Sequence record: OP292222.1
Reading direction: 5' to 3' (one strand)
DNA: 64,000 nucleotides
From: Escherichia phage Esco_phi_B-01
The notes under the pieces are model-generated. The model ran no database searches. It was given only the letters and a program-made list of their open reading frames with translations, and was not told where the DNA came from. Of the stretch, positions 1 through 64,000 are shown piece after piece (within the stretch, counting starts at the first letter, position 1; each line of letters starts with the position of its first letter). The translations under genes and the position numbers were made by a program.

Positions 1-7
1 GTATTCT

Positions 8-631
8 TTGGATAAAGCATTACAAAATGCCCACGAAAATGAAACTATCGAATATAAATCAATCAACGGAAAGATTAGTGGAATCGGTCTTTACGAGCAG
101 CTTTGGAATAACCGCGGCCCTAATAGTGTTCTTCTTATTGATGATGTTGATGTATTCTCTGACATGGATATCCTGAACCTTCTGAAAGCCGCATTGGATA
201 CCGGTGAGAAACGTAAGGTGTGCTGGAGCACTTCAAGTTCTTATCTCGATGATAAAAATATCGATAAAGAATTCGAATACGAAGGCACCATCGTGTTCAT
301 CACCAACGTTGATATTGACCGTGAATTAGAGCGTGGAACTAAACTTGCTCCACACCTCCAAGCTTTAGTATCTCGTTCAGTTTACTTAGACCTCGGAGTT
401 CACTCGAATGAAGAGATTATGGTTCGTGTTGAAGACGTTATCCTGTCCACTGATATGATGCAAAACCGAGGTCTGACTGATGCTGAGACTTATCAAGCTC
501 TAGCATGGATGAAGGCCAATGTATCTCGTCTTCGTAACGTATCATTACGCACGGCTCTTTACCTGGCGGACTTCATTGCCACCGATAAAAATGACTGGAG
601 CGAAATCGCTGAAGTTACACTTCTGAAATAA
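8..631 (+). CDS. hypothetical protein, probably 5'-truncated by window edge (frame open to position 2; hhhhDD Walker-B-like motif LLIDDVDVF)
   Basis: ORF track; no in-frame stop upstream of position 8; motif reading only. Confidence 0.5.
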   Translation: MDKALQNAHENETIEYKSINGKISGIGLYEQLWNNRGPNSVLLIDDVDVFSDMDILNLLKAALDTGEKRKVCWSTSSSYLDDKNIDKEFEYEGTIVFITNVDIDRELERGTKLAPHLQALVSRSVYLDLGVHSNEEIMVRVEDVILSTDMMQNRGLTDAETYQALAWMKANVSRLRNVSLRTALYLADFIATDKNDWSEIAEVTLLK

Positions 632-641
632 AGGTGAAATT

Positions 642-983
642 ATGTTCGAACAATTTAGTTATGACCTTATAAAAGCAGAGTTGAAATACTCTAATGCCAT
701 GAAACAGTCTATTGAAGACTATGATAATGAATTTAAACACCAATTCGCCGAGAAGGTTTACAAAACCGATTGTGAAGAAGGAGACTACAAGAGACTGGCC
801 TTGGCCGCGAAGACCCAAGCCTTAATAAATCTAGACCGTAAGCAGGTTAAGTTGGCAGGCGACTTCAGAGATGAACTCTGCGCCATCAGGAACGAATACC
901 TTATTCGTATTAAACACCAACGTAAAGAGAATACCCAATCCGCTTGGTTTAGTGGGCAAGCCGGTGAAAAAAGTTTTTATTAG
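642..983 (+). CDS. hypothetical protein (113 aa)
   Basis: ORF with SD aaggtga 6 nt upstream of ATG; packed co-directionally. Confidence 0.5.
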   Translation: MFEQFSYDLIKAELKYSNAMKQSIEDYDNEFKHQFAEKVYKTDCEEGDYKRLALAAKTQALINLDRKQVKLAGDFRDELCAIRNEYLIRIKHQRKENTQSAWFSGQAGEKSFY

Positions 984-985
984 TT

Positions 986-1014
986 GTTTACATCTCCAGT
1001 AGAAATGATACTAT
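986..1014 (+). promoter_or_regulatory. early promoter, PeSL-like cassette (-35 GTTTAC, 17-bp spacer, -10 TACTAT) embedded in inverted repeat ctccagtag/ctactggag
   Basis: sequence motif; member of repeated family with core ATGATACTATAGAC(C/A)TATCAACTA. Confidence 0.6.
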
Positions 1015-1040
1015 AGACATATCAACTACTGGAGGTTATC

Positions 1041-1565
1041 ATGAACGCTAAAGATATTTTTTCACTGATTAATTTTAACAATGGTAATTTCAAATCTGAA
1101 AAACAAAGCAAGTTCTTTAACGACGTTGCTTGTGGTAATGAGATTACCGTATCTGGAGGAGAGATTTACAAAAGCCGTTGGAACTGGATTGCTATCATCG
1201 ATTCAGTTGGTATTGTAGAGCTCTATAAAAACACCAACAAAAAACGTACTCTTCACTGGAGTCGTGAAACCAACCAAGCTTATCAAGCTGAGCGTAATAA
1301 ACGTTTAATGCCTACCGAATCTGACCTGGCAAACGTTAAATCAGATATCGCTTATTTTGATAATCTGATTGCCGAACAACAAGCGGTTATTGATAAGTTT
1401 GACGAAATCAAAGCTTGTAAAGAGATTCCTGAATTCATGCGGGAATCAGTAAACGAACAATACGCCCTCACTTCAGGTCGTATCGAGCAGTACAAATCAC
1501 AACGAGCTGAACGCCAAGCTCTGCTTCAGAAATTTGAAGAGCGTTTAAAGACGGTTCTCGCATAA
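1041..1565 (+). CDS. hypothetical protein (174 aa) with C-terminal coiled-coil-like tail
   Basis: ORF directly downstream of PeSL promoter and SD ggagg. Confidence 0.6.
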   Translation: MNAKDIFSLINFNNGNFKSEKQSKFFNDVACGNEITVSGGEIYKSRWNWIAIIDSVGIVELYKNTNKKRTLHWSRETNQAYQAERNKRLMPTESDLANVKSDIAYFDNLIAEQQAVIDKFDEIKACKEIPEFMRESVNEQYALTSGRIEQYKSQRAERQALLQKFEERLKTVLA

Positions 1566-1628
1566 ACGCTTTATACCAAGGATGGTATAATGGTTCTAGG
1601 TTCTTAATTACTTACTGAGGAAATTATT

Positions 1629-2474
1629 ATGTCACAAGCAATTAATCAAATTCGTTCTGAAGTTAAAAAAGTTGTTAAATTTGGTCGTATTCCGAGTTCT
1701 AAAGAAGTGGTTGAAAAGGTCCTATATATGATGTGGGACAAGTTCAATGTTTGTACTGTTAAAGATGACTTCACTAAAATCTTTGACAAGACTAAAGGTT
1801 CGTTTACGTTAGAAGACCGAGTCATGAAAACTCTTCGTAAAACGGGTATGTTGTCTCGTGCTAATGCCAAAATTATTCTTAAAAATTATAACAAAGGCTA
1901 CGACCTTTATGGTCGTTTAATCCCGGCGATGACATTTGATGAAGTTGTTAAAGACCTTAATACTAATCAACGTCGTCTACTGGCCCTTGGTGCTCGCCTT
2001 GCAAAAGGTCAAGATAAACAAATGACCTTTAAGACTAACGGTTCAGGTGATTGGATTATCTTTAATATTGTTAATCATCCAAGAAATGAAAACGAGTATA
2101 CTATTTCCCATTACAGTGGGTGTCAATACGACAACTGGAAGTTCCATCTGCGCTTGGCCCTGTCTGAATTAGAACAACACGGTGTTCTTAGTTTTGGTGA
2201 TGCTGAAACTGGAGTAGGCCAACGTATTAAACTTTATAAAATTAAAGACCTGGCTGAAGAGCATTCAGAACAAGCTCCTAAAATGGAACCTGTACCAGTG
2301 CGCAGCAATGAGAAACATCAAGCCCAAATCGAGTATTTTAGCAATTTGCTTACTTGCTTGAATGTTACAATCCAACAACAAGATGATGAGATTTTCCGAC
2401 TCTCCGGTCTGAATGCCAAAGCTAAGGCTGAACGACAAAAATATATCGATATCTTAAATCTTCTTAAGGATTAA
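1629..2474 (+). CDS. hypothetical protein (281 aa); C-terminal segment resembles that of the 1041..1565 product
   Basis: ORF with canonical T4-type RBS ctGAGGAAAttattATG. Confidence 0.6.
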   Translation: MSQAINQIRSEVKKVVKFGRIPSSKEVVEKVLYMMWDKFNVCTVKDDFTKIFDKTKGSFTLEDRVMKTLRKTGMLSRANAKIILKNYNKGYDLYGRLIPAMTFDEVVKDLNTNQRRLLALGARLAKGQDKQMTFKTNGSGDWIIFNIVNHPRNENEYTISHYSGCQYDNWKFHLRLALSELEQHGVLSFGDAETGVGQRIKLYKIKDLAEEHSEQAPKMEPVPVRSNEKHQAQIEYFSNLLTCLNVTIQQQDDEIFRLSGLNAKAKAERQKYIDILNLLKD

Positions 2475-2476
2475 TT

Positions 2477-2677
2477 ATGGAAATCGCAGGTTTTATTCTT
2501 CTGTACCTTGCATTAGGATTCATTACTGTTCTGATTGGCCGCAAACATATGGAAATTAGCTCAGGTAGCGAAGCAGTATTCGCTACCTTTATTTGGCCGG
2601 TGCTTGCTTTATTTGGAATAGTTTCTATTGTGACTTGGCCTTTCGCTAAATTCTATGAAAAATTATTTGGACTTTAA
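2477..2677 (+). CDS. small hydrophobic membrane protein (66 aa)
   Basis: ORF; two predicted hydrophobic helices. Confidence 0.5.
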   Translation: MEIAGFILLYLALGFITVLIGRKHMEISSGSEAVFATFIWPVLALFGIVSIVTWPFAKFYEKLFGL

Positions 2678-2678
2678 T

Positions 2679-3548
2679 ATGAACATTAAAACACGTAAAG
2701 AATACTCTATATACGACCATGACACGACTCGTCGTATCGCTATCGATCGGCTGGCCGACTTTGGTCATATTTGTAATGGTAATTATACTTATGGTGTAGG
2801 CCGTAAAGGGACTTATATTAGTTCTTTGAATGATTATTGCCGTAGCCCAGCTCATTTATTTGGTGCAACACTACGAGCTAATATTAAAGACCTCTTGGCT
2901 ACTGCAGGACGTATTTCTACGGTTCCTGTTAATATAAAGAATATTAATTTTACGGCTCGTAACCTAGTCATTAATATTCTGCCTGATGGTATTCAAGTTC
3001 GTTTCCGTCCTACTTCAAAAGGTAATAAGGCTCTTCGTGAAGCATTCGAAACCTTATTCAGAGAAGCAATGACTCGTATTAAGGCCGTAGAATCATATAA
3101 AGTTACAACCGATGAATATGCTGATTGTTCTGGACGGGCTGATGCAGTGTATTTTAATGTTAAACTAACTCGTGAATATCTTTTGTCTTATGCCCCTTAT
3201 CAACCCCAACAAAAGGACCCACAAATGGAACGTCGTATCTCTGCAGTATCATGTGACAGCGTAGGCCAGTATGCAGCCTATGACAAATTCAAAACCACAG
3301 CTGTGCCTAGTCCATTCAATTCAGAACCGTATCATTGGAAAATTAGACCTGATAATTCTTTGGTTGTTACTAACCCTACGATGAAACCTATCGAGAAGTA
3401 TCATGAGGACCACCTCCAGGAATCAATCCACCGTTTAAACGGTCAGATCGAAGATGAGAAAAAGAGTATTCAAGACGTATTGATTCGCATCAAGAATATG
3501 GAAATCCAGCGTGACAAGCTTCGCGCGGCAGTATTAGCTCTAAAATAA
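2679..3548 (+). CDS. hypothetical protein (approx 289 aa)
   Basis: ORF; start chosen at first ATG after upstream stop (track start 2655 overlaps previous gene). Confidence 0.5.
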   Translation: MNIKTRKEYSIYDHDTTRRIAIDRLADFGHICNGNYTYGVGRKGTYISSLNDYCRSPAHLFGATLRANIKDLLATAGRISTVPVNIKNINFTARNLVINILPDGIQVRFRPTSKGNKALREAFETLFREAMTRIKAVESYKVTTDEYADCSGRADAVYFNVKLTREYLLSYAPYQPQQKDPQMERRISAVSCDSVGQYAAYDKFKTTAVPSPFNSEPYHWKIRPDNSLVVTNPTMKPIEKYHEDHLQESIHRLNGQIEDEKKSIQDVLIRIKNMEIQRDKLRAAVLALK

Positions 3549-3549
3549 T

Positions 3550-3579
3550 GTTTACATCCAAGGACGGATGGAGTATAAT
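3550..3579 (+). promoter_or_regulatory. early promoter (GTTTAC ... GAGTATAAT)
   Basis: -35/-10 motifs with 18-bp spacer. Confidence 0.55.
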
Positions 3580-3607
3580 CCTTTTATCAACTACTGAGGA
3601 GAATATC

Positions 3608-4618
3608 ATGACTCGTACTGAATACATCAATGCCTTTACTAAGTATATCACTGACAATACCCCTCCATTAACCCCATATATGGTAATAGTTTCTAATATC
3701 AATAAATGGGTAGACCAAATTGATGATGCATTATCGCGCTGTTTCAAAGCTGAAATAGAAAAGATTGCAGGGCGTTTGTTTATTCCTGATATCGTAGATA
3801 CATTTAAAGGTTCTCGACTGCTTTCTCGACTGGTCAATAAGGACATCCTTTCTGAGTTCGGTAAAGAGAAATATCCGGGTTCTAACCATGTTGTTAGCTA
3901 CAAATGGTTTGGTGATACCATAAAAGATTATGTCAAAATTAAAGGTATGGACCCTAGTAGTTTATTTCCGCAACGTTGGGTTAGCGAATTCAAGGCTAAC
4001 TCTGCATTAATTCTCAAAGCGGCCTCTAAAACTATAGTTTCCGGTGATTGTCGTACTATTCACCCGATGGCTAATTGCATGATTAAAACAAATAGTTATA
4101 AAGGAAAAGCTATTATTTCTGTTATTTGGTCGCCTAATAGGAAACCTAAAGATGATGCGGAAGTTGTAAAGTATCAAGATATTGCTTACGATACCTTGAA
4201 TACTATCGAACAAGCCTTAGCTTTGATGGATACAGTAGAGAAATATGAGACCCAAGAAGTTAAACACCACTTAGGCTGGAAAGGATATGAAGTTTTAGTA
4301 ACAGTTCGCGAAATCAAATGGCCTGTTCCAAAAACTGACGCTGAAATTTACCAAGAAAAATGTGAGGAAATTGTGAATACTGATAAAGAGCCTGCTACAT
4401 TAGAAGACTTGATTAACGACTTGAACAGCCCTATCATGGCCCATACACCAATTACTAAATCCAAGTTACCGGAAATCGTTGCCTTAGAAAAAGCGTATAA
4501 AGATGCCCTTGCTATCAACAAAAAACTGACCGGACAATATACCGCTGCCAAGAAACTTTGGGAAGAGTCTACCAATCGTTTAGACCGTCTTGAACAGGCT
4601 CTGGAGCTGTTGAAATGA
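3608..4618 (+). CDS. hypothetical protein (336 aa)
   Basis: ORF; start at ATG preceded by ctGAGGAGaatatc; track start 3548 lies inside promoter. Confidence 0.6.
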   Translation: MTRTEYINAFTKYITDNTPPLTPYMVIVSNINKWVDQIDDALSRCFKAEIEKIAGRLFIPDIVDTFKGSRLLSRLVNKDILSEFGKEKYPGSNHVVSYKWFGDTIKDYVKIKGMDPSSLFPQRWVSEFKANSALILKAASKTIVSGDCRTIHPMANCMIKTNSYKGKAIISVIWSPNRKPKDDAEVVKYQDIAYDTLNTIEQALALMDTVEKYETQEVKHHLGWKGYEVLVTVREIKWPVPKTDAEIYQEKCEEIVNTDKEPATLEDLINDLNSPIMAHTPITKSKLPEIVALEKAYKDALAINKKLTGQYTAAKKLWEESTNRLDRLEQALELLK

Positions 4619-4926
4619 AACAGCGTTTAGCTGAAGATATTGCTTCAGCATCTAATACCGGTTTATTGAAATTTATTAAAGCCGAGGATGTTGAAGTTGA
4701 ATTGGTTGGTAAAATTCATGGTTGTGATGATTATGGTGATGCCGTTAATTGGGATGCAGTAATGGCTATGGTCGCACGACGAGAACAAGCTTCTAAGAAT
4801 GTTCCTAACTGTCCTAAGTGTGGCACAGAACAGGTTCAATTGGTCCATTGGCAAACCAGTAATCTTCGATATAAATGCCGCCATTGCAAACACAAATTTG
4901 AGCGAGACGAAAATGGCAAAGCGTAA
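4615..4926 (+). CDS. zinc-ribbon protein (CPKCG ... CRHCKHKF)
   Basis: ORF; paired CxxC motifs near C-terminus. Confidence 0.55.
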
Positions 4927-5149
4927 AGAATATGTAGAGGCTGCCGATAAGGCAGTCCGCGAACTTACTCTGGCTTATTATAAAGAGCATGGTAAATTTC
5001 CGGACAGTTATTCAGTATTGAAATCTGCTTTAACTCGTTCGTATAATAATATACTATCTGATGTGTATGATTTAAAATACGAACACCTAGAAAAATATGG
5101 AACAGAACTTGACCGTTCTGAAGCATTCAAACAAGTATTAGGAATTTAA
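4913..5149 (+). CDS. hypothetical protein (78 aa)
   Basis: internal ATG of track ORF 4799..5149; overlaps end of upstream gene. Confidence 0.4.
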
Positions 5150-5150
5150 A

Positions 5151-5414
5151 ATGTTTAAAGTTTATGGGTACGATTCAAATATTCACCGTTGTGTTTTCTG
5201 TGATAATGCCAAACGTCTACTTGATGTTAAGAAGCAACCTTACGAATTCATTAACGTGATGCCGGAAAAAGGTGTATTTGATGATGAGAAGATTGCTGAA
5301 CTCTTGGCTGCTCTTGGACGTGAGTCTCAAGTAGGTTTGACCATGCCCCAGGTATTTGCTCCAGACGGAACTTCTATTGGCGGCTTTGACCAACTGCGAG
5401 CATATTTCAAATGA
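5151..5414 (+). CDS. nrdC: NrdC-type thioredoxin/glutaredoxin
   Basis: near-identity recalled to T4 NrdC N-terminus (MFKVYGYDSNIH.C..CDNAKRLL); CxxC active site. Confidence 0.9.
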   Translation: MFKVYGYDSNIHRCVFCDNAKRLLDVKKQPYEFINVMPEKGVFDDEKIAELLAALGRESQVGLTMPQVFAPDGTSIGGFDQLRAYFK

Positions 5415-5567
5415 TTGAATTATCGTTGGGTGTTTTGTATCTTATCATCGGTATTGGTTATGCTAGACCCTAGCTAAATTAGATGATTCCGGTGACTTTT
5501 GTTGGTGGCTGACGTCTATGATTTGTTGGCCTTTATTTCTGGTTGGTGCTTCATTCTGGAACTTTAA

Positions 5568-5876
5568 ATGATTGAATTAAATGAACAGACCATTTTTCTA
5601 GGTGATGGCACTGAAGATGACCTAGAATATAAACTATATGAATATATGGTTTGGCTGGCTAAAGCAGAAGGTATAGACTTTGTTGTAGCTCACCCATATG
5701 GCGAGAACACCGTTGTAATTGGTGGCGTTGCTTATGAAGTCCAATGGCAATACGTCGGGCTCGAATCCGAAGAATTTGAAGAAGATGAGCATGGTGATTG
5801 GCATCCAGTTGGCCCTTGGTATTGGGAAAACGGCGAGCCTGATTTTGAAGTAATTAGTTGGTGGCGTGACCATTAA
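5568..5876 (+). CDS. hypothetical acidic protein (102 aa)
   Basis: ORF. Confidence 0.45.
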   Translation: MIELNEQTIFLGDGTEDDLEYKLYEYMVWLAKAEGIDFVVAHPYGENTVVIGGVAYEVQWQYVGLESEEFEEDEHGDWHPVGPWYWENGEPDFEVISWWRDH

Positions 5877-6165
5877 GCCATGGTATGTCGCTCGGTGGGA
5901 AACTACCGAGCCAGAGGAACCAGTTTACAACGATTCCGAAATAGATTATAATGAACCTTCAAACAATGATTTAATCGATATGGAGTTTGGATATGAGTAC
6001 CAAAATTGAAGTTGGCCGTCATAAAGGCCGTCTGATTGAACATTCTCTTTACGAGTTATCGGATTCGGGTTCTTTACCTGACCTAGAGTCCGATTTGATT
6101 AAAGCTGCAGCCGATTATATTCATTGGCTTGAAGCTCAACTCCGCTTTTCTGATGAGGCCTTCTG

Positions 6166-6468
6166 ATGAATTTATTTGAATTTGAAGGTAAAACTGTTCG
6201 TATTACTAAAGAAGATGTCGACCATTATGTTGACTGGCCTGAATTAAACGGCAATCGCGGTTTTGAGTCAGGCGAGCTCTGTGAAGGTGCTGAAGTTAAA
6301 ATCTTGAAGGTGGAGATTTCTCCGTGGGGCAATCCTGAAATCATTGGCGTAACTGCTATCGAATTCAATGGTAAGGTATACGAATACACTAAAGAAATGT
6401 TTGAAGATACTAAAGCTTCATTCTGGTGTTTTTGGACTAACGATGATAATGAATTTGAGGTCGCATGA
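6166..6468 (+). CDS. hypothetical protein (100 aa)
   Basis: ORF, ATGA overlap with next gene. Confidence 0.5.
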   Translation: MNLFEFEGKTVRITKEDVDHYVDWPELNGNRGFESGELCEGAEVKILKVEISPWGNPEIIGVTAIEFNGKVYEYTKEMFEDTKASFWCFWTNDDNEFEVA

Positions 6469-6650
6469 AAACTGTATTAGTCTATACTGAAAAGTTAAAT
6501 GGTGACAAGGTCTGGAAACTTCTTATCAAAGGAAGTCCTAATGACCAGTTTATGGCTACCTGCGTAGGATTATACACTCGTCCTACCAAAAAGATGATTC
6601 GTCAATTTAAACGGTTACACCGTATGTTTTACGGTACATTTGAAAAATAA
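6465..6650 (+). CDS. hypothetical basic protein (61 aa)
   Basis: ORF. Confidence 0.4.
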   Translation: MKTVLVYTEKLNGDKVWKLLIKGSPNDQFMATCVGLYTRPTKKMIRQFKRLHRMFYGTFEK

Positions 6651-6685
6651 TAAATACCCTTATCTAATAATGGTAAGGGTTTATT

Positions 6686-7159
6686 ATGTTGTTGACCGGC
6701 AAATTATACAAAGAAGAAAAACAAAAACTTTATGATGCACAATGTGGTAAGTGTTTGATTTGTAAACGTGAATTAAACCCTGATGTTCAAAGTAACCACC
6801 TTGACCACGACCATGAATTGAGCGGGCCAAAAGCCGGTAAGGTTCGTGGTTTACTATGTAACCTGTGCAATGCTGCAGAAGGACAAATGAAGCATAAGTT
6901 CAACCGTTCTGGTCTTAAAGGTCAAAACGTTGACTACCTCGAATGGTTAGAGAATTTGCTGGTCTATCTGAAATCTGATTACACTGAAAACAATATCCAT
7001 CCTAATTTCGTTCCTGATAAAACCAAAGAGTTCAGTAGATTAGGTAAGGAAGAAATGATTGCTGAAATGCTTTCACATGGAATGACTTATAATGAATCTG
7101 ACACAAAGAAACAAATGGTCGATTCATTTAAAAAACAACTGAGGAAATCGCTTAAATGA
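6686..7159 (+). CDS. 49: recombination endonuclease VII (Holliday junction resolvase)
   Basis: near-identity recalled to T4 gp49 (MLLTGKLYKEEKQK..., zinc site CxxC/HLDHDH/CNLCN). Confidence 0.92.
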   Translation: MLLTGKLYKEEKQKLYDAQCGKCLICKRELNPDVQSNHLDHDHELSGPKAGKVRGLLCNLCNAAEGQMKHKFNRSGLKGQNVDYLEWLENLLVYLKSDYTENNIHPNFVPDKTKEFSRLGKEEMIAEMLSHGMTYNESDTKKQMVDSFKKQLRKSLK

Positions 7160-7253
7160 TTAATTTTTATGCCTTAACCGAATCTATGAATGATATTATC
7201 CGGCGCATGGGTGTTGAGTATCCTGCCCAATGGTTATTTGTTGTAACTAATAC

Positions 7254-7481
7254 ATGGACTATCGTATGAATAAATTTCGTAATGCTGCTTCTGATATCCT
7301 GGCCAATATTACATTTGTCCTGTTTATTGTGTGCCTTTTAATCCTGGTTATCCCATTTGGATTGCTGTTTGTGATGATTGGTGCGCTGAGTACTGAAAAG
7401 GGTCTTGAAGGGTCTGAGTTCGAAAAACGAATCCAGTCTGTTCATAGTGTTATTTCTAAAATGTTGAAGGTGAAAGAATGA
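7254..7481 (+). CDS. small membrane protein (75 aa)
   Basis: ORF with long hydrophobic segment. Confidence 0.45.
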   Translation: MDYRMNKFRNAASDILANITFVLFIVCLLILVIPFGLLFVMIGALSTEKGLEGSEFEKRIQSVHSVISKMLKVKE

Positions 7482-7774
7482 AACGTTTTGAAGAGTATGT
7501 AGCTACTGATTGGGCTGCTTGGGACAAGTTTGGCCAAGAATGGTACTTCCATGACTGTGACCTGAACCCAGAATTCTTTAAAGATAAGGAAGATGACCTT
7601 AAAGATATCTATGCTCTTTCAGAGATTCACGGTATTAAACCTACCGTCTACTTCTCTTTTGATGATACTGGGTTCCTTATCCAGATTTACATCCCGTATG
7701 GAACTAATGAAGACGAAGTTATCAAAACTTGGGACTACCAAGGAGTTATTTCCTGTGGACCAAAAGTTAACTAA
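7478..7774 (+). CDS. hypothetical protein (98 aa)
   Basis: ORF, ATGA overlap. Confidence 0.5.
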   Translation: MKRFEEYVATDWAAWDKFGQEWYFHDCDLNPEFFKDKEDDLKDIYALSEIHGIKPTVYFSFDDTGFLIQIYIPYGTNEDEVIKTWDYQGVISCGPKVN

Positions 7775-8072
7775 AATTGAGATTTACGGTATCCCTGAGA
7801 CGGTCATGCGCTGTCCAGGGTGCATTGCAGTTCTATCGCTCCTAAATTCCCTTTCTATCCCACATACTTTCTATCCTGTGATTAACCAGACGCCGTCAGG
7901 CGCAGTATATGATAAGCCTCTTATAGTATCATTGGCCAAACGTGCTGGCTTCAAGAGCTTAGCTATACGCTATCCTGTAATCTTTGTTGATAATAAGAAA
8001 ATAGAAAATATTCCTGCCTTCAAATCCCTTTTGATTGAGCTTGGCTATGACCGAGATTTAATTGAAGATTAG
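7755..8072 (+). CDS. thioredoxin-fold redoxin-like protein (beta strand KIEIYG followed by CPGC)
   Basis: CxxC motif after first beta strand; start (GTG 7755) uncertain. Confidence 0.4.
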   Translation: MDQKLTKIEIYGIPETVMRCPGCIAVLSLLNSLSIPHTFYPVINQTPSGAVYDKPLIVSLAKRAGFKSLAIRYPVIFVDNKKIENIPAFKSLLIELGYDRDLIED

Positions 8073-8073
8073 T

Positions 8074-8102
8074 GTTTACTTCCTCTCCTCACGTGTTATA
8101 GT
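8074..8102 (+). promoter_or_regulatory. early promoter, PeSL-like (GTTTAC ... TATAGT) within inverted repeat ctcctcacgtg/cacatgaggag
   Basis: motif. Confidence 0.6.
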
Positions 8103-8131
8103 CTATCCTATCAACACATGAGGAGAACATT

Positions 8132-8308
8132 ATGACTATCCAAGATAAAGAAATTAAAGTCAACCAGTATTATTCAATCAACGGCAAAGCTGTTCTAGTA
8201 ACTGAAATATCTAGCCTGGACGTGTGGTATACCATAATCGACCTTAATATTAAAATGATTTGTGACCGTGGTGTATTTTGTTCGATAGCTAAGGAAATTA
8301 AATTATGA
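8132..8308 (+). CDS. hypothetical protein (58 aa)
   Basis: ORF after PeSL promoter with SD gaggag. Confidence 0.45.
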   Translation: MTIQDKEIKVNQYYSINGKAVLVTEISSLDVWYTIIDLNIKMICDRGVFCSIAKEIKL

Positions 8309-8559
8309 GCCTGAAATTGCATTCAATGAAAAATGTCGTCACCCTTAATCTGGATGATGAGCGCCTAATTTTTCTCACCGTCACTGATAAGAATATTGAA
8401 ATTGCAAATGGTCCTAAGACTTATTGCTGCCCAGTGAAGAATTGGAAGCATGTAACCTTTTTGACCCTGGCCGACCGTCTGAAAGACCTTAAGTTGGATT
8501 TGGATATCAAAGATATCCAGTACATTAAAAACCTTATTGGATACAAACTGTTGAGGTAA
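8305..8559 (+). CDS. hypothetical protein (84 aa)
   Basis: ORF. Confidence 0.5.
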   Translation: MSLKLHSMKNVVTLNLDDERLIFLTVTDKNIEIANGPKTYCCPVKNWKHVTFLTLADRLKDLKLDLDIKDIQYIKNLIGYKLLR

Positions 8560-8561
8560 CT

Positions 8562-8855
8562 ATGGGTAAAACTATCCGTCGTAAAGAATTGCCATCTAGA
8601 GATTTTAATTGCATTGCTAGACGTAAAGCACCTGATGGCGTATCGGAAGAAACTTTGAATGAAAATATCTTCCGGTCAGATAAATGGAAACGCTTTAGCG
8701 GTGTTGATTCTGAAGTTAAGAATGAAATGAATCGCCAACTTCGTAAAGAAGTGAGAAAGCTGAAAAAAGATGTTTACAACGACGATGAACCTGATTACAA
8801 TACTTCTCATCGAGTTGCAAAACGTAAATCAAACGAGTGCTATCGTTACAGCTGA
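8562..8855 (+). CDS. hypothetical basic protein (97 aa)
   Basis: ORF. Confidence 0.5.
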   Translation: MGKTIRRKELPSRDFNCIARRKAPDGVSEETLNENIFRSDKWKRFSGVDSEVKNEMNRQLRKEVRKLKKDVYNDDEPDYNTSHRVAKRKSNECYRYS

Positions 8856-8862
8856 GGAAAAT

Positions 8863-8994
8863 ATGAATATCAAACGTATGCTTTTTAAACAAGGATTATA
8901 CACCTTAAATGTTGCTCCAAAAGGCGATACGACTAAGTGGTCAGTAAATGACTGGATTAAATTTATTGATGAAAACGGCAACTGGAAAATTTAA
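8863..8994 (+). CDS. hypothetical small protein (43 aa)
   Basis: internal ATG with SD ctgaggaaaat. Confidence 0.35.
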   Translation: MNIKRMLFKQGLYTLNVAPKGDTTKWSVNDWIKFIDENGNWKI

Positions 8995-9195
8995 ATGAAT
9001 CCTGAATCTAAATTATCACAACGAATTGCTGAAGCCCGTCGTCAGTTCTTTGAAAATATGGTAGCTCAAGGTATTGATGACGAAGTTTTTCTAAACTGGT
9101 TTTGGAATAACAAATATTCAAAATGCGCAGGAGCAATATTAATATCAGCCGCCGCGATGTATGAAGGTTGGAAAGGTGCATTAGCACAAAAATAG
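8995..9195 (+). CDS. hypothetical protein (66 aa)
   Basis: ORF. Confidence 0.45.
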   Translation: MNPESKLSQRIAEARRQFFENMVAQGIDDEVFLNWFWNNKYSKCAGAILISAAAMYEGWKGALAQK

Positions 9196-9223
9196 TTTAC
9201 AAACTCTTGGGACCAGAGTATAA
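9195..9223 (+). promoter_or_regulatory. early promoter (GTTTAC, 17 bp, TATAAT)
   Basis: motif. Confidence 0.6.
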
Positions 9224-9263
9224 TGGTCCTACGGATTATAAATTTTAAACTGAGGAAATTATT

Positions 9264-9593
9264 ATGTCACAAGCTATTAAAAACGTACTGAACTCTTTCG
9301 CTTTCGATAAAGTTAATGAACTGATGAAAACTGGCTTTGTAACTCCTCAGGTTCTTGACCAATGGGTTGCTGAACTGTTACCAATTATGCATTCTAAAGA
9401 CCAAAAAATCGGTAAGAATGGTATTCGTGAAATCCTGGTTCAATATATTCTTGATGAGTTTGATGTTGCTGCCTTCGGTGTTGAATCTAAAGCTTGGCAC
9501 CCAGGTGAAATCACAGACAAAACCATCCGTCGTATGAAGAACCAACGTAAGAAAAAATTCGTTGACCTGAAAATTGTTAAGGCTGCGAAATGA
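9264..9593 (+). CDS. hypothetical protein (109 aa)
   Basis: ORF with RBS ctGAGGAAAttattATG. Confidence 0.6.
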   Translation: MSQAIKNVLNSFAFDKVNELMKTGFVTPQVLDQWVAELLPIMHSKDQKIGKNGIREILVQYILDEFDVAAFGVESKAWHPGEITDKTIRRMKNQRKKKFVDLKIVKAAK

Positions 9594-9856
9594 TTAAAAT
9601 AAAACTCTCTAATTACGATAAAAACTTGGAAATGATTGCTATGAAAGAAGAACTCCTGAATGATGCCCGCTTTACAGGTTATGCAGTCCAATTTAATGGT
9701 GATGGGGCTCTCCAGATTGAAGGTGACCACTTTATTATCGAATATGAATTTAAACGGTACTGGCTATACGCTAAAGATGAAGTTGGCGGTATTGATTACG
9801 TCGATGAGTTTGATAATCTTGATGATGCATTAGAAGGAGCTCGATTCCTACAATGA
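9590..9856 (+). CDS. hypothetical protein (88 aa)
   Basis: ORF, ATGA overlap. Confidence 0.5.
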   Translation: MIKIKLSNYDKNLEMIAMKEELLNDARFTGYAVQFNGDGALQIEGDHFIIEYEFKRYWLYAKDEVGGIDYVDEFDNLDDALEGARFLQ

Positions 9857-10116
9857 AACCTATATCCACCACCCTCGCTTATGAAGGTCTCGGATTTTTC
9901 TTAATAGATAACTGTATGGATGTTGAGTTTGTTTGTGGTGAGACTTCTTTAGTATGGAAGTCTCATATTTCCAAATACAACCATCGGGATTATCCGGAAC
10001 TTTTTAAAGAATTTTGCGGATATATGTCCGAACATGGATGTACTGATACAATTTCTTATCCCGAGTTCATACAAATCCTTGAAACAGTATTTCAGGCTTA
10101 TTGCTTACTCCGTTGA
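9853..10116 (+). CDS. hypothetical protein (87 aa)
   Basis: ORF, ATGA overlap. Confidence 0.5.
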   Translation: MKPISTTLAYEGLGFFLIDNCMDVEFVCGETSLVWKSHISKYNHRDYPELFKEFCGYMSEHGCTDTISYPEFIQILETVFQAYCLLR

Positions 10117-10182
10117 TGCTTTAAACGGGTCTCCAAATACTATGATATAATAGACCTATGATTTGAGTTATCTGAGGTAACA

Positions 10183-10740
10183 ATGACCGAAATTAAACTG
10201 ACTAAAAATAACTATGTAAATAATAAGGAGCTTCTGAAAGCCATTACCCAGTGGAAAACGGAACTCCGAGAAAATACCGACCCTAATAAAATAGTTCGTC
10301 AGAACGACGTTATCGGCTTGGCTATTATGCTCATTGCTGAAGGCCTTTCTAAGCGTTTCAACTTCTCCGGATATACCCAATCTTGGAAGCAAGAAATGAT
10401 TGCTGATGGAATCGAAGCTTCTATTAAAGGCCTTCACAACTTCGACGAAACAAAATACGACAACCCACATGCATATATCACTATGGCTTGTTTTAATGCC
10501 TTTGTTCAGCGTATCAAGAAAGAACGTAAAGAAATGGCAAAGAAATACAGCTACTTCGTCCATAACGTTTATGACGCTAATGACGACGACATGGTAGGTA
10601 TCGCAGATGAAACTTTTATCCAGGATATTTACGACAAAATGACTCAGTACGAAACCTCTTTAGTTAAAGCGCCAGGGTCTGATAAGAGCGCCGAATCTAA
10701 AGTTGGTGAGCTGGATTTTTTATATGGAACTCAAGATTAA
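10183..10740 (+). CDS. 55: late-transcription sigma factor gp55
   Basis: extensive similarity recalled to T4 gp55 ([10 protein letters not shown]..., [41 protein letters not shown]). Confidence 0.93.
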
Positions 10741-10951
10741 CCTGGTAGGCCTTTTAGAAGAAGTAGATGGAGAGTATTCGGCAATTCCTTATGTTCTTAA
10801 AATGTATCTTAAGGATATTGCCAAGCTTCCTATTGTAATAGACCCAAAACACCCTGATTCGGTAGAAATTAAAGCTGAAAAAGGAACATTAACTTATAAC
10901 TATCACGTTACCGACGAAGATTTTTATATAAAACTGAATTACAAGGATTAA
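10724..10951 (+). CDS. hypothetical protein (75 aa)
   Basis: ORF overlapping 3' end of gene 55. Confidence 0.4.
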
Positions 10952-10952
10952 T

Positions 10953-11264
10953 ATGCAAAGCACCGACATTTCTCAATTGACTGAAGAGCAAATTGAAGAA
11001 GCCCAGAAGCGTTTAGAAGAGAATAATGCTAAAGAAGCCGCTTCTCAAGCTGCCAAAATTCTTAAAAAGAATGCCCGTGAAATTAAGCGTCTTAATACCC
11101 ATGCTCAGGGCGCTGTTCTTGAAAACAATTTCGAAGCTTACAAATATGCTATAATTAAATTACGTGGTATTTACCGTCAACCAACTACTGACGAAATCGT
11201 TAGAGTTATGTGGGAAACTACGCGTAAACAGATTTGGGAAATTATCAATGGCGCTAGTAAATAA
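10953..11264 (+). CDS. hypothetical protein (103 aa)
   Basis: ORF. Confidence 0.5.
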   Translation: MQSTDISQLTEEQIEEAQKRLEENNAKEAASQAAKILKKNAREIKRLNTHAQGAVLENNFEAYKYAIIKLRGIYRQPTTDEIVRVMWETTRKQIWEIINGASK

Positions 11265-11448
11265 ACCCTTTAAACGGCTTCTTATTGGAGCCGCCTTCAG
11301 ACTTCGCTCATACGGTAATATTTGTATTAAGCAGACTGAAACCGAATATAAAATGGTTGGGCAGTATTCCGATGAAATTTTTCGGATTGAGCCTGTAGCC
11401 AAGGTTTGGGTGGATTCACATCAACTTAAGAAGTGGTGGCAACGATGA
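11248..11448 (+). CDS. hypothetical protein (66 aa)
   Basis: ORF; weak SD. Confidence 0.3.
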   Translation: MALVNKPFKRLLIGAAFRLRSYGNICIKQTETEYKMVGQYSDEIFRIEPVAKVWVDSHQLKKWWQR

Positions 11449-11603
11449 TAACATGGACTGCCGGTTAATGAATGACGAATACGAAAAAGTTTAAGAGGTG
11501 TATTATGACTATTGATGATGTAGATATTCTTACTTCCGACGAATTAAAACGATTGGGTAATATATTTCAAGACGAACATCCTGATTTTTAAGAGGTCATA
11601 TGA

Positions 11604-11777
11604 ATGACGAATTCGACGGATTTTGATAAGATTAAATCTGACAAAAATGAGATGATACTTAAATTTGAAGCTGCTCGTATTAAAGCGGAAAATGAAGGTA
11701 CTATTACCTATAAGCCTATCAAGTTCAGGTCTTCTCATGAACCTCTGTACGGGGTATTAATTGGTAAAGGAGCTTAG
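11604..11777 (+). CDS. hypothetical small protein (57 aa)
   Basis: ORF with SD aagagg; stop lies in terminator hairpin. Confidence 0.35.
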   Translation: MTNSTDFDKIKSDKNEMILKFEAARIKAENEGTITYKPIKFRSSHEPLYGVLIGKGA

Positions 11778-11790
11778 GCTCCTTTTTTGC
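11767..11790 (+). terminator. rho-independent terminator (aggagc-ttag-gctcct + T6)
   Basis: GC stem, tetraloop, T-run. Confidence 0.7.
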
Positions 11791-11817
11791 TTTATATTCG
11801 GATGATAAAATGAATTT

Positions 11818-12435
11818 ATGAAATACATCACATACCTGACAATATATTCCGGGACTAAGCTTCCACCGTTTTATATAGGGTCCACCACTTTAGAGAAGCA
11901 TTTGAATGGATACCACGGAAGTGTCCTTTCTAAAGCGTATAAAGAAATCTATAAAAACGAGCTTTTAGAGCATCCTGAACTATTTGACTCATGTATTGTA
12001 AGTGAACATCCCACAAGAGAAGAGGCTTTAGAAGCTGAAAGAATGTACCAGTTAAGAACTGATGCAGCTCAAAATCCTTTATTCTTTAATAGGGCTATTG
12101 CCGCCCCTAAAGGGTTCTTCGGGCTTTCGCTACCTAAAGAGCATCACCCTCTTTACGGCTCTCATAATGCCAAAGGGTATATTCATTCCTATAATCCTGT
12201 TACATTAGAACAGACCTTTGCACCTACGGTCCCTGAAGGATATGTAGAAGGTCGTTCTCCTAATTATAAAGCATCTAGTCACAATAAGGGCAGGAAGTGG
12301 TATAATAACGGAATAGAACATAAACTGATTAATCCGTCTAATATTCCTGATGGATGGGTCAAAGGCAAACTTCCGGGCTCGGCTTCTAAAGCCGCCTCTA
12401 AAATGTGGGAACGAATACGTAATGAAAATTCTTAA
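11818..12435 (+). mobile_element. GIY-YIG (Seg-like) homing endonuclease gene
   Basis: N-terminal TIY ... FYIGST motif pair; C-terminal KGRKWYNNGIEHKLINPSNIPDGWVKG typical of Seg endonucleases; sits in the slot where T4 has alpha-gt. Confidence 0.75.
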
Positions 12436-13444
12436 TACAGGCGACTGGCACCTTGGAGTTAAGAACGACGACCCTTGGGTCCAAAACATTCAATTGACCG
12501 GCATTAAAGATGCTATCAATTATTCTAAAGCAAATGGTATTACTGTATGGATTCAATACGGTGATATTTTTGATGTCCGTAAAGCCATTACTCATAAGTG
12601 TATGGAATTTGCTCGGCATATTTCAGATTTGCTTAAAACCAATGGCATCACCATGTATACCATTGTTGGTAACCATGATGCCCACTACAAAAACACCCTA
12701 ACTCCGAATGCTGCTTCTGAAGTTCTGGGTAAATATGACCATATCAAGGTTATTGAGAAACCTACTACGGTTAACTTTGATGGCACCGAAATTGATTTGA
12801 TTCCATGGATGTGTGAAGAAAACACGACTGATATCATGGACCATATCAAAAATACCACAGCAGATTTCTGTATTGGTCATTGGGAATTAAATGGTTTCTA
12901 TTTCTATAAAGGAATGAAATCTCACGGTTTAGAACCTGATTTCCTTAAAAAGTATAAGCAAGTTTGGTCAGGCCACTTCCATACTATTTCTGATGCAGCA
13001 AACGTCAAGTACATTGGTACTCCATGGACCCTTACTGCAGGCGATGAGAACGACCCTCGTGGTTTCTGGATTTTCGATACCGAAACTCATAAAATGGATT
13101 TCATCATTAACGAAACCTGTTGGCATCGTAAGATTCATTATCCTAATGCGACTATCGATTACAAAGATTTTACAAATATCGCAGTTCGTGTTATAGTCGA
13201 TAAAATCGATGACGGCCTTACTAAGTTTGAATCAGAACTTGAAAAGGTTGTTCACTCTTTACGTATTGTGTCTAAGGTAGATAATAGTGTTGATATCGAT
13301 GATTCTGAAGAGGAAGATGAAGTTAAATCCCTCTTGGATATGATGTATGATTATATCGACGCCCTTCCTGATGGCCACACTGAAGAAGACGTTAAAGCCC
13401 TTAAGACTATGGCCGCACAACTTTATAATGAGGTTACACGATGA
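12422..13444 (+). CDS. 47: recombination nuclease subunit gp47 (Mre11/SbcD-like)
   Basis: MKILNTGDWHLG phosphoesterase motif; synteny upstream of gp46. Confidence 0.9.
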   Translation: MKILNTGDWHLGVKNDDPWVQNIQLTGIKDAINYSKANGITVWIQYGDIFDVRKAITHKCMEFARHISDLLKTNGITMYTIVGNHDAHYKNTLTPNAASEVLGKYDHIKVIEKPTTVNFDGTEIDLIPWMCEENTTDIMDHIKNTTADFCIGHWELNGFYFYKGMKSHGLEPDFLKKYKQVWSGHFHTISDAANVKYIGTPWTLTAGDENDPRGFWIFDTETHKMDFIINETCWHRKIHYPNATIDYKDFTNIAVRVIVDKIDDGLTKFESELEKVVHSLRIVSKVDNSVDIDDSEEEDEVKSLLDMMYDYIDALPDGHTEEDVKALKTMAAQLYNEVTR

Positions 13445-13704
13445 CTTTAGATGAATTCAAAAAATCGGGACTTGAACTGGAACACGACTGTATAGTTATT
13501 GACGATGATGGCCAACCTAGTACAATTAAGTTCTGGTTTGAAGCCGTGAGCACTCGTGATACCGGCGAGCTTATTAAAGTTTATGTTGCTACCGATTGGG
13601 CTGTAGAATTTAGCTTTAATGTAATGGTAGATGATACTCCAGAAACATTAATTCATATGGCTGAATCATGCATCAAGGATGCGTATAACGATGAAGACTT
13701 TTAA
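13441..13704 (+). CDS. hypothetical protein (87 aa)
   Basis: ORF between 47 and 46. Confidence 0.5.
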   Translation: MTLDEFKKSGLELEHDCIVIDDDGQPSTIKFWFEAVSTRDTGELIKVYVATDWAVEFSFNVMVDDTPETLIHMAESCIKDAYNDEDF

Positions 13705-15373
13705 GTTAAAAAAAGTAACGTATAAAAATATTATGTCGGTAGGGCAGCAGCCCATTACAATCCAACTTGACAAGGTCCAAAAGACCTTAGTCACTGGTAA
13801 AAATGGTGCAGGGAAATCAACATTCCTTGAAGCTGTAACATTTGCTCTGTTCGGTAAGCCTTTTCGTGATGTTAAGAAAGGGCAGTTGATTAACTCAAGT
13901 AACAAGAAAGACCTTTTGGTCGAACTGTGGATGGAATATGATGGCAAAGAATACTATATCAAACGCGGGCAAAAACCCAACGTTTTTGAAATCTCTTGTG
14001 ACGGTGAACGTCTTGATGAATCTGCCAGCAGTAAAGACTTCCAAGCGGAATTTGAACAGCTTATCGGAATGTCCTATGCAAGCTTCAAACAAATTGTCGT
14101 ACTCGGCACAGCTGGATATACCCCTTTTATGGGCCTATCCACTCCTGCAAGAAGAAAACTCGTCGAAGACCTCTTAGAGGTTTCTGTATTAGCGGATATG
14201 GATAAGTTAAACAAATCTTTGATTCGTGAGACTAATAGCCAAATCCAAGTAATAGACGTTAAGCAAGATTCTATTACCCAACAAATTAAAATTTATAATG
14301 ACAACGAAGAACGTCAACGTAAATTATCTGGCGAAAACGCTGCCCGTCTACAATTAATGTATGATGAGCTCGTTAAAGAAGCCAGGACTGCGAAGGCGAG
14401 CATAGAATCCCTGACTGATGAATTACTCAATGTTATCGTAGATGATGACCCTAGCGACTCCATGAGTGACCTGAGTAATAAAGGATTTGCAATCAAAAAT
14501 GATATGGCGACCTTTACAAAGGTGGTTAAGTTATACGAAACTGGTGGTCACTGCCCTACGTGTATGCAAGGGTTAGAAGAGCATGGTAATATCCTTACTA
14601 AAATTAAGGATAAAAACTTTGAGCTTCAAAAATCTTTGGATAAGATTAATGAGCAATACCAAGAGCTCAAGCTCATTAAAGACCAAGTAACCGAACAACG
14701 CAATAAAGCGTTGGCTATTAAATCTCAGATAGCTACTCATAAGCAGCAAGCCATTACTGCTGTAGAGAAAGCCAAAAAGGTTAAGGTATTAATTGACCAA
14801 GCAGCAGCTGAGTTCGTAAGTAATGCCGAAGAGATTGCTACGCTTCAAGCAGAGCTTGATAAAATCGTCTCTACCAAATCGTCCTTGGTAATGGAAAAAT
14901 ATCATCGTGGAATTCTGACAGAAATGTTGAAGGATACTGGTATTAAAGGTTCCATTATTAAGAAATACATTCCTATCTTTAATAAGCAGATTAATTCTTA
15001 TTTGAAGATTATGGAAGCGGACTACGTCTTTACCCTAGACGAAGAATTCAATGAGACGATTAAATCACGTGGACGTGAAGACTTTAGTTATGCTTCATTT
15101 TCACAGGGTGAGAAAGCACGTATTGATATAGCACTTCTTTTTACATGGCGCGATATTGCTTCTAAGGTATCAGGTGTTAATATCAGCACGTTAATTCTTG
15201 ATGAAGTTTTTGATAGTGCAACTGACGCTGAAGGCGTTAAGAGCATTGCAACCATCTTGAATAGCCTTGAGGATACGAACGTGTTCATTATCTCTCACCG
15301 AGACCATGACCCACAAGCTTATGGCCAACATCTTCAAATGAAGAAAGTTGGGCGATTCACGGTGTTAGAATGA
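13691..15373 (+). CDS. 46: recombination ATPase subunit gp46 (Rad50/SbcC-like)
   Basis: Walker A GKNGAGKST, long coiled coil, C-terminal signature; similarity recalled to T4 gp46. Confidence 0.92.
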   Translation: MKTFKLKKVTYKNIMSVGQQPITIQLDKVQKTLVTGKNGAGKSTFLEAVTFALFGKPFRDVKKGQLINSSNKKDLLVELWMEYDGKEYYIKRGQKPNVFEISCDGERLDESASSKDFQAEFEQLIGMSYASFKQIVVLGTAGYTPFMGLSTPARRKLVEDLLEVSVLADMDKLNKSLIRETNSQIQVIDVKQDSITQQIKIYNDNEERQRKLSGENAARLQLMYDELVKEARTAKASIESLTDELLNVIVDDDPSDSMSDLSNKGFAIKNDMATFTKVVKLYETGGHCPTCMQGLEEHGNILTKIKDKNFELQKSLDKINEQYQELKLIKDQVTEQRNKALAIKSQIATHKQQAITAVEKAKKVKVLIDQAAAEFVSNAEEIATLQAELDKIVSTKSSLVMEKYHRGILTEMLKDTGIKGSIIKKYIPIFNKQINSYLKIMEADYVFTLDEEFNETIKSRGREDFSYASFSQGEKARIDIALLFTWRDIASKVSGVNISTLILDEVFDSATDAEGVKSIATILNSLEDTNVFIISHRDHDPQAYGQHLQMKKVGRFTVLE

Positions 15374-15561
15374 GTGATTTTATAACAGGCCAGCATTTGT
15401 TGGCCGTTCCAGAAATAAAGAGATATGTTTTAGTTAACAACTTCTCTGGAGACGAACATCTTGTTACTGAAGATTATCTCCAAAATGCTTTTAAGTCAGA
15501 ATATGTTACAATAATGTCAAATAGAAATCCAGCATGGTTTGTCTATGAGTACTTTGATTAA
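15370..15561 (+). CDS. hypothetical protein (63 aa)
   Basis: ORF, ATGA overlap with gene 46. Confidence 0.45.
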   Translation: MSDFITGQHLLAVPEIKRYVLVNNFSGDEHLVTEDYLQNAFKSEYVTIMSNRNPAWFVYEYFD

Positions 15562-15617
15562 ATTGCTTTAAAATATTGATTTATAATACATTTACCAACT
15601 AAATGAGAGAAAATATT

Positions 15618-16037
15618 ATGTTTGCTACTTCTAATGGCGTTACCGTTAAAGATATCCAAGTTAAAACCATCCGTACTGATTCCAACCCACATAATCAGAA
15701 CCGTATCCGTAAATCATGGGTACTGAATATTGATACCAACTCTGCACGCCGATTGCAGTCTCTTCCACAAGAAACCAAGTTTATGCTGTACAGTATCATC
15801 GATAATGATGTATCTGATAAGTGGATTGAAATCATGCGTAAACACTTTAAAGATTCTTTGGCTGCAGGTGCTAAACTTGTTATCGACCGCGACGGTTCTG
15901 AACGTTTAGAAGATGATTATTGCGTCGACCCTGATGAGCAGTTGCTTGAAGCCGGTTCTATTATTGCTTCCAAGATTCCAGAGTATATTGAATCTCTGCC
16001 TGAATCAATCCGTAAACAAATGATCGTAATTGCTTAA
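15618..16037 (+). CDS. rpbA: RpbA-like protein (by position between 46 and 45)
   Basis: synteny only; SD gagagaaaatatt. Confidence 0.5.
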   Translation: MFATSNGVTVKDIQVKTIRTDSNPHNQNRIRKSWVLNIDTNSARRLQSLPQETKFMLYSIIDNDVSDKWIEIMRKHFKDSLAAGAKLVIDRDGSERLEDDYCVDPDEQLLEAGSIIASKIPEYIESLPESIRKQMIVIA

Positions 16038-16062
16038 TAATTTGACTTGATAAGGAAACATT

Positions 16063-16761
16063 ATGAAATTCTCTAAAGAAACCCTGAACATTCTTAAAAA
16101 CTTCTCTGGTATTAACCCAGGCATTATGCTTAAACCAGGTAACACCATTCTGACCCGATCTGTTACCGGTGCAAGTTACGGTGAAGCTACTGTAAGTGAT
16201 ACCTTCGATATCGAAGCGGCAATCTATGATTTGAATGGCTTCTTAAGTATTCTGTCTTTGGTATCGGAAAGTGCTGAAGTTTCGGTAAGTGAAGACCAAA
16301 CCACATTAATTATTAAAGACCAACGTTCAACAATTAAGTGGCCTATTGCTGACCCAAGCACAATCGCATTCCCAAGTAAAGCTATTCCGTTCCCTGTGGC
16401 TGAAGTTATTTTCGACCTGAAAGCCGAAGATTATCAACAGTTGATGCGTGTGTCCTCCGGTCTGAGTATTGATACATTTGCAATCACTGTAGACGATGGT
16501 AAAATTGTTATCAACGGTTATAAACAAGTCGACGATAAAGAATTAACTCGTCCATTGTATTCTCTGGTCGTGGCTGACCATGATGGTCCTGACTTTAAGT
16601 TCATCATTAACAAAACCAATATGAAAATGATGCCTGCCGATTATCATGTGTTGTTATGGGCGCGCGGTGAAGGTCAGGATGCTCGATTTGCAGCTAAGTT
16701 TGAAGGTACACAAGCTTCTTACGTATTAGCTATGGAAGCAGGCTCAAGCCACTCGTTCTAA
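16063..16761 (+). CDS. 45: sliding clamp gp45
   Basis: similarity recalled to T4 gp45 across the length (IYDLNGFL, KAED.QQL.RVS, FKFIIN..NMKM). Confidence 0.92.
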   Translation: MKFSKETLNILKNFSGINPGIMLKPGNTILTRSVTGASYGEATVSDTFDIEAAIYDLNGFLSILSLVSESAEVSVSEDQTTLIIKDQRSTIKWPIADPSTIAFPSKAIPFPVAEVIFDLKAEDYQQLMRVSSGLSIDTFAITVDDGKIVINGYKQVDDKELTRPLYSLVVADHDGPDFKFIINKTNMKMMPADYHVLLWARGEGQDARFAAKFEGTQASYVLAMEAGSSHSF

Positions 16762-16766
16762 AGCAT

Positions 16767-16785
16767 AGGGAGGAATTTCCTCCCT
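16767..16785 (+). promoter_or_regulatory. RNA hairpin (agggagg-aattt-cctccct) followed by GGAGTATAAT -10-like element
   Basis: inverted repeat; no T-run. Confidence 0.4.
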
Positions 16786-16822
16786 TGGAGTATAATGTAA
16801 AAACAAACCTGAGGAAATTAAT

Positions 16823-17782
16823 ATGCTTACAGTAAATAATAATGAATTCATGTTCGAACAGAAATATCGTCCAGGTACTTTATCTGAATGTATTCTGCCT
16901 GCTCATGATAAAGAAACTCTCCAAGCCATTGTTAATAAGGGCCTAATCCCTAACATTATCCTAGTCTCTGCTTCACCAGGCACAGGTAAAACTACCGTGG
17001 CTAAAGCATTGTGTGCTGATACAAATTCAGACATGTTGTTTGTTAACGGTTCCGACTGTCGTATTGATTTCGTTCGTAACGAACTTACTCGTTTTGCATC
17101 TTCTAAATCTATCGAAGGTAAACGTAAGGTAATTGTTATTGACGAATTCGACCGTGCTGGTGTTGCTGAAGCTCAACGCCACCTTCGTTCATTCTTAGAG
17201 GCCTATTCCTCAAACTGTTCTGTAATTATTACAGCAAACAATATTGATGGTATCATCGGTCCACTTCAATCCCGTTGTCGTGTAATTAAATTTGGTGAAG
17301 CCACTCCAGCTGACCAAACAGCCATGATGAAAGAAATGATTCATCGTGCCGTAGCAATTTGTAAAAACGAAAATATCGAAGTCGAAGACCTTAAAGTTAT
17401 TGCTGCTTTAGTTAAACAAAACTTCCCTGACTTCCGTAAAACAGTTAACCAACTGGACCGTTATTCCTCAAGTGGTAAAATCGATGCAGGCATTTTGAGT
17501 ATTGTAATGAATACCAATTCGCCTATTGATGAAGTAGTGGCTGCACTGAAAGATAAAAACTTTAAAGAACTCCGTGCATTAGCTCCACGTCATGTCAATG
17601 ATTATGCCAACTTTATTATGGCATTGGCTAACGAACTCTATGGTAAATTGCCTGGACCAAGCATTGTTAGAATGTATGAAATCGTCGGTGAAAATAACCA
17701 ATACCACGGTATTGCTGCTAACCCAGAAATTCACCTGACTTATCTGTTTATCCAACTTGCTCTGGAGCTCCAATGGCTATAA
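16823..17782 (+). CDS. 44: clamp loader large subunit gp44 (AAA+)
   Basis: Walker A SPGTGKTT, Walker B VIVIDEFD; synteny. Confidence 0.92.
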   Translation: MLTVNNNEFMFEQKYRPGTLSECILPAHDKETLQAIVNKGLIPNIILVSASPGTGKTTVAKALCADTNSDMLFVNGSDCRIDFVRNELTRFASSKSIEGKRKVIVIDEFDRAGVAEAQRHLRSFLEAYSSNCSVIITANNIDGIIGPLQSRCRVIKFGEATPADQTAMMKEMIHRAVAICKNENIEVEDLKVIAALVKQNFPDFRKTVNQLDRYSSSGKIDAGILSIVMNTNSPIDEVVAALKDKNFKELRALAPRHVNDYANFIMALANELYGKLPGPSIVRMYEIVGENNQYHGIAANPEIHLTYLFIQLALELQWL

Positions 17783-18345
17783 GTCTTTTTGATGATGACG
17801 TTGAACTGAATGAACATGAAGTTGCTTGGAAACAACGTAACGACGCTGCTATTCAAGCCTTGGCCGATTCATTTAAAGAAAAGGCTGAAAACGAATTGTT
17901 TGCCATTATGAACGATATCACATACGGTAAAAAACAACGTAACTTGGCTCAATCAGAAAACTATAATCAATTTTGGCTAGATAATAGTTTGAGCCAGCAC
18001 GTAGATTGCATTATGCAAGCCGCGATGGTTAACTGTCTTAAACTTGACGACCAAAGTCACTTCAATTATCTTTTACATGCTGTTCCTAAGGGTAAGAGAT
18101 TTGGTAAATGGGCTAAGGCCCATGATGATGAAGTTAGTGTAGTTTTTATTACTCGTTTATTGATGAAATACCATTCAATTAATAATGATGACGCTTATCG
18201 TTATCTCGAGACTTATAAAATTAAAGGCCATCTTCCGGCAATGCTTAAGAAGATGAAAGGGTTGGTTACGGACGAGTTCCTGAAATCCGTAACTAAAAAT
18301 GTGAAAGAACAAAAAGATTTGAAAAAGAAAGCATTGGAATGGTAA
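17773..18345 (+). CDS. 62: clamp loader small subunit gp62
   Basis: synteny 44-62-regA; overlapping start typical of T4. Confidence 0.85.
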   Translation: MAISLFDDDVELNEHEVAWKQRNDAAIQALADSFKEKAENELFAIMNDITYGKKQRNLAQSENYNQFWLDNSLSQHVDCIMQAAMVNCLKLDDQSHFNYLLHAVPKGKRFGKWAKAHDDEVSVVFITRLLMKYHSINNDDAYRYLETYKIKGHLPAMLKKMKGLVTDEFLKSVTKNVKEQKDLKKKALEW

Positions 18346-18351
18346 ATTAAA

Positions 18352-18714
18352 ATGATTGAAATTACTCTGAAACAACCTGAAGACTTCTTGAAAGTGAAAG
18401 AGACCCTAACTCGTATGGGTATCGCTAATAATAAAGAAAAGAAACTATATCAATCCTGTCACATTTTGCAAAAGCAAGGACGGTATTATATTGTCCACTT
18501 TAAAGAGATGTTGCGTATGGATGGCCGCCAGGTAGATATCGATGGTGAAGACTACCAACGCCGTGATTCCATAGCCCAGCTTCTTAAGGATTGGGGACTT
18601 ATTGATATTGTAGACGATTCTGAATTGTTCGAAATTACTAATAATTTCCGTGTCATTTCATTTAAACAGAAAAATGACTGGGAACTGCTGTCTAAGTATA
18701 CGATTGGTAATTAA
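18352..18714 (+). CDS. regA: translational repressor RegA
   Basis: similarity recalled to T4 RegA; position directly upstream of gene 43. Confidence 0.88.
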   Translation: MIEITLKQPEDFLKVKETLTRMGIANNKEKKLYQSCHILQKQGRYYIVHFKEMLRMDGRQVDIDGEDYQRRDSIAQLLKDWGLIDIVDDSELFEITNNFRVISFKQKNDWELLSKYTIGN

Positions 18715-18722
18715 GTTTAAGC

Positions 18723-18743
18723 AAAGGGACTTTGGTCCCTTTT
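18723..18743 (+). terminator. hairpin + T-run (aagggac-tttg-gtccctt-ttt) after regA; may double as leader structure of gene 43
   Basis: stem-loop with T5. Confidence 0.6.
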
Positions 18744-18802
18744 TGGAGTATAATTATTCATCAACAAACAAAAGACAATCACTCGTCTATAAAGGAAATG
18801 AA

Positions 18803-21514
18803 ATGCAAGAATTCTATTTGACAGTCGAACAAATCGGTGATAATATTCTCGAACGTTACATCGATAAAAATGGTAACGAACGTAGTCGTGAAGTTCCTTA
18901 CAAGCCTACAATGTTTATGCATGCCAACCCAGAGCAAGCCGTAAAATATATTGACATCTACGGTAAGGGCTGTGTTAAGAAAGAATTCGATTCAATGCGC
19001 GATGCTTCTCAGTGGATGAAGCGAATGGACGATATGGGTCTCGAAGCCCTTGGTATGGACGACTACAAATTAGCCTATTTGTCTGATACCTATCGTAAAG
19101 AAATCAAGTATGATTCTTCCAAGATTCGTATTGCTAACTTCGACATCGAGGTAACATCTCCTGATGGATTCCCTGAACCTGCCCAGGCTAAACATCCTAT
19201 CGATGCCATTACTCACTACGACTCGATTGACGATAAATTCTATGTATTCGACCTTTTAGTTTCACCTTATGGTACGGTCGAAGAGTGGTCGATTAAAATC
19301 GCTGAGAAACTCCAAGACGAAGGTGGTGACGAAGTTCCACAAGAAATCATTGACAAAATCGTTTATCTTCCGTTTAATTCTGAAGAAGAAATGATGCTTG
19401 AGTATCTGAATTTCTGGCAACAGAAAACTCCTGTGATTTTGACTGGATGGAACGTTGAATCATTTGACGTGCCATACGTTTATAACCGTCTGAAAAATCT
19501 GTTTGGTGAGAACACTGCTAAGCGATTAAGCCCGCATCGTAAGACTCGTGTTAAAGTTATCGAGAATATGTACGGTGTTCGTGAAATTATTACACTGTTC
19601 GGTATTTCTGTTCTGGATTATATCGACCTTTATAAAAAATTCAGCTTTACTAACCAGCCTTCTTATTCTCTGGATTATGTTTCTGAATATGAATTGAAAG
19701 TAGGTAAGTTGAAATATGATGGTCCTATCTCCAAGTTACGTGAGACAAACCACCAACGATATATTTCCTATAACATTATCGACGTATATCGTGTTGTGCA
19801 GATTGATATGAAACGCCAGTTCATTCTTCTTAGTCTGGACATGGGTTATTATGCTAAGATGCAGATTCAGTCAGTGTTCAGTCCAATTAAGACTTGGGAC
19901 GCTATTATCTTTAATAGCCTTAAAGAACAGGGTAAAGTTATTCCTCAGGCCAAATCGCATGCGGTTCAACCTTATCCAGGTGCTTTCGTTAAGGAACCTA
20001 TTCCTAACGCGTACAAATATGTAATGAGTTTCGACCTTACATCTCTGTACCCAAGTATCATTCGACAAGTGAATATAAGCCCAGAGACCATCGCAGGCAC
20101 ATTCGCCAACGCACCGATACATGAATATATTGCCGGAACTGCTCCGCGTCCTAGCGACACCTACAGTTGCTCTCCTAACGGCATGATGTACTATAAAGAC
20201 CGTGATGGTGTGATTCCTACAGAAATCACGAAGGTGTTCTTACAACGTAAAGAACATAAAGGTTATATGCTCGCAGCTCAACGTAATGGTGAGTTAATTA
20301 AAGAAGCATTAGAAAATCCTAATCCATCTGTTGATAGTCCACTGGATATCGATTATCGTTTCGACTTCTCTGACGAAATCAAAGCCCAGATTAAAAAATT
20401 GTCAGCATCTTCTTTAAAAGAAATGTTGTTCAAAGCCGAACGTACTGAAGTCGCAGGTATGACTGCTCAGATTAACCGTAAGTTGCTTATCAACTCCCTT
20501 TATGGTGCACTTGGTAACGTATGGTTCCGTTACTATGACCTCAGGAACGCAACTGCAATCACATTGTTTGGTCAAATGGCCCTCCAATGGATTGAACGTA
20601 AGGTTAACGAATATCTGAATAGCGTATGTAAGACCGAAAACCAGAAGTTCGTGCTCTATGGTGATACCGACTCCATTTATGTTAAGGCCGATGCAATCAT
20701 CAATAAAGTAGGCGAAGATAAATTCCGTGATACTAACCACTGGGTTGACTTCTTAGATAAATTTGCACGTGAACGTATGGAACCAGCTATTGATGCAGGC
20801 TTCCGTGAGATGTGTGAATACATGAACAATAAACAGCACTTGATGTTCATGGACCGAGAAGCTATCGCAGGTCCTCCACTTGGTTCTAAAGGTCTTGGTG
20901 GATTCTGGACAGGCAAGAAACGTTATGCACTGAACGTTTGGGACATGGAAGGTACTCGTTATGCCGAACCACACTTGAAAATCATGGGTCTCGAAACTCA
21001 GAAATCAAGTACACCTAAAGCGGTTCAGAAAGCACTGAAAGAATGTATCCGTCGTATGCTTCAAGAAGGCGAGGCCTCTTTGCAAGAGTATTTCAAACAG
21101 TTTAATAAGGAATTTAACGAATTAGACTATGTAAGCATTGCTGCAGTATCCAGTGCTAACAACATCGAGAAATATAATGAAGGTGGTTTCCCTGGTTCTA
21201 AATGCCCGTATCACATCAAAGGTTGCTTAGCTTACATGCGTGCTTCTGCTGGTGATTTGACTATGCCTCGTATCGTTGATGGTGAAAAGGTATATGTACT
21301 GCCACTTAAAGAAGGCAACCCGTTCGGTGAAGCTTGTATGGCATGGCCGTCAGGTATTGAACTTCCGATTCAGATTCGTGACCAAGTCCTCCGTTGGATG
21401 GACTACAACGTACTGTTCCAAAAGACCTTTATCAAACCCCTGACCGGTTTTACTGAGTCTGCTAAAATCGACTACGAGAAAAAAGCAACATTATTTGACA
21501 TGTTTGACTTTTAA
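18803..21514 (+). CDS. 43: DNA polymerase gp43 (family B, with 3'-5' exonuclease)
   Basis: Exo I FDIEV, motif A DLTSLYPSII, motif C YGDTDS; N-terminus MQEFYLTVEQIGDNI matches T4/RB69-type gp43; start taken at ATG after SD aagga (track ORF starts upstream). Confidence 0.97.
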   Translation: MQEFYLTVEQIGDNILERYIDKNGNERSREVPYKPTMFMHANPEQAVKYIDIYGKGCVKKEFDSMRDASQWMKRMDDMGLEALGMDDYKLAYLSDTYRKEIKYDSSKIRIANFDIEVTSPDGFPEPAQAKHPIDAITHYDSIDDKFYVFDLLVSPYGTVEEWSIKIAEKLQDEGGDEVPQEIIDKIVYLPFNSEEEMMLEYLNFWQQKTPVILTGWNVESFDVPYVYNRLKNLFGENTAKRLSPHRKTRVKVIENMYGVREIITLFGISVLDYIDLYKKFSFTNQPSYSLDYVSEYELKVGKLKYDGPISKLRETNHQRYISYNIIDVYRVVQIDMKRQFILLSLDMGYYAKMQIQSVFSPIKTWDAIIFNSLKEQGKVIPQAKSHAVQPYPGAFVKEPIPNAYKYVMSFDLTSLYPSIIRQVNISPETIAGTFANAPIHEYIAGTAPRPSDTYSCSPNGMMYYKDRDGVIPTEITKVFLQRKEHKGYMLAAQRNGELIKEALENPNPSVDSPLDIDYRFDFSDEIKAQIKKLSASSLKEMLFKAERTEVAGMTAQINRKLLINSLYGALGNVWFRYYDLRNATAITLFGQMALQWIERKVNEYLNSVCKTENQKFVLYGDTDSIYVKADAIINKVGEDKFRDTNHWVDFLDKFARERMEPAIDAGFREMCEYMNNKQHLMFMDREAIAGPPLGSKGLGGFWTGKKRYALNVWDMEGTRYAEPHLKIMGLETQKSSTPKAVQKALKECIRRMLQEGEASLQEYFKQFNKEFNELDYVSIAAVSSANNIEKYNEGGFPGSKCPYHIKGCLAYMRASAGDLTMPRIVDGEKVYVLPLKEGNPFGEACMAWPSGIELPIQIRDQVLRWMDYNVLFQKTFIKPLTGFTESAKIDYEKKATLFDMFDF

Positions 21515-21516
21515 GT

Positions 21517-21546
21517 GTTTACATACCACATGGAACGTGGTATTAT
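21517..21546 (+). promoter_or_regulatory. early promoter, PeSL-like (GTTTAC ... TATTAT)
   Basis: motif. Confidence 0.55.
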
Positions 21547-21576
21547 CCTTCCTATCAACTACATGAGGAAATTATA

Positions 21577-21813
21577 ATGGAAGCTTTAATCGTTAGTGCT
21601 GGTGTTTTAGGATTCGGTTCTCTGGCTATTATGTTCATTGGTTACTTTTTACCATGGATTCTAGCTCTTTTGCGAGGCACCCGTAGCAATGTCGGAATCT
21701 TCTTCCTTAATCTCTTGTTAGGATGGACGATGATTGGTTGGGTAGTGGCTTTAATCTGGGCCATCGTCGCTGAACGTAAATCAAACGCACAAATCATTAT
21801 CGTTAAACAATGA
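21577..21813 (+). CDS. imm: superinfection immunity membrane protein Imm
   Basis: two hydrophobic helices; position downstream of 43 as in T4. Confidence 0.8.
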   Translation: MEALIVSAGVLGFGSLAIMFIGYFLPWILALLRGTRSNVGIFFLNLLLGWTMIGWVVALIWAIVAERKSNAQIIIVKQ

Positions 21814-21947
21814 AGATAATTATTTTATTTCTTATAATGACTGCCTTTACCGTTTATTGGGCAGTGGCAATTCCTCCAATGATTCCAACATTAATCATAG
21901 GATGGATTATTCTTATAGCACAAATTAAGTATAACTGTTTTAATTGA
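21810..21947 (+). CDS. small hydrophobic peptide (45 aa)
   Basis: ATGA overlap with imm stop; entirely hydrophobic. Confidence 0.35.
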   Translation: MKIIILFLIMTAFTVYWAVAIPPMIPTLIIGWIILIAQIKYNCFN

Positions 21948-21954
21948 GGATATT

Positions 21955-22455
21955 ATGAAAAAGTTAATTATCGCAATGAGTATGCTCCTATCAGGTTGCG
22001 CGGTCCAATACGGTGATGCAGTTTCGGCTGATGAAGTTGGTAAAGCTCGTATTGCAGCTGAACAGAAACAATTCGACGGCGAAATGAAATTCCGTGCCGG
22101 TTCTGGACTTGTGTATACCCGAGCTAATAATCAATGTGGTAATAACTGTGCAAAATATGCTCAAAGGGAAATCGAATTCCAACGTGAACAAGAGTCTAAG
22201 CGTGAAGAGGTACTAGCCAAACACCAGGCAGAAATGAAGCGCCAAGATGATTTGTACAAAAAGCAGAAACTGTATTCTATGTGTGTAAACCATATCAATC
22301 TACAGATTTCTGTCCATGAGGCTCGTTATTACGAAATGCTCGAAACCGAGAGCTTCGATAAAGCTCGTGATTATAAGAAACAAATCAACAAGCTTAAGAC
22401 CAAAGTGCCTGCTGCAGTAGAACAGTGCATGGAATACGGTAAAGATAAGATTTAA
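21955..22455 (+). CDS. predicted lipoprotein (signal peptide with lipobox LLSGC), coiled-coil rich
   Basis: N-terminal MKKLIIAMSMLLSGC. Confidence 0.6.
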   Translation: MKKLIIAMSMLLSGCAVQYGDAVSADEVGKARIAAEQKQFDGEMKFRAGSGLVYTRANNQCGNNCAKYAQREIEFQREQESKREEVLAKHQAEMKRQDDLYKKQKLYSMCVNHINLQISVHEARYYEMLETESFDKARDYKKQINKLKTKVPAAVEQCMEYGKDKI

Positions 22456-22515
22456 GCAATAGAAATTTATTAAAAATAGTGTATAATGTACCTACATTCA
22501 CTTGAGGAACAGATA

Positions 22516-24189
22516 ATGAAAAAGGTTGTTATTTTAGGCGCAGGTCTTGGCTCACGGTTGTATCCAATTACTAACGAAATCCCGAAGGTATTGGTTAACT
22601 ATAAACAACATACGGTATTAAAGCATTTGTATGATTTGTATAGTAACCAATCAGATGAAATTATTCTGGTTATTCACAGCAAATTTAACGACCTCGTTAA
22701 AGGCTATATTAAATCCATTAACATGATTACTGGTGATAAGCCTAAATTCACTATTCGTAACGTTGATGTTGCTAATGGTTCAGCTCATGCAATCGATTGC
22801 ATTGCCGAAGATATCATTGGCCATAATGTCCTGTTTAACTGGTGTGACATCATTCCTATCGGTCATAAAGTTGAATGGGGTAACGACTACTGTTATACCT
22901 ATGGAACTGACTGTCGTTTTACATTTGAAGAACCGTACTTACGTGAAATTGGTACTGGTGGCGGTGTAGTTGGTTTGTATCAGGTAGCCAATTGGACAGG
23001 TTTCGACCGTTCTAATTATGGTGAAGACCTTGCTGATAACCTGGATTCAATGGTCTATTTGACCGAACGTAAACTGGATTTTGTAGTTGATGTCGGTGAC
23101 AAATTGAAACTGGCTAAGGCCCATGAAGAATCTGAAATTAACCGTGAATTTAATAAATTAGAATTCACCGAGAATCTGGCTATTAAAGTACCAACTAACG
23201 AATTAGGTAAAGAAATTCAATCTAAAGAAATCAATTGGTATAATTCTATTGATTCTGAATTCGTTCCTAGCATTGTAGACTTTTCTCCAGGCGAATTCAT
23301 TAAAATGGAACGTATCTTTGGTCGAACCATGGCAGATGCCTACCGGTTTATGTCCAAAGAAACTAAAGTCCTCATGGTTTATAAGGTCATTAGTGCATTA
23401 CGTTCATTTGGTGGAACTATTGATAACCCGTCCGATGAGCAATGGTATTCCGATGTTAAGAAAGAAGTATTGGACAAGGTCCTTATTCGTAATGCTTCTA
23501 TTGCTGGATTGATTGAAGGCTTTGCTCCACAGGGCATTACCCATGTTAACGATTTCAAAGTAGGCGACCCTGAAAAACTTCTTCGCCATGCACTAGAAAT
23601 TCTGTCTGAACATAAAGAACCGTACCAACTTATTCATGGCGACCCGCACTACAGTAATATTATGCTGTCGGACGAAGGTGATATTAAAATCATCGACCCA
23701 CGTGGTTATTTCGGTAATAGTTCTAAAGGCCCTGCGATTTATGATGAAGCTAAGGTGCTTTATTCTATCGATGGCTATGACAAATTTAACTCAGACCCTC
23801 TATGGGGCGGATTAACTCGTAACGGAACTCGTGTATTCGTTGATATCGAAAAGATTATGCCTTTAGACGATATCCCTATGTGCACATTTAAGCACAAGCT
23901 CTGGATTGCTGTTATTTGGATGGCTCTGGCAGGTTACTTTAAGAATAACCCTCTGAAAGCTCTAGGTGCTTATTATAACGGTTTGTACCAACTGAGTGTG
24001 CTGCTGAAGCGGCATCCTCGTAAGCGTAAGCTTATTACGGGTGAATTTGTCGATGAAGTTCGTGACCCTATTACGGCTCAAATTATTACTCGTTGTCCTG
24101 ATAAGTGGGTTTTGCTTGACCAGGAAACTGGTGTAAAATATAAACCTACAGGTTCTACTGAACTCCACAAACAATGGAAGAAAATTTAA
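22516..24189 (+). CDS. bifunctional nucleotidyltransferase / protein-kinase-like phosphotransferase
   Basis: N-terminus ILGAGLGSRLYPIT...PKVLV (sugar-phosphate nucleotidyltransferase G-x-G-x-R signature); C-terminus HGDPHYSNIML ... IKIIDPRGYFG (Brenner HxDxxxxN + downstream D, APH/choline-kinase-like); start at ATG after SD gaggaa. Confidence 0.75.
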   Translation: MKKVVILGAGLGSRLYPITNEIPKVLVNYKQHTVLKHLYDLYSNQSDEIILVIHSKFNDLVKGYIKSINMITGDKPKFTIRNVDVANGSAHAIDCIAEDIIGHNVLFNWCDIIPIGHKVEWGNDYCYTYGTDCRFTFEEPYLREIGTGGGVVGLYQVANWTGFDRSNYGEDLADNLDSMVYLTERKLDFVVDVGDKLKLAKAHEESEINREFNKLEFTENLAIKVPTNELGKEIQSKEINWYNSIDSEFVPSIVDFSPGEFIKMERIFGRTMADAYRFMSKETKVLMVYKVISALRSFGGTIDNPSDEQWYSDVKKEVLDKVLIRNASIAGLIEGFAPQGITHVNDFKVGDPEKLLRHALEILSEHKEPYQLIHGDPHYSNIMLSDEGDIKIIDPRGYFGNSSKGPAIYDEAKVLYSIDGYDKFNSDPLWGGLTRNGTRVFVDIEKIMPLDDIPMCTFKHKLWIAVIWMALAGYFKNNPLKALGAYYNGLYQLSVLLKRHPRKRKLITGEFVDEVRDPITAQIITRCPDKWVLLDQETGVKYKPTGSTELHKQWKKI

Positions 24190-24572
24190 TGTCGTATCGA
24201 GTAGAAAATAAGCCACATTTATGTTTTGATATCGATAACACAATCACGATTTGGAACCATGACCGTGATTATGAGAACTTTAAACCGGACACCGAAATGG
24301 TGTCCATGATTAATAAGCTTTATGATGAAGGGTACGAGATTACATTGTTCACCGCGCGTGGCATGACTTCATGTGGCCCAGGTCGAATCTTGGTTGAAGT
24401 AGTTCCTGCCTTGGTTAAGAACCTTGAAAAAATTGGATTGAAATATCACAATTTGCTTACACATAAGCCGAGTTATACTTTTATCATCGATGACCGAGCA
24501 ATCCGTCCTGACCACTTTAAAGAAATGGTTCGTGAAGGAACTCTTGATGGTTATAAGGCCTATCATCCATGA
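24189..24572 (+). CDS. small HAD-superfamily phosphatase
   Basis: motif I FDIDNTIT (DxDxT), motif II LFTARG, motif IV IIDDR; alternative start 24174. Confidence 0.7.
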   Translation: MSYRVENKPHLCFDIDNTITIWNHDRDYENFKPDTEMVSMINKLYDEGYEITLFTARGMTSCGPGRILVEVVPALVKNLEKIGLKYHNLLTHKPSYTFIIDDRAIRPDHFKEMVREGTLDGYKAYHP

Positions 24573-25105
24573 ATCCAAAAATCATTGTTATAGACGGCCC
24601 GGATAATTCCGGGAAGTCCACTTTAATTAAAAATCTGTTATCCAATAAGAAATACCGCCTTATTGATTTTCCTAAAAAGATTAATGGCAAGTGTATTTCA
24701 TTAGGAACTGATAACGATAAGGCTTTAGTTGAAACTCTGTATAAGTTTTTAGACCCTAATTTCGTTTATATCCTTGACCGTGGTTATCCAAGTAATATTG
24801 TTTACTCAGGATTCCTTCGTGGTGAAATGGACCCTTATGTAGAACTGGAAGATTGGAAAGGGTTTAAATCTGAATTTAACGTTATCGAGGTTATTTTAAC
24901 TCGCAACCCATTAGACGAAGACTTCGAAGACGACCTTATTAAATTAACCGAAGATGAGTTCAACCTAACTATCCGGCAATACGAAACATGTTTTGAAAAC
25001 GTGTTTAAAATCTTAAATCATGACGGCCATAATAATTTGCTTAATGTTGATATGGTAGAATTAAAACGTCTGAACGAATATATTGAAAATAAGGTGAATA
25101 AATGA
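24569..25105 (+). CDS. thymidylate-kinase-like P-loop NMP kinase
   Basis: P-loop IVIDGPDNSGKST and DRGY..S..Y motif resembling Tmk DR(Y/H) region. Confidence 0.65.
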   Translation: MNPKIIVIDGPDNSGKSTLIKNLLSNKKYRLIDFPKKINGKCISLGTDNDKALVETLYKFLDPNFVYILDRGYPSNIVYSGFLRGEMDPYVELEDWKGFKSEFNVIEVILTRNPLDEDFEDDLIKLTEDEFNLTIRQYETCFENVFKILNHDGHNNLLNVDMVELKRLNEYIENKVNK

Positions 25106-25800
25106 AACACATTACCGCTGTTAGTTTTGAAAATGCATTTAAACAAATGAACGAAGAAATCCTGGAAGCTCCACAGTTTGCAGTTGATTCTCGTATCGGA
25201 CGTTGTTATGAAATTGGTTCTGCTTCGGTAGAAGTACTGGATGCAAGCACCTATAAATTCACCGACCCACGTATTAATCGTATTAGTTATGAATATGCCG
25301 AATCCTTTTGGAAATTTATGATTTCTGGTGGTACTGACGCTGCCGAAGCATTTAAGGAATACCCTAATGTTGCTAAGTTCATTGATAAGCCGAAAAGTGA
25401 CGTATTGCCTGCAAACTTCAACACTTTCTATGGACCTCGAATTGTGGCCCAACTCCCAGCCCTACTTAAAGAGCTTAAAGAAAAGGCTAACTCGCGAAGA
25501 GTTGTGTTCCAGATTCTCCAAGAACAAGACCAAGCCCTCCTTGATTCTGACGAATCCTTAGAATATCCGTGTACCGATTCGGTAACGTATTATATTCGTG
25601 ACGGACGTTTGTATGCACACACCCATATGCGTTCACAGAACTGCGCTGTTGTTATGCAGCTGGATTTCTATCTGCAGGGTAAACTGATGGCATTTATTGC
25701 TGAACAGTGTGGTGTCGGTTTAGGTACATATTCCCACACCATGGTAAGTGCACACGTGTTTGAACGCGATTTTGACTACGTCCGAGGTTTCCTGAAATGA
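25102..25800 (+). CDS. 42: deoxycytidylate hydroxymethylase (thymidylate synthase superfamily)
   Basis: SRR, catalytic Cys in PCTDS, YYIRDG, MRSQN, and Asp in QLDFY at the position that confers cytosine specificity in T4 gp42; Glu/Trp in AESFWKF. Confidence 0.82.
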   Translation: MKHITAVSFENAFKQMNEEILEAPQFAVDSRIGRCYEIGSASVEVLDASTYKFTDPRINRISYEYAESFWKFMISGGTDAAEAFKEYPNVAKFIDKPKSDVLPANFNTFYGPRIVAQLPALLKELKEKANSRRVVFQILQEQDQALLDSDESLEYPCTDSVTYYIRDGRLYAHTHMRSQNCAVVMQLDFYLQGKLMAFIAEQCGVGLGTYSHTMVSAHVFERDFDYVRGFLK

Positions 25801-26690
25801 GTTTGTTTATCGTTCCTATTTTCAGTATGCGTAGTTACGAAACAGGTGAATATGCCGTCCTTAAGGACGGCAATTTTCAACTCCATTTAAATCGTGCTCG
25901 TCCAGGTGATTATCTGGCTTATCCTAGAAATTCGAGCGATATCAAAGAATGCATTGAATTATTCCCGGAACTGAATTTCGTACCACTTTGGTATAAAGAA
26001 AATGCTTATGAAACCCGTAAACATTTCTGGTCTGAAAATGAGTTTGTAGTCGATTCACTAATCGAATACTACGATTGCTCAGGACTGGTAACTGATATCA
26101 CCGGTTATGATGGTGCTCACACTGTACAATTCAACTTTAATATCACAATGGACCCTGAAGTTCCTCGTTATTATATCGACGAGTTCATTGATATTGATGT
26201 GGCTTCAGTTGAACGTTCACTTTATACTACAGTCCTGAATCAATGCCAGAAAGACGTCCTGGTGTCACGAGGTGCATCCTCTGATAAGATTTTTGTAGAC
26301 CAAAAGGTAATTAATCCTGCAGTAATTGAGCGTTACTCTGAAGGTCTAGCGCCTATTAAAATTGATGGTATTTTCCATCCATTCCGTATTTCGGATAAGT
26401 GCTATCAATTCGAAAGAGTTGTAGACCAAGCTGCCGCTGAAGGTGCTCGTCTTTATATCACTGACCCGAATGATTCATTTAAGCGTGAAGACTATCGTCC
26501 TGATGTAGAGATTATTAAATTCAAACCGAGTAAGGTTGAATATTATCAAATTCTGAAATCAAGACCACATATCATTTATCATGAGAACCCAGGTTTAGTA
26601 TTCCATCCTGGTCTGGCTGAATTCATTTATTTCGGTGCCAATATTCATTCTGAATACGAAATGCCACGTTATGAGGACGTAGTATGCTAG
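25797..26690 (+). CDS. hypothetical protein (297 aa) occupying the beta-glucosyltransferase slot between 42 and uvsX
   Basis: ORF; no recognisable motif; position only. Confidence 0.55.
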   Translation: MSLFIVPIFSMRSYETGEYAVLKDGNFQLHLNRARPGDYLAYPRNSSDIKECIELFPELNFVPLWYKENAYETRKHFWSENEFVVDSLIEYYDCSGLVTDITGYDGAHTVQFNFNITMDPEVPRYYIDEFIDIDVASVERSLYTTVLNQCQKDVLVSRGASSDKIFVDQKVINPAVIERYSEGLAPIKIDGIFHPFRISDKCYQFERVVDQAAAEGARLYITDPNDSFKREDYRPDVEIIKFKPSKVEYYQILKSRPHIIYHENPGLVFHPGLAEFIYFGANIHSEYEMPRYEDVVC

Positions 26691-26816
26691 GTCCTCTATT
26701 GCTTTTTATAGGTTTGTTATTATTCTCTTTCGGAGCCTTGCTATTACTAGTGTGGCTCGAGAAACGAGAAGTTCGGAAGATAGTCGATAAGGCTATCAAC
26801 CGAGGAATTAAGTAAT
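26685..26816 (+). CDS. small membrane peptide (43 aa)
   Basis: hydrophobic ORF overlapping upstream stop. Confidence 0.35.
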
Positions 26817-26840
26817 GCTGTAGCTGTGAAGTGATATAAT
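26814..26840 (+). promoter_or_regulatory. candidate MotA-dependent middle promoter (aaTGCTgtA box about 12 bp upstream of TATAAT)
   Basis: MotA-box-like motif positioned near -30 relative to -10. Confidence 0.35.
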
Positions 26841-26892
26841 TACCCTATCTTAAAACGTGAGAAAAATATAATGATGCCTATGGAAAAATATA

Positions 26893-28065
26893 ATGTCTGA
26901 TTTAAAATCCCGTTTGATTAAAGCTTCTACTTCTAAAATGACTGCCGACCTGACCAAATCTAAATTGTTTAATGGTCGTGACGAAGTTCCTACTCGTATT
27001 CCTATGCTTAATATTGCATTGGGTGGTGCGTTGAATGCAGGCTTACAATCAGGTTTGACAATCTTTGCTGCACCGTCTAAACACTTTAAAACGTTGTTTG
27101 GATTAACTATGGTTGCGGCATATATGAAGAAATATCCAGACGCAATTTGCTTGTTCTATGACTCTGAATTCGGTGCTTCAGAATCTTATTTCCGTTCAAT
27201 GGGTGTTGACCTGGAACGTGTGGTTCATACGCCAATCCAGTCAGTCGAACAACTGAAGGTTGACATGACCAACCAATTAGAAGAAATTACTCGTGGCGAA
27301 AAGGTTATTATCTTTATCGACTCCATCGGTAACACTGCTTCTAAGAAAGAAACCGAAGATGCTTTGAACGAGAAAGTTGTAGGTGATATGACTCGTGCTA
27401 AGTCTCTGAAATCTCTGTTCCGTATCGTAACACCTTATCTGACTATCAAGGATATTCCTTGCGTAGCAATTAACCATACGGCTATGGAAATTGGTGGAAT
27501 GTATCCTAAAGAGATTATGGGTGGCGGTACTGGTATTCTGTACTCTGCTTCTACCGTATTCTTTATCTCTAAACGTCAGGTTAAAGATGGTACCGAGCTC
27601 ACTGGTTATGACTTCACCCTGAAGGCCGAAAAATCTCGTACTGTTAAAGAGAAATCAACGTTCCCAATTACTGTGAACTTTGAAGGTGGTATCGACCCAT
27701 TTAGTGGTCTGCTCGAAATGGCTACTGATATTGGCTTTGTTGTGAAACCTAAAGCTGGTTGGTATAATCGTGCATTCCTTGACGAAACCACGGGTGAAAT
27801 GGTTCAAGAAGAAAAATCATGGCGTGCTAAAGCTACCGATTGTGTCGAGTTCTGGGGACCGCTGTTTAAACATGCTCCATTCCGTGAAGCAATCGAGAAT
27901 AAGTATAAGCTCGGTGCAATTAATTCTATTAAAGAAGTCGATGATGCGGTGAACGACCTTATTAACTCTCGTGTCTCTAAGAACGTTGCAGTTAAATTGA
28001 GTGGCGACACTCAAAGCGCAGCTGATATCGAAAACGATTTAGAAGAGATGGATTTAGATGACTGA
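26893..28065 (+). CDS. uvsX: recombinase UvsX (RecA-like)
   Basis: near-identity recalled to T4 UvsX N-terminus (MSDLKSRLIKASTSK...) and throughout. Confidence 0.95.
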   Translation: MSDLKSRLIKASTSKMTADLTKSKLFNGRDEVPTRIPMLNIALGGALNAGLQSGLTIFAAPSKHFKTLFGLTMVAAYMKKYPDAICLFYDSEFGASESYFRSMGVDLERVVHTPIQSVEQLKVDMTNQLEEITRGEKVIIFIDSIGNTASKKETEDALNEKVVGDMTRAKSLKSLFRIVTPYLTIKDIPCVAINHTAMEIGGMYPKEIMGGGTGILYSASTVFFISKRQVKDGTELTGYDFTLKAEKSRTVKEKSTFPITVNFEGGIDPFSGLLEMATDIGFVVKPKAGWYNRAFLDETTGEMVQEEKSWRAKATDCVEFWGPLFKHAPFREAIENKYKLGAINSIKEVDDAVNDLINSRVSKNVAVKLSGDTQSAADIENDLEEMDLDD

Positions 28066-28387
28066 TTTATCTGATTTAGATAATTTTGTTAAAGATACTG
28101 AAGAGGGTCCTAGTGACCCTCGTTATTATGAGAAATCGTTAGATATAATCCGTAAGTCAATGGGTTCTGTTAAGCAGGAAATTATGCTTACATTACCTGA
28201 TGGCACTGCTCACATCGTTTATGTGATGAATATTGTTATTGAGAAAGATGGAAAAGTGTCGGTTGATTTCGGAACGCCTTCCGAAGACCGAAAAGAAGAG
28301 CTAGCGCTTCATGTAGAAAAATGTGTTACAATGCAAATACAAGAAGAACTGGATAAAATTAAATCTAAGAGGTGGTGGAAGTGGTAG
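28058..28387 (+). CDS. 40: gp40-like protein
   Basis: synteny uvsX-40-41; size. Confidence 0.7.
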   Translation: MTDLSDLDNFVKDTEEGPSDPRYYEKSLDIIRKSMGSVKQEIMLTLPDGTAHIVYVMNIVIEKDGKVSVDFGTPSEDRKEELALHVEKCVTMQIQEELDKIKSKRWWKW

Positions 28388-29811
28388 AAACTATTTTGGC
28401 TCAACTGCTAGGCAATAGTGATTATTTCACTAAGGTCTGGCCTTATATGAATGATTCTTATTTTGACCAGGGTCCGGCAAAGACCCTTTTCAAAGAAATC
28501 AAAAAACATGTCAATGAATATAATGCGGTGCCTTCTAAAAATGCTTTGAGTATTGCATTAGATAACAGCACCCTTTCAGAAGTTGAACATCAAGGAGCTA
28601 AAGAGCTTTTAAATTCTCTGAATGCAGGCCCTGAAGACCAAGAATGGTTGGTTAAAGAGACAGAGAAATATGTTCAGAAGGCAGCGATGTATAATGCCAC
28701 TTCAAAAATTATTGAAATTCAAACTAATGCCGACCTTCCGGTTGAGCAACAAAATAGAAAACTCCCAGGTATTGGTGCTATTCCAGATATCATGCGTGAT
28801 GCATTATCGATTTGTTTCGATTCTGAATTAGGCCATGACTGGATGGATGACTATGAAGAACGTTTTAAAAGTTATTCTGATAAAGCACGTAAGGTTCCAT
28901 TCCGTCTTAATATTCTGAATAAGATTACTAAGGGTGGCGCTGAGTTTGGTACTGAAAACGTATTGTTAGCAGGAACAAACGTAGGTAAGTCTCTGGGTCT
29001 GTGTTCATTGGCTGCTGATTACCTTCAATCCGGTTACGATGTTCTTTATATCTCCATGGAGATGGCAGAGGAAGTATGTGCTAAGCGTATCGATGCTAAC
29101 CTTCTAGATGTATCACTGGATGATATTGATGATGGTCACGTCTCATGGCCTGAATATAAAGCCAAGATGGATAAGTGGCGTTCAACTGCTACTTTAGGTC
29201 GTTTAAAGATTAAACAGTATCCTACTGGTGGTGCTAATGCCGATACATTCCGTGCATTATTAAACGAATACAAGCTCAAACAAAACTTTGTCCCACAGGT
29301 CGTTATCGTCGACTACTTGGCCATCTGTGCTTCATCCCGTACGAAAGTTTTCTCTGAAAACAGTTATGGATTGATTAAGATGGTTGCCGAAGAACTACGT
29401 GGACTTGCAGTAGAGAAGAAATTATTGTTGTGGACTGCAGCCCAGACTACTCGTGGCGCGAACGTTGCAGCCGAAATCGATATGGCTGATATCGCTGAAT
29501 CCTTTGGTATTGCACATACTGCAGACTTCATGTTAGGTGTGGTCGAGACAGAAGAGTTTGCTCAGATGGGTATGCAGATGGTTAAGCAGCTTAAATCCCG
29601 TTATGGTGATAAGAGCTACTACAACAAATTTAAGATTGGTGTTAAGAAAGGAAACCAGCGTTGGTATGAAGTTGAAGACGATTCTAACCCAGGCCCAGTG
29701 AACACCGTTCGTGAGGCTACAGGTGAAATGAATCGCCAAGCAGAGGTCAATCGTCAGTCGCGTGTTAATAGAAGCGATTTAGACGATTTAGCAGCATCTA
29801 TCAAATTTTAA
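28381..29811 (+). CDS. 41: replicative DNA helicase gp41 (DnaB-like)
   Basis: Walker A GTNVGKSLGL; similarity recalled to T4 gp41; GTG start (28372/28375/28381 all possible). Confidence 0.92.
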   Translation: MVETILAQLLGNSDYFTKVWPYMNDSYFDQGPAKTLFKEIKKHVNEYNAVPSKNALSIALDNSTLSEVEHQGAKELLNSLNAGPEDQEWLVKETEKYVQKAAMYNATSKIIEIQTNADLPVEQQNRKLPGIGAIPDIMRDALSICFDSELGHDWMDDYEERFKSYSDKARKVPFRLNILNKITKGGAEFGTENVLLAGTNVGKSLGLCSLAADYLQSGYDVLYISMEMAEEVCAKRIDANLLDVSLDDIDDGHVSWPEYKAKMDKWRSTATLGRLKIKQYPTGGANADTFRALLNEYKLKQNFVPQVVIVDYLAICASSRTKVFSENSYGLIKMVAEELRGLAVEKKLLLWTAAQTTRGANVAAEIDMADIAESFGIAHTADFMLGVVETEEFAQMGMQMVKQLKSRYGDKSYYNKFKIGVKKGNQRWYEVEDDSNPGPVNTVREATGEMNRQAEVNRQSRVNRSDLDDLAASIKF

Positions 29812-29832
29812 GGAGCTTCGGCTCCTTTTTTG
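29808..29832 (+). terminator. rho-independent terminator (ggagc-ttcg-gctcc + T7)
   Basis: stem-loop + T-run. Confidence 0.75.
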
Positions 29833-29840
29833 TTTTAAGG

Positions 29841-29869
29841 GTTTACTTCTCCTGTAGGCATGATACTAT
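29841..29869 (+). promoter_or_regulatory. early promoter, PeSL-like (GTTTAC, 17 bp, TACTAT)
   Basis: motif; repeat family. Confidence 0.6.
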
Positions 29870-29895
29870 AGACCTGTCAACTAATGGAGAACAAA

Positions 29896-30213
29896 ATGAA
29901 AACCATCGACTGTAAAGCGGAATATAAAGTGTATTACCATGGAAGTTGTAGTGTTGCTAATATTGGTAATATGCTTTGTCCTCCTGAGGAAACAGGAGTT
30001 CTGTCTGAAACTGGTCGTAAGAAAAACCTGAACCGTGTGTTCTTTACTGAAGATATTGGTTTGGCTAAGATTTATGCTGGCCGAGCTGCTCGTTCGGTGG
30101 GAGGAGAACCTCGTCTTTATCGTGTAATTGCTCCGGTAGATGTGGTTTGTTTAAATGATACCAAAGGCGCTACGGTTTATCACGCTGAATGGGCCTTCTG
30201 TGAGGAAATCTAA
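29896..30213 (+). CDS. hypothetical protein (105 aa)
   Basis: ORF after PeSL; start at second ATG with SD atggag. Confidence 0.5.
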   Translation: MKTIDCKAEYKVYYHGSCSVANIGNMLCPPEETGVLSETGRKKNLNRVFFTEDIGLAKIYAGRAARSVGGEPRLYRVIAPVDVVCLNDTKGATVYHAEWAFCEEI

Positions 30214-30417
30214 ATGTTTAAATTAGAAATCGTAGTGTTTATTGGTTGGTTTGAAAATGGTAATATGTTTACCAAAGAAACTGCGCTGGATGTTAGTGAC
30301 CAAAAAATGATTGAATGGGTTACAGTGCAGTATGCAGAAGTGAATAATGCACTGGTGAAAGCCTTTGTTAATGACAATAAAGTTTTTGAATATGATGCCC
30401 GCATTGAGGAAATCTAA
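30214..30417 (+). CDS. hypothetical protein (67 aa)
   Basis: ORF. Confidence 0.45.
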   Translation: MFKLEIVVFIGWFENGNMFTKETALDVSDQKMIEWVTVQYAEVNNALVKAFVNDNKVFEYDARIEEI

Positions 30418-30558
30418 ATGGAAGAGGTTGAATGTGTAGTATGTGGTTGTTCGGTATGTGAAGACCAGGCGGTATTTGATGCTTGGGACAACGCAACTTG
30501 TTTAGACTGCGATAGCGAATACGAAGAAATTGCTCATAAACATGAAGACGAGGAATAA
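30418..30558 (+). CDS. Cys-rich small protein (46 aa; CVVCGCSVC ... CLDC)
   Basis: ORF below track threshold; zinc-ribbon-like cysteines. Confidence 0.35.
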   Translation: MEEVECVVCGCSVCEDQAVFDAWDNATCLDCDSEYEEIAHKHEDEE

Positions 30559-30798
30559 ATGAATATTGTATTAATGAAGCCGACCTCTAGCTCTTTTTGG
30601 AATAAATCTTTTGGTAAGCATAATATGTTTATCCAACGCACCGTAAGCAGCTGGGAACTAGTTCTTTCAGTCGGTCACAACGATTATGAACAAGAATACG
30701 TAGAGTTCTTCGAATTTCCTGTGAAGCCTACTAAGCGTCAGATTCGTCAGACCAAACATAAATTCCGTAAAATTTATTTGGAAGATTCATTAAAATAA
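30559..30798 (+). CDS. hypothetical basic protein (79 aa)
   Basis: ORF. Confidence 0.45.
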   Translation: MNIVLMKPTSSSFWNKSFGKHNMFIQRTVSSWELVLSVGHNDYEQEYVEFFEFPVKPTKRQIRQTKHKFRKIYLEDSLK

Positions 30799-30799
30799 A

Positions 30800-30829
30800 G
30801 TTTACAACGGTCTATGGTAGTGATACTAT
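30800..30829 (+). promoter_or_regulatory. early promoter, PeSL-like
   Basis: motif; repeat family. Confidence 0.6.
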
Positions 30830-30857
30830 AGACCTATCAACTAATGAGGAGTTAAAA

Positions 30858-31151
30858 ATGAAAAAGTTATTAATCGCAGCAATCCTTACAGTAGCATCAT
30901 GTGGTACAGCTCCAGTTACGGCTGGATTGGATAAAGACCTTTGTGAATGGTCTATGACCGCAGACCAAGAATCAGTTGAACATCAGATTTACGCTGATAT
31001 CATGAATATCACTAAACGTGACCGTCCTGATATGGTTAAAGAAGTATCTGACCAATTGGCTTCTAGCGGTGTTATGCAGTATAACTATGTTCTGTACTGT
31101 GATGCTAATTTCGATAACAAAAATATTGTTAAAGAGGTGATAGGTGAATAA
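30858..31151 (+). CDS. predicted lipoprotein (lipobox VASC)
   Basis: N-terminal MKKLLIAAILTVASCG. Confidence 0.55.
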   Translation: MKKLLIAAILTVASCGTAPVTAGLDKDLCEWSMTADQESVEHQIYADIMNITKRDRPDMVKEVSDQLASSGVMQYNYVLYCDANFDNKNIVKEVIGE

Positions 31152-31584
31152 GATTAACAGAAATTTGGTTATCAAAAAGCTCCGTTGCAAAAATCCAAAT
31201 GCACAAGCATACAGGATGTTTTGGAGCGACGACCACCAGTACCTGGGTTATTTTCTTGTTGATAGTGATGATAGAATTACAATGGCCCATAAACTTCTTA
31301 ACAGAGAATTAAACCATTGGCAAGAACTTATTGCGGTAAGGTCTAAATTATTTTCATGTAATGCAATGCATCAATTGGTTTATTTTTTCGCTGAAGGTAT
31401 TCCTGACAAGGTTGAGTTTGATGGATTCGAATTTAAAGATATCCACCCGGACAACGAATTGAACGACCGCGTTAATATGGATATCCCTAGCAAGTATATC
31501 AAAAACAGTCTGTTGAAAATTCTGGAAGCTCCGGTTTATTCAATTGACGACCAGATTTTTAATGCCTTTATGAACCGAGGTTAA
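31144..31584 (+). CDS. hypothetical protein (146 aa)
   Basis: ORF. Confidence 0.5.
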   Translation: MNKINRNLVIKKLRCKNPNAQAYRMFWSDDHQYLGYFLVDSDDRITMAHKLLNRELNHWQELIAVRSKLFSCNAMHQLVYFFAEGIPDKVEFDGFEFKDIHPDNELNDRVNMDIPSKYIKNSLLKILEAPVYSIDDQIFNAFMNRG

Positions 31585-31585
31585 T

Positions 31586-31777
31586 ATGACTGCAATGTGT
31601 ACGGGCTCTAAGATTTCTGTATTCGAACTGTTCGAAGAATATGAAATCGTATCAAAAGACCAAGAAGCTATCCATATTATTGCCGGTGATGGCGTAACTT
31701 GGATTATCCCACTTTACCACGAAGATACATATGAAGTCACTGATGCAAATGGTGATAAAGCTATTTTCGTAATATAA
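31586..31777 (+). CDS. hypothetical protein (63 aa)
   Basis: ORF. Confidence 0.45.
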   Translation: MTAMCTGSKISVFELFEEYEIVSKDQEAIHIIAGDGVTWIIPLYHEDTYEVTDANGDKAIFVI

Positions 31778-31780
31778 ATA
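31773..31780 (+). promoter_or_regulatory. T4-type late promoter TATAAATA
   Basis: exact octamer; unusually close (13 nt) to downstream ATG. Confidence 0.45.
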
Positions 31781-31793
31781 AGGCCAGGAGCCT

Positions 31794-31955
31794 ATGAAAT
31801 CTTTTAAAGAAGTTATGAACGAAGATATGGTCGCAGGCGATGCTGGTGGAAATCCATCTAATATTGCCTCCGGAACTACCTCAGGCGCAGTCGTCAACAA
31901 AGGGCCTGAACAAATCCCATCTAAAAAGCGTAAAGAAAAATCCGAAAACGAATGA
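31794..31955 (+). CDS. small late protein with capsid-targeting-sequence-like N-terminus (MKSFKEVMNE)
   Basis: resembles CTS MKTYQEFIAE of T4 internal proteins; SD aggag; late promoter upstream. Confidence 0.45.
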   Translation: MKSFKEVMNEDMVAGDAGGNPSNIASGTTSGAVVNKGPEQIPSKKRKEKSENE

Positions 31956-31993
31956 TATAATGGCTCTATTAATTTAGAGCCCAAGGAAAAATA

Positions 31994-33022
31994 ATGTCAT
32001 ATGTCGATAGAGAATTTGCTGTACGTGCCTTGAATTACCAACCTAAATTCAGACAAGTAACTGGTAGTGATTTTAAATTAAACTGTCGTTGTCGTGTATG
32101 CGGCGACTCCCAAAAGGATGAGAACAAAGCTCGATTCTGGGCCTATCCAGCCAATGACGGCTCTGTAATGCTACACTGTTTTAACTGTGATTATTCGGCA
32201 GGAATTAAGAAGTACCTATACGAATATGAGCCTGATTTATATCGCGAATATATTCTTGAGAAACATAAAGAGCAATCGTTCGGGAGACAAGCTGCGCCTA
32301 AGGTGGAGATATCTGAAAAAATTAAAGCTAAGATGCCTGTCATTGAAAAGCTTAATTTCTGTGAACGATTAGATAGAATGCCGAAAGACCATCCTATTAT
32401 TAAGTATGTAACTCTGCGGTGCATTCCTGAAAATAAATGGAATCGGTTATGGTTTACTAAAGAATGGCCTGCATTGGTGAATTCTGTTAATCCAGGGACA
32501 TATTCCAAAGAAATGCCTGAACCACGTTTGGTTATTCCAATTTTCAATAAGAATAAACAAATTGAAAGTTTTCAGGGCCGAGCCTTACGTAAAGATGCTC
32601 CACAAAAATATATTACAATAAAAGCTCATGACCAAGCTACAAAAATATATGGAATGGATACAGTTGACGAACGTCAATTGGTGTGGGTAATGGAAGGTCC
32701 TATTGATTCATTATTCGTACCTAATGCAATAGCAATTACTGGTGGGTCGTTGGACTTGGCTATGGTTCCATGTAAAGAAACTCGTGCCTGGGTAATGGAC
32801 AATGAACCCCGTCATCCTGACACAATTAAGCGTATGCAACGATTAGTTGATGCCGGCGAAAGGGTCCTATTCTGGGACAAGGCCCCATGGCCTTCTAAAG
32901 ATATAAATGATATGGTTATGAAAGATAAAGCTGATATAAATGATGTATTGGCATATATGAAAGCTAATATAGCCCAAGGGTTAATGGCAAAAATGAGGCT
33001 TTCAAAATATTCTAAAATTTAG
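31994..33022 (+). CDS. 61: DNA primase gp61
   Basis: N-terminal zinc ribbon (CRCRVCGDS ... CFNCDY), TOPRIM-like core; synteny. Confidence 0.88.
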   Translation: MSYVDREFAVRALNYQPKFRQVTGSDFKLNCRCRVCGDSQKDENKARFWAYPANDGSVMLHCFNCDYSAGIKKYLYEYEPDLYREYILEKHKEQSFGRQAAPKVEISEKIKAKMPVIEKLNFCERLDRMPKDHPIIKYVTLRCIPENKWNRLWFTKEWPALVNSVNPGTYSKEMPEPRLVIPIFNKNKQIESFQGRALRKDAPQKYITIKAHDQATKIYGMDTVDERQLVWVMEGPIDSLFVPNAIAITGGSLDLAMVPCKETRAWVMDNEPRHPDTIKRMQRLVDAGERVLFWDKAPWPSKDINDMVMKDKADINDVLAYMKANIAQGLMAKMRLSKYSKI

Positions 33023-33219
33023 ACAGGAACTCCGCTAAAGAATCCAATTATGCTTAATACGTGTTCCATTGTAACCGCTGGTAAAATTACCCCTTGGCTA
33101 GCGGCTACAGGAACTACTAAAAGATTCCAAAGGAATACGTCTAGCGCAAGAAAACCTAACATCATTTTCTTGTCTTTCTTTTCAGCCAATTTCCAGATTT
33201 GGTAAAAAATACTACCCAT
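33019..33219 (-). CDS. small membrane protein (66 aa) on opposite strand
   Basis: minus-strand ORF with strong SD aggagga 5 nt upstream of ATG; hydrophobic. Confidence 0.5.
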   Translation of the reverse strand: MGSIFYQIWKLAEKKDKKMMLGFLALDVFLWNLLVVPVAASQGVILPAVTMEHVLSIIGFFSGVPV

Positions 33220-33313
33220 GTTATCCTCCTGTTAAATTAATATTTATTCGCTTTAATCTAGCAGTTTATAATTATCTAACTTACTAACAAATGAATTGAT
33301 AAGGAAAAATATA

Positions 33314-33835
33314 ATGGCTCATTTTAATGAATGTTCTCAACTGATTGCCGGTGCCGATAAAGCTGAAGAAGCTTATTTTAATGCTCTGATTCACGAAGAT
33401 AAAGACCCTCTGCAGGTTATGCTTGATATGCAGAAATCTTTGCAGGTTCGTTTAGCTAAAGATAAGCCTGAATATAATCGTCATCCTGATGATTTGGCCA
33501 CTGCGGGTGAAGTTGTCGATTGGCTTCGCAACCAGAAAGATTATATTGATGACGAATTCCGTGAACTTCTGACTTCTCTTGGTGGTATGAGCAATGGTGA
33601 AAAAGATGCATCTGCAGTATGGAAGCCTTGGAAAGCTCAACATGCTGAACGTCGTGAAACCCTGATTAACGATTTGTCTCCTGAAGACCAGCTCGAAATT
33701 AAATTCGAAATGATTGATATTCTGCACTTTGTTCTGAATATGTTCCAGGGTCTTGGACTGACTGCTGAAGAAATCTTTAAACTGTATTATCTTAAAAATG
33801 CCGAGAACTTTGCTCGTCAAGACCGAGGTTATTAA
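33314..33835 (+). CDS. 56: dCTP/dUTP pyrophosphatase gp56 (MazG-like)
   Basis: strong similarity recalled to T4 gp56 (MAHFNEC..., DPLQVMLDMQ, CIDDEFRELLTSLG, EEIFKLYYLKN). Confidence 0.9.
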   Translation: MAHFNECSQLIAGADKAEEAYFNALIHEDKDPLQVMLDMQKSLQVRLAKDKPEYNRHPDDLATAGEVVDWLRNQKDYIDDEFRELLTSLGGMSNGEKDASAVWKPWKAQHAERRETLINDLSPEDQLEIKFEMIDILHFVLNMFQGLGLTAEEIFKLYYLKNAENFARQDRGY

Positions 33836-33837
33836 GT

Positions 33838-33845
33838 TATAAATA
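33838..33845 (+). promoter_or_regulatory. T4-type late promoter TATAAATA upstream of soc
   Basis: exact octamer about 30 nt upstream of soc ATG. Confidence 0.6.
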
Positions 33846-33876
33846 CACCTGTAATTAAACAACAAAGGAGTTAATT

Positions 33877-34110
33877 ATGGGTGGTTTCGTTAATATCAAA
33901 ACCTTTACGCATCCAGCTGGTGAAGGTAAAGAAGTTAAAGGTACTGAGGTTTCAGTTCCGTTTGAAATCTATTCAAATGAGCATCGTATTGCCAATGCTC
34001 ATTATCAGACTTTCCCTTCGGCCGTTGCAGCCTATACTACTGTAGTGACTGATGCAGCCGATTGGCGAACTAAGAACGCGGCGATGTTTACGCCTACCGA
34101 TATTGTTTAA
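33877..34110 (+). CDS. soc: small outer capsid protein Soc
   Basis: similarity recalled to T4 Soc (VNIKTF, AHYQTFPS..AAY). Confidence 0.85.
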   Translation: MGGFVNIKTFTHPAGEGKEVKGTEVSVPFEIYSNEHRIANAHYQTFPSAVAAYTTVVTDAADWRTKNAAMFTPTDIV

Positions 34111-34114
34111 TTAT

Positions 34115-34139
34115 AAGGAACCTTCGGGTTCCTTTTTTC
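34115..34139 (+). terminator. rho-independent terminator (aggaacc-ttcg-ggttcct + T6)
   Basis: stem-loop + T-run. Confidence 0.75.
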
Positions 34140-34204
34140 GTTTTAGTAGTTTACTTTACGAGTAGGCCATGTTAAGATAGATGTATCTTATAGAGGAGAA
34201 CACT

Positions 34205-34414
34205 ATGTTAAATCGTTGGATTAAACCAAATAAAACTTTGGATGAAATTATCGCTAATCACGTATTGAAAAAGTACTTCTATACTCCTTGGTATACCGAA
34301 GTTATTGTCCATTCATTTATGATGCATGAAGACGGTTCTATCGAATTTAACGCCGAAATCCGTCACGAGACTGATGATATTGATAAAGTTGAATTTAAAC
34401 GAGGTTTCCTATGA
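34205..34414 (+). CDS. hypothetical protein (69 aa)
   Basis: ORF; start at ATG after SD gaggag. Confidence 0.5.
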   Translation: MLNRWIKPNKTLDEIIANHVLKKYFYTPWYTEVIVHSFMMHEDGSIEFNAEIRHETDDIDKVEFKRGFL

Positions 34415-34758
34415 TTCAGTGGCTTAAGAATTTTTTCAAAATTAGACCGGGCGAAGGCGCGGTCCCTATTAGGCCTTCAGATGTCAAGCTAAGAGAATAT
34501 GTTTATATGGGCGACGGTATGATGGAAGAAGTTATCCGTCAGCCTGAAAAAGCAGGCAATGTTGGGTCTCACGCTTCGAGCTTAAATGCCGACGAATTAA
34601 AAGCCCGTTTAGAAAAATTAAAAGACGAGCGAGCGCAAAGGCAAAATTATATTGATACCACTCCTATTATGGTTGCGGCTGCCGTTAGTTCTTGGACCGG
34701 CGATTCGTCTTATTCTGACTCAGGAAGCTGTGACTCATCGTCCGGCTCGTGTGATTAA
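34411..34758 (+). CDS. hypothetical protein (115 aa), Ser/Cys/Asp-rich C-terminus
   Basis: ORF. Confidence 0.5.
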   Translation: MIQWLKNFFKIRPGEGAVPIRPSDVKLREYVYMGDGMMEEVIRQPEKAGNVGSHASSLNADELKARLEKLKDERAQRQNYIDTTPIMVAAAVSSWTGDSSYSDSGSCDSSSGSCD

Positions 34759-34958
34759 TGAAACCTTTATCATGGCTTAAAGATTGGCTAGACCGTCCTG
34801 GTGATTATCTTGATGACGGTTGGTTAGACCAAGCTAATGCAGAAATGAAACGTGAATCCGAGGAATGGATTCTTAAAGGCATCCGTGACGAACGCGAAAA
34901 GAAATTAGAACGCGAGGCCCTTAGGATTATGCGTGATATCTATGGGGACAAATCATGA
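34758..34958 (+). CDS. hypothetical protein (66 aa)
   Basis: ORF. Confidence 0.45.
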
Positions 34959-35108
34959 CTATTGGAGAAGCTGAAGCACGTACTAAAGAGGCAATGGATT
35001 TGCTTCTTAAAATTGGTAGTAAAATGATGGAAGAAAACGAGAAATACATCCAGGAAAATAAAATTCCGGATGGTCCTTTAGTAGGTAAACTAAAAAGAGG
35101 AAAACATA

Positions 35109-35600
35109 ATGAAAGTCTATGAACTCGAATTCCATGTACGTGATTCATCAGGCCAAACGCGTCCTTATGATGCTACGGCGTGTCTTATCTTTGTCGACAA
35201 TGGTATGAATTCTATAACCCAGTTAGAAACACGATTAAAAGATATTAAGCTGCCAGAAAATATTCTGATGAAGGCTTACCATAACAAAAATGTTGATGTC
35301 GCTGAGGGATGCCCTTTTAGTGTGGCTCAAGCCTTGCATATCAAAGGCTATCGTTACCCGGCAGACCCTTATGCCGAAGGAACAATGGATATTTTCTATA
35401 AAGATAGAGATAGAATGGCTACTGAACGTCTTAAAGGTCGTACTTATCTGATTTCTACCGTCGAAGACCTGACGGAGGTAGAATGTCAGATTTGGAAACA
35501 CTTTGATATTGGTTTGCGTTTTACCCCGACCGAAGAAGCTATTCGTGATGCTAAGTTACGAGCTCGTATGTATGGTTATGGTCCTATCGGTGGTTACTAA
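35109..35600 (+). CDS. hypothetical protein (163 aa)
   Basis: ORF with SD aagagga. Confidence 0.55.
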
Positions 35601-35788
35601 TGGACTTATTTGATATGTTTGTCATTCCGGACCCTGAGCCTGAAACAACTCAGGAGCCGCCTATTGACCTTGTCAATGAACTTGATATGATTATACAGAA
35701 GCACGGCTTTAAGTTGCCTAAAGATGCCCTGGCTGACCTAGCTTCTTACTATCAAGACCCTCCACCCTGGGCTCCTTGGGTAAAATAA
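35600..35788 (+). CDS. hypothetical acidic protein (62 aa)
   Basis: ORF. Confidence 0.45.
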   Translation: MDLFDMFVIPDPEPETTQEPPIDLVNELDMIIQKHGFKLPKDALADLASYYQDPPPWAPWVK

Positions 35789-36021
35789 TGAATTGGCTAA
35801 CTAATATACCTACATCGGCGTTGGATATCGACCGTAAACAAGCTCGTAAGGAAACCGAGCAAAAAAATATTCAGGCAAAAGCTCCTAAGATTGAAGTTGA
35901 GAAGCCAGAAACAAAAAGCTCTTATGAATCAAAAAGCTCCTATACTTCATATACCCAATCCTCATTAGGCATGGCTGCCGACATTGCGGTGTTTGGCGTC
36001 CCACTTGGTGTGTTTAAGTAG
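35788..36021 (+). CDS. hypothetical protein (77 aa), C-terminal hydrophobic
   Basis: ORF. Confidence 0.45.
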   Translation: MNWLTNIPTSALDIDRKQARKETEQKNIQAKAPKIEVEKPETKSSYESKSSYTSYTQSSLGMAADIAVFGVPLGVFK

Positions 36022-36049
36022 TTTACATCTCCTCCCTTCATGTTATAAT
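36021..36049 (+). promoter_or_regulatory. early promoter (GTTTAC, 17 bp, TATAAT)
   Basis: motif. Confidence 0.6.
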
Positions 36050-36073
36050 GACCTCTAAATCACTGGAGGTCAT

Positions 36074-36643
36074 ATGAACATCGAACAAAAATGTCTTTAT
36101 CAAGACCGAATCAATTCCAAATTTTCAAAATCTGAACAAGCGTTGTTAGAGAAATGTCTGGATGCCAAAAAAGACCCTAACTTACATTATGACCTAGACA
36201 AACTAGTTCGTAAACATGTTACTTCGGCCGTTCCGGTAGAGCTTTATCGTGGGATTACCACCAGAGAACTTGAGCAATTAGAGCTCCTTTCAGTAGGGTG
36301 CCACTGGTCTCCTGGTCGGGTTACTTCTTTTAGTACACAATACTCTCAGGCTTGCCAGTTCGCAGGGTCATGGGAATATGGAACCAAAACCATTTTAAGT
36401 CTCAGGAATGCACCCTTCATTTTTGACTACTACAATCATGCTATCGACCTTGTTCTTGCAGGGAATGCGGACGAACTTGAAATAGATGAAACCCGTATTG
36501 ACCTCTATGATATGGTCGAAACCGAATGTGAGTTCATGGTCTCTAGTCTATCACGGTTCGAGATTGTGGAAATCGAAACTATCAAAAGGGACCCATACGA
36601 CATCGAGTACAAAATAATTCATTTAAAAATGTTGGATTTTTAG
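36074..36643 (+). CDS. modB: ADP-ribosyltransferase, ModB-like
   Basis: R-S-ExE triad: LYRG, SFS, ECE; position upstream of dda as in T4 (which paralog is modA vs modB is assigned by order only). Confidence 0.7.
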   Translation: MNIEQKCLYQDRINSKFSKSEQALLEKCLDAKKDPNLHYDLDKLVRKHVTSAVPVELYRGITTRELEQLELLSVGCHWSPGRVTSFSTQYSQACQFAGSWEYGTKTILSLRNAPFIFDYYNHAIDLVLAGNADELEIDETRIDLYDMVETECEFMVSSLSRFEIVEIETIKRDPYDIEYKIIHLKMLDF

Positions 36644-36672
36644 TTTACAGGCAAGGATGCTTATGTTACTAT
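36643..36672 (+). promoter_or_regulatory. early promoter (GTTTAC ... TACTAT)
   Basis: motif. Confidence 0.55.
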
Positions 36673-36697
36673 CTTTCTATCAACTGAGGAGAATAAT

Positions 36698-37312
36698 ATG
36701 TTATATCCAAGCCATAAATTAGCAGAATTTATCAACAATGCCAAATGCGATGATTTCCGTGAGAATACTCAGATAGAAATTGATGAGGTGTATTCTGATT
36801 TAGAACAGAGCACGCTCTGGCAGTGTATGGAAAATAAACCTGATTCTATCCAGGAAACTCTGAACAAAATTATTCGTAAGAACCTGACTTCTGTAGTGCC
36901 TGATAAGCTCTATCGCGGTATATCTAAAAAGACCCTGAAGTATCTAGAGTCCACAATGTGTGTGGGTGCGGTAATTGAATTCGACCGCGTGATGAGCTTC
37001 TCTAAAGACTTCAACGTAGCAAGGAATTTCGCATCTTATAACTTCTACGGCACATTTAATATCTTTTGTATTAATGATGCGCCATTTGTGTACAATTATC
37101 AGGAAGAAATCTTTAAAATGTTATGTGCTGCGCCCCCTGAAGAGTTCCCAGGCGCATTTCCTGAATCTACCCGTGTAGCAAACTTACAATTAATTAATGA
37201 TGAAGATGAGATGATGTTCCCTGCGGGAACTACGCTGCGCGTAGACTCTATTGAGAGAAATCCTAAATGGAATAATTACACCATTTGGAATCTTTCCGTT
37301 CTTTCTTACTGA
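36698..37312 (+). CDS. modA: ADP-ribosyltransferase, ModA-like
   Basis: R-S-ExE triad: LYRG, SFS, EDE; paralog of upstream gene. Confidence 0.7.
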   Translation: MLYPSHKLAEFINNAKCDDFRENTQIEIDEVYSDLEQSTLWQCMENKPDSIQETLNKIIRKNLTSVVPDKLYRGISKKTLKYLESTMCVGAVIEFDRVMSFSKDFNVARNFASYNFYGTFNIFCINDAPFVYNYQEEIFKMLCAAPPEEFPGAFPESTRVANLQLINDEDEMMFPAGTTLRVDSIERNPKWNNYTIWNLSVLSY

Positions 37313-37381
37313 ACCACCCGGTTTAATTGAAAGGCAAAGTCCTTGATTCATTATACCGTTGAAAATTTAAAGCAAAAAAGT

Positions 37382-37410
37382 GTTTACTTTATTAAGCAAC
37401 ATGATACTAT
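37382..37410 (+). promoter_or_regulatory. early promoter, PeSL-like
   Basis: motif; repeat family. Confidence 0.6.
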
Positions 37411-37450
37411 AGACCTATCAACTAATCGTCCGTAAGATGAGAAAAATATC

Positions 37451-38200
37451 ATGCCTACTATTAAAACTAGCGATGAATTTGAGTTAAAGGTTTACAACCG
37501 CCGCAAACACACCAAAGCTTCTGCTTATAAACGTGGTAAGGACTTCAATCTGTCTAGTAAGTATGTTCGTAGACTTCTCGAACAAAAAGTGTGCGCTTAT
37601 TCAGGCGAGTACTTTGATGAAAATTCAGTTAATGATAAGATTTCATTTGAACGTTTTAACAACGATATCGGCTATATTGAGGGTAATGTAATCCCAGTTA
37701 AAGTTAAGTATAACAGCTTACGTGCCGATTTGTCCCTTGATGAACTGAAACGTGCCCAGACTCGTTTAGCAGTTCGTATTTCAGGTAGTTCTAAAATGCC
37801 TAATAGTTTTAAAGTTACCCCTGATAATTATTATAAAATCCGTAAAATCGTTAAAAATATAAAAGATACCCAAAGAGGTCTTAAAAAACGTGAAAAACGT
37901 CTTAAAGACCTTATTAAATCGGGAGCTACTGATAAGACTCCTTCTGTTATCGCGGTTAAGGCCCGTATCCACGGTTCTAACGCTTCAATCGGTACTATGG
38001 AAAAAGGTCTTAAATCTTTAATTGGTGGGCCTGACTGGCGCGTCAAGTTTAAATTGTCTGAAGCAGAAACGCGTTACGATATGTATGATAAAATTATTCA
38101 AGGTCTGGAGCGTTTAGAACACCTTTCTTTTATTGACAAATTGAAGTTGAAAAAAGGTCTTCCGCTGAATGCTTCAATTTTTTCACTGATTAGAGGTTAA
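37451..38200 (+). CDS. hypothetical basic protein (249 aa); Srd-like by position upstream of dda
   Basis: synteny only. Confidence 0.5.
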   Translation: MPTIKTSDEFELKVYNRRKHTKASAYKRGKDFNLSSKYVRRLLEQKVCAYSGEYFDENSVNDKISFERFNNDIGYIEGNVIPVKVKYNSLRADLSLDELKRAQTRLAVRISGSSKMPNSFKVTPDNYYKIRKIVKNIKDTQRGLKKREKRLKDLIKSGATDKTPSVIAVKARIHGSNASIGTMEKGLKSLIGGPDWRVKFKLSEAETRYDMYDKIIQGLERLEHLSFIDKLKLKKGLPLNASIFSLIRG

Positions 38201-38204
38201 CGTG

Positions 38205-38501
38205 ATGTACTATGCATACGTATTAGTTCACAAGGACAAAGACGGGTATGAAATTCCATTAGAAGATGCCGGTGAAGTGACTTTGTATTCGACAAAGATT
38301 GGAGCCGACACTGCTTTAGAGGCTTATGAAATCTCAACAAAAAGATATCTTCGGCTTGGACGCCTTGAAACAGTGTGCACGCCAAGAAAATGGTGGTTTG
38401 ATAAGTGGGAAACTAAAACAGTTTTTCCTACCAAAGAACGGGCCCGAGAATTAAAATTGATTTTAGACACTTTATATGTTAAGCGAGTAAAATTGGCATG
38501 A
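38205..38501 (+). CDS. hypothetical protein (98 aa)
   Basis: ORF immediately upstream of dda. Confidence 0.5.
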   Translation: MYYAYVLVHKDKDGYEIPLEDAGEVTLYSTKIGADTALEAYEISTKRYLRLGRLETVCTPRKWWFDKWETKTVFPTKERARELKLILDTLYVKRVKLA

Positions 38502-39829
38502 TTACATTTGAAGACTTGAATATTGGGCAACGGACGGCCTTTAAAGAAATCATTGAAGCTGTTAAACGACGTAAGGGCGAATGGATTACATTGAATGGTC
38601 CTGCGGGTACAGGTAAAACGACCCTTACTAAATTTATCCTTGACCACTTAGTCAAGAATGGCGAACTCGGAGTTATTTTGACCGCACCTACGCACGCGGC
38701 CAAGAAGGTATTGTCGAAACTCGCAGGCCAAGAAGCATCGACAATCCACCGAATCTTAAAGATTAACCCGACTACATACGAAGACCAGGATATTTTTGAA
38801 CAACGTGAAGCTCCTGATTTGAGCAAATGTAATGTTCTTGTGGTCGACGAAGGCTCAATGATTGACGGTAAGTTGTTTAAGATTATCGAAGCATCGGTTC
38901 CACCATGGTGCACTGTACTGGGGATTGGCGACCGAGCTCAGTTACAGCCAGTAGAACCTGGAAGTGATGGAAGTCCTCAGTTGTCTCCATTCTTTACCCA
39001 TCCTAAAATTAAACAGCTACACCTTACTGAAGTAATGCGTAGTAATGCTCCTATCATTGAGGTTGCTACTGAAATCCGTAATGGTGGATGGTTCCGAGAT
39101 TGTATATTCGAAGGTCACGGTGTCCATGGTTTTAAATCTCAAACGGCTTTAAAAGATTTTATGATGAATTATTTTTCCATCGTAAAAGATGCTGATGCCT
39201 TGTTTGAGAATAGGATGTTTGCTTATACAAATAAATCAGTTGAAAAACTGAATAGTATTATTCGTAAAAAGCTTTATGAAACCGATGCACCTTATATCAA
39301 GGGCGAAATCCTCGTGATGCAAGAGCCTTTTATTAAGGAACTTGAATATGACGGTAAGAAATTCTCTGAAACCATTTTTAATAACGGCCAGATGGTTCGT
39401 ATTTTAGATGTGAACCACACCTCATTGTTCTTGTCTGCCAAGGATGTAGGCACTCGCCAGATGATTAATTACTGGGACCTCCAGGTTGAATCTGTTGATG
39501 AGGATGACGAGTACTACGTAGAACACTTGAAAGTTATTGATGAGGCTTCAGTTGAGAAGTTCCATTATTTCTTGGCTAAGGTGGCTACTGAGTACAAGGC
39601 CATGCGTGGGACTGGTAATAAACCTAAGTGGGCTGATTTCTGGAAAGCCAAGCGAATGTTCACTAAGGTCCGAGCTCTTCCGGTGAGCACTGTTCATAAA
39701 TCACAGGGCCTTACTGTCCAAAACAGTTTCATCTATACTCCGTGCATGCACATGGCTGATGCGAATTTAGCTTCACAGCTGGCTTATGTTAGTATTACCC
39801 GTGCTCGTACTGATGCCTATTATGTTTGA
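38498..39829 (+). CDS. dda: Dda DNA helicase (SF1B)
   Basis: Walker A GPAGTGKTT, Walker B LVVDEGSM, C-terminal SF1 motifs; similarity recalled to T4 Dda. Confidence 0.92.
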   Translation: MITFEDLNIGQRTAFKEIIEAVKRRKGEWITLNGPAGTGKTTLTKFILDHLVKNGELGVILTAPTHAAKKVLSKLAGQEASTIHRILKINPTTYEDQDIFEQREAPDLSKCNVLVVDEGSMIDGKLFKIIEASVPPWCTVLGIGDRAQLQPVEPGSDGSPQLSPFFTHPKIKQLHLTEVMRSNAPIIEVATEIRNGGWFRDCIFEGHGVHGFKSQTALKDFMMNYFSIVKDADALFENRMFAYTNKSVEKLNSIIRKKLYETDAPYIKGEILVMQEPFIKELEYDGKKFSETIFNNGQMVRILDVNHTSLFLSAKDVGTRQMINYWDLQVESVDEDDEYYVEHLKVIDEASVEKFHYFLAKVATEYKAMRGTGNKPKWADFWKAKRMFTKVRALPVSTVHKSQGLTVQNSFIYTPCMHMADANLASQLAYVSITRARTDAYYV

Positions 39830-39836
39830 GGAAAAT

Positions 39837-40076
39837 ATGATTAAAGTAACTAAAGACCAATTTTATAAGTTGAAATTCGAAACCGAATATATTATTAAGG
39901 TCAACCCAGACGATACAAATATCCGTGGCAAGGCTCATAAGGTCTTGCATTCACTTAAAGAGATTGAAAGTGATTTTATTGCAGTGCAAAAACTGATGGA
40001 CGACAACATCTCTTCGGTTTATATTGAAGACTATACTGTTGGCCAAATCCGAGACCTTATGAGGTACGTTAAATGA
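39837..40076 (+). CDS. hypothetical protein (79 aa)
   Basis: ORF with SD gaggaaaat. Confidence 0.5.
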   Translation: MIKVTKDQFYKLKFETEYIIKVNPDDTNIRGKAHKVLHSLKEIESDFIAVQKLMDDNISSVYIEDYTVGQIRDLMRYVK

Positions 40077-40747
40077 AAGATATAATTATTGACTTCGAAA
40101 CCTTTGCCACTACCCAAAATGCAGCAGTTATCGACCTCGCCGTAATTGCTTATGACCCTAATCCAGAGGTAGTAGAATCTTTTGAAGAGCTTACTCAACG
40201 TGGCCTTCGTATTAAATTCGATTTGGCTTCTCAACGCGATAAACGTCTGTTCTCTAAAAGCACATTGCAGTGGTGGAAAGAACAAGGACCTGAAGCACGT
40301 AAAAACCTGGCTCCGTCCGAAATTGATGTGAGTACTTCTATCGGCATTGGTAATTTCTTGGAATACTGCCGTAAAAACGAAGTGGACCAATGGAAATCCC
40401 AGATGTGGTGCCGCGGAATGTCCTTTGACTTTCCAATCTTAGTGGACCTTATTCGTGATGCTTATCGTTCTGAAGGTGTTCCTGAGAACGAAATCGATAC
40501 CACTAAGTTGGAACCGGTTAAATTCTGGAACCAACGCGATATCCGTACGGCCATTGAAGCCTATTCACTGACGCGTGGATTAAGCATGTGCCCTCTGCCT
40601 AACGGGACATTGAATGGCTTTGTGGCTCACGACTCTATCCATGACTGCGCCAAGGATATCTTGATGCTGAAATATGCCCAACGATATGCTTTAAACCTGG
40701 AAGATGTTCCTGAGAATCCAGACCCATTAAGTGTAAAAAATCGATAA
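40073..40747 (+). CDS. dexA: exonuclease A (DEDD 3'-5' exonuclease)
   Basis: N-terminal IIIDFETF DEDD motif; synteny next to dda. Confidence 0.85.
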   Translation: MKDIIIDFETFATTQNAAVIDLAVIAYDPNPEVVESFEELTQRGLRIKFDLASQRDKRLFSKSTLQWWKEQGPEARKNLAPSEIDVSTSIGIGNFLEYCRKNEVDQWKSQMWCRGMSFDFPILVDLIRDAYRSEGVPENEIDTTKLEPVKFWNQRDIRTAIEAYSLTRGLSMCPLPNGTLNGFVAHDSIHDCAKDILMLKYAQRYALNLEDVPENPDPLSVKNR

Positions 40748-40751
40748 AAGT

Positions 40752-40780
40752 GTTTACTTCTCCTCATGACATGATATTAT
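40752..40780 (+). promoter_or_regulatory. early promoter, PeSL-like, in inverted repeat ctcctcatg/catgaggag
   Basis: motif. Confidence 0.6.
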
Positions 40781-40807
40781 CTACCCTATCAACATGAGGA
40801 GAACAAA

Positions 40808-41317
40808 ATGAAACTTTATCGAGTTGAGTCATCGTTCAGTATCTTAGATGATGGAAACGCTATCACAATACGACGAGACCTCTGTACTCAAATGACCCCG
40901 TATAGAAGTACAACAGACTCATGGAGTGAAGGCTGGTTATTAGAAGTAGGTTTAGACAGGCCTATTTTTAGACACCATCATAGCATTAATAAAAATATCC
41001 CACTACCAAGTCAAGATAAGCTGTTGGTAGAAAATTCTAATAAAGCCATTAGAACTAAGTGGAAAAGGCCTGATTATGAAGGCTCTGATGATTATATTCC
41101 AGGTTGGTTTGTTAACCTCTACCATTTTGCTTTTGCCAGTGAGTATGATATGATGCGCTGGTTCACTCGTGAAGAGCGTGAAGAATTATCTTCTAAAGGA
41201 TTCTATCTTGCTGTTTACGAAATACCAGAAGATGAGGTTGTCATCGGTGGCCGCCAAGTAATGTTCCGCAAATCCCATGCCGAACTTGTAGATTTTATTG
41301 AATTGAGAACAATATGA
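40808..41317 (+). CDS. hypothetical protein (169 aa)
   Basis: ORF. Confidence 0.55.
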   Translation: MKLYRVESSFSILDDGNAITIRRDLCTQMTPYRSTTDSWSEGWLLEVGLDRPIFRHHHSINKNIPLPSQDKLLVENSNKAIRTKWKRPDYEGSDDYIPGWFVNLYHFAFASEYDMMRWFTREEREELSSKGFYLAVYEIPEDEVVIGGRQVMFRKSHAELVDFIELRTI

Positions 41318-41862
41318 AATTTAATTACAACCCTAAATACACCCCGAATCCGGCAGCTAAACTGATTGATTTTGATGTTTTAAGCACTTATGTATGCCCT
41401 GTTAAACCACTGGAAATTAAGGAAACCACTATGACTACTCAGACTATCGAAATCGGCAAAACCTACAAACTGGTTGAACCTGAAATTAAAACTAAGGCCT
41501 TGATTTCTGGTTATAAAACTCTGACTTATGTTTTTGGCGAAGGCGAATTTATTGTTGAAGAATTCGCCAAAAGTGAGTGGTTTGACAAATCTTACGTCCT
41601 CCACGGCCGCCGGTTAGATAATAACAAAATAGAGAAAAACCTGGTTTATGAAGATGAGTTCATCCTGTTCCAAGAAGTTGAAGAACAAGGCCCTACCGAC
41701 CTGTTGTGTGCTGCTGTGGCTATCCGTCGTCCTTTTGATAATCCTATCTGTGGTTGGGTAACAGACCAGTGGATTGAAGATGGTGTTGAACTCCTGAACG
41801 TTGTACATGCTGGTGATTTTAGCGTAGTACCTCGTAGTGCAGTGGTTAATGTATTGAATTAA
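41314..41862 (+). CDS. hypothetical protein (182 aa), paralog of 41936..42502
   Basis: shared C-terminal block (...TDQW(I/V)E(D/E)GV.L.N(V/I)...F.VVP.S..V). Confidence 0.6.
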   Translation: MKFNYNPKYTPNPAAKLIDFDVLSTYVCPVKPLEIKETTMTTQTIEIGKTYKLVEPEIKTKALISGYKTLTYVFGEGEFIVEEFAKSEWFDKSYVLHGRRLDNNKIEKNLVYEDEFILFQEVEEQGPTDLLCAAVAIRRPFDNPICGWVTDQWIEDGVELLNVVHAGDFSVVPRSAVVNVLN

Positions 41863-41864
41863 TA

Positions 41865-41893
41865 GTTTACTTTATCGAGGGCCATGTTATAAT
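41865..41893 (+). promoter_or_regulatory. early promoter (GTTTAC, 17 bp, TATAAT)
   Basis: motif. Confidence 0.6.
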
Positions 41894-41935
41894 GGCTCTC
41901 ATGGATTATAAACCTTTAACCAAGAGAGAAAAATT

Positions 41936-42502
41936 ATGATTACTATTTCCGATATCGGCAGTATCGTTCGTGTATCCAAAAAGTCTCGTTCAAAAGCTGC
42001 GGGCAGTTTAGTTGAAGTTGTTAGCATCCAACTTAAAGAAGGTGTCAGTGAAGAAAATTATGAAGTAAAAGTTCGTATCATTCCTAAAAATCGCCAGACT
42101 GAAACCCAATTCGGTTATGTGCGCGCTAAATTCTTGGAATCGACTGAATTTACCGGATACATCGCTCCCGTAGTTGAAGAAGTTGAATCCCATGATGGGT
42201 ATGTATGTGAAAGCAATGATATCCGTGGCGTAGTAGCTCAAGACGTTGAAACTATTGACCAATCTCATGTCGGCGTTGATTTCAAATGGAAATTAGGTCG
42301 AGGAGTGTGTTTTAATACTCCTAAACCGTTCAAATATGTTGACGAACCTTTTGGTACTTATGAAACTACTAGCATGTCCGGTTACATCACAGACCAGTGG
42401 GTTGAAGAAGGCGTTAAGCTTTATAACATCGTGTTCCTTGGAACCTTTAAAGTGGTTCCTGAAAGCTTTATTGTCGAGTATGCTAATATTCATCGTGCAT
42501 AA
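41936..42502 (+). CDS. hypothetical protein (188 aa), paralog of 41314..41862
   Basis: shared C-terminal block. Confidence 0.6.
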   Translation: MITISDIGSIVRVSKKSRSKAAGSLVEVVSIQLKEGVSEENYEVKVRIIPKNRQTETQFGYVRAKFLESTEFTGYIAPVVEEVESHDGYVCESNDIRGVVAQDVETIDQSHVGVDFKWKLGRGVCFNTPKPFKYVDEPFGTYETTSMSGYITDQWVEEGVKLYNIVFLGTFKVVPESFIVEYANIHRA

Positions 42503-42662
42503 AGTTTAAAAAAGTAGTGTACAACAAGATAGGGTAGTGATAAGATTACCCTATCAAAACAAATGAGTGATGGAGAATAAAAATGTTTGCACCTTATATT
42601 ATGATTGCAGTTATCGTTATCTGTCTGTATCTTTTAATTAAAGCTTGTTAAGGAGATTCAAA

Positions 42663-42881
42663 ATGGCTAAAGTTGCTGTGAACTCAACTCGCGAAGAATT
42701 TGAAGATGTTCTGTTCAACCCTGATTTAATCGTAGTTCAAAAGGAACATTCTGATACGTTTTCTCATTTATCGTCGGTTTATGTATACGAAAATCAAGGT
42801 GATAAAAACCCTATCTATGCAGTGTTCCGTGAAATTACTGCTGAAGGTACTGACTTCTGGAAGGAAACTTATAATGCGTAA
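42663..42881 (+). CDS. hypothetical protein (72 aa)
   Basis: ORF with SD aaggag. Confidence 0.5.
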   Translation: MAKVAVNSTREEFEDVLFNPDLIVVQKEHSDTFSHLSSVYVYENQGDKNPIYAVFREITAEGTDFWKETYNA

Positions 42882-43290
42882 TCAATCTAAATTTGAAGTT
42901 GGTAAGTGGTATTATTTTAAAGACGAAGCATCTGAAGCTGAATTCCGTCGTAGAGTTATCAATAACACCGGTATAGCGGATGCTATTGTTGAAGCCGAAG
43001 GTTTTTGTCCAAGGACTATCAAAGCGGGTAATGTAATTAATGTAGACCTAGCTTATGGTGATAATAAAGATATGATTTTATATCCTACTGAGCGGAAATT
43101 CTTTACTGAAATGTGTGTAGTTGAAAATGAAGATGAATGGGCAGAAGACGGTGTCTCCGAAGACGAAGACCAGTCTGAAGATGCTGCGCCGTTCGAACCG
43201 AGTGATTTCCCTTTGACTAAAATCACTATTTCTAATAATTCTGAAGCCTGGACAGTTTACCAGATGCTGAAAGCCCACTTTAAGGAATAA
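42874..43290 (+). CDS. hypothetical protein (138 aa), acidic C-terminus
   Basis: ORF. Confidence 0.5.
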   Translation: MRNQSKFEVGKWYYFKDEASEAEFRRRVINNTGIADAIVEAEGFCPRTIKAGNVINVDLAYGDNKDMILYPTERKFFTEMCVVENEDEWAEDGVSEDEDQSEDAAPFEPSDFPLTKITISNNSEAWTVYQMLKAHFKE

Positions 43291-43293
43291 TAG

Positions 43294-43470
43294 ATGCCAC
43301 TTTATGATTACAAATGCCAATCTGAAGACTGTGCAAAAGAATACGAAAAAATCAAGAAAATCTCTGAAAGAGATAACGATGTTTGTCCTGATTGCCATCG
43401 GCTGGCTGTTCGGTTAGTTTCAGCTCCTAAACATGTTAACGGCGGGTTCTATGACCTGCTAACTAAGTGA
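43294..43470 (+). CDS. FmdB-family-like zinc ribbon protein (58 aa; MPLYDYKC ... CPDC)
   Basis: N-terminal YxYxC and second CxxC pair. Confidence 0.5.
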   Translation: MPLYDYKCQSEDCAKEYEKIKKISERDNDVCPDCHRLAVRLVSAPKHVNGGFYDLLTK

Positions 43471-43476
43471 GAAATT

Positions 43477-43737
43477 ATGAAATATGTTAATCGTTCTATC
43501 GCGGCTCTTGTACTAGCAGTTTCGTTGGTTGGTTGTACTGATGCCGATAATGCTACCCGTGTATTAGATGCAAATGGCTACGAACAAATCCAAATCACGG
43601 GATACAACCTATTTGGCTGTTCTGAAGATGATTTCCAACGTACAGGCTTTATTGCTGTAGGGCCGACAGGTAAAAGGGTTGAAGGAACAGTTTGTTCCGG
43701 GTTATTCTTTAAAAAGTCGACCATTCGATTTGATTAA
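43477..43737 (+). CDS. predicted lipoprotein (lipobox LVGC)
   Basis: N-terminal MKYVNRSIAALVLAVSLVGC. Confidence 0.55.
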   Translation: MKYVNRSIAALVLAVSLVGCTDADNATRVLDANGYEQIQITGYNLFGCSEDDFQRTGFIAVGPTGKRVEGTVCSGLFFKKSTIRFD

Positions 43738-43754
43738 GGGCTTCGGCCCTTTTA
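43736..43754 (+). terminator. rho-independent terminator (gggc-ttcg-gccc + T4)
   Basis: stem-loop + T-run. Confidence 0.6.
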
Positions 43755-43803
43755 TGCTTTAAGTGAAATGGGATAATATTCTCCTACTACATGAGGAAAT
43801 AAC

Positions 43804-45621
43804 ATGATTAAGAATGAAATTAAAGTACTGTCCGACATTGAACATATCAAAAAACGTAGTGGGATGTATATTGGCTCAAGTGCTAATGAAGCTCACGGTC
43901 GATTCCTGTTTGGTAATTTTACCCAGGTGAACTATGTTCCTGGACTGGTTAAATTAATTGACGAAATCATTGATAACTCTGTCGATGAAGCTATTCGTAC
44001 CAATTTTAAATTCGCAAATAAAATCGATGTTCAAATTAAGAATAATCAGGTTTCAGTTTCTGATAATGGCCGTGGTATTCCTCAAGCAATGGTTACTGAC
44101 CAAAACGGTGAACAAATTCCGGGCCCTGTAGCTGCATGGACTATTCCAAAGGCAGGTGGTAACTTTGGAGATGACGCCGAGCGTAAGACAGGCGGCATGA
44201 ACGGTGTTGGTAGTAGTTTAACTAATATCTTCTCTGTTTTGTTCACAGGCATCACCTCTGATGGTGAGAATGAGATTACTGTTAACTGTTCCAACGGAAT
44301 GGAAAACAAAGGTTGGTCTACTAAGAAATCTAAAGGTAAGGGTACTTCGGTTATATTCACCCCAGACTTTAACCATTTCGAAGAAAATAGCCTGTCCCAA
44401 ATTTATCTGGATATTACATTAGACCGTCTTCAAACACTGGCCGTAATTTATCCAGATATCCAATTTACTTTTAATGGTAAAAAAGTGGATGGCAACTTTA
44501 AAAAGTATGCTAAGCAATTTGGTGAAGACTTTGTAATCCAAGAAACCGATAATGTTTCGATGGCATTTACTCCTTCTCCGGACGGGTTCCGTCAACTGAC
44601 GTATGTAAACAATATCCATACTAAGAACGGTGGTCACCATGTTGAATGTGTGTTCGATGATATCTGTGAGCACCTTCTGCCAGGTATTAAAAAGAAATAT
44701 AAAGGAATCGAAGTAACTAAGGCCCGTGTTAAAGAATGTCTGACCATGGTCATGTTCATTCGTGATATGAGCAATATGCGTTTTGATTCACAGACTAAAG
44801 AGCGATTAACCTCTCCATTTGGTGAGATTCGTAACCATATCCAAATTGATGCTAAGAAAATTGCAACGGCTATTCTTAAGGTCGATGGGTTGATTATGCC
44901 TATTGTCGAAGCCGCTTTAGCACGTAAACTTGCTGCTGAAAAAGCCGCCGAAACAAAAGCTGCTAAGAAAGCTTTGAAAGCCAAGGTCCATAAGCATATT
45001 AAAGCCAATATGTATGGCAAAGATGCTGATACGACTTTATTCCTTACGGAAGGTGATTCTGCAATGGGTCCTTTCATTGAAGTTCGTAATAAAGACCTCC
45101 AAGGTGGTTATCCGTTACGCGGAAAGGTTATGAATACCTGGGGTATGACTGCTGCCGATATCATGAAGAACAAAGAATTGTTTGATATCTGTGCAATCAC
45201 TGGACTGGTTATTGGTGAACCTGCAGATAAAACCAACTATCGTAATATCGCTATCATGACTGACGCCGATGTGGATGGTACTGGTTCGATTTATCCTTCG
45301 TTATTAGCTTTCTTTAGTCAGTGGCCGGAATTGTTTGAACAGGGACGAATTCGTTTCTGTAAGACTCCTGTAATCATTGCTCAGGTTGGTAAAGAACAGG
45401 AATGGTTCTATGATGTACCTAGTTATACCAAAGCTAAGGACTCACTACCAAAACATTCTATTCGTTATATTAAAGGTCTCGGTTCTCTTGAGAAGGCTGA
45501 ATACCGTCGAATGATTCAAGACCCTAAATTCGATGTAGTTCAATTACCTGAAGATTGGAAAGACCAGTTCGAAATGCTCCTTGGAAACGACCCACAGCTG
45601 CGTAAGGCTTGGATGTCATAA
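43804..45621 (+). CDS. 39: DNA topoisomerase II large subunit, gp39 with gp60 region fused (GyrB-like ATPase + TOPRIM)
   Basis: GHKL N-box EIIDNSVDEA, TOPRIM LFLTEGDSA / DADVDG; single uninterrupted 605-aa ORF. Confidence 0.92.
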   Translation: MIKNEIKVLSDIEHIKKRSGMYIGSSANEAHGRFLFGNFTQVNYVPGLVKLIDEIIDNSVDEAIRTNFKFANKIDVQIKNNQVSVSDNGRGIPQAMVTDQNGEQIPGPVAAWTIPKAGGNFGDDAERKTGGMNGVGSSLTNIFSVLFTGITSDGENEITVNCSNGMENKGWSTKKSKGKGTSVIFTPDFNHFEENSLSQIYLDITLDRLQTLAVIYPDIQFTFNGKKVDGNFKKYAKQFGEDFVIQETDNVSMAFTPSPDGFRQLTYVNNIHTKNGGHHVECVFDDICEHLLPGIKKKYKGIEVTKARVKECLTMVMFIRDMSNMRFDSQTKERLTSPFGEIRNHIQIDAKKIATAILKVDGLIMPIVEAALARKLAAEKAAETKAAKKALKAKVHKHIKANMYGKDADTTLFLTEGDSAMGPFIEVRNKDLQGGYPLRGKVMNTWGMTAADIMKNKELFDICAITGLVIGEPADKTNYRNIAIMTDADVDGTGSIYPSLLAFFSQWPELFEQGRIRFCKTPVIIAQVGKEQEWFYDVPSYTKAKDSLPKHSIRYIKGLGSLEKAEYRRMIQDPKFDVVQLPEDWKDQFEMLLGNDPQLRKAWMS

Positions 45622-45663
45622 TAAATACGTACGGTACATGAGTACCGTATAAAAGGAGACTTT

Positions 45664-45825
45664 ATGAGAAAGTACTGGGTTACGCTCGTCACAGGTGAAT
45701 ATGGTTATCTCTGGACAGATACACGTCCTCTTTTTGCAGAGTACGTTACTATCACAGTTGAAACATGGGACGGCGAAGTTTACCAAACCCGTGGTCAAGT
45801 TTATAGAGTCGATTCAAGCAACTAA
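45664..45825 (+). CDS. hypothetical small protein (53 aa)
   Basis: ORF with SD aaaaggag. Confidence 0.4.
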   Translation: MRKYWVTLVTGEYGYLWTDTRPLFAEYVTITVETWDGEVYQTRGQVYRVDSSN

Positions 45826-45827
45826 TT

Positions 45828-45848
45828 AAGGGCCGCAAGGCCCTTTTC
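45828..45848 (+). terminator. rho-independent terminator (gggcc-gcaa-ggccc + T4)
   Basis: stem-loop + T-run. Confidence 0.65.
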
Positions 45849-45899
45849 GGGGTTTACAACAGATTAAAAGTGTGATACGATTCTCTAAGAGGTGAGAAT

Positions 45900-46223
45900 A
45901 TGATTATGCAAGATAATAGTATAGTGAACACTGATAACTTGGCTTTGTCTTTTATGGAGACCGCAATTCGCAATTGTAAAGACGAAGGAGTCGTGATTAC
46001 AAGTGGCAAGGGACTAGAATATCTTAAGGCTGTAAAATCTATTGCCTTAAAGATTAAAGATAACCAGGCGCTCTCTCCTGTTGTCCAGGAAAAGGTTCTG
46101 GAGATATTGTATCGCCACAGAGAGCACAAAAGTACAATGGGTTCTATGAGAAGAATTCTGGCTGAACTGGGTTCTACCAGAGAATATGTTCAACATGAGG
46201 TAGTTAAAAATGACAAACTTTAA
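45900..46223 (+). CDS. hypothetical protein (107 aa)
   Basis: ORF upstream of rIIA. Confidence 0.5.
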   Translation: MIMQDNSIVNTDNLALSFMETAIRNCKDEGVVITSGKGLEYLKAVKSIALKIKDNQALSPVVQEKVLEILYRHREHKSTMGSMRRILAELGSTREYVQHEVVKNDKL

Positions 46224-46413
46224 AGTCAACATTGATTTGTTTGATAAAGCTGTCCACAAAGAATTCCGGCTAATCCAGAGATTTTTTGATATCAATGCAG
46301 CTGAAGATTTTAAAGAACGCTTTAAAGAAATCAGATATAAAATACTCAACGACATCGCTACTAAGGAAGAGCTCCTTGAAGTAGCAGATATTTTTAAACG
46401 TAACCTGAATTGA
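46210..46413 (+). CDS. hypothetical protein (67 aa)
   Basis: ORF. Confidence 0.45.
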   Translation: MTNFKVNIDLFDKAVHKEFRLIQRFFDINAAEDFKERFKEIRYKILNDIATKEELLEVADIFKRNLN

Positions 46414-46420
46414 GAAAAAT

Positions 46421-48631
46421 ATGATTATTGAAACCGAAAAAGAACAAATCATTGGCAACGGCTCTAAGTCCACAGGATTTACTATCCAGGCCTCGCCTAA
46501 GGTCTTTAAAATTCTTTCATCAGACCTTTATAGTAATAAGGTACGTGCTGTAGTTCGTGAACTAATTACCAACATGATTGATGCTCATATTCTGAATGGT
46601 AATAAAGAACGTTGGAAAGTACAGGTTCCTGGTAAGCTCGACCCTCGCTTTGTGTGCCGTGATTTCGGACCAGGCATGAGTGATTTCCAGATTCGTGGTG
46701 ATGAAAACGAAACCGGTTTGTATAACTCTTATTTCGCATCATCCAAAACCGCTTCTAACGATTTCATTGGTGGCTTTGGCCTTGGTTCTAAATCTCCGTT
46801 CAGTTATACAGAAACGTTTAATATTACCTCATGGCACAATGGTGAAGTTCGCGGATATGTAGCTTATATGGATGGCGATGGTCCACAGATTAAACCTACT
46901 TTCGTAGAACCTATGCAGCCAGGTGATAAAACAGGTATCGAAATCACGGTTCCTGTCGATGAAGAAGATTTCCGTAAGTTTGAAACTGAAGTTCGATATA
47001 TCATGCGTCCGTTCATTGGACTCGGCGATGTTGACGGTGTTGAAGTTGATTATTTCCCTGAATTTGATGACTACTATGCTGTAACAGATACAGGTTACAG
47101 AGATTTCGAACGTTCAGGACTTTATGCTGTTTATGGCGGTATTGTTTATCCATTGGATTCTGCTTATAATAAAGGCACATGGATGCGTACTCGCCATGAT
47201 GTAGTTTATATTAAGTTCCCTATGGGCTCGCTGGATATTGCTCCGTCTCGTGAAGTGTTGTCTCTTGATAAACGTACGATGGAAAATATTGCAACCCGTA
47301 TCGAAGCACTGGATGCAGTGGTCTTTAAAAACGATACACAAGAATGGGTTGAATCTGATAATCCACGCCATGTTTATCGCGACCTTTCTAACCTTGGTTA
47401 CAGTGCTCGTGACTATCTTACCAAAAAAGGTGGGACTAGCCTGTTTACTACAGAAAAATTGACATACGAGAAATTGTACCAACGTTATACACTTCAAAAC
47501 GACCTTATTAATTTGGGTGTTGTTTACGAAATCGTTTCAGACCCACGTTTGAAACGAATTAAGCCGAGTGGTAATACTTCTTCGGTGGCAGGACTTAGTA
47601 GCCTATTAGGCATTAATAATAAAGAAATCCATATTGTTTATGATGATGAAAAGGGTCGTGTGCCACTAGTTCGAGGACTTTGGGCTCTAGCAATGGACAA
47701 CAGTGCTTCGGCTAAGAAAATTGTTAAAGAGAACAATATTCCTAAATACGGAACTGACCTTATTTTCGTCGACCCAAATTCAATGCTGCAAATGCAACAA
47801 CTTGAAAAGGTTAAAGAACTTTTTAAAGGTGATACTATTCATTTTTATAAAGTCTCTGAACTGAATAAAATTGTTAAGCCATGGATTCCGGTTACTGTTC
47901 GTTCATCCGAACCTCGTCCTAAAACACCAAGTGCTTATCGTTGGTTCATTAAAGACGGGCGTTGGCAACAAGAGACCTTATACTTAACTGCTGCAGAAGC
48001 AGAAGAAATTACAGGGTACGTATTGTTTGGTAGTCGTTCTGATATCATGGGAATGGATGAAGCTTATGGTATCTTTGACATCAACACCACTACCATGTGT
48101 CGTATGGCTAATTTGATTGGTGCTACCGAATTCCATATCATTCGCCCTCAGATTGCCAAAAAGATTAAAAAGTTAGGCCAATGTGAATGCTTGATGGAAA
48201 CCACGTTGGAAGCTTATGCCGAAGCACTAGATGCTGTAGATATTGATGAATATATTGGTAGTAATACCCGTGCAAGGTATTATCTTGAAATCATTGCTAA
48301 GTTCCCTGAGCTTGGTTTTATGACCAAATATTTCAGTGATAAGCCGGTGTCTGAAGCATATACTCGTCTGAGTAATTTCTATGATATATTCCGTTATATG
48401 AATTTCCATGGGTATATCACTGATGACAAACTTTCTGTTATCAAGAAAATCTGTAACACGACGTTCAATACGTTAACCAATAATGCTTCAAGTAACAATG
48501 ATAAAATGACTGTACAGTTTGAATCCGATTACCATTTAGTTTCGGACTACATGTATCGTCGTGGAACATCCATTACCGAGGCTTCTGTAGCTCAAATCGT
48601 TAAATTCATGAAAGCCGTGGAAGCGGCTTAA
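46421..48631 (+). CDS. rIIA: rIIA protein (GHKL-type ATPase domain)
   Basis: size, N-box-like ELITNMIDAH, adjacency to rIIB and gene 39 as in T4. Confidence 0.85.
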   Translation: MIIETEKEQIIGNGSKSTGFTIQASPKVFKILSSDLYSNKVRAVVRELITNMIDAHILNGNKERWKVQVPGKLDPRFVCRDFGPGMSDFQIRGDENETGLYNSYFASSKTASNDFIGGFGLGSKSPFSYTETFNITSWHNGEVRGYVAYMDGDGPQIKPTFVEPMQPGDKTGIEITVPVDEEDFRKFETEVRYIMRPFIGLGDVDGVEVDYFPEFDDYYAVTDTGYRDFERSGLYAVYGGIVYPLDSAYNKGTWMRTRHDVVYIKFPMGSLDIAPSREVLSLDKRTMENIATRIEALDAVVFKNDTQEWVESDNPRHVYRDLSNLGYSARDYLTKKGGTSLFTTEKLTYEKLYQRYTLQNDLINLGVVYEIVSDPRLKRIKPSGNTSSVAGLSSLLGINNKEIHIVYDDEKGRVPLVRGLWALAMDNSASAKKIVKENNIPKYGTDLIFVDPNSMLQMQQLEKVKELFKGDTIHFYKVSELNKIVKPWIPVTVRSSEPRPKTPSAYRWFIKDGRWQQETLYLTAAEAEEITGYVLFGSRSDIMGMDEAYGIFDINTTTMCRMANLIGATEFHIIRPQIAKKIKKLGQCECLMETTLEAYAEALDAVDIDEYIGSNTRARYYLEIIAKFPELGFMTKYFSDKPVSEAYTRLSNFYDIFRYMNFHGYITDDKLSVIKKICNTTFNTLTNNASSNNDKMTVQFESDYHLVSDYMYRRGTSITEASVAQIVKFMKAVEAA

Positions 48632-48645
48632 TCTAAGGAAATATT

Positions 48646-49611
48646 ATGTACAATATTAAATGTGTCTCTGAATACGAACAAACCTTAATTACTTCTATGT
48701 ATGCTTCAGGTAATTATACCCAATCTGAACTGGCCGAAGATTTTGGTATCTCGGTTGATACGGTCCGTAAAGTTCTAAAAAATGCTGAAGAAGCTAAACG
48801 TTCACAAGTGGTTATTACTGGAAATATCAAAGTAACGGTTCCTAACGAGCCTCGTGTAGTTCCGGTTGAAGTTACTATTGGTGGCTCTCGTCCAGAAATT
48901 ATCTGGAACGCGAGTTCTAAATTCGTATCCATCACTGAAGGTCGTACAGTATGGAATACTACTAATAAGAACAAACACTTTGATGCCATCGTACAGGCCC
49001 TTAAAGAATCCCGTTTTGATGATGCGATTAAACTGATTTCCATTAAAGAAGCTGTTAAGGCTTTCGTTAAAGGTAACGTTCGTATTGAAGGTGGACGTCT
49101 GGTTTATCAAGGTATCGAATTGCGTTCAGGCTTGATTGACCGTATTATCACCTCAATGGAAAATGGCGAAGATTTTGAATTCTACCTGCCGTTCCTTGAG
49201 AATCTGTTAGAAAACCCAAGCGAAAAAGCTGTACAGCGTCTGTTCGACTTCCTGGTCGCGAACGATATCAAAATCACTGAAGACGGCCACTTTATCGCAT
49301 GGAAAGTTGTTAACTCAGATTACACCGACTGCCGTACCGGTACGTTTGATAACTCGCCAGGTAAGCCAGTTAAAATGCCTCGTTCGCGTGTAAATGACGA
49401 TGATGAAGTAACTTGTTCAAGTGGTCTGCACGTTTGCTCTCGTAGCTATATCGGTCATTTTGGTAACTCAAGCTGTAAAGTAGTTTCATGTAAAGTTAAC
49501 CCACGTGATGTTGTTAGTATCCCAGTTGATTATGGTGATGCTAAAATGCGTGTGTGTTATTATGAAGTTCTGGAAGACGTCACTGAACAGTTCGCAAACG
49601 AATACAAATAA
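48646..49611 (+). CDS. rIIB: rIIB protein
   Basis: size and position immediately after rIIA. Confidence 0.8.
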   Translation: MYNIKCVSEYEQTLITSMYASGNYTQSELAEDFGISVDTVRKVLKNAEEAKRSQVVITGNIKVTVPNEPRVVPVEVTIGGSRPEIIWNASSKFVSITEGRTVWNTTNKNKHFDAIVQALKESRFDDAIKLISIKEAVKAFVKGNVRIEGGRLVYQGIELRSGLIDRIITSMENGEDFEFYLPFLENLLENPSEKAVQRLFDFLVANDIKITEDGHFIAWKVVNSDYTDCRTGTFDNSPGKPVKMPRSRVNDDDEVTCSSGLHVCSRSYIGHFGNSSCKVVSCKVNPRDVVSIPVDYGDAKMRVCYYEVLEDVTEQFANEYK

Positions 49612-49618
49612 ACTAAAT

Positions 49619-49634
49619 GGAGGCTTCGGCCTCC
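49619..49634 (+). promoter_or_regulatory. RNA hairpin with UUCG loop (ggaggc-ttcg-gcctcc) after rIIB, no T-run
   Basis: inverted repeat. Confidence 0.4.
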
Positions 49635-49646
49635 TAAGAGGAAATT

Positions 49647-49844
49647 ATGTTAGATTACCAAGCACGTGTAATTGATGAATATGCCCAACTGGTCCTGAAA
49701 ATTAATGCACTAGAAACCTTTATTAAAGGCGGTGTTTTTGAAACTCTTGATATCCGTCAACAAGGGTTACTTATTGCACAACTGGACGCGATGGGTGCAT
49801 ACGCTCATTGTTTAGAGGTTCGTATTTCTTATTTCGGTGAGTAA
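49647..49844 (+). CDS. hypothetical protein (65 aa)
   Basis: ORF with SD aagagga. Confidence 0.5.
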   Translation: MLDYQARVIDEYAQLVLKINALETFIKGGVFETLDIRQQGLLIAQLDAMGAYAHCLEVRISYFGE

Positions 49845-49845
49845 A

Positions 49846-50163
49846 ATGATTAATTTCATGAACGTCGGCGACGAAGATATCAAAGATAGTTATCTCCAAG
49901 GTAATCATGTGGCCGATAAGGTTTATTGTGTAGATGTAATCAAATCTGATAAAGCTACAGGCCATCTTTTTGCAACAGATGTGATTTTCGATTCAGTTGA
50001 AAACCTTAAAAAATTAGACCACAGTAAATTGAGTGAAAACTCTCGTATCTATTTTGGTAATGTTCACGTCGAAGAATTGTATATTGGTGGCGATTATGAA
50101 TCCGTCAAATCCGGGACTAGTTCGACTGTCGAAGATGCCGACATTTACCCTGAAGACATCTGA
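49846..50163 (+). CDS. hypothetical acidic protein (105 aa)
   Basis: ORF. Confidence 0.5.
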   Translation: MINFMNVGDEDIKDSYLQGNHVADKVYCVDVIKSDKATGHLFATDVIFDSVENLKKLDHSKLSENSRIYFGNVHVEELYIGGDYESVKSGTSSTVEDADIYPEDI

Positions 50164-50176
50164 TTTAACGGGTGAA

Positions 50177-50653
50177 ATGAAGGTCAAGATTAAGGATACC
50201 GTATTGTATTCCTTAAGCCAAGACCCGTCCCAAGATAAGAAAGAAGTATTGACTCGGTGTGTTATTGCAACGTATGCAGAGTACATGGTTGCTGATTGGT
50301 TGAAAGGATACGTCAACAGTGGTCTGGAAGACCATGACGACCCTTATACCTACGCCTGGGATGTTTTAGCCCATCCTATGTACTGTGGACTACGTGTAGA
50401 GGTCAAGACCCACCAATCTGATTCTAAGTGGATTTCCTGCACTACAGGATACTCGGGTGACTTCCCTTATGGAACAGGGATAAACCTAGGACCGCTCTTG
50501 AATCATAAAGTTGCAGACTGTATAATTATATTCGACACTTCAGTAAATGAGGCAGGCGACGTCCTGTTCACTCCTAAGTTCTCTGGTGACAGAGAATCCA
50601 TCAAAAAGCTAGTCCGTAAGAGTAATTACAACGGCTGGTATCTCGCCTTATAA
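50177..50653 (+). CDS. hypothetical protein (158 aa); occupies region where T4 has denB but no motif support
   Basis: internal ATG of track ORF 50033..50653. Confidence 0.45.
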   Translation: MKVKIKDTVLYSLSQDPSQDKKEVLTRCVIATYAEYMVADWLKGYVNSGLEDHDDPYTYAWDVLAHPMYCGLRVEVKTHQSDSKWISCTTGYSGDFPYGTGINLGPLLNHKVADCIIIFDTSVNEAGDVLFTPKFSGDRESIKKLVRKSNYNGWYLAL

Positions 50654-50666
50654 TTTTAAAATAAGT

Positions 50667-50696
50667 GTTTACATACGCCATGGATGGTGTTACTAT
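50667..50696 (+). promoter_or_regulatory. early promoter, PeSL-like
   Basis: motif. Confidence 0.55.
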
Positions 50697-50727
50697 CTTC
50701 CTATCAACTACATGAGAGGAAAACAAA

Positions 50728-50988
50728 ATGGATATCAAATTATATTACGCTAAACACAAAGTTACGGGTAAAGTTGTTGCCGCAATGTATGATGCATCAG
50801 GTGAAGATGTTATTACGGAATTATCCCTTTCTAATTGTAGATTTCTTCGTCCTTTGATAGCGTCAAAAAAAGATTTACAAAAACTTATCGACGGTAAATT
50901 AGATAATGTCGATGGTATAGATATCCATTATGAACTCCGCCATGCACTGAATGATGGGTTTATGGAAATAAAAGAGATAGTATTATGA
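50728..50988 (+). CDS. hypothetical protein (86 aa)
   Basis: ORF with SD gagagga. Confidence 0.5.
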   Translation: MDIKLYYAKHKVTGKVVAAMYDASGEDVITELSLSNCRFLRPLIASKKDLQKLIDGKLDNVDGIDIHYELRHALNDGFMEIKEIVL

Positions 50989-51203
50989 GTAGCAAAACCT
51001 GGTGCTTTATTTGGATGACTTGTATTCCAATTATTTGTATATGTTTTAGTTTAATTATAATTTTATAATGAGGATTTATGTATATACATAAATTTGGTAA
51101 AGATAAGTTCGGCAACTGGTTAGTTATGCGCGATTACATTTTTGAGTGCCAGGCCTTAAACGCCCAAAGAATTTACGGTGGTATAATAGAATATTACGAA
51201 AAA

Positions 51204-51233
51204 CGATAAATCAGTATACATCTCCATTAGACA
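51204..51233 (+). promoter_or_regulatory. PeSL-like cassette with degenerate -35 (GTATAC) in perfect 12-bp inverted repeat catctccattag/ctaatggagatg
   Basis: motif; repeat family. Confidence 0.5.
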
Positions 51234-51268
51234 TGATACTATAGACCTATCAACTAATGGAGATGATT

Positions 51269-51379
51269 ATGAAAAACTTACTTAAAGCAATTTGGAACAT
51301 GTTTGTGTTATTGGTTGTATTGAGCATTTTCCCAATAGTTTTTATGATTGACCACGTACGTGTATTCTTTAACTTCTGA
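51269..51379 (+). CDS. small membrane peptide (36 aa)
   Basis: hydrophobic ORF after PeSL. Confidence 0.35.
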   Translation: MKNLLKAIWNMFVLLVVLSIFPIVFMIDHVRVFFNF

Positions 51380-51389
51380 GGAAAATATT

Positions 51390-51536
51390 ATGGGTAATCG
51401 AATTTATAAAGTAAAGCTGCACGGTAAAGTGATTACTACCGTTAGCTTTAATTTTTATATCAGCGCTGACTGCGCCCGCGATATCCTCATCGAGGAAGGA
51501 TATAGCGAATACATCCAAATTGAAGAAGTTCTTTAA
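51390..51536 (+). CDS. hypothetical small protein (48 aa)
   Basis: RBS ctGAGGAAAatattATG. Confidence 0.45.
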   Translation: MGNRIYKVKLHGKVITTVSFNFYISADCARDILIEEGYSEYIQIEEVL

Positions 51537-51552
51537 TTCTGAGGAAAATATT

Positions 51553-51777
51553 ATGAAACTTTTTAAAGATATCGCAGTTGGTGAAAAATTTGTCTTAGGT
51601 AATGGTCAACAATTGATTCGTATTTCTCCTTTAATGGATAATAGCGAGCGGCCTATTCGTACTGAAAACTGTTTGGATTATCCTTTTTATCAAAAGCGTT
51701 TTGCTATTGAAAATAATACCGAGTGTTTCACGGTTGATGAACTGATGGAATTATCAGAAGAAGTCGACTCTGAATAA
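51553..51777 (+). CDS. hypothetical protein (74 aa)
   Basis: RBS ctGAGGAAAatattATG. Confidence 0.5.
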   Translation: MKLFKDIAVGEKFVLGNGQQLIRISPLMDNSERPIRTENCLDYPFYQKRFAIENNTECFTVDELMELSEEVDSE

Positions 51778-51791
51778 TTGAGGAAATTATC

Positions 51792-52136
51792 ATGTCTAAA
51801 GTATTTTTTGGTAATGCTAAGATTATGTTCTTTGAGCAACTCAGTCTTAAAGAGGCATTGGCAGCCTTCAATCAAGAACTGGTTACTGGGTTAGATTCAA
51901 AAACTATGGCAAGCGCGGATTTCGTTTTCGTTCAAGACCCGGATACAGGGTTTTATCGATTCATCAAATTCCGTATGAGCATGGACCCTGACTATCGTAG
52001 TGCTTACTATGTGAGTTACGAAAATGTTATCAAAGAATTACGTGATACCTATGGACGTGCTTTGAACCCACTGAATAAGGTATATAATGCGTCCTTTTAT
52101 ACGAGCGGATTTATTTTAGAACAGCTACAAAAATAG
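51792..52136 (+). CDS. hypothetical protein (114 aa)
   Basis: RBS tGAGGAAAttatcATG. Confidence 0.55.
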   Translation: MSKVFFGNAKIMFFEQLSLKEALAAFNQELVTGLDSKTMASADFVFVQDPDTGFYRFIKFRMSMDPDYRSAYYVSYENVIKELRDTYGRALNPLNKVYNASFYTSGFILEQLQK

Positions 52137-52164
52137 TTTACAACCTCGAGAATCATGTTATAAT
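52136..52164 (+). promoter_or_regulatory. early promoter (GTTTAC, 17 bp, TATAAT)
   Basis: motif. Confidence 0.6.
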
Positions 52165-52213
52165 GGTTCTCGTTGACTGGATAACAAAACATTAATCTAC
52201 TGAGGAAATTGAT

Positions 52214-52663
52214 ATGAATACTTATATGACTCGCGGTAACGTTCTGTCTGCTGGTGCTACTACTGTTGCTTATGTTAAGAATGGCGAATACCAAAATGGT
52301 AAGCCTTCTAAAGAAATCTCAGCTCAGCCAGGCTTCTACTTCTTTGTTAAAGGTGAAGCAGATTCTCGTGTCGTAGCCGCTCGCTTTTATGTCGGTAACC
52401 AACGTTCAGCTCAAGGTCTTGATGGTATTGTGGCTAACATCCGTAAGAAACGTTCTCAATCAGCTCGCACTATGGCAGTGAATGGTGTGGTGTATGAAGT
52501 TCTTTATGTGCCAGCTTCTAAAATGAAACCTCTGACTACAGGCTTTGGTAAAGGTCAAATTGCAATGGTTTTCACTCGCAATCATAGTTCAGACCTTCAG
52601 ACACTGGAAGAAATGAACCGTATGTTGGCCGATAACTTCAAATTCGTTCTGCAGGCTTACTAA
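52214..52663 (+). CDS. ndd: nucleoid disruption protein Ndd
   Basis: strong similarity recalled to T4 Ndd ([43 protein letters not shown]). Confidence 0.9.
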
Positions 52664-52750
52664 TGAGTAATTTCCATAACGAACATGTGATGCAATGGCA
52701 CCGTCATAATCTGAAATTAACCGGTGTCTTCGGACGCCCTTGAGGAAAAT

Positions 52751-52900
52751 ATGAATATTTTACAAGGTTTTGCTGCGGGTATTTGGACTTATCTAGGTAT
52801 TTGGACTATTACGACGGGTGAAACTTCGGTCATTTCTCAGGCCATTCCACAATTCATATTGGCATTTGTTCTGATTCTACAGGCCTTTACCAAAAAATGA
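52751..52900 (+). CDS. small membrane protein (49 aa), copy 1 of duplicated module
   Basis: hydrophobic ORF; RBS tGAGGAAAatATG preceded by UUCG hairpin. Confidence 0.45.
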   Translation: MNILQGFAAGIWTYLGIWTITTGETSVISQAIPQFILAFVLILQAFTKK

Positions 52901-53045
52901 TTAAGAAATCTTGGGTTACTCGGTAGCCCTTTCTTCTTTATTGGTAACACTGTATTACGGAGTAATTCCCATAACGAACATGTGATGCAGTTCTATCGTA
53001 ACAATCTTAAAACTAAAGGCGTCTTCGGACGCTAATGAGGAAAAT

Positions 53046-53207
53046 ATGATTATCATAGTTTTTATTGAACTTATTACGGCTATAGTCTGTTCGGTTTGCT
53101 TCTTTTTAGGTGTGTGGACCCCTGGTCCGGTATTCTTAAGTTTTCTGTTTATTGGCTGGGTTCTTTCTACTTTTGTCGGTTTACTTAAGATGATTAAAAA
53201 TGATTAA
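53046..53207 (+). CDS. small membrane protein (53 aa), copy 2 of duplicated module
   Basis: hydrophobic ORF; same leader architecture as copy 1. Confidence 0.45.
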   Translation: MIIIVFIELITAIVCSVCFFLGVWTPGPVFLSFLFIGWVLSTFVGLLKMIKND

Positions 53208-53340
53208 GAAAATCTTGGGCTACTCGGTAGCCCTTGCTGCTTTATTGGTAGCACTGTATTATGGAGTAATATTCGGTCTTATCCAAGTTGTGCTTTTTAT
53301 TTCCGATGTTATTATGGTTATTCATTCACTAGTATGGTAA
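53200..53340 (+). CDS. small membrane peptide (46 aa); counterpart in copy 1 is frameshifted
   Basis: [19 protein letters not shown]...; homologous DNA at 52897..52960 truncated after 9 codons. Confidence 0.35.
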   Translation: MIKKILGYSVALAALLVALYYGVIFGLIQVVLFISDVIMVIHSLVW

Positions 53341-53344
53341 AATT

Positions 53345-54724
53345 ATGGCTGATGTAATTGATACCCTTTTTAAACAATCCTTAGATGTTTACGATGATGC
53401 TTTTACTCGTCGTGACTTAAAAAGCATTATCGACAATGAAGCGCTGGCTTACGCAATGTATACTGTCGAAAACCGCGCCATTCCAAATATGATTGATGGC
53501 TTTAAACCCGTACAACGTTTTGTAGTTGCTCGTTGTCTTGATATGGCTCGTGGTAATAAAGAAAAATTCCACAAATTAGCTTCTATTGCAGGTGGTGTAG
53601 CCGACCTTGGATATCACCATGGTGAAGGCTCTGCTCAAGAAGCAGGTGCTCTGATGGCTAACACTTGGAACAACAACTTCCCACTGTTGGATGGCCAGGG
53701 TAACTTTGGTTCTCGATTGGTTCAAAAAGCAGCGGCATCTCGTTATATTTTTGCACGTATTGGAACTAATTTCGCAAAGGTTTATAAGGATACAGAATAT
53801 GCTCCGGTTCATGCGGATGTCGAACATAAGCCACCAGCTTTTTATCTGCCTATTATTCCTACTGTTCTTCTTAATGGTATTTCCGGTATTGCAACTGGTT
53901 ATGCAACTAATATTCTTCCTCATAGTTTTGATTCTGTTAAGAAAGCTGTATTGCAGGTTCTTCAAGAAAAACGCGTAACCAAGCCTAAGGTGGCTTATCC
54001 GGAATTCCGTGGTGATGTGGTTGAGATTGAACCAGGTAGTTATGAACTACGAGGCACGTATAAGTTCACATCTCGAACCCAAATGCATATCACAGAAATC
54101 CCGTACAAATACGACCGTGAAACGTATGTGGCCAAGGTATTAGACCCTCTAGAAGACAAAGGGTATATCACATATGATGACGATTGTGACGAGAATGGTT
54201 TCGGCTTCAAGGTTAAGATTCGTAAAGAATATGAATTGCCTACTGAAGAAAATAAGAAGCACGAAAAAATCATGAAGGACTTTGGGTTAATCGAACGCCG
54301 TTCACAAAACCTGACTGTCATTAATGAGAAAGGTAAACTTAAGGTTTACGAAGATGCAGTTGAACTGATTCGTGATTTCGTTGAGGTCCGTAAGACCTTT
54401 GTACAAAAACGTATTGATGGTAAAATCATCGAAACCGAAGAAGCTTTCAAACTGGCATTGGCTAAAGCCACCTTTATCAAAGATGTTATTGATGGAATTG
54501 TGGTTATCCAAGGTAAGACTCGTAAGGTTTTAACCGAAGAATTGGCTGGTAATAAAGTCTACGGCGAATATGCCGATAAACTCGTAGCAATGAATATTTT
54601 CCATATCACTTCCGATGAAGCTAAGAAACTGGCTTTGGAAGCCAAGGCTAAGAAAGAAGAGCACCAATACTGGAAAACCACTGATGTTGTAACTGAGTAT
54701 GTTAAAGATTTGGAGGCTCTATGA
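53345..54724 (+). CDS. 52: DNA topoisomerase II medium subunit gp52 (GyrA-like)
   Basis: similarity recalled to T4 gp52 N-terminus; IDGFKPVQRF GyrA-like motif. Confidence 0.9.
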   Translation: MADVIDTLFKQSLDVYDDAFTRRDLKSIIDNEALAYAMYTVENRAIPNMIDGFKPVQRFVVARCLDMARGNKEKFHKLASIAGGVADLGYHHGEGSAQEAGALMANTWNNNFPLLDGQGNFGSRLVQKAAASRYIFARIGTNFAKVYKDTEYAPVHADVEHKPPAFYLPIIPTVLLNGISGIATGYATNILPHSFDSVKKAVLQVLQEKRVTKPKVAYPEFRGDVVEIEPGSYELRGTYKFTSRTQMHITEIPYKYDRETYVAKVLDPLEDKGYITYDDDCDENGFGFKVKIRKEYELPTEENKKHEKIMKDFGLIERRSQNLTVINEKGKLKVYEDAVELIRDFVEVRKTFVQKRIDGKIIETEEAFKLALAKATFIKDVIDGIVVIQGKTRKVLTEELAGNKVYGEYADKLVAMNIFHITSDEAKKLALEAKAKKEEHQYWKTTDVVTEYVKDLEAL

Positions 54725-54825
54725 GCCTTGGAGTCGAGTTCTTGTTACTCTGTATCTTTGCTGTTATCCTAGGCCTGGCAACAGGCTTAGCTATAGGTTT
54801 AATAGCGGCTCACTTTAAAAAGTAA
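54721..54825 (+). CDS. small membrane peptide (34 aa)
   Basis: ATGA overlap with gene 52 stop; hydrophobic. Confidence 0.35.
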   Translation: MSLGVEFLLLCIFAVILGLATGLAIGLIAAHFKK

Positions 54826-54848
54826 GGAACCTTCGGGTTCCTTTTTTG
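54824..54848 (+). terminator. rho-independent terminator (aggaacc-ttcg-ggttcct + T6)
   Basis: stem-loop + T-run. Confidence 0.75.
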
Positions 54849-54866
54849 GGTTTAGTGCAAAAAAGT

Positions 54867-54895
54867 GTTTACATCTGCTTTAAACATGATACTAT
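54867..54895 (+). promoter_or_regulatory. early promoter, PeSL-like
   Basis: motif; repeat family. Confidence 0.6.
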
Positions 54896-54943
54896 AGACC
54901 TATCAAATAAATGAACTGAAACAAACAACCCGGAGATACAAAA

Positions 54944-55171
54944 ATGAAATTTAAAATCGAAAACGAAATCGTTAAAGCTAAAAATGCTCTGACTGCTAAC
55001 AAACTGGTTGTAGATGGTATTGAATATGATATCTGTGGAGTTCGTGAAGAAAAACCCGGTGTTCTGACTTTCTTCACAATGATTTTTAAATTTAAAGGTG
55101 TCACAGAATTCAAACAGTTTGATTTTGCCCCTGAAGACGAAATCGAAGTTCGTAATCTGAACATTAAGTAA
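54944..55171 (+). CDS. hypothetical protein (75 aa)
   Basis: ORF after PeSL. Confidence 0.5.
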   Translation: MKFKIENEIVKAKNALTANKLVVDGIEYDICGVREEKPGVLTFFTMIFKFKGVTEFKQFDFAPEDEIEVRNLNIK

Positions 55172-55210
55172 GTACTTTATTAGAGCTCTTGAAAAAGAGC
55201 TCAAAATAAA

Positions 55211-55239
55211 GTTTACTTCTGCTTTAAACATGATACTAT
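55211..55239 (+). promoter_or_regulatory. early promoter, PeSL-like
   Basis: motif; near-identical to 54867 copy. Confidence 0.6.
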
Positions 55240-55273
55240 AGACCTATCAAATAAATGGTTATCGGAGATTAAA

Positions 55274-55906
55274 ATGTCTAAAATTACTTACATCATCAAA
55301 GCTTCTGAAGACGTCCTGAATGAAAAAACGGCTTCTATCTTAGTACATATCATCAAGAACAACTTCATCACTTCAGGCGAAGTCCGTGAAGCCCTGAGTG
55401 AACAATTTAGTGCAGCGGTAGTTAACTCTAACATCGGTGTATTGATTAAGAAAGGATTCATCGAAAAATCTGGTGATGGACTGGTGGCTACAGGTGAAGC
55501 AATGGACCTAGTTCAAAAAGCTGCCGACCTGTTCGCTTCTGAAAATGCTCCAGAGATGTTGGAAAAACGTAAAACTCGCAGTTCACGTGGTGTTACTCCT
55601 GAAATGGTAGTATTGGCTGATGAAGTTAAATCTTTGTTAGAAGACCGTATCGAGATTCGTGAAATCGCTGAAAACCGTAGCAATCTTGAAGTTCGATTCG
55701 CTAAACGTACCAATGGTATTCGTCAAATCGAAGTCCGTCGTGACGGAATGATGCGTATCTTCGGTTATAATATGACCGATAAAGAAAAACAAGTGTTTAC
55801 TTCTTTGAATCTTGATGTTAAGATTAAGACCGGTGGTAAGAATACTTATATCGACTTCCAAAACGTATCATCTGAAGTTATCAAAACCGTAACCAACGCA
55901 ATTTAA
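55274..55906 (+). CDS. motA: middle-transcription activator MotA
   Basis: similarity recalled to T4 MotA (MSKITYIIKAS.DVLNEKTA, NSNIGVLIKKG..EKSGDGL). Confidence 0.9.
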   Translation: MSKITYIIKASEDVLNEKTASILVHIIKNNFITSGEVREALSEQFSAAVVNSNIGVLIKKGFIEKSGDGLVATGEAMDLVQKAADLFASENAPEMLEKRKTRSSRGVTPEMVVLADEVKSLLEDRIEIREIAENRSNLEVRFAKRTNGIRQIEVRRDGMMRIFGYNMTDKEKQVFTSLNLDVKIKTGGKNTYIDFQNVSSEVIKTVTNAI

Positions 55907-55924
55907 CTGACTGAGGAAATTATT

Positions 55925-56254
55925 ATGAACAAGCTGAATATTGTTAATGAACTTCGTCGTTGTGCAGAACCTACTCAAGAAGGTTGGGATATTTGGTACC
56001 ATGGCGCTTATCTTGGAACTATTGTTAAGATTAAAGCGGGTAAATACTTAATCATCCGTGGTGGTTCTGAAGCTTCTATGGGAATTCGTAAGAACTTTAT
56101 GGCAGCCATCAGCACCTTTGTTCCAGCTGCTTATGAAGTCTATAAAGCCGACTACAAAGAATACCAGGAATCACAACCAGTTATTCGTTCAATTGGTGTT
56201 AATAAAGCTCAACAGAAAACTTTATGGCAACGTATTAAAGGATGGTTCAAATGA
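55925..56254 (+). CDS. hypothetical protein (109 aa)
   Basis: RBS ctGAGGAAAttattATG. Confidence 0.55.
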   Translation: MNKLNIVNELRRCAEPTQEGWDIWYHGAYLGTIVKIKAGKYLIIRGGSEASMGIRKNFMAAISTFVPAAYEVYKADYKEYQESQPVIRSIGVNKAQQKTLWQRIKGWFK

Positions 56255-56406
56255 AAACATTTAAAATTGTCGTAGAATTTTATAACGGCGAAGGTGTGGT
56301 CCATCTTAAAGCAGCCAACCAATTTGATGCTGTAAGAGTATATTGTCAATGCTTTGAAAGTTCCAAAAAGGCCATAAAAATCAAAAGCGTTGAGGAAACC
56401 AAATGA
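56251..56406 (+). CDS. hypothetical small protein (51 aa)
   Basis: ATGA overlaps on both sides. Confidence 0.4.
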
Positions 56407-56867
56407 AACCCTTCAAAGAGCGTCTTGAATTATTAGACCTGGCTTTATCACGTGAGACCCCTGAAAGTCTTGCTGCTAAATTCCAGTCATATGGATACGC
56501 CAACTATACAGAAGAAGATGTTCTAAAAGAAGTTCCTGAAATCTGTTGGCAGATTGCTCATTGGAACAACAATGAAAAATATCAGCGACGAATTGTGTGT
56601 GCAGCCAACCGCTTTAAGTTAAAAGACGGCGGGACTTTGGTTATTCCTGGCGCTCGTCATTATTCAAAAGATATGGCGGAAGTGCTTGACCAAGTAAGTG
56701 ATAAACTTGTGTCAGAGCATGTTTGTGGTGATGACCAAGGATTTATCGACCAATATTCAAACTATTGGACTCGCGAAGAAGCAATGATTATTGCAACATA
56801 TGCTAATCAAGTTCGTATTGAACGTGGTGGTAGTGAAAAAGAACTTTACTCTGAGGACCTTTACTAA
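56403..56867 (+). CDS. hypothetical protein (154 aa)
   Basis: ORF. Confidence 0.55.
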
Positions 56868-57148
56868 TGAATCTTAAACAACTCCAGATTGATGCAATCG
56901 AAGCCCATATCAACCATATTAAACGTCTGAATGTTATGGTGGAAGACAACTGGGGAACTTATGTCAACCAACCGGCTTGGGATGCATTAGACCATGAATA
57001 TATAAAGAATATTAGCTCCAAGACAATCCATGGGAATATGGAAGGGTTGAAGCCGTTCCTACGTGATATGTATATTGCAACTAATAAAGAAATTATCAGT
57101 TCTCTTGAATATCAATTAAGGAAATTACGTGAACAATCTGGTAGCTAA
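56867..57148 (+). CDS. hypothetical protein (93 aa); Arn-like by position/size only
   Basis: location between motA and asiA, where T4 encodes arn. Confidence 0.45.
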   Translation: MNLKQLQIDAIEAHINHIKRLNVMVEDNWGTYVNQPAWDALDHEYIKNISSKTIHGNMEGLKPFLRDMYIATNKEIISSLEYQLRKLREQSGS

Positions 57149-57237
57149 GCACGATTTCAATAAGGCTTCGGTCCATAAGGACAAGAAGAAAAATTTTAAA
57201 GAGTCCAAGCGTAAGCAGAAACATAAGGGTAAAGGGT

Positions 57238-57402
57238 ATGAGTCATAACTTAGAGAATACCGTAACAGGTATGCGTACGCGTGAGCAGGAGTGCTTTGAG
57301 GAATTCCTAGGAGCTGATTTTAAGTTCCAGGAACCTATTGAAGAAATGTATCAGGAATATGTTGTACGGATGAAAAATCATGTGTACAACCTAGAAGAAT
57401 AG
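57238..57402 (+). CDS. hypothetical acidic small protein (54 aa)
   Basis: ORF. Confidence 0.35.
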   Translation: MSHNLENTVTGMRTREQECFEEFLGADFKFQEPIEEMYQEYVVRMKNHVYNLEE

Positions 57403-57460
57403 TGTTACAATATTCTTACTGAATAAATGAATGTCCTATTGAATACTTGAGTAAATTAAA

Positions 57461-57736
57461 ATGACTAAAATTGAAATCGTTTCCGAAATTGCTACTATTG
57501 TTTCCATTTTGATTAAAACGGATTGTGAAGACATCATGCAACGCCGTGATGAGTTTATTGCCTTTTTGAATGAGTTAGGTATTCGTAATGAACATGGAAA
57601 GGAACTTAACGGTCTATCTTTTAATAAACTCTTTAAGTCTTTAACTGAAGATGAACGTGATACTCTTATTGAGCAATTTAACGAAGGGTATGAAGATATA
57701 CACCGTTATCTAATGATGTATACCTCCAATTTTTAA
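57461..57736 (+). CDS. asiA: anti-sigma-70 protein AsiA
   Basis: similarity recalled to T4 AsiA (IVSEIATIVSILIK, FIAFLNE.G, LIEQFNEGYE..HRYL.MYT). Confidence 0.9.
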   Translation: MTKIEIVSEIATIVSILIKTDCEDIMQRRDEFIAFLNELGIRNEHGKELNGLSFNKLFKSLTEDERDTLIEQFNEGYEDIHRYLMMYTSNF

Positions 57737-58386
57737 CGAGTTCGACCTAATGTCCTCCCGGCCTGACCACACATAGACGAAAGTCTAGGAAATCCTAAAT
57801 CCGGTTTGGTATCGTACCAATATAATGATATCGAGCCGGCATAGATGTTATCCAAATTAAAAAACGGGCATGAAAACATATACGTGAATTGGGTTTTCTT
57901 CTTTGTAGGAAGGAACACAGTTTCTGTACTTGATTCAAAATAGTTTCCGTTAACTCCCGCCATATATTCTACTGACGTTTTGTCAATTGGAAACCCTCCC
58001 GTATTTTTTGCGTCTACCGTTTCCGGTAATTTACCCTCATAAGCAACCATATCCACAAAATAATTCATGTTGGTTGGTCTAAAAGAATATATTGCTGTGA
58101 AGTCTGCGCCTGAAGAAGAATGCACTATTCGGAGCTGCTCGATAGCCGCAATTTTAAATCTATTGTCCTGGTCTTGTCTAATCATTTCAGTATAAGAGGC
58201 ATAAGTTGTCTCTTTATAAAAGTTTAGAATATACTCGCCTTTATACCAAACTAATGCCATAAAGAACAATAATATTACGACTAGGACCCGGGAAAAAACT
58301 ACTTTCCCGGAAGAAGTATCTTTAAAAATTCTATCAAGAAGTCCAAAAAGTAGGTCTGATAATGAAAATCCTACTTTTGGTTCCAT
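57733..58386 (-). CDS. t: holin (T-type)
   Basis: similarity recalled to T4 holin t (LLFGLLDRIFKD, VVILLFFMA.VWY, YSFRP.N.NYFVD..AYEGKLP); converges on asiA. Confidence 0.9.
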   Translation of the reverse strand: MEPKVGFSLSDLLFGLLDRIFKDTSSGKVVFSRVLVVILLFFMALVWYKGEYILNFYKETTYASYTEMIRQDQDNRFKIAAIEQLRIVHSSSGADFTAIYSFRPTNMNYFVDMVAYEGKLPETVDAKNTGGFPIDKTSVEYMAGVNGNYFESSTETVFLPTKKKTQFTYMFSCPFFNLDNIYAGSISLYWYDTKPDLGFPRLSSMCGQAGRTLGRTR

Positions 58387-58404
58387 ACTTTTCTCCTTTA
58401 AAGA

Positions 58405-58412
58405 TATTTATA
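58405..58412 (-). promoter_or_regulatory. T4-type late promoter TATAAATA (minus strand) upstream of holin gene
   Basis: octamer on minus strand about 20 nt upstream of start, followed by SD aaggag. Confidence 0.5.
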
Positions 58413-58428
58413 ATTTAATACTTTCGTA

Positions 58429-59205
58429 TTATACCCAAGACCCGTAAATAGTACCTGTGGCACCCCATGAAGGACTATTACCACTTACAGCAGGCCCTGC
58501 AGCTCCAGGTGGAGACATGGATACACTGCGTCCATAACCCCAGCCGCCTGCAGCGCCTGCGTCACCGCCCCAACCGCCACCAAACTGTCCGCCGGCATCC
58601 CCGGGACCACCGGCCCCAGCATAACTAGCGTTACCGCCAGGTCTATAACTAGTTGCACCACCTAACCCGAATGGTCTGCCACCGCCACCGCCGCAGGTTG
58701 AGCCAGAAGGATAGCTATTTTGCAATGATGTAGCACCGCCACCACCGCCACCACCACAGATAACACCATAGTTCCATATGCGTAAACGCCCACCAATTTC
58801 ATTATAAATTGCTGTACCGCCTTGTTGGCCTCCACCGCCATTGGTTGCGCCATTACCACCGCGTCCCCACATATGAACCCCACCATGAATATTCAAAGTA
58901 ACGTATTCGTTAGGGATGTCACTATTCATAAAGAACAATGGAAGGTCTCTAGTATAAGATACTAAATCGCCGGTGATATTAAACACAATAGGTGCAGCGC
59001 CGGCTTCAAAACAACGGTCTCTAAACCAATACCCGTTGAAGTTGTGGTCCGCCCCAAGTGTGTGAATTATTTCAACAGACCGACCTATCATATTACTCAT
59101 CCAAAATGGAACACCCATTCTCAATCGTTGGGCTGCTCCTGCCATCCAAGGGTCCCCAGTTTGTACCCTTGCAGACCATCCTACCCACGGTCCTTCAACT
59201 GCCAT
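58429..59205 (-). CDS. 38: gp38 receptor-binding adhesin with glycine-rich motifs
   Basis: N-terminal region recalled as gp38-like ([37 protein letters not shown]); multiple poly-Gly runs; start at ATG with SD ggagg (track start 59217 is TTG). Confidence 0.85.
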
Positions 59206-59236
59206 ATAAACCTCCAAGGGGCCTAGGCCCCTCTTA

Positions 59237-62200
59237 TTATTTTAACAATGATTTAACTAAAGCTTTAAGTTCTTCAATCTCTGATTTCAATTCTGCTATT
59301 TCGGCAGTGTGCTCATTGATTGCAGCTGTATTTAAACCAATTACACCGTTATAGTTCAAACGAAGTAAAGCTTCACCATCAGGGTCACCTTCAACCAATT
59401 CAGGTAAAATAGCTTGAACTTCTTGGGCAATTAAACCAGCATTAGGTTCCCATTTCTGATTACCTTCCTCATCTAGGCCTCGCTTCTGCATATAAGTGTA
59501 ACCGTTAATTTTAGAAAGCTTCTGAGAAGCATTTTCAAATTTAACAAGGTCCTTTTTAACACGAATATCAGAGCGGACATAAACATCGCGGACAAACGTA
59601 GAATAGGCATCACTTTGTTGGACTAAATGCCCATAAGAAATAATAGCTCTTCCTGTTTCGGTCCACAAAGCACCGGTGGTATCCCAAAGACCTTGATGAA
59701 TCTGATAACCGGCTGACCATGAAGCAATATGAACACCATTGGCAACCATATTGATTCGGCCATCGCCACCATGAACTAATCCGGTATCATTATCACCAAT
59801 AACAAGACATGGTCCGGCCCACACAGGGTCACCGCCGCCAGCTGATAATCTTGCTCCAGTTTTAACCATGTTAGGAACAAACAGAGTTCCATTGTGGTGG
59901 AATTCATATATAGCTTGTGGGTCAGAACCGTTTTCTTGGTTACCTACACGAATAATACCTTGCGCCCATGTATTAGTGATGCGTCGCATGCCAAAATCAA
60001 CACCTGATATGTATCCTTCGTTAGTAATACCAGATTTTCCTTTGATAATTGGATAATAACTATCATTACCAACATTACCAAAATCAACAAATACCGGTGC
60101 TTCTTGCTTCCATTGGTTTCCCCAATCGCCAGCCTGGTGGGATGCCCAGACAGAGCCATTAATAAAAAGACGGTCCCTATTAAAATTAAAAGTGGCTGAA
60201 CCTTGTGGGTTTAAAGCAATATCGCCGTCTGCATTAATATTTACGCCTGAATTAGTTTGAAAACTATAAATTGATACAGCATTATCGGCACCGCCGTTAC
60301 CTACATACCAGTTATCAATACCAGCTTTTTGTCCTTTCATATAACCAGATTCGGTTGCAGCACTGTTAATAACAATAGCATCCGAGTTTGCATTCAGCGT
60401 TAAACGCCCGGTCATTGTGTCGCCGCCTTTACCTACACGAGTATTCACCGCTGCGTCAAGGTTAGTAGCACCGCTATACTTGTTCCAAATAGAACCTGCA
60501 ATATTACCATCAGTATTCATGAAAGCTGTACCGGCATATAAGCGGTTCTGAGCCATGAAGTTACCTTCTTTGGTAAAGCGCCAGTATTTTAATCCGGTTG
60601 TAACGCCATCGCCCTGCAAATCACCTTGAGCAACAATTCGGTATTCGCTCGTGGTGCGGTCCATACCTTGAGTAATAGTTACATTAGAAACTGTATTTTT
60701 CTGCTTGGTAATTGGATAGAATGCTTGGGTTGCTGCACCAAGTGTTTGATACAACGGAGCTTTAGTCGTATTCTGGTTGGCATAAGATGCACCATTACCA
60801 GCAGGGAATTCTAATACGCTGTTAGCAATAAAAGAAACTTGGTCAGCCGCTAAATTAGGGATTTTAACTTGACCGGTGTCTAACGTAATACTTAATGGGC
60901 GTAATGGGCCTAATCCGCCACTTTCGCCGGCATTAACATTGGTTGGGATAATATGCAGCTGGTCTTCTGAATTTCGGAAAATAACACCATATTTATCATT
61001 CCAAATACGAAGACCACTAGCAGCGCGGACTTTAATTTCATTGGAAACATACAGATTGCGTTTTAAGGATGTATCTTGACTGACAGACAATCCTTCGACG
61101 ATGTTCATCGTACCGTTTAAATAAGATTCGACTTTACCTGCTGTAGTTCGTTGAATATAGTGCATCCAGCCGGTAGCATCAGATGTTTCCAATACGTTTT
61201 TACGAGAACCACCTACCGTATTAAAAGTGTCACCCCAACCTTTGAGCTCTATATTATCAACTGAACTATATCCTGTGGTACTTCCTTTAAAAATCACAGT
61301 GGAAGCGTTACCACGACCGTCAATATTAACCGAACCACCACGGACTTCAACGTTACCAGGAGTAACCAACAACCCACCATCAGTGTTAACGTTTGTTACA
61401 CCTTTACCACGGAAATAATGGTGGTATTTACCACTCTGATGATAACCTAAAAGAGTCTGTCCATCACCAAAGCCGTTTTTATCATTAGTAGTATTAACAA
61501 TAACTAATGGATAGTTTTGAGCTGTAGGAAGAATTAAATCAGAACCGTTGGTTGAATAACCAGCAACTAACTGTTTAAGGCTTGTAACTTCAGTCGGAGT
61601 TGTAAGTAAAGTATAAGCTCCATTATTAACTGTATGGAACTGGCCGTCTTGTTTCCATTTCAAACCTGTGTTATTGTCACCAAGAGCAATTGAAGCCGTC
61701 CCTAATTCAGAATATCCTTTAGGGCCACCTGGAAGACCTACAGAAATAGAATGACCGGCTTTCAATCCACCGGACCAGGTAAACGACCAAAGATAAGTGT
61801 CTAAGCCATCTCCGGAATACCAGGCTATTCCGTCATTAACATTAACTTCGTGGAAAATACCTGCTCCTACAGCATTTCGCATAACACGGAGGTGGTTAAT
61901 AGCCGTTTCGCTTTCTGCCAATGGAGTGTTATTTGATAATGAAGATATATCGTAATCGCCGGCGGCTTTACCGTCGGTAATAACTTTATTAGTATAAATT
62001 ATTGGAGATTTTACCGATGTTCCACCAGAAATAGATGGAGCATAAAATAAACCGTCACCGTTGAATGCAAAAATATTAGATGTTGAATTAGTGTAATCCT
62101 GAACACGAACATTTAAGATTTGCTTGGTATCCCCAGCACGGTTTTGAGAATAAATTATGCCTCTTTCACGCGCATCAGCCAAATCCTGGAATCGAACGTG

Positions 62201-62557
62201 GGTAGTTCCTGCACCCCGTACAAGAACTTCACCGTTATCTGTCATTAGGCGAGATTTTGCTGTGATATCACCATTTGCTGTTATACTTCCGGATGTCGTA
62301 TAACTACCTGTTTGGGTAAAAGCACCCTTCAGGGCATAATCGCCGGTCTGGTTGTAGTTACCGTTATGAATAACGTTTCCGTCGATATTACCACCTTTAG
62401 CAAAGCCAAGGTCGATAATCGCTCCAGTGTCATCTTTGGTAAATAACAAACGGTCTTTTAAGTTAATAGCCAGCTCGCCTTCAGCCAACTGCGCTGGCGT
62501 AGGACGTACACCAGCTACTTTACTTCTTTTAAATTGTATCTGTTTTAAAGTAGCCAT
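59237..62557 (-). CDS. 37: long tail fiber distal subunit gp37
   Basis: N-terminus [17 protein letters not shown]...[13 protein letters not shown] matches T4 gp37. Confidence 0.93.
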
Positions 62558-62565
62558 AATGCCTC

Positions 62566-63213
62566 TTAATAATAACCAAAATCTTGAATAGAATCTTTTT
62601 GAACAATCTGGTCAAAGCGAGGAACGTGTCCTGCACCAGAGGCCGGATTCCGTGAAATAAAGTTAGGAGCCGCTAGCACTCCATCCATTATTTGCATGTC
62701 AGTATTATTTATTTGGACCTGTTTTGCGTTATCTACTAATGACAATCCAACTTGGGCTTTAGTAGGGGTGTTGCCTGGGCTGAATACGCGGCCTGATTCA
62801 TCATAAACTTGACGGAATAACGAATCACCCATTACAGTAAGACGTTTAGCACCAACTGTTGTATTTGGGTCAAATATCATAAACGGAGTACCATCTTCCG
62901 TTTCATATCCAAAAGCACCTTTAATACGGAAAGAAGCTGTGAACGGGGCTCCGCCGGTTCTTGCTCCTAATTTAATACCATATCCATTAGTATCATTAAA
63001 GGTCAAACCTTTTTCAAAATACACGTTGTTCTGATAATTACCACCGTTAGCTTTTGAAACGAAATCGTTATCAACTGCTTGAGGTTTATTATACTCGGTG
63101 TAAACTTTATATGTTTTGTAAAGAAGGTCGTTTGATACAGGCGTTAAAGGAAAATTACCTTGGTGCCATAATACCGAACCTCCTGCTGTAGAACCTAATT
63201 TTAAATCTGCCAT
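62566..63213 (-). CDS. 36: long tail fiber hinge subunit gp36
   Basis: N-terminus MADLK.GST.GGSV.WHQGNFPL and C-terminus PRFDQIV.KDS.QDFGYY match T4 gp36. Confidence 0.92.
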   Translation of the reverse strand: MADLKLGSTAGGSVLWHQGNFPLTPVSNDLLYKTYKVYTEYNKPQAVDNDFVSKANGGNYQNNVYFEKGLTFNDTNGYGIKLGARTGGAPFTASFRIKGAFGYETEDGTPFMIFDPNTTVGAKRLTVMGDSLFRQVYDESGRVFSPGNTPTKAQVGLSLVDNAKQVQINNTDMQIMDGVLAAPNFISRNPASGAGHVPRFDQIVQKDSIQDFGYY

Positions 63214-63261
63214 TTGAGTTTCCTTTGGGAGTTATAGCCTTTTATATATTTATGGCTGTAG

Positions 63262-63291
63262 AAAATGAAAAAGGAACCCGAAGGTTCCTTA
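63262..63291 (-). terminator. hairpin + T-run on minus strand after gp35 (aaggaacc-ttcg-ggttcctt-tttcatttt)
   Basis: stem-loop with UUCG loop and U-rich tail on minus strand. Confidence 0.55.
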
Positions 63292-64000
63292 ATATTTTTC
63301 TCTAAATTCAGCGACCCAAACCTGACCAGGCTTAGTACCTGTTTTATCGTATAACTGAGCTATGGTAGTACCCATATTCTTAGTTTCGGTACCGAAATTC
63401 ATACGAATACCATTTACACCAAATTCGGCTGATTTAGGTTGAGATTCTGGCTCTGATACTTCACCAAACATCACATTACGTACACCGCCAACTCCATCGG
63501 CCACTGTTTTTCTTGCATACAATGTAAATGTTTCAGTATTAGCAGGAACTTCAATTACCCGCTCAAAAGTCATCCAAGACCCAGCAGGGACATTAGGTGG
63601 AACTTCCATATTAACCGACCCTGTTAAAGCACCTGAGGCATTAAAAAATCTAACAGACATCTGAGAGGTCCCTAAATCTTTTAATTCCTGGTCACACATC
63701 ATTTGGAATTTAAGATAAAAGAATTCTCCAGGCTTCATATTATAATCGGCGCAAGGAGTAGTAGGAGATTCAGTAGGGAAACGTTTTATTTCCTCTCCAT
63801 CATTACTTAGATAAGTGTTTTCATCTTCCACTATTCTTATAGGATACCCGGTGCCGCCAACATCACTGATATCGTCAAAAACGACTTCTAATGGTGTAGA
63901 AACATCTTCAACAAACACCCCATCATTATAAAGGACGTGTTCCATCACTATAGTATTTCTACCGGACACGTAAAAGGCCGAATAAGACGGCTCGAAGCGG
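63289..64000 (-). CDS. 35: long tail fiber proximal connector gp35, 5'-truncated by window edge
   Basis: synteny 35-36-37-38; frame open to position 64000. Confidence 0.75.
   Translation of the reverse strand, partial: RFEPSYSAFYVSGRNTIVMEHVLYNDGVFVEDVSTPLEVVFDDISDVGGTGYPIRIVEDENTYLSNDGEEIKRFPTESPTTPCADYNMKPGEFFYLKFQMMCDQELKDLGTSQMSVRFFNASGALTGSVNMEVPPNVPAGSWMTFERVIEVPANTETFTLYARKTVADGVGGVRNVMFGEVSEPESQPKSAEFGVNGIRMNFGTETKNMGTTIAQLYDKTGTKPGQVWVAEFREKY

Follow-up and report, generated by a model that had tools for sequence, protein, structure and literature searches.

A HAD phosphatase and a thymidylate-kinase-fold protein in a predicted arabinosyl-5-hydroxycytosine cluster of a JS98-like Dhakavirus

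What do two small phage genes do when they lie tightly packed between a gene for a sugar-activating fusion enzyme and a gene for a thymidylate-synthase homologue? The question is raised by a stretch of 64,000 nucleotides of Escherichia phage Esco_phi_B-01 (OP292222.1), here called the window. A preliminary description had assigned one product to the HAD phosphatases and the other to the Tmk-like P-loop kinases, and both fold classes turn out to be right. The two ORFs are genuine, strongly conserved genes, more than chance ORFs: in comparisons with other Dhakaviruses dN/dS is 0.04-0.15 for the HAD gene and 0.04-0.07 for the kinase gene, the latter a mark of strong purifying selection. AlphaFold2 models of the kinase and the HAD protein are confident, with pLDDT of 95.7 and 85.5, respectively.

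The window is that of a JS98-like Dhakavirus, being 98.6% identical to phage JS98. The two genes almost certainly belong to an arabinosyl-5-hydroxycytosine DNA-modification cluster, and the earlier idea of one functional unit was correct in that sense. The whole unit is present in the literature of 2018-2026, so the system is a known one and not new; by it, T4-like phages put arabinose-bearing 5-hydroxycytosine in the place of cytosine in their DNA. On balance we favour an account in which a sugar branch and a base branch meet in this cluster; PMC13326640 supports the pathway and the analogy with AfhE and AfhF, listing the kinase of its cluster as a ‘nucleotide kinase’, and PMC8056088 is likewise cited in support.

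Gene architecture and expression signals

All features described here lie on the plus strand. The cluster begins with the gene for an AfhE-like fusion enzyme (22516..24189), which joins an N-terminal sugar-1-phosphate nucleotidylyltransferase to a C-terminal APH-fold kinase. There follow the genes for a predicted HAD-superfamily phosphatase, orthologous to AfhF (24189..24572), and for a predicted thymidylate-kinase-fold P-loop nucleotide kinase, orthologous to RB69 gp45 and DLP3 gp78 (24569..25105). Next come the thymidylate-synthase homologue, which PDB matches and signature residues assign to the 5-hydroxy-dCMP synthase type (25102..25800), and a probable first DNA arabinosyltransferase, the orthologue of RB69 gp46:47 (25797..26690; phrog_3891, 3e-159). 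The JS98 annotation ties orf38-42 to RB69 orf047c, 048c, 045c, 051c and 052c, respectively. The glycosyltransferase gene is orf38 (‘RB69 orf047c-like’), the kinase gene orf40 (‘RB69 orf045c-like’) and the HAD gene orf41, the orthologue of the last being RB69 gp51.

As had been described, each of the two genes overlaps its neighbour's stop codon. Read from the sequence, the fusion/HAD junction is TAATG, with the stop TAA 24187-24189 sharing a base with ATG 24189. The HAD/kinase junction is ATGA, with the stop TGA 24570-24572 overlapping ATG 24569, and ATGA overlaps recur between the kinase and the synthase homologue (stop 25103-25105, ATG 25102) and between the synthase homologue and the glycosyltransferase at 25797. 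Such junctions are common for these genomes, making up 7 of 25 in the JS98 annotation of the region, where four overlaps in succession occur only in this cluster.

Directly 5' of the cluster lies a candidate sigma-70-type promoter (22460..22487; TAGAAA-16-TATAAT, 10 of 12 consensus matches), although a promoter and terminator scan of the region gave a number of sites not above shuffle expectation. Were this promoter in use, ATG 22486, where the fusion ORF opens, would be ruled out as the start of the gene. The probable start is 22516, which is preceded by GAGGA and is the one used by JS98 orf42 (‘RB69 orf052c-like’); the phrog_4098 match begins at residue 11 of the ORF. The lengths first described are also borne out, namely 178 aa for the kinase (24569-25105) and, for the HAD protein, 132 aa (24174-24572) or 127 aa from 24189. 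The shorter HAD form appears the better one, since homologues have 119-128 aa, the annotated orthologue in phage dhabil has 127 aa, and ATG 24189 is preceded at 9-13 nt by GGAAG; no Shine-Dalgarno-like sequence was seen before the alternative upstream ATG at 24174.

Among 25 T4-like viral-contig loci the cluster is complete in 23, the other two being a fragment of 4.4 kb and the locus of phage MP1. Throughout the 23 the HAD and fusion genes cluster together and the glycosyltransferase is syntenic with the synthase homologue.

The HAD phosphatase and the sugar branch

The HAD protein bears the motifs FDIDNTIT, LFTARG and IIDDR. An alignment of 23 sequences shows D14, D16, R57, K93, D101 and D102 without variation and T18 and T55 with hardly any, and the catalytic motifs I-IV (DxDxT, T/S, K, DD) are all kept. 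A phmmer search of the PDB matches it to 9iqw, AfhF of phage HY126, with an E-value of 9.7e-53, and the same structure is its best Foldseek match (E 8e-17, 61-62% identity, TM 0.84). The likeness runs over the whole length and takes in the small cap-less HAD fold together with every catalytic motif. In both phages, moreover, the gene adjoins an AfhE-like fusion gene, as it does in most T4-like loci, the remainder having the two in the same cluster.

The protein is very probably an AfhF-type phosphatase, with DLP3 gp81 a further orthologue beside RB69 gp51, although it comes from another phage genus than HY126 AfhF and is assigned by its sequence. The locus differs too, in that the HAD gene here overlaps the Tmk-like kinase gene and not a synthase homologue or a gp50-like gene. 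HY126 AfhF is reported to remove the 5-phosphate from arabinofuranose 1,5-bisphosphate in a Mg-dependent manner (He et al. 2026, cited in PMC13326640). Most likely, the Dhakavirus protein makes arabinofuranose-1-phosphate for the synthesis of UDP-arabinofuranose by the fusion enzyme encoded upstream. The preliminary description had named a sugar phosphate among the possible substrates of the phosphatase, and this was well aimed if the protein is, as it appears, an orthologue of a D-arabinose 1,5-bisphosphate phosphatase. Labels such as ‘phosphoheptose isomerase’ or ‘capsule biosynthesis protein’ would then be wrong for this gene. The fold is weakly similar to that of the D,D-heptose 1,7-bisphosphate phosphatase GmhB (3l8h, 4pnh, 2gmw; Foldseek E 7e-4 to 1e-2), but at only 13-15% identity the two do not form one family below the level of the HAD superfamily.

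The fusion enzyme matches the Pfam families NTP_transferase (3.4e-8) and APH (9.6e-6), the PDB search finding no close solved structure; its RB69 counterpart, gp52:53, has been equated with HY126 AfhE (PMC13326640). A route to the activated sugar can be proposed. D-arabinose 5-phosphate would probably be supplied by the host enzymes KdsD/GutQ, since an arabinose-5-phosphate isomerase was not found within the 64-kb window and its genus counts in phage records are lower. The fusion enzyme would phosphorylate C1 through its C-terminal domain of APH fold, and the 127-aa HAD protein, to judge from its identity to AfhF and its identical context, would convert the arabinofuranose 1,5-bisphosphate to the 1-phosphate. 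The N-terminal nucleotidyltransferase domain would then yield UDP-arabinofuranose, the presumed donor for the downstream glycosyltransferase. The logic is that of the GmhA/HldE/GmhB pathway, in which an isomerase and an anomeric kinase are followed by a HAD enzyme that takes off the distal phosphate and by a bifunctional enzyme for nucleotidyl transfer; that pathway builds ADP-heptose, with a heptose and ADP in place of the pentose and UDP expected here.

The glycosyltransferase itself has no Pfam or PDB sequence match. Its synteny with the synthase homologue extends to phage Thanatos-2 and, at 26% identity, to Rhizobium phage RL2RES. Neither an RB69 gp50-like protein nor the second and third glycosyltransferases of Acinetobacter phages were found within the window, and the Dhakavirus cluster may be seen as a minimal version without its own arabinose-5-phosphate isomerase.

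The synthase homologue and the fold of the kinase

The gene downstream of the kinase had been taken for that of the gp42 hydroxymethylase, wrongly as it proves. The product of 25102..25800 has, in E. coli ThyA numbering, E143, C146, R166, S167, N169 and D177, and matches the PDB entries 9iqu, 9iqc and 9ir2 with an E-value of 2e-125 at around 80% identity. The signature of 5-hydroxy-dCMP synthases is D169N with N177D and L143E (PMC13326640), and hydroxylation of dCMP to 5-hydroxy-dCMP by such enzymes has been demonstrated for RB69, DLP3 and HY126. Signature and similarity together place the homologue in the class of RB69 gp48, DLP3 gp80 and the HY126 enzyme. T4 gp42 carries D at position 169, as verified in the T4 sequence, and the phmmer E-value to it (1b49) is only 1.5e-4; N169 and this weak match rule out a T4 gp42-type dCMP hydroxymethylase. 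The homologue would thus hydroxylate dCMP to 5-hydroxy-dCMP, and its label should probably be corrected to that of a flavin-dependent dCMP hydroxylase.

The kinase, with the motifs IVIDGPDNSGKST and DRGYPSNIVY, has a Tmk fold matching 4dwj and 2axp. Within that fold it carries the P-loop and the DR(Y/H) motif, and two further Tmk features, the Asp in the P-loop and the spacing DRxxxSxxxY, are kept; an acidic DFxDD motif is conserved in its family. It differs from S. aureus Tmk (4dwj; PF02223) in being some 25 residues shorter and in falling under the family thresholds: it scores 15.6 bits for PF02223, where 27 is the cut-off, and 18.3 bits for TIGR00041, where 83.25 is required. Of the thymine-recognising residues of the S. 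aureus enzyme, F66, R70 and Q101, Q101 aligns to Ser80 and the F66/R70 segment has no counterpart. No close solved structure was found, the best PDB match being YorR with an E-value of 0.065.

Public databases call the protein ‘thymidylate kinase’, and among database names none for the kinase cluster contains ‘Afh’. A word-indexed protein search gave nine close homologues, an exhaustive one 63 representatives. RB69 gp45, DLP3 gp78 and RL38J1 gp214, the ‘nucleotide kinases’ of glycosyl-5-hydroxycytosine clusters (PMC13326640, Table 1), are orthologous at 38-42% identity. They too are Tmk-like, with fold matches to 4s35 and 3kb2/YorR (PMC13326640), but their genes come after the glycosyltransferase and not between HAD and synthase homologue. 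The papers covered contain no experiment on a kinase of the RB69 gp45 type, though a function may have been assigned elsewhere; for Bas46, a transposon study in the essentiality literature has no result for the cluster at the level of single genes.

The substrate of the kinase

Our tentative preference, which falls short of an even chance and derives from genomic association, is that the protein is a 5-modified-dCMP kinase. The 178-aa enzyme would most likely make a diphosphate from 5-hydroxy-dCMP or from a closely related dCMP substituted at position 5. Phage records with the kinase number 343, and genus by genus their counts nearly match those of the synthase homologue. All matches listed come from cluster-carrying genera, T4-like phages without the cluster being absent. 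The family HMM also picks up members in Rhizobium and Agrobacterium Pootjesviridae, where the trio of N169 synthase, glycosyltransferase and kinase occurs without arabinose genes. Viral contigs contribute 25 clusters of more distant kinase relatives, and in 18 of them a gene of the thymidylate-synthase family lies up to 8 kb away. The dCMP-specifying D177 is present in 17 of these 18 genes, and 10 overlap the kinase gene or lie no more than 15 nt from it. In one relative the kinase is joined to a MazG/PRA-PH pyrophosphohydrolase (Pfam 1.4e-13), a domain of the class that converts dCTP to dCMP.

In T4, phosphorylation of modified dCMP, the role proposed here for the Tmk-like kinase, belongs to gp1. 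The kinase had been suggested to act on hydroxymethyl-dCMP; as the neighbouring enzyme is of the 5-hydroxy-dCMP type, the nucleotide at issue becomes 5-hydroxy-dCMP. That it stands in for T4 gene 1 is ruled out, since a gene-1-type dNMP kinase is present in the JS98 genome, and the kinase would work beside this canonical enzyme. No homology between kinase and T4 gp1 extending across the domain was found. The RB69 gp1 orthologue converts 5-hydroxy-dCMP to the diphosphate in vitro (PMC13326640). A second kinase for gp1's step looks redundant, yet is under strong selection. In Rhizobium phage RL2RES both kinase types lie near the synthase homologue, which suggests distinct roles.

It is unlikely, though the best placed of the alternatives, that the protein is a general nucleotide-pool enzyme for dTMP, dCMP or UMP, carried along with a block of replication and nucleotide genes and not specifically linked to the modified base. 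The generic Tmk/dNK-like fold and motifs and the database name would agree with such a role, as would Morganella phage MP1, whose kinase stands alone between a polymerase gene and uvsX. The analysis covered 133 of the 163 kb of MP1 and found there no D177 synthase homologue, glycosyltransferase, HAD or fusion gene, which argues for a use of the kinase independent of 5-hydroxycytosine. The missing thymine-reading residues and the scores under both Tmk thresholds speak against it, however, as do the near-perfect co-occurrence with the N169 synthase homologue, the D177 homologues adjoining the relatives and the absence of cluster-free T4-like phages among the matches.

We consider it rather less probable again that the kinase acts on a nucleotide already decorated, arabinosyl-5-hydroxy-dCMP for instance. 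The first sugar would in that case be added at the mononucleotide stage, and a dedicated kinase would handle a bulky product that gp1 cannot. Such a role would give these phages reason to retain a second kinase alongside gp1. The conserved trio of T4-like phages and Pootjesviridae, the acidic DFxDD motif and a metagenomic relative in which kinase, SAM methyltransferase and N169 synthase homologue are consecutive are all in keeping with it. So is the reported inactivity of single glycosyltransferases on 5-hydroxycytosine DNA in vitro. Nevertheless, DNA glycosylation in T-even phages is post-replicative, most of the distant kinase relatives adjoin a synthase homologue without a glycosyltransferase, and MP1, as far as its sequence was covered, has the kinase without any glycosyltransferase. 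Furthermore, the synthase and a gp1-type kinase alone suffice for 5-hydroxy-dC in DNA (PMC13326640), and a polymerase route via 5-hydroxy-dCTP therefore works. Were the sugar indeed added first, part of phage DNA glycosylation would be pre-replicative, with methyl instead of arabinose in the metagenomic relative.

Least probable is a target other than a free nucleotide, whether an arabinose-branch sugar phosphate, the flavin cofactor of the hydroxylase or, on the model of 5-hydroxymethyluracil DNA kinases, a base in DNA. The kinase gene does lie directly 3' of the sugar-branch genes, and in some members of the family the kinase is joined to a domain of base-flipping type (UDG superfamily, Pfam 5e-7; HhH-GPD, Pfam 7.5e-6). 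Against this, the P-loop Asp and DR motif fit nucleotide binding, the fusion to MazG suggests a role in the nucleotide pool, arabinose genes are lacking in the Rhizobium and Agrobacterium phages that have the kinase, and the arabinose 5-phosphate 1-kinase step is already accounted for by the fusion enzyme (PMC13326640). Kinship with the 5-HMUDK of phage M6 (gp54) was rejected, hhalign aligning 29 P-loop columns only, and the long kinase fusions have a C-terminal domain without similarity to the M6 aGPT-Pplase.

For the window, the value of these results lies in the correct annotation of a known cluster. In T4-like phages arabinosyl-5-hydroxycytosine gives protection against restriction enzymes and CRISPR-Cas, and it bears on phage therapy. 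Beside gp1 these phages keep a second, strongly conserved nucleotide kinase, and the association of its family with dCMP-specific thymidylate-synthase homologues provides a testable hypothesis as to its substrate.

The gene cluster and its published pathway

The sequence is 98.6% identical to that of Escherichia phage JS98 (Dhakavirus, Straboviridae), and the segment is flanked by DNA polymerase gene 43 and uvsX. Five genes run head to tail on one strand within 22516-26690 of the window: a nucleotidyltransferase-kinase fusion (557/567 aa; ORF from 22486, probable start 22516), a HAD protein (127/132 aa; 24189 or 24174 to 24572), a P-loop kinase (178 aa; 24569-25105), a thymidylate-synthase homologue (232 aa; 25102-25800) and a phrog_3891 protein, the probable glycosyltransferase (297 aa; 25797-26690). 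The JS98 annotation likens them to RB69 orf052c, 051c, 045c, 048c and 047c, and two of them bear the RefSeq names 'phosphoheptose isomerase' and 'thymidylate kinase'. In gene order, the junctions read TAATG, ATGA, ATGA and ATGA. The tight coupling invoked in the preliminary description is real but, taken alone, not strong evidence for one functional unit, since 7 of 25 junctions overlap in the same region of the JS98 annotation; of these seven, four are the run of adjoining junctions within the cluster.

A promoter-like site (TAGAAA-16-TATAAT) extends to 22487, and the ATG at 22516 has a Shine-Dalgarno sequence, GAGGA, on its 5' side, so that the fusion product is likely the 557-aa protein of the JS98 annotation. 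For the HAD protein, the putative 127-aa start at 24189 is preferred, since homologues measure 119-128 aa, the dhabil orthologue is annotated as 127 aa and GGAAG lies 5' of 24189. Upstream of the cluster, 21577-22455 contains small Imm-like membrane-protein ORFs (78 and 45 aa) and a 166-aa lipoprotein-like ORF (phrog_1754; signal MKKLIIAMSMLLSGC). At the other end, a hydrophobic 43-aa ORF (26684-26815) overlaps the glycosyltransferase stop codon (ATGCTAG).

As a system, the cluster is already described. In RB69 and Acinetobacter phage DLP3 cytosine is replaced by arabinosylated 5-hydroxycytosine (Lee et al., NAR 2026, PMC13326640), a correction of the belief, held since 2018, in arabosyl-hydroxymethylcytosine (PMC6024577). 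There, the thymidylate-synthase homologue proves to be a 5-hydroxy-dCMP synthase that binds flavin and is marked by D169N, N177D and L143E (E. coli ThyA numbering), 5-hydroxy-dCMP is converted to the diphosphate by the RB69 gp1-type dNMP kinase, and the genera with a syntenic cluster include Dhakaviruses (PMC13326640). As He et al. (2026) are summarised in that paper, arabinose 5-phosphate is phosphorylated in phage HY126 by the fusion enzyme AfhE, which also carries out the later step to UDP-arabinose, and AfhF, the HAD protein, acts as phosphatase on arabinofuranose 1,5-bisphosphate. RB69p045 and RB69p051 were already presumed modification genes in a 2021 survey (PMC8056088). The Tmk-like proteins RB69 gp45, DLP3 gp78 and RL38J1 gp214 have a table entry as 'nucleotide kinase' only, with no experiment (PMC13326640).

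The motifs previously cited for the HAD protein and kinase are all found in the sequence; the observation is confirmed, but its interpretation proves right only in part. The kinase's neighbour had been taken for gp42, the hydroxymethylase. Aligned with E. coli ThyA and T4 gp42 (the latter sequence verified against PDB 1b49), the window protein has E143, C146, R166, S167, N169 and D177, where T4 gp42 has D143, D169 and D177. It matches PDB entries 9iqu, 9iqc and 9ir2 with E 2e-125 and around 80% identity, against only 1.5e-4 for T4 gp42. With N169 rather than D169 and these scores, the gp42 assignment falls; E143, N169 and D177 together are the mark of flavin-dependent 5-hydroxy-dCMP synthases, the type to which the protein would belong. 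The three structures are probably of the HY126 hydroxylase, since they are numbered beside the AfhF entry 9iqw and an HY126 crystal structure is mentioned in PMC13326640. By tblastn, the synthase homologue is present in 410 of 50,697 phage records, with no Tequatrovirus among the matches listed. In many database records it still goes by 'thymidylate synthase' or 'dCMP hydroxymethylase'.

The HAD protein and the supply of arabinose

Pfam matches of the HAD protein to HAD families were all below threshold. A phmmer search of the PDB retrieved 9iqw (E 9.7e-53) and 1xpj (5e-12). With the AlphaFold2 model (pLDDT 85.5), the best Foldseek match was again 9iqw, entitled 'phage HY126 encoded D-arabinose 1,5-diphosphate phosphatase AfhF' and released 2025-07-16 (61-62% identity, TM 0.84), followed by 1xpj; GmhB, HisB-N and T4 Pnkp phosphatase ranked far lower. 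Residues D14, D16, R57, K93, D101 and D102 are invariant among 23 homologues. The protein can be named an AfhF orthologue with high confidence, and its enzymatic step would be that of AfhF. A match to TIGR01689, 'capsule biosynthesis phosphatase', is below threshold and accounts for its database names.

Two components of Mosigvirus-type clusters, the phage-encoded SIS-domain arabinose-5-phosphate isomerase (~210 aa) and the RB69 gp50-like protein (386-391 aa), are missing from the 64 kb of the window. Escherichia phage records with the isomerase number 137, compared with 176 for the kinase and synthase homologue, and Klebsiella and Proteus phages are outside its ten most frequent genera, though inside those of the kinase. 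Given its absence here, these lower counts and established E. coli metabolism, Dhakavirus-type clusters probably take arabinose 5-phosphate from host KdsD/GutQ. Nor does the 64-kb window contain a counterpart of the Acinetobacter phages' second or third glycosyltransferase, which suggests that the Dhakavirus cluster perhaps achieves mono-arabinosylation only.

Fold and family of the kinase

The kinase (phrog_761 in PHROGs) gave only P-loop-level, sub-threshold matches in Pfam and NCBIfam. Searched exhaustively, 1.84 billion representatives yielded only 63 relatives, which makes this a small family centred on phages. Within it, K16, D70 and R71 do not vary, G10, D12, G15, Y79 and Y138 are nearly invariant, and an acidic DFxDDLIxL motif is conserved. 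The AlphaFold2 model is very confident (pLDDT 95.7), and a profile alignment to S. aureus Tmk, whose sequence was verified, gave 96.8% probability, placing D70/R71 on D91/R92 and Y79 on Y100. In Tmk, Q101 reads thymine and F66 and R70 likewise recognise it. The kinase aligns Ser80 to Q101 and has no counterpart of the segment bearing F66/R70. Its fold is Tmk-like but, by the criteria that define the family, it is not a thymidylate kinase. Neither gp1 nor the phage M6 5-hydroxymethyluracil DNA kinase shows kinship past the P-loop. In Escherichia phage vB_EcoM_ESCO10 (OM386655.1, 10693-11226) a 90% identical copy lies under features annotated rIIB and rIIA, reflecting either mis-annotation or a rearranged record.

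Genomic associations and role of the kinase

By tblastn the kinase occurs in 343 phage records, with genus counts close to those of the synthase homologue. The full cluster (fusion, HAD, N169 synthase homologue, glycosyltransferase) accompanies it in 23 of 25 T4-like viral-contig loci; the exceptions are a 4.4-kb fragment with glycosyltransferase and kinase only and phage MP1. The commonest order in T4-like loci is fusion-HAD-...-synthase-glycosyltransferase-kinase, and that in Dhakavirus, Klebsiella and Proteus phages fusion-HAD-kinase-(gp50-like)-synthase-glycosyltransferase. Weak family members in Rhizobium phage RL2RES (E 3.7e-6, family HMM) and Agrobacterium phage Atu_ph04 (1.7e-4) lie just 3' of an N169 synthase-glycosyltransferase pair. 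DNA of the related RL38J1 carries hexoses (PMC13326640). Since RL2RES and Atu_ph04 keep this arrangement without arabinose genes, the kinase goes with the base branch rather than with that of the sugar.

More distant relatives in viral contigs number 52 and form 25 clusters at 50% identity. In 18 a thymidylate-synthase-family gene lies within 8 kb, in 10 overlapping the kinase or at most 15 nt away, and 17 of the 18 bear D177, which specifies dCMP; the signatures include a hydroxymethylase-like (D143/D169/D177) and a methylase-like (L143/D177) type, among others. One relative carries a MazG/PRA-PH pyrophosphohydrolase as a fused N-terminal domain (Pfam 1.4e-13), which matches the class of enzyme supplying dCMP. 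These associations point to a nucleotide-pool kinase partnering dCMP-modifying thymidylate-synthase homologues.

The contig with this fusion (L045, IMGVR_UViG_3300028840_000981, 7566-10845) has four genes in a row: MazG/PRA-PH-kinase, a SAM-dependent methyltransferase (weakly matching O-methyltransferase), an E143/N169/D177 synthase homologue and a dCMP deaminase. It is a candidate pathway to methylated 5-hydroxycytosine (5-methoxycytosine), possibly at the nucleotide level. Elsewhere, distant family members (kinase ORFs of ~300-320 aa at loci L044, L048, L054, L055, L057 and L062; also proteins P0041 and P0043) end in a base-flipping-type domain, either from the uracil-DNA-glycosylase superfamily (Pfam 5e-7, L055) or of HhH-GPD type (7.5e-6, P0043); the next gene encodes a hydroxymethylase-like (D143/D169/D177) synthase homologue.

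The role of T4 gene 1 had been suggested for the kinase. A canonical gene 1 dNMP kinase is present in JS98 (73517-74278), so that the kinase is no gp1 substitute. Gene 1 is also found in Morganella phage MP1, and in RL2RES a gp1-like gene lies upstream of the synthase homologue, two genes away. The RL2RES module (L002, 3132-7272), in a family unrelated to T4, comprises a YfbR-like 5'-deoxynucleotidase, the gp1-like kinase, a small hydrolase, the N169 synthase homologue, the glycosyltransferase and the weak Tmk-like kinase, the synthase homologue thus being flanked by both kinase types. In MP1 (vB_MmoM_MP1, Gualtarvirus, NC_031020, 20500-21030; loci L026 and L084) a full-length kinase orthologue stands by itself in the interval from the polymerase gene to uvsX, and the 133 of 163 kb examined lack a D177 synthase homologue, a glycosyltransferase, and HAD and fusion genes. 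Over that extent, MP1 shows the kinase occurring naturally without the 5-hydroxycytosine/arabinose pathway, the one counter-example to the associations above. Within Dhakaviruses, the kinase has dN/dS of 0.04-0.07, as low as the synthase homologue and glycosyltransferase. Coexistence with a functional gp1-type kinase, this strong purifying selection and the solitary MP1 copy suggest a role beyond redundancy with gp1.

Lee et al. (PMC13326640) could not decide at which stage, mononucleotide or DNA, the first arabinose is attached, and they found lone glycosyltransferases to be inactive on 5-hydroxycytosine DNA. Together these leave room for a kinase acting on an already decorated nucleotide, a reading we consider quite improbable. 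As for substrates of the base branch, the earlier proposal of hydroxymethyl-dCMP named the wrong base, 5-hydroxy being expected rather than hydroxymethyl, but its idea of a modified dCMP fits the associations. The protein is best called simply a Tmk-fold nucleotide kinase, its putative substrate probably a 5-modified dCMP, which in this phage would be 5-hydroxy-dCMP.

Follow-up and report, generated by a model that had tools for sequence, protein, structure and literature searches.

The window analysed here, a stretch of 64,000 nucleotides from Escherichia phage Esco_phi_B-01 (OP292222.1), stems from a JS98-like Dhakavirus (98.6% nucleotide identity) and bears at positions 25102 to 25800 of the plus strand an ORF of 232 aa with ATG start, the product of which is 100% identical to JS98 orf39. 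At both ends, this ORF shares a 4-nt ATGA overlap with the adjoining gene, and homologs of RB69 gp52:53, gp51, gp45 and gp46:47 directly adjoin it with overlapping stop and start codons. The following genes are relevant:

22516..24189, plus strand, bifunctional sugar kinase and sugar-1-phosphate nucleotidyltransferase, homolog of AfhE and RB69 gp52:53 (Pfam, tblastn, phrog_4098)
24174..24572, plus strand, HAD-family sugar phosphatase, homolog of AfhF and RB69 gp51 (RB69p051 similarity, TIGR01689)
24569..25105, plus strand, P-loop nucleotide-kinase-like protein, homolog of RB69 gp45 (tblastn, phrog_761)
25102..25800, plus strand, predicted dCMP 5-hydroxylase (5hodCMP synthase, AfhB ortholog; identity, AF2 model, signature residues)
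25797..26690, plus strand, putative DNA arabinosyltransferase 1, homolog of RB69 gp46:47 (tblastn, phrog_3891)
33296..33835, plus strand, gp56-like dCTPase/dUTPase (NTP pyrophosphohydrolase; phrog_173, E 1.6e-46)

The AfhE-like ORF is open from 22486, while 22516 is the start annotated in JS98 and also that of the alignment with RB69. Its product, bearing Pfam domains NTP_transferase (residues 13–110) and APH kinase (residues 356–427), is 41–44% identical to RB69p053 and p052 (tblastn), matches phrog_4098 (E 5e-268) and is predicted to make UDP-arabinofuranose; the role of AfhE in arabinose activation is summarized in PMC13326640. The phosphatase shows 61% identity to RB69p051 (tblastn) and a below-cutoff match to the capsule-biosynthesis phosphatase model TIGR01689 (E 1e-14), its HY126 homolog AfhF converting Araf-1,5-bisphosphate to Araf-1-phosphate (summarized in PMC13326640). 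For the kinase-like protein, 38% identity to RB69p045 (tblastn), a match to phrog_761 'thymidylate kinase' (E 2e-39) and weak, below-cutoff matches to the NCBIfam cmk and dTMP-kinase models were found. Downstream of ORF 25102..25800, parts resembling RB69p047 (70% identity over 25797–26333) and RB69p046 (65% over 26346–26684; both tblastn) form one uninterrupted ORF, which matches phrog_3891 (E 3e-159) and gave no match in Pfam or NCBIfam. For the encoded enzyme, transfer of the base-proximal sugar onto 5-hydroxycytosine is predicted; this role of ara-GT1 has been proposed, not demonstrated, and activity of the first arabinosyltransferase, including that of DLP3, has not yet been reconstituted in vitro (PMC13326640). 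Based on knowledge of the T4 pathway and on RB69p028 in Table 1 of PMC13326640, the gp56-like enzyme encoded at 33296..33835 would supply dCMP and bar dCTP from phage DNA.

Judged from its sequence, the 232-aa protein is a member of the thymidylate-synthase superfamily, with similarity far exceeding chance expectation (Pfam PF00303, E 3.6e-13; PDB sequence match, E 2e-125). It shares 80% identity with RB69 gp48 (E 5e-146) and likewise 80% with HY126 AfhB (PDB 9IQU), both experimentally shown to be flavin/O2-dependent dCMP 5-hydroxylases (PDB 9IQC/9IQU; NAR 2026, PMC13326640). For RB69 gp48, 18O2 labelling established that the oxygen comes from O2, and FMN was detected (PMC13326640), while the crystal structure 9IQC, whose sequence corresponds at 100% to a protein of phage HY126 (tblastn), contains FAD. 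An AF2 model of the ORF product, computed with an alignment of 101 sequences, reached a pLDDT of 88 (38 in single-sequence mode), and its top Foldseek match is 9IQC, titled 'Monooxygenase dependent on riboflavin with dCMP and FAD' (TM 0.96), with 9IQU, titled 'phage HY126 dCMP hydroxylase-AfhB', also among the top matches. Moreover, a hydroxylase-clade HMM made solely from members sharing less than 75% identity with the protein scored it at 407 bits, in contrast to 46 bits with a gp42-clade HMM on which T4 gp42 itself reaches 440 bits. Identity amounts to 49–99% within the hydroxylase clade versus 19–26% to 120 gp42-clade proteins, with 24% to T4 gp42, and, in a tblastn search with the protein as query, the 50 sampled records listed do not include T4 at E ≤ 1e-3. 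We therefore regard the product of ORF 25102..25800, at a probability of roughly 0.9, as a phage dCMP 5-hydroxylase (5hodCMP synthase), namely the Dhakavirus ortholog of RB69 gp48 and HY126 AfhB. From the 80% identity and the signature residues described below, flavin/O2 chemistry may be inferred also for this protein, making it a predicted flavin-dependent member of the superfamily.

In the original prediction, the protein was considered to have kept two residues of T4 gp42, the catalytic Cys and the Asp specifying cytosine, at a constant offset of nine residues. This is corroborated by BLASTP, MAFFT and hhalign, which agree in placing Cys157 (PCTDS, codon 25570–25572) opposite T4 Cys148 and E. 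coli ThyA Cys146 and Asp188 (QLDFY, codon 25663–25665) opposite T4 Asp179 and ThyA Asn177. Hence, the specificity position is occupied by Asp, not by Asn, and both residues are, like Glu154 (codon 25561–25563) at the position of ThyA Leu143, invariant in 120 of 120 hydroxylase-clade homologs. Since Cys157 and Asp188 align with their T4 counterparts, dCMP is supported as the substrate nucleotide, and the earlier assignment of cytosine as the substrate base stands, the 80% identical RB69 gp48 and HY126 AfhB likewise using dCMP (PMC13326640; PDB titles). RB69 gp48 and DLP3 gp80 have been described with the same N177D and L143E substitutions (PMC13326640). Besides, the phosphate-binding arginines of ThyA correspond to Arg132/Arg133 (ThyA Arg126/Arg127) and Arg177 (ThyA Arg166), and Tyr110 corresponds to ThyA Tyr94.

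Two further positions separate the hydroxylase from the gp42 clade. Asn180 of the RSQN motif (Arg177-Ser178-Gln179-Asn180, codons 25630–25641) aligns with ThyA Asp169 and with Asp171 of the T4 motif RSND, a column that holds Asn in 120/120 hydroxylase-clade and Asp in 120/120 gp42-clade sequences. Val184, another key residue, is found at the position of ThyA Gly173 and T4 Gly175, where Val versus Gly splits 120 proteins of the former clade from 120 of the latter with zero exceptions, Gly being present in all 120 gp42-clade sequences. Asn in place of ThyA Asp169 (D169N) is a published diagnostic of 5hodCMP synthases and foretold 5hodC production in every homolog tested (PMC13326640).

A Glu/Trp pair had also been assigned to the AESFWKF motif (Glu67, Trp70), which is probably a false match, as these residues lie at an offset of +7. 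At +9, where conservation patterns match, Phe69, Phe72 and Ala91 face T4 Glu60, Trp63 and Trp82 (ThyA Glu58, Trp61 and Trp80) in the hhalign and MAFFT alignments, and the profile-profile alignment places the invariant Phe69 and Phe72 opposite the invariant T4 Glu60 and Trp63. Glu67 is conserved as Glu in 67 of 101 clade members and, with another alignment, in 86 of 120. The phmmer alignment to MilA, instead, pairs Glu67/Trp70 with the Glu/Trp of that enzyme.

These residues also bear on the idea that the ORF encodes a divergent, shortened T4-type gp42, thus a folate-dependent enzyme making 5-hydroxymethyl-dCMP, with the cassette glycosylating hmC. Such a reading was adopted in the original prediction, by Petrov et al. 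(2010) and in several GenBank annotations. In line with it are the map position, the same as that of T4 gene 42 between imm/43 and DNA glycosyltransferase/uvsX, the presence of Cys, of the specificity Asp and of an acidic residue aligned with ThyA Leu143, the gene 42 allele ascribed to JS98-type phages in the 2010 review (Petrov et al., 2010) and the label 'dCMP hydroxymethylase' on some GenBank records of close homologs. We nevertheless consider it very improbable in view of the low identity and HMM score relative to T4 gp42, of Asn for Asp at ThyA Asp169 and Val for Gly at Gly173, of Phe69 and Ala91 probably standing opposite the invariant Glu60 and Trp82, and of the RB69 and HY126 enzymes making 5hodCMP with O2-derived oxygen. 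Accordingly, the name gp42 hydroxymethylase is not supported for this protein, its best structural matches being 9IQC and 9IQU. The attribute 'shortened' is correct with respect to length (232 versus 246 aa), but the protein is not a trimmed gp42, belonging to a different subfamily with another N-terminus, other loops and another C-terminus. Likewise, hydroxymethylcytosine as the DNA base is not supported; the relatives RB69, DLP3 and Mosigvirus NP are without hmC, and a previous claim that RB69 contains arabosyl-hmC has since been termed erroneous. A second, T4-type gp42 was not detected in the window and the rest of a JS98 genome (tblastn, E ≤ 0.01).

Many database records label homologs as thymidylate synthase, and the PF00303 match would allow for thymidylate synthase or dCMP methylase activity. 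Asp instead of Asn at ThyA Asn177 and the acidic residue at the Leu143 position speak against both activities, as do only 18% identity to E. coli ThyA and scores far below cutoff with all NCBIfam thymidylate-synthase equivalogs (for example, 61.6 versus 174.6 bits and 39.7 versus 327 bits). In addition, the JS98-type genome contains only two genes of the superfamily, ORF 25102..25800 and a genuine td gene whose product is 47% identical to ThyA. With Asp188, the sub-cutoff scores and the separate td, this assignment is effectively refuted and its probability practically nil.

For the predicted dCMP 5-hydroxylase, a reaction sequence can be proposed from the homologs and from the T4 and RB69 pathways. 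As is common to all enzymes of the thymidylate-synthase fold, Cys157 would attack C6 of dCMP and thereby render C5 nucleophilic, and Asp188 would read the N3/N4 face of cytosine. Methylene-tetrahydrofolate would be replaced by a reduced flavin, loosely bound, which together with O2 would then deliver one oxygen atom to the activated C5, and elimination of the Cys would release 5-hydroxy-dCMP, a flavin/O2 route that 18O2 labelling, detection of flavin and the FAD-containing crystal structure have shown for the homologs. Subsequently, 5hodCTP might be formed by the dNMP kinase of the phage (gene 1) and an NDP kinase of the host, and, with dCTP being removed by the gp56-like dCTPase, the phage polymerase would incorporate 5hoC instead of C. 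The co-transcribed, overlapping genes upstream, encoding the AfhE-like kinase/uridylyltransferase and the AfhF-like phosphatase, may convert host arabinose-5-phosphate to UDP-arabinofuranose, from which the downstream glycosyltransferase would join the sugar to the 5-OH.

Because AfhE and AfhF homologs and a single arabinosyltransferase are encoded nearby and no other gp42 homolog is found in the JS98-type genome, the modified base is most likely arabinosyl-5-hydroxycytosine and not a hydroxymethylcytosine derivative. The neighbouring cassette thus most likely decorates 5-hydroxycytosine via an ether bond at C5, as direct chemistry has established for RB69, DLP3 and Mosigvirus NP, in which arabinose is ether-linked to C5 without a methylene bridge (PMC13326640). 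With a single homolog of the arabinosyltransferases being encoded, mono-arabinosyl-5-hydroxycytosine is the probable product, sugar and chain length being predictions in view of the AfhE homolog showing only 41–44% identity and of the cluster genes missing compared to RB69. Nucleoside analyses or enzyme assays of any Dhakavirus, JS98 included, were not found in the searchable literature.

The reduced Dhakavirus cluster comprises, besides the hydroxylase and the kinase-like protein, one glycosyltransferase, AfhF and an AfhE that has diverged strongly. The JS98-type genome is devoid of the arabinose-5-phosphate isomerase, gp49, gp50 and the second glycosyltransferase of RB69, and T4 beta-gt as well as RB69 gp3, gp49, gp50 and gp55 were not found by tblastn (E ≤ 0.01) in the window and the rest of the JS98 genome. 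Conceivably, albeit with low likelihood, this stripped-down 5-hydroxycytosine glycosylation cluster might install a sugar or linkage unlike the arabinofuranose chains of RB69, HY126 and DLP3; if true, the DNA of JS98-type phages would contain yet another 5-O-glycosyl-cytosine, one not described so far. That the ORF encodes a dCMP 5-hydroxylase while the cassette puts a non-arabinofuranose sugar or a different chain on 5-hydroxycytosine appears improbable, too. Besides the gene losses, this would be in line with the AfhE homolog being far more diverged from RB69 than the hydroxylase (80%), the glycosyltransferase (65–70%) and the phosphatase (61%), and hexoses on 5hoC are known from Rhizobium phage RL38J1. 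Against this, conservation relative to RB69 is good for both the first glycosyltransferase and the phosphatase. E. coli possesses arabinose-5-phosphate isomerases of its own, KdsD and GutQ, so that a phage gene for this step is dispensable. Shewanella phage Thanatos, encoding one syntenic ara-GT, is mono-arabinosylated, and Dhakaviruses are named among the groups carrying the syntenic arabinosylation cluster (PMC13326640).

An assignment to 5-hydroxycytosine rather than 5-hydroxymethylcytosine alters the DNA chemistry, with the ether bond straight at C5 and no methylene bridge, and shifts the cofactor demand of infection away from folate towards flavin and O2. A further consequence concerns the host defences able to detect the phage, namely CRISPR and type IV restriction enzymes such as GmrSD/BrxU and McrBC. 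The GenBank labels 'gp42 / dCMP hydroxymethylase' or 'thymidylate synthase' for JS98-type therapeutic coliphages are misleading, and Asn at ThyA position 169 permits confident re-annotation. The phage dCMP 5-hydroxylase family as such is already published and Dhakaviruses are listed in the 2025–2026 papers, beyond which nothing is added here.

Among known systems, the AfhB group (RB69 gp48; HY126 AfhB, PDB 9IQC, 9IQU and 9IR2; DLP3 gp80) resembles ORF 25102..25800 in its length class (232–238 aa), in full-length identity (80% to RB69 gp48 and HY126 AfhB) and predicted fold (TM 0.96), and in having the Cys, N177D, L143E and the diagnostic D169N in common. The neighbours (AfhE, AfhF, kinase-like protein and ara-GT1) and the slot between DNA polymerase and uvsX are the same as well. 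In arrangement, the clusters differ in the kinase-like gene, which precedes the hydroxylase here but is located beyond the glycosyltransferase, beside uvsX, in RB69, and the Dhakavirus cluster is reduced, lacking the arabinose-5-phosphate isomerase, gp49, gp50 and the second arabinosyltransferase.

With T4 gp42 (PDB 1B5E, 1B49), the protein shares the thymidylate-synthase fold, dCMP as substrate, the Cys and Asp at +9, an acidic residue at ThyA Leu143, the map position and the role as first committed step of cytosine replacement. It deviates by Asn for Asp171 and Val for Gly175, probably also by Phe for Glu60 and Ala for Trp82, and by the missing C-terminal extension; moreover, the AfhB homologs use flavin and O2 instead of CH2-H4folate and water, resulting in a product with the OH directly on C5 without a methylene bridge. 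The next-best solved structure is the CMP 5-hydroxymethylase MilA (PDB 5B6D, 5JNH; query-normalized TM 0.87, 24% identity, phmmer E 4e-13), also a member of the superfamily specific for cytosine nucleotides. Unlike the phage protein, however, MilA is a folate-dependent bacterial hydroxymethylase of about 330 aa acting on the ribonucleotide CMP in biosynthesis of the antibiotic mildiomycin, not in DNA modification. Finally, E. coli ThyA and phage td resemble the protein in fold, catalytic Cys, phosphate-binding arginines and Tyr94 (equivalent to Tyr110), but are characterized by Asn177 conferring uracil specificity, Asp169, Leu143, a long C-terminal folate-closing segment and reductive methylation.

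The ORF at 25102..25800 codes, with a probability of about 0.9, for a dCMP 5-hydroxylase. A database search with the protein matched Pfam Thymidylat_synt (E 3.6e-13), and in the PDB sequence search the entries 9IQU, 9IQC and 9IR2 were found at E about 2e-125, followed by MilA at 4e-13, while T4 gp42 (1B49) reached just 1.5e-4. The 9IQU sequence is encoded, at 100% identity, by Escherichia phage HY126. An AlphaFold2 model (101-homolog alignment, pLDDT 88) has as best structural matches 9IQC, "Monooxygenase dependent on riboflavin with dCMP and FAD" (TM 0.96), and 9IQU, "phage HY126 dCMP hydroxylase-AfhB with substrate dCMP". Ranked after these are MilA and thymidylate synthases, and T4 gp42 entries are absent from the best 50 matches. 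RB69 gp48, a member of the AfhB family, is 80% identical to the window protein (E 5e-146). A thymidylate synthase function was rejected, every NCBIfam thymidylate-synthase equivalog being far under cutoff.

For comparison with dCMP hydroxymethylases, 120 homologs of the window protein (49-99% identity to it) and 120 T4 gp42 homologs (57-96% identity to T4) were aligned jointly with ThyA. The two clades have the catalytic Cys and specificity Asp in common, along with the arginines that bind phosphate, but the window protein shows only 19-26% identity to the gp42 clade. With an HMM of its own clade, built solely from members <75% identical to it, its score is 407 bits, versus 46 bits with the gp42-clade HMM, in which T4 gp42 itself reaches 440.

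Residues at signature positions (ThyA numbering) in the window protein, its hydroxylase clade and the gp42 clade
ThyA Asp169: window Asn180; hydroxylase clade Asn 120/120; gp42 clade Asp 120/120
ThyA Gly173: window Val184; hydroxylase clade Val 120/120; gp42 clade Gly 120/120
ThyA Leu143: window Glu154; hydroxylase clade Glu 120/120; gp42 clade Asp 120/120
ThyA Cys168: window Gln179; hydroxylase clade Gln 114, Glu 6 (n = 120); gp42 clade Asn 120/120
ThyA Cys146: window Cys157; Cys 120/120 in both clades
ThyA Asn177: window Asp188; Asp 120/120 in both clades

5-Hydroxy-dCMP (5hodCMP) is formed from dCMP by RB69 gp48 and by gp80 of Acinetobacter phage DLP3, with the oxygen derived from 18O2 and a flavin loosely bound to the enzymes, and the DNA of both phages bears arabinose ether-linked straight to cytosine C5 (Lee et al., NAR 2026, PMC13326640). 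An independent Mosigvirus NP study describes the earlier arabinosyl-hydroxymethyl-cytosine assignment for RB69 as erroneous. Asn at the ThyA Asp169 position is the diagnostic signature, from which 5-hydroxy-deoxycytidine production was rightly predicted in nine further diverse homologs (PMC13326640). The original prediction of a shortened gp42 hydroxymethylase is supported with respect to cytosine, whereas the resemblance to RB69 gp48, the Asn180 signature and the low gp42-clade score argue against hydroxymethylation and hydroxymethylcytosine.

At the residue level, the motifs on which that prediction was based, PCTDS (Cys157), QLDFY (Asp188) and AESFWKF (Glu67, Trp70), are present in the ORF. 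Pairwise BLASTP against T4 gp42 gives 25% identity across 159 residues, and BLASTP, MAFFT and profile-profile alignments all place Cys157 and Asp188 at the claimed +9 offset from T4 Cys148 and Asp179. With E. coli ThyA included in the MAFFT alignment, and by profile-profile comparison, these correspond to Cys146 and Asn177, and inferring cytosine specificity from Asp at the latter position is sound. The proposed Glu/Trp pair is doubtful, as the offset of Glu67 and Trp70 is +7 instead of +9. The region concerned comprises:
25288..25320 (+), helix residues 63-73, including Phe69, Phe72 and Met73
25372..25374 (+), codon of Ala91

According to hhalign and MAFFT, the clade-invariant Phe69 faces T4's invariant Glu60, Phe72 (Trp in 9/101 members) faces Trp63, and Ala91 faces Trp82. 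In this +9 register, Met73, near-invariant or invariant among the hydroxylases, faces the gp42-clade invariant Tyr64, and conserved and variable positions match well along the helix (hhalign, profile comparison). Glu67 belongs to the polar side of the helix, which is variable, and just 67 of 101 homologs have Glu there. A phmmer alignment to MilA follows another register, in which the Glu and Trp of MilA pair with Glu67 and Trp70. Hence, the TS-type catalytic Glu has probably been lost, and the sequences suggest, within an ambiguous helix alignment, that it disappeared together with the folate-contacting Trp at a change of cofactor. In thymidylate synthase, Asp169 binds the pterin. Replacement of Asp169, Gly173 and probably Glu58 and Trp80 would fit a switch from folate to flavin.

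As shown for close homologs, Cys157 would attack C6 of dCMP, with Asp188 recognizing the cytosine, reduced flavin and O2 would deliver one oxygen atom to C5, and Cys elimination would yield 5hodCMP. By analogy with the pathways of T4 and RB69, the dNMP kinase of gene 1 (found in JS98) and host NDK would form the triphosphate, dCTPase would remove dCTP, the polymerase would incorporate 5-hydroxycytosine, and a glycosyltransferase would add arabinofuranose from UDP-arabinofuranose made by AfhE and AfhF.

Homologs of the RB69 cassette were found by tblastn of RB69 proteins against the window, with consistent Pfam, NCBIfam and PHROG results, the dCTPase being a PHROG match:
22516-24186 (+), RB69 gp52:53 homolog (41-44% identity), bifunctional sugar kinase and nucleotidyltransferase, AfhE in HY126
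24195-24569 (+), RB69 gp51 homolog (61%), HAD phosphatase, AfhF
24575-25060 (+), RB69 gp45 homolog (38%), nucleotide-kinase-like protein
25102..25800 (+), dCMP 5-hydroxylase candidate, 232 aa, ATG start
25797-26684 (+), RB69 gp46 and gp47 homolog (65-70%), proposed first DNA arabinosyltransferase
33296..33835, gp56-like dCTPase

Since successive genes overlap, by 16 nt between 22486/22516..24189 and 24174..24572 and by 4 nt where the preceding stop overlaps the starts of 24569..25105, 25102..25800 and 25797..26690, the five genes form one tightly packed plus-strand unit. The AfhE-like ORF opens with ATG 22486, but probably starts at ATG 22516 (MKKVVILGAG...), as in the JS98 annotation and the RB69 gp53 alignment. 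The adjacent RB69p046 and p047 (4598-5498 of the RB69 sequence) map to the single uninterrupted 297-aa ORF 25797..26690 (+), which supports the attribution of this split in RB69 to a sequencing error (PMC13326640).

The window has the T4-like order 45-44-62-regA-43-imm ... uvsX-40-41, in which ORF 25102..25800 fills the gene 42 slot and a glycosyltransferase-sized gene the adjoining beta-gt slot. Between imm and the AfhE homolog, a 166-aa ORF (21955..22455, +; JS98 orf43) matches phrog_1754, with no match in Pfam or NCBIfam; in RB69, the arabinose-5-phosphate isomerase is encoded roughly here. A very hydrophobic 43-aa ORF (26684..26815, +; MLGPLLLFIGLLLFSFGALLLLVWLEKREV...) separates the arabinosyltransferase homolog from uvsX, and the corresponding JS98 gap (10291-10494) has no annotated CDS. 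Farther downstream, tandem paralogous ORFs of 189 and 204 aa (36074..36643 and 36698..37312, both +) each match phrog_832, a family of RNA polymerase ADP-ribosylases, in its C-terminal part and are presumably a ModA/ModB pair.

When the window was tiled with the rest of JS98 for a whole-genome view, ORF 25102..25800 and td were the only TS-superfamily genes, and tblastn at E<=0.01 found neither T4-type gp42 or beta-gt nor homologs of RB69 gp3 (second arabinosyltransferase), gp49, gp50 and gp55 (arabinose-5-phosphate isomerase). As E. coli itself makes arabinose-5-phosphate via KdsD and GutQ, a phage isomerase is not essential. Because Shewanella phage Thanatos, having a single syntenic arabinosyltransferase, carries a single arabinose, mono-arabinosyl-5-hydroxycytosine is predicted as the base in Esco_phi_B-01.

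JS98, JS10 and other Dhakavirus genomes share 98.6% nucleotide identity with a 4.5-kb region of the window, and JS98 orf39, annotated as RB69 orf048c-like, is 100% identical to the window protein. Petrov et al. (2010) had treated the JS98 gene as allelic to T4 gene 42, the same view as in the original prediction, and many GenBank records name the gene thymidylate synthase or dCMP hydroxymethylase. Work from 2025-2026 has replaced this reading for RB69, HY126, DLP3 and relatives, and Dhakaviruses are explicitly named among the Straboviridae groups carrying the syntenic cluster (PMC13326640). Accordingly, the enzyme family of the Esco_phi_B-01 protein was known beforehand, and genomes of this phage lineage had been sequenced.

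Follow-up and report, generated by a model that had tools for sequence, protein, structure and literature searches.

Putative transcriptional and translational control region upstream of uvsX in a JS98-like T4-type phage: a predicted middle promoter and a conserved mini-ORF

The DNA of Escherichia phage Esco_phi_B-01 considered here is a stretch of 64 kb (hereinafter the window), which belongs to a JS98-like Dhakavirus of the T4 type. Gene uvsX occupies positions 26893..28065 of the plus strand and encodes a RecA-like recombinase of 390 amino acids with the Pfam domains T4_UVSX_C and RecA; this protein is 99-100% identical to the UvsX proteins of the JS98 group. Three trans-acting factors are encoded in the window on the same strand, namely MotA, the activator of the promoter class discussed below (55274..55906; Pfam MotA_activ 4.8e-39 and MotCF 1.9e-13), AsiA, an anti-sigma factor acting as co-activator for this class (57461..57736; Pfam AsiA 2.4e-22), and RegA, which represses translation and may act in trans on A/U-rich initiation regions (18352..18714; Pfam Translat_reg 7.1e-59).

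Upstream of uvsX, a MotA-box-like element, aaTGCTgtA, was found at 26814..26822 of the plus strand, with the core TGCTGTA at 26816-26822, centred near -30. A spacer of 12 nt (26823-26834) separates it from the hexamer TATAAT at 26835-26840. A preliminary description of this DNA had placed the box about 12 bp from TATAAT, at a spacing fitting MotA, and its coordinates proved to be exact. The dinucleotide TG ahead of the hexamer (26832-26833), which makes the element an extended -10, TGaTATAAT (26832..26840, plus strand), had been left out of that description. The consensus of the MotA box is (a/t)(a/t)(a/t)TGCTTtA, situated 12 +/- 1 bp from TAtaaT, and single changes in it are tolerated (PMC2988021). 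The box of the window, taaTGCTGTA, differs from the consensus by one mismatch in the 7-nt core, and its -10 is perfect and carries TGn. Three occurrences of the pattern TGCTNNA-N11-13-TATAAT were found in the 64 kb, against 0.27 expected.

Both elements are kept in relatives. In 17 of 17 Tevenvirinae lineages, a MotA-like box with 0-3 mismatches to TGCTTTA lies 11-12 bp from a perfect or near-perfect -10 hexamer, which itself is located 58-63 nt upstream of the uvsX ATG in 16 of these lineages. The sequence of the spacer between box and hexamer varies freely (for example, gctgtgaagtga, taacccttagta and acttaattaaag). An ordinary sigma-70 promoter with -35 and -10 elements is absent at this site from the list given by the promoter scan. 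The MotA-dependent middle promoter suggested earlier is supported by the match to the consensus, the presence of motA and asiA in the window and the conservation in all 17 lineages; as a prediction, a MotA/AsiA-type middle promoter upstream of uvsX is well supported. Presumably dependent on MotA and AsiA and consisting of TGCTGTA, 12 bp and TGaTATAAT, it would start mRNA at about A26847, 7 nt past the -10, giving a predicted 5' leader of 46 nt (26847..26892, plus strand). The same leader is probably also present on read-through transcripts from upstream genes, because there is no terminator in between.

The leader is A/U-rich and contains two initiation sites of the usual type of this phage, 22 nt apart. 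Its fold, predicted from the single sequence, has a minimum free energy of -4.2 kcal/mol and is weaker than those of shuffled sequences (z = +1.05). Folding of the leader alignment of 20 lineages gave 0 consensus base pairs, and a search of the leader against Rfam returned only sub-threshold noise, with no match near any gathering score. A structured cis-regulatory RNA in the leader was rejected on these three results.

The downstream site belongs to uvsX. Its Shine-Dalgarno (SD) sequence is GGA at 26882-26884, 8 nt upstream of the ATG, and the energy of its anti-SD duplex, -3.3 kcal/mol, falls among the weakest ~26% of 53 window genes. At the same time, in an initiation-site profile built from the phage's own genes, the uvsX region scores 11.78 bits, above 73% of them. 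The opinion that uvsX has no good SD was only partly correct; the site is weak in SD pairing and otherwise typical.

The upstream site opens a mini-ORF of nine codons, ATGATGCCTATGGAAAAATATAATGTCTGA (26871..26900, plus strand), which encodes MMPMEKYNV in a frame differing from that of uvsX. Its TGA takes positions +6..+8 of uvsX (ATG at 26893-26895), so that it ends 5 nt into the gene; the coordinates noted before are correct. The initiation region, TGAGAAAAATATAATG (26858..26873, plus strand), consists of the SD-like TGAG, an A/T spacer of 9 nt and ATG. With 11.15 bits it outscores 69% of genes and ranks within the top 1.7% of non-gene ATGs, and its anti-SD energy of -2.8 kcal/mol is no stronger than the -3.3 kcal/mol of uvsX in the window. 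Short upstream ORFs with an SD are rare near gene starts: those ending within -8..+10 of the start were found at 2 of 53 gene starts in the window, and those ending near the start at 2 of 72 distantly related uvsX loci.

The strongest conservation upstream of uvsX was found in this initiation region. Among 20 lineages from at least nine named genera, the block TGAG...ATG is the most conserved one, and TGAG (T26858, G26859, A26860, G26861) and AT(G) (A26871, T26872) account for the sole invariant columns, together with A26866 and A26868 between them; G26873, the G of the mini-ORF ATG, is kept in 19 of 20 lineages (at least 90%). Of the 22 leader-bearing loci tabulated, 21 have an equivalent ORF, with its ATG at -19..-28 and GAG(G) 8-9 nt in front of it; the upstream ATG is absent only in one lineage (L051). 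In a wider survey, at least 80% of the 60-nt leader was present in ~940 phage records. From such comparisons it may be concluded that the mini-ORF is conserved and more than a product of chance. In enterobacterial T4-like phages, the whole promoter-leader-mini-ORF cassette in front of uvsX appears to be ancestral.

The coding part of the mini-ORF behaves differently. Peptide, frame and stop position vary among the 21 loci; the peptides include MMPMEKYNV, MVTNGKI, METYGI, MRVYKPEK and MFVIFKG. A conserved functional leader peptide was rejected, since sequence, length and frame all differ between lineages. Five lineage types that differ in spacing and frame have their stop close to the uvsX ATG, from 6 nt ahead of its A to 8 nt past it (TGA at +6, TAATG, TAATGAATG, TAATTAATG and TAAATG); it is at +6..+8 in the window and within -6..+1 in the other four. 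However, a stop no more than ~8 nt from this ATG occurs in only about half of the lineage types, while in the others it is found at +27 to +80, namely at +27..+29 in IME08 and lineage L017, +33 in segA-less Tequatrovirus, +45 in PMBT1 and +78 in lineage L047; in one more lineage (L050), the mini-ORF is fused in frame with uvsX. Where the mini-ORF is in frame with uvsX, the stop is kept just before the uvsX ATG in three of four types. Roughly estimated, a stop near the start in 5 of 12 types is not significantly above chance in A/T-rich sequence, if the chance of ending within -6..+8 is taken as about 20%, which is a back-of-envelope figure and not a computed one.

The two initiation sites share the 13-mer GAAAAATATAATG, which occurs exactly twice in the leader. 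Copy 1 (26861..26873, plus strand) covers the spacer and ATG of the mini-ORF, and copy 2 (26883..26895, plus strand) those of uvsX, its first bases being overlapped by the GGA of the SD. The copies are indeed exact, but they are 9 nt apart, with 22 nt from start to start, and form a close direct repeat rather than the head-to-tail tandem duplication described previously. With one mismatch or fewer, the 13-mer was found five times in the window against 0.47 expected; three of these matches are at start codons of long ORFs (uvsX, 33314 and 37451) and a fourth is at the start of the mini-ORF. A recent tandem duplication is not favoured as the origin of the pair, because the copies are less alike elsewhere (they differ in MX01, IME08, F2, Marfa-like and other lineages) and a gene-56-like ORF at 33314 begins with the same 13-mer. 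It is more apt to regard the pair as two adjacent initiation regions of the kind usual in this phage.

In our opinion, the chances are about even that the region 5' of uvsX in this JS98-like T4-type phage serves as a control cassette for both transcription and translation of the gene. As to translation, the following scheme may be suggested. The first site, TGAG-N9-AUG, would open a mini-cistron only a few codons long, the peptide itself being of no importance, and the second, GGA-N8-AUG, would open uvsX. A ribosome captured upstream would translate nine codons, terminate at UGA 5 nt inside uvsX and restart at the adjacent uvsX AUG. Both sites would then feed the synthesis of UvsX and give more of a protein needed in large amounts.

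Delivery of ribosomes to uvsX by such coupling is plausible, because the uvsX SD is weak but the site is otherwise typical and the leader is unstructured. Translational coupling was already put forward in the preliminary description, and part of that proposal stands: the mini-ORF is real and conserved, its stop adjoins the uvsX ATG in the window and the uvsX SD is weak. The argument is nevertheless weaker than it seemed. The uvsX site exceeds the phage median and therefore may not need help, the SD of the mini-ORF is no stronger, an upstream ribosome would meet no RNA structure that it could open, and the stop adjoins the start in only about half of the lineage types. Moreover, a ribosome on one site must keep the other from being occupied, and initiation at uvsX could just as well be lowered by the upstream site. 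A broader idea can be offered tentatively, as a possibility about which doubt prevails: in most enterobacterial T4-like phages the level of UvsX would be set by the mini-cistron, as a device of ancestral origin that is actively translated and loads ribosomes (or is the target of a repressor).

The variability of the stop (-6 to +80, with one in-frame fusion) beside the conserved start region also agrees with a function of the upstream site without termination and re-initiation. A 30S subunit or S1 might first attach to the A-rich region of TGAG, which is unstructured, and from there reach the uvsX AUG by sliding, so that the site would act as a ribosome standby or enhancer, or ribosomes might be diverted into a futile mini-ORF and the output of UvsX tuned down, in which case the stop position would be irrelevant. 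The leader is unstructured and A/U-rich, and sites 22 nt apart are too close to be occupied simultaneously. But an enhancer role leaves the near-invariance of the upstream ATG unexplained, and in three of four types of in-frame ORFs the stop is kept just before the uvsX ATG; we consider this group of explanations quite unlikely. A repressor would account for the upstream AUG in another way. RegA is described as acting at sites that lack structure, are rich in A+U and contain a 5' poly(A) tract and AUG, as in rIIB (AAAAUUAUGUAC), gene 44 (AAAUUAUGAUU) and the SELEX products of RegA (aaAAUUGUUAUGUAA) and RB69 RegA (AAUAAUAAUAAnA) (PMC3014915). The A/U-rich blocks of the leader could be operators of a translational repressor, RegA being the likeliest. 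Synthesis of UvsX would be switched off when RegA occupied the mini-ORF site and, in this lineage, also the second 13-mer, identical in sequence, at uvsX; the upstream AUG would be kept because RegA sites include AUG and not for productive translation. In fact, GAAAAAUAUAAUG, found twice in the unstructured leader, fits the description of such sites, regA is present in the window, and nearly all bases from the A-tract to AUG are conserved, beyond the needs of an SD and a start codon. On the other hand, RegA sites have no sharp consensus, which makes resemblance weak evidence, and the same composition characterizes the generic initiation region of this phage, many initiation sites of which fit so loose a description. 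The invariant, SD-like TGAG also finds no explanation here, and uvsX is not named in the review of RegA (PMC3014915). No description of an upstream ORF of uvsX or of its control by RegA was found in the literature searched, which left most papers in subscription journals outside. Repression by RegA therefore seems unlikely rather than probable.

Another reading concerns transcription and regards TATAAT at 26867-26872 as the -10 of a second promoter, with the MotA-like box aTCTTaA 13 bp upstream, a short-leader uvsX mRNA starting near 26879 and the mini-ORF ATG as a mere by-product of TATAAT followed by G. Depositors of a Mosigvirus genome annotated exactly the same element as 'similar to T4 middle promoter GCTT(N13-15)TATAAT with 1 bp mismatch', the conserved T-A-T-w-A-T of the 20-lineage alignment follows the pattern of a -10 hexamer, and such a promoter would be useful in Slopekvirus and Pseudotevenvirus, where the leader stands directly 3' of a terminator hairpin. 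Yet the T and G of TGCTT are missing from the candidate box, whose position is poorly conserved, and the invariant TGAG would sit at -21..-18, where no promoter element is known, while it fits the SD distance exactly. The G of ATG, not required by a -10, is kept in 19 of 20 lineages, and TATTAT-like hexamers are intrinsic to the preferred initiation sequence of the phage, TGAGGAAATTATTATG, found at several long genes. The relaxed pattern TCTT-N13-15-TATAAT was encountered once in the window against 1.49 expected, i.e. no more often than by chance, and a second promoter at 26848-26872 was rejected on this ground; we regard it as very improbable.

The corresponding region of T4 has a different history. 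The start of T4 PuvsX was mapped at 23752 (PMC2988021, Table 1), and this position coincides with TTTGCTTAATAATCCATATGGTTATAAT inside segA. According to a review, insertion of segA displaced the original T4 promoter (PMC2988022). When T4 is compared with segA-less relatives, homology ends at the MotA box and picks up again at the uvsX ATG; judging from these boundaries, the segA insertion replaced the whole promoter-leader-mini-ORF cassette in T4. By the same comparison, T4 PuvsX and the promoter of the window correspond to each other in function but are different pieces of DNA.

Both promoters of the MotA type and translational coupling are textbook knowledge, and no concept is changed by these data. 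Their value is comparative: all work on PuvsX and UvsX expression takes T4 as its reference, a phage whose own version is a replacement that arose by insertion of a homing-endonuclease gene. In addition, the conserved mini-ORF offers a natural case of two-cistron initiation that is clean and can be tested with ease. If the proposed mini-cistron device is real, it would span ~940 sequenced genomes of at least nine genera, T4 would be an exception within the group as regards uvsX expression, and the device would have been missed so far because the model phage T4 lost the mini-cistron on segA invasion. For annotators, it follows that the -10-like hexamer within the mini-ORF should not be called a promoter without evidence.

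T4 PuvsX is the model promoter of the Hinton laboratory for sigma appropriation by MotA and AsiA. Like the predicted promoter of the window, it has a MotA box ~12 bp from a perfect TATAAT, drives uvsX-40-41 and belongs to a phage that encodes MotA and AsiA. However, it lies ~220 bp upstream of uvsX within the segA coding sequence and has the box TGCTTAA, whereas the promoter of the window is intergenic, 58 bp upstream, has the box TGCTGTA and is not accompanied by segA; the T4 uvsX leader also differs in having no mini-ORF and a stronger SD, TAAGGT. The RegA operators of T4 and RB69 resemble the uvsX leader, in a window that itself has regA, in lacking structure, in being rich in A/U and in having a poly(A) tract on the 5' side of AUG, a likeness that is compositional only.

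Coupling through leader peptides is known from plasmid replication (tap-repA of R1, repY-repZ of IncB and IncI), where the end of a short upstream ORF likewise falls at the downstream start or close to it. In these plasmid systems, the downstream ribosome-binding site is buried in RNA structure and regulated by antisense RNA, in contrast to the unstructured uvsX leader (z = +1.05, 0 conserved pairs). A parallel may also be seen in the engineered two-cistron cassettes of Schoner et al. (1986), in which a short A/T-rich first cistron reportedly contains the second SD and has a stop overlapping the second ATG. The uvsX arrangement differs from them in being natural and in its stop placement, which is unconserved in about half of the lineages, but common to both are a mini-cistron 6-9 codons long, which has an initiation site for itself, and the position of the downstream SD (GGA) inside it, and in the window and four other lineage types the stop overlaps or abuts the downstream ATG (TAATG, TAAATG, ATGTCTGA).

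The 501 bases around the uvsX leader are 99.2–99.8% identical to those of JS98-group phages (JS98, JS10, IME281, MN04), members of the genus Dhakavirus, Tevenvirinae. The uvsX gene (26893-28065, plus strand; Pfam T4_UVSX_C and RecA) encodes a protein 67% identical to T4 UvsX and is followed on the same strand by gene 40 and then by the gene 41 helicase. Downstream of gene 41, two identical copies of the 16-mer TGAGGAAATCTAAATG (30201-30216 and 30405-30420, plus strand, 204 bp apart) point to a local duplication or a pair of small paralogous genes. Upstream of uvsX, a thymidylate-synthase-like ORF and a 297-aa ORF with no assigned function (phrog_3891) are located. Between the latter and the uvsX promoter lies an unannotated 43-aa hydrophobic ORF MLGPLLLFIGLLLFSFGALLLLVWLEKREVRKIVDKAINRGIK (26684-26815, plus strand), the TAA of which overlaps the MotA box; it has no match in Pfam or PHROG, and nothing is annotated at its site in the JS98 RefSeq record. 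It is retained in IME08 and deleted in the MX01/Bp7 group, and a recognisable counterpart, possibly frameshifted, occurs upstream of segA in T4. The window also encodes MotA (55274-55906), AsiA (57461-57736) and RegA.

T4 middle promoters are defined by a MotA box (a/t)(a/t)(a/t)TGCTTtA at 12 ± 1 bp from a sigma-70 -10 element TAtaaT, to which the match is stringent; TGn is present in about half of them (PMC2988021). A direct check of the sequence bore out the MotA-like box aaTGCTgtA of the preliminary description at 26814-26822, followed after a 12-nt spacer by TATAAT at 26835-26840. Since TG at 26832-26833 precedes this hexamer, the -10 element is of the extended type. As to sequence (one core mismatch, 12-bp spacing, perfect -10 and TGn), the proposed MotA-dependent middle promoter therefore stands, whereas the dependence on MotA itself we infer, together with a transcription start at about A26847. 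The pattern TGCTNNA-N11-13-TATAAT occurs three times in the window, with 0.27 occurrences expected. Two further perfect MotA-type matches (TGCTTTA-N11/12-TATAAT) are situated at 15564-15587 (plus strand) and 37374-37350 (minus strand); around the latter, every long ORF runs on the plus strand.

Comparison of uvsX upstream regions drawn from GenBank phages and IMG/VR contigs covered 17 Tevenvirinae lineages, including Dhakavirus, Mosigvirus-like phages, segA-less Tequatrovirus, Karamvirus, Winklervirus, Jiaodavirus and a Klebsiella phage Marfa contig. All 17 have a box with 0–3 mismatches to TGCTTTA exactly 11–12 bp upstream of a TATAAT (or TATTAT, TAATAT) hexamer, and in 16 of them the -10 lies 58–63 nt from the uvsX ATG, the exception being G3F6, in which an insertion moves it to 104 nt. 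The spacer between box and hexamer varies freely. Conserved box, spacing and -10 around a diverged spacer are a classic phylogenetic footprint and, at the level of sequence, the strongest support for the predicted promoter.

In T4, the 666-bp homing-endonuclease gene segA is located between beta-gt and uvsX. Upstream of T4 uvsX, a MotA-type match occurs just once, as TTTGCTTAATAATCCATATGGTTATAAT within the 3' part of segA, and its predicted start agrees with the published PuvsX start 23752 (PMC2988021, Table 1). Insertion of segA and of similar genes displaced existing transcription starts, with the result that downstream genes came to be served by promoters lying within the endonuclease ORF (PMC2988022). 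Similarity between T4 and segA-less Tequatrovirus (teqskov, fPS-2) breaks off at ...GTTGATTAATG, where the MotA box starts, and returns at the uvsX ATG; T4 has therefore lost the whole cassette of promoter, leader and mini-ORF, and its uvsX carries a stronger SD instead, TAAGGTATTATATG. The insertion runs from the exact ancestral position of the MotA box to the uvsX ATG (T4, locus L002 660-1500, versus teqskov, L035 1380-1500). The UvsX N-terminus is MSDLKS in T4 and MSIADLKS in segA-less Tequatrovirus, a difference perhaps due to co-conversion around the site that SegA cleaves. With PuvsX inside segA and the cassette lost, the window promoter is thus the functional counterpart of T4 PuvsX, but not the same DNA. 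The arrangement in the window is probably ancestral and probably documents a middle promoter in its ancestral position.

The 9-codon upstream ORF ATGATGCCTATGGAAAAATATAATGTCTGA, encoding MMPMEKYNV, was confirmed at 26871-26900, and it does end just past the uvsX start (ATG 26893-26895), its TGA following the A of that ATG by 5 nt, in another frame. When 20 distinct leaders were aligned, invariance 5' of the uvsX ATG was limited to TGAG (26858-26861), two spacer A's and the first two bases of the mini-ORF ATG, whose G is retained in at least 90%; conservation is therefore stronger at the upstream initiation site than at the one next to uvsX. Of the 22 tabulated leader-bearing loci, 21 have an ATG at -19 to -28 preceded at 8–9 nt by GAG or GAGG (L051 has ATTATTG at the ATG position). 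Among the 21 are Slopekvirus (PMBT1) and Pseudotevenvirus (EBPL), in which a terminator hairpin, not a promoter, precedes the leader. In these two phages, uvsX directly follows the DNA polymerase gene, the GC-rich hairpin, some 60 nt 5' of uvsX, directly adjoins the conserved TGAG...ATG block on its upstream side, and a MotA-type promoter is absent upstream of uvsX; EBPL has a late-promoter-like TATAAATT just 5' of TGAG.

About 940 phage records contain at least 80% of the 60-nt leader. More distant T4-like uvsX loci (72, at 52–57% protein identity, mostly environmental) have plain AGGAG or AAGGA sites, and a comparable upstream ORF occurs in only two, both times inside the preceding gene; the window has such an arrangement at only 2 of its 53 gene starts. 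The peptides differ between lineages (MMPMEKYNV, MVTNGKI, MVTNGKY, METYGI, METYGK, MRVYKPEK, MFVIFKG), which rules out a conserved product. These comparisons show the mini-ORF to be real and deeply conserved, and no description of it was found in the accessible literature.

This phage has a strongly preferred initiation sequence, generically TGAG(G/A)AAAtTAtt-ATG: ACTGAGGAAATTATTATG is found at the starts of three different long ORFs, TGAGAAAAATATCATG at that of a 249-aa ORF (37451) and the exact 13-mer GAAAAATATAATG at that of a gene-56-like ORF (33314, 173 aa). This 13-mer is indeed duplicated in the leader (26861 and 26883), one copy ending in each ATG, but "tandem" was loose wording, as the two copies start 22 nt apart and are separated by 9 nt. 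The 13-mer or a one-mismatch variant recurs at 33304-33316 and 37441-37453, both times with a long-ORF start codon at its end, and at 21167-21179, where it opens only a 17-codon frame inside a 946-aa ORF (18674-21514), presumably the DNA polymerase gene from its position after regA. On an initiation-site profile built from 52 gene starts, with genes scored leave-one-out, uvsX reaches 11.78 bits (above 73% of genes) and the mini-ORF ATG 11.15 bits, above 69% of genes and within the top 1.7% of non-gene ATGs, many higher scorers being evidently small-gene starts. Both sites pair weakly with the anti-SD (uvsX -3.3 kcal/mol, mini-ORF -2.8; gene median -5.8), so the absence of a good SD at uvsX holds for base pairing only. 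The mini-ORF is thus no better equipped than uvsX in the window; in other lineages it has GAGG or GAGGAG.

The preliminary description suggested translational coupling. In plasmid R1, tap-repA coupling operates by opening of a masked RBS; this type is unlikely here because the leader is unstructured (MFE -4.2 kcal/mol versus -6.4 ± 2.1 for shuffles, z = +1.05), and neither consensus base pairs in the leader alignment nor an Rfam family was found. Alternatively, a ribosome from the mini-ORF would terminate at the uvsX start and re-initiate on uvsX. In five lineage types, which differ in spacing (22, 23, 24 and 27 nt) and in frame, the stop lies from -6 to +8 nt of the A of the uvsX ATG (ATGTCTGA, TAATG, TAATGAATG, TAATTAATG, TAAATG), a pattern favouring such re-initiation, although by a rough estimate their number is not significantly above chance for A/T-rich sequence. 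Stops farther downstream speak against re-initiation. In IME08, the TGA is abolished by one synonymous substitution in uvsX (TCT to TCC) and the stop is at +27; other stops lie at +27 (L017), +33 (segA-less Tequatrovirus), +45 (PMBT1) and +78 (L047). Locus L050 (IMG/VR UViG_2706796082, 1174-1201) has no stop, its upstream ORF being fused in frame to uvsX (MFVIFKGTK-MSDLRTR...); either UvsX tolerates nine extra N-terminal residues there, or initiation at the upstream ATG is rare. In L049, closely related to L050, a TAA precedes the uvsX ATG by 6 nt. Firm conservation is seen for the upstream initiation site, but not for the geometry of termination.

For this reason, delivery of ribosomes to uvsX by the mini-ORF, in our opinion the best single explanation, is given only about an even chance jointly with the promoter. 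An upstream site acting as a standby site or competitor, with no re-initiation, is compatible with the variable stops, but accounts less well for the near-invariant ATG. The conserved block might also be a RegA-type translational operator: RegA sites lack structure, are rich in A/U and combine a 5' poly(A) tract with an AUG (PMC3014915), and GAAAAAUAUAAUG fits this description in a phage that has regA. However, this criterion is loose, and no RegA–uvsX link was found in the literature searched, including the RegA review (PMC3014915). Finally, the TATAAT overlapping the mini-ORF ATG could be the -10 of a second promoter, and Mosigvirus depositors annotated TCTT-N15-TATAAT at this place as middle-promoter-like. 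Yet the relaxed pattern is found once in the window with 1.5 expected by chance, a TATTAT-like hexamer is intrinsic to the preferred initiation sequence, and the invariant TGAG is left with no role. In Escherichia phage SA79RD (OL960576.1; L127 403-428), the deposited "middle promoter" spans TCTTTTAAACATGAGTAAAATATAAT, the mini-ORF initiation region, and a far better TGCTGTA-N12-TATAAT, 30 bp upstream, is left without annotation.

The uvsX promoter is an ordinary example of a promoter class that is very well known, and the mini-ORF, with its putative delivery of ribosomes, would represent a known kind of mechanism. It resembles engineered two-cistron cassettes in being a short first cistron with its own initiation site, in enclosing the SD of uvsX (GGA, 26882-26884) and, as it stands in the window, in having its stop at the start of the second gene.
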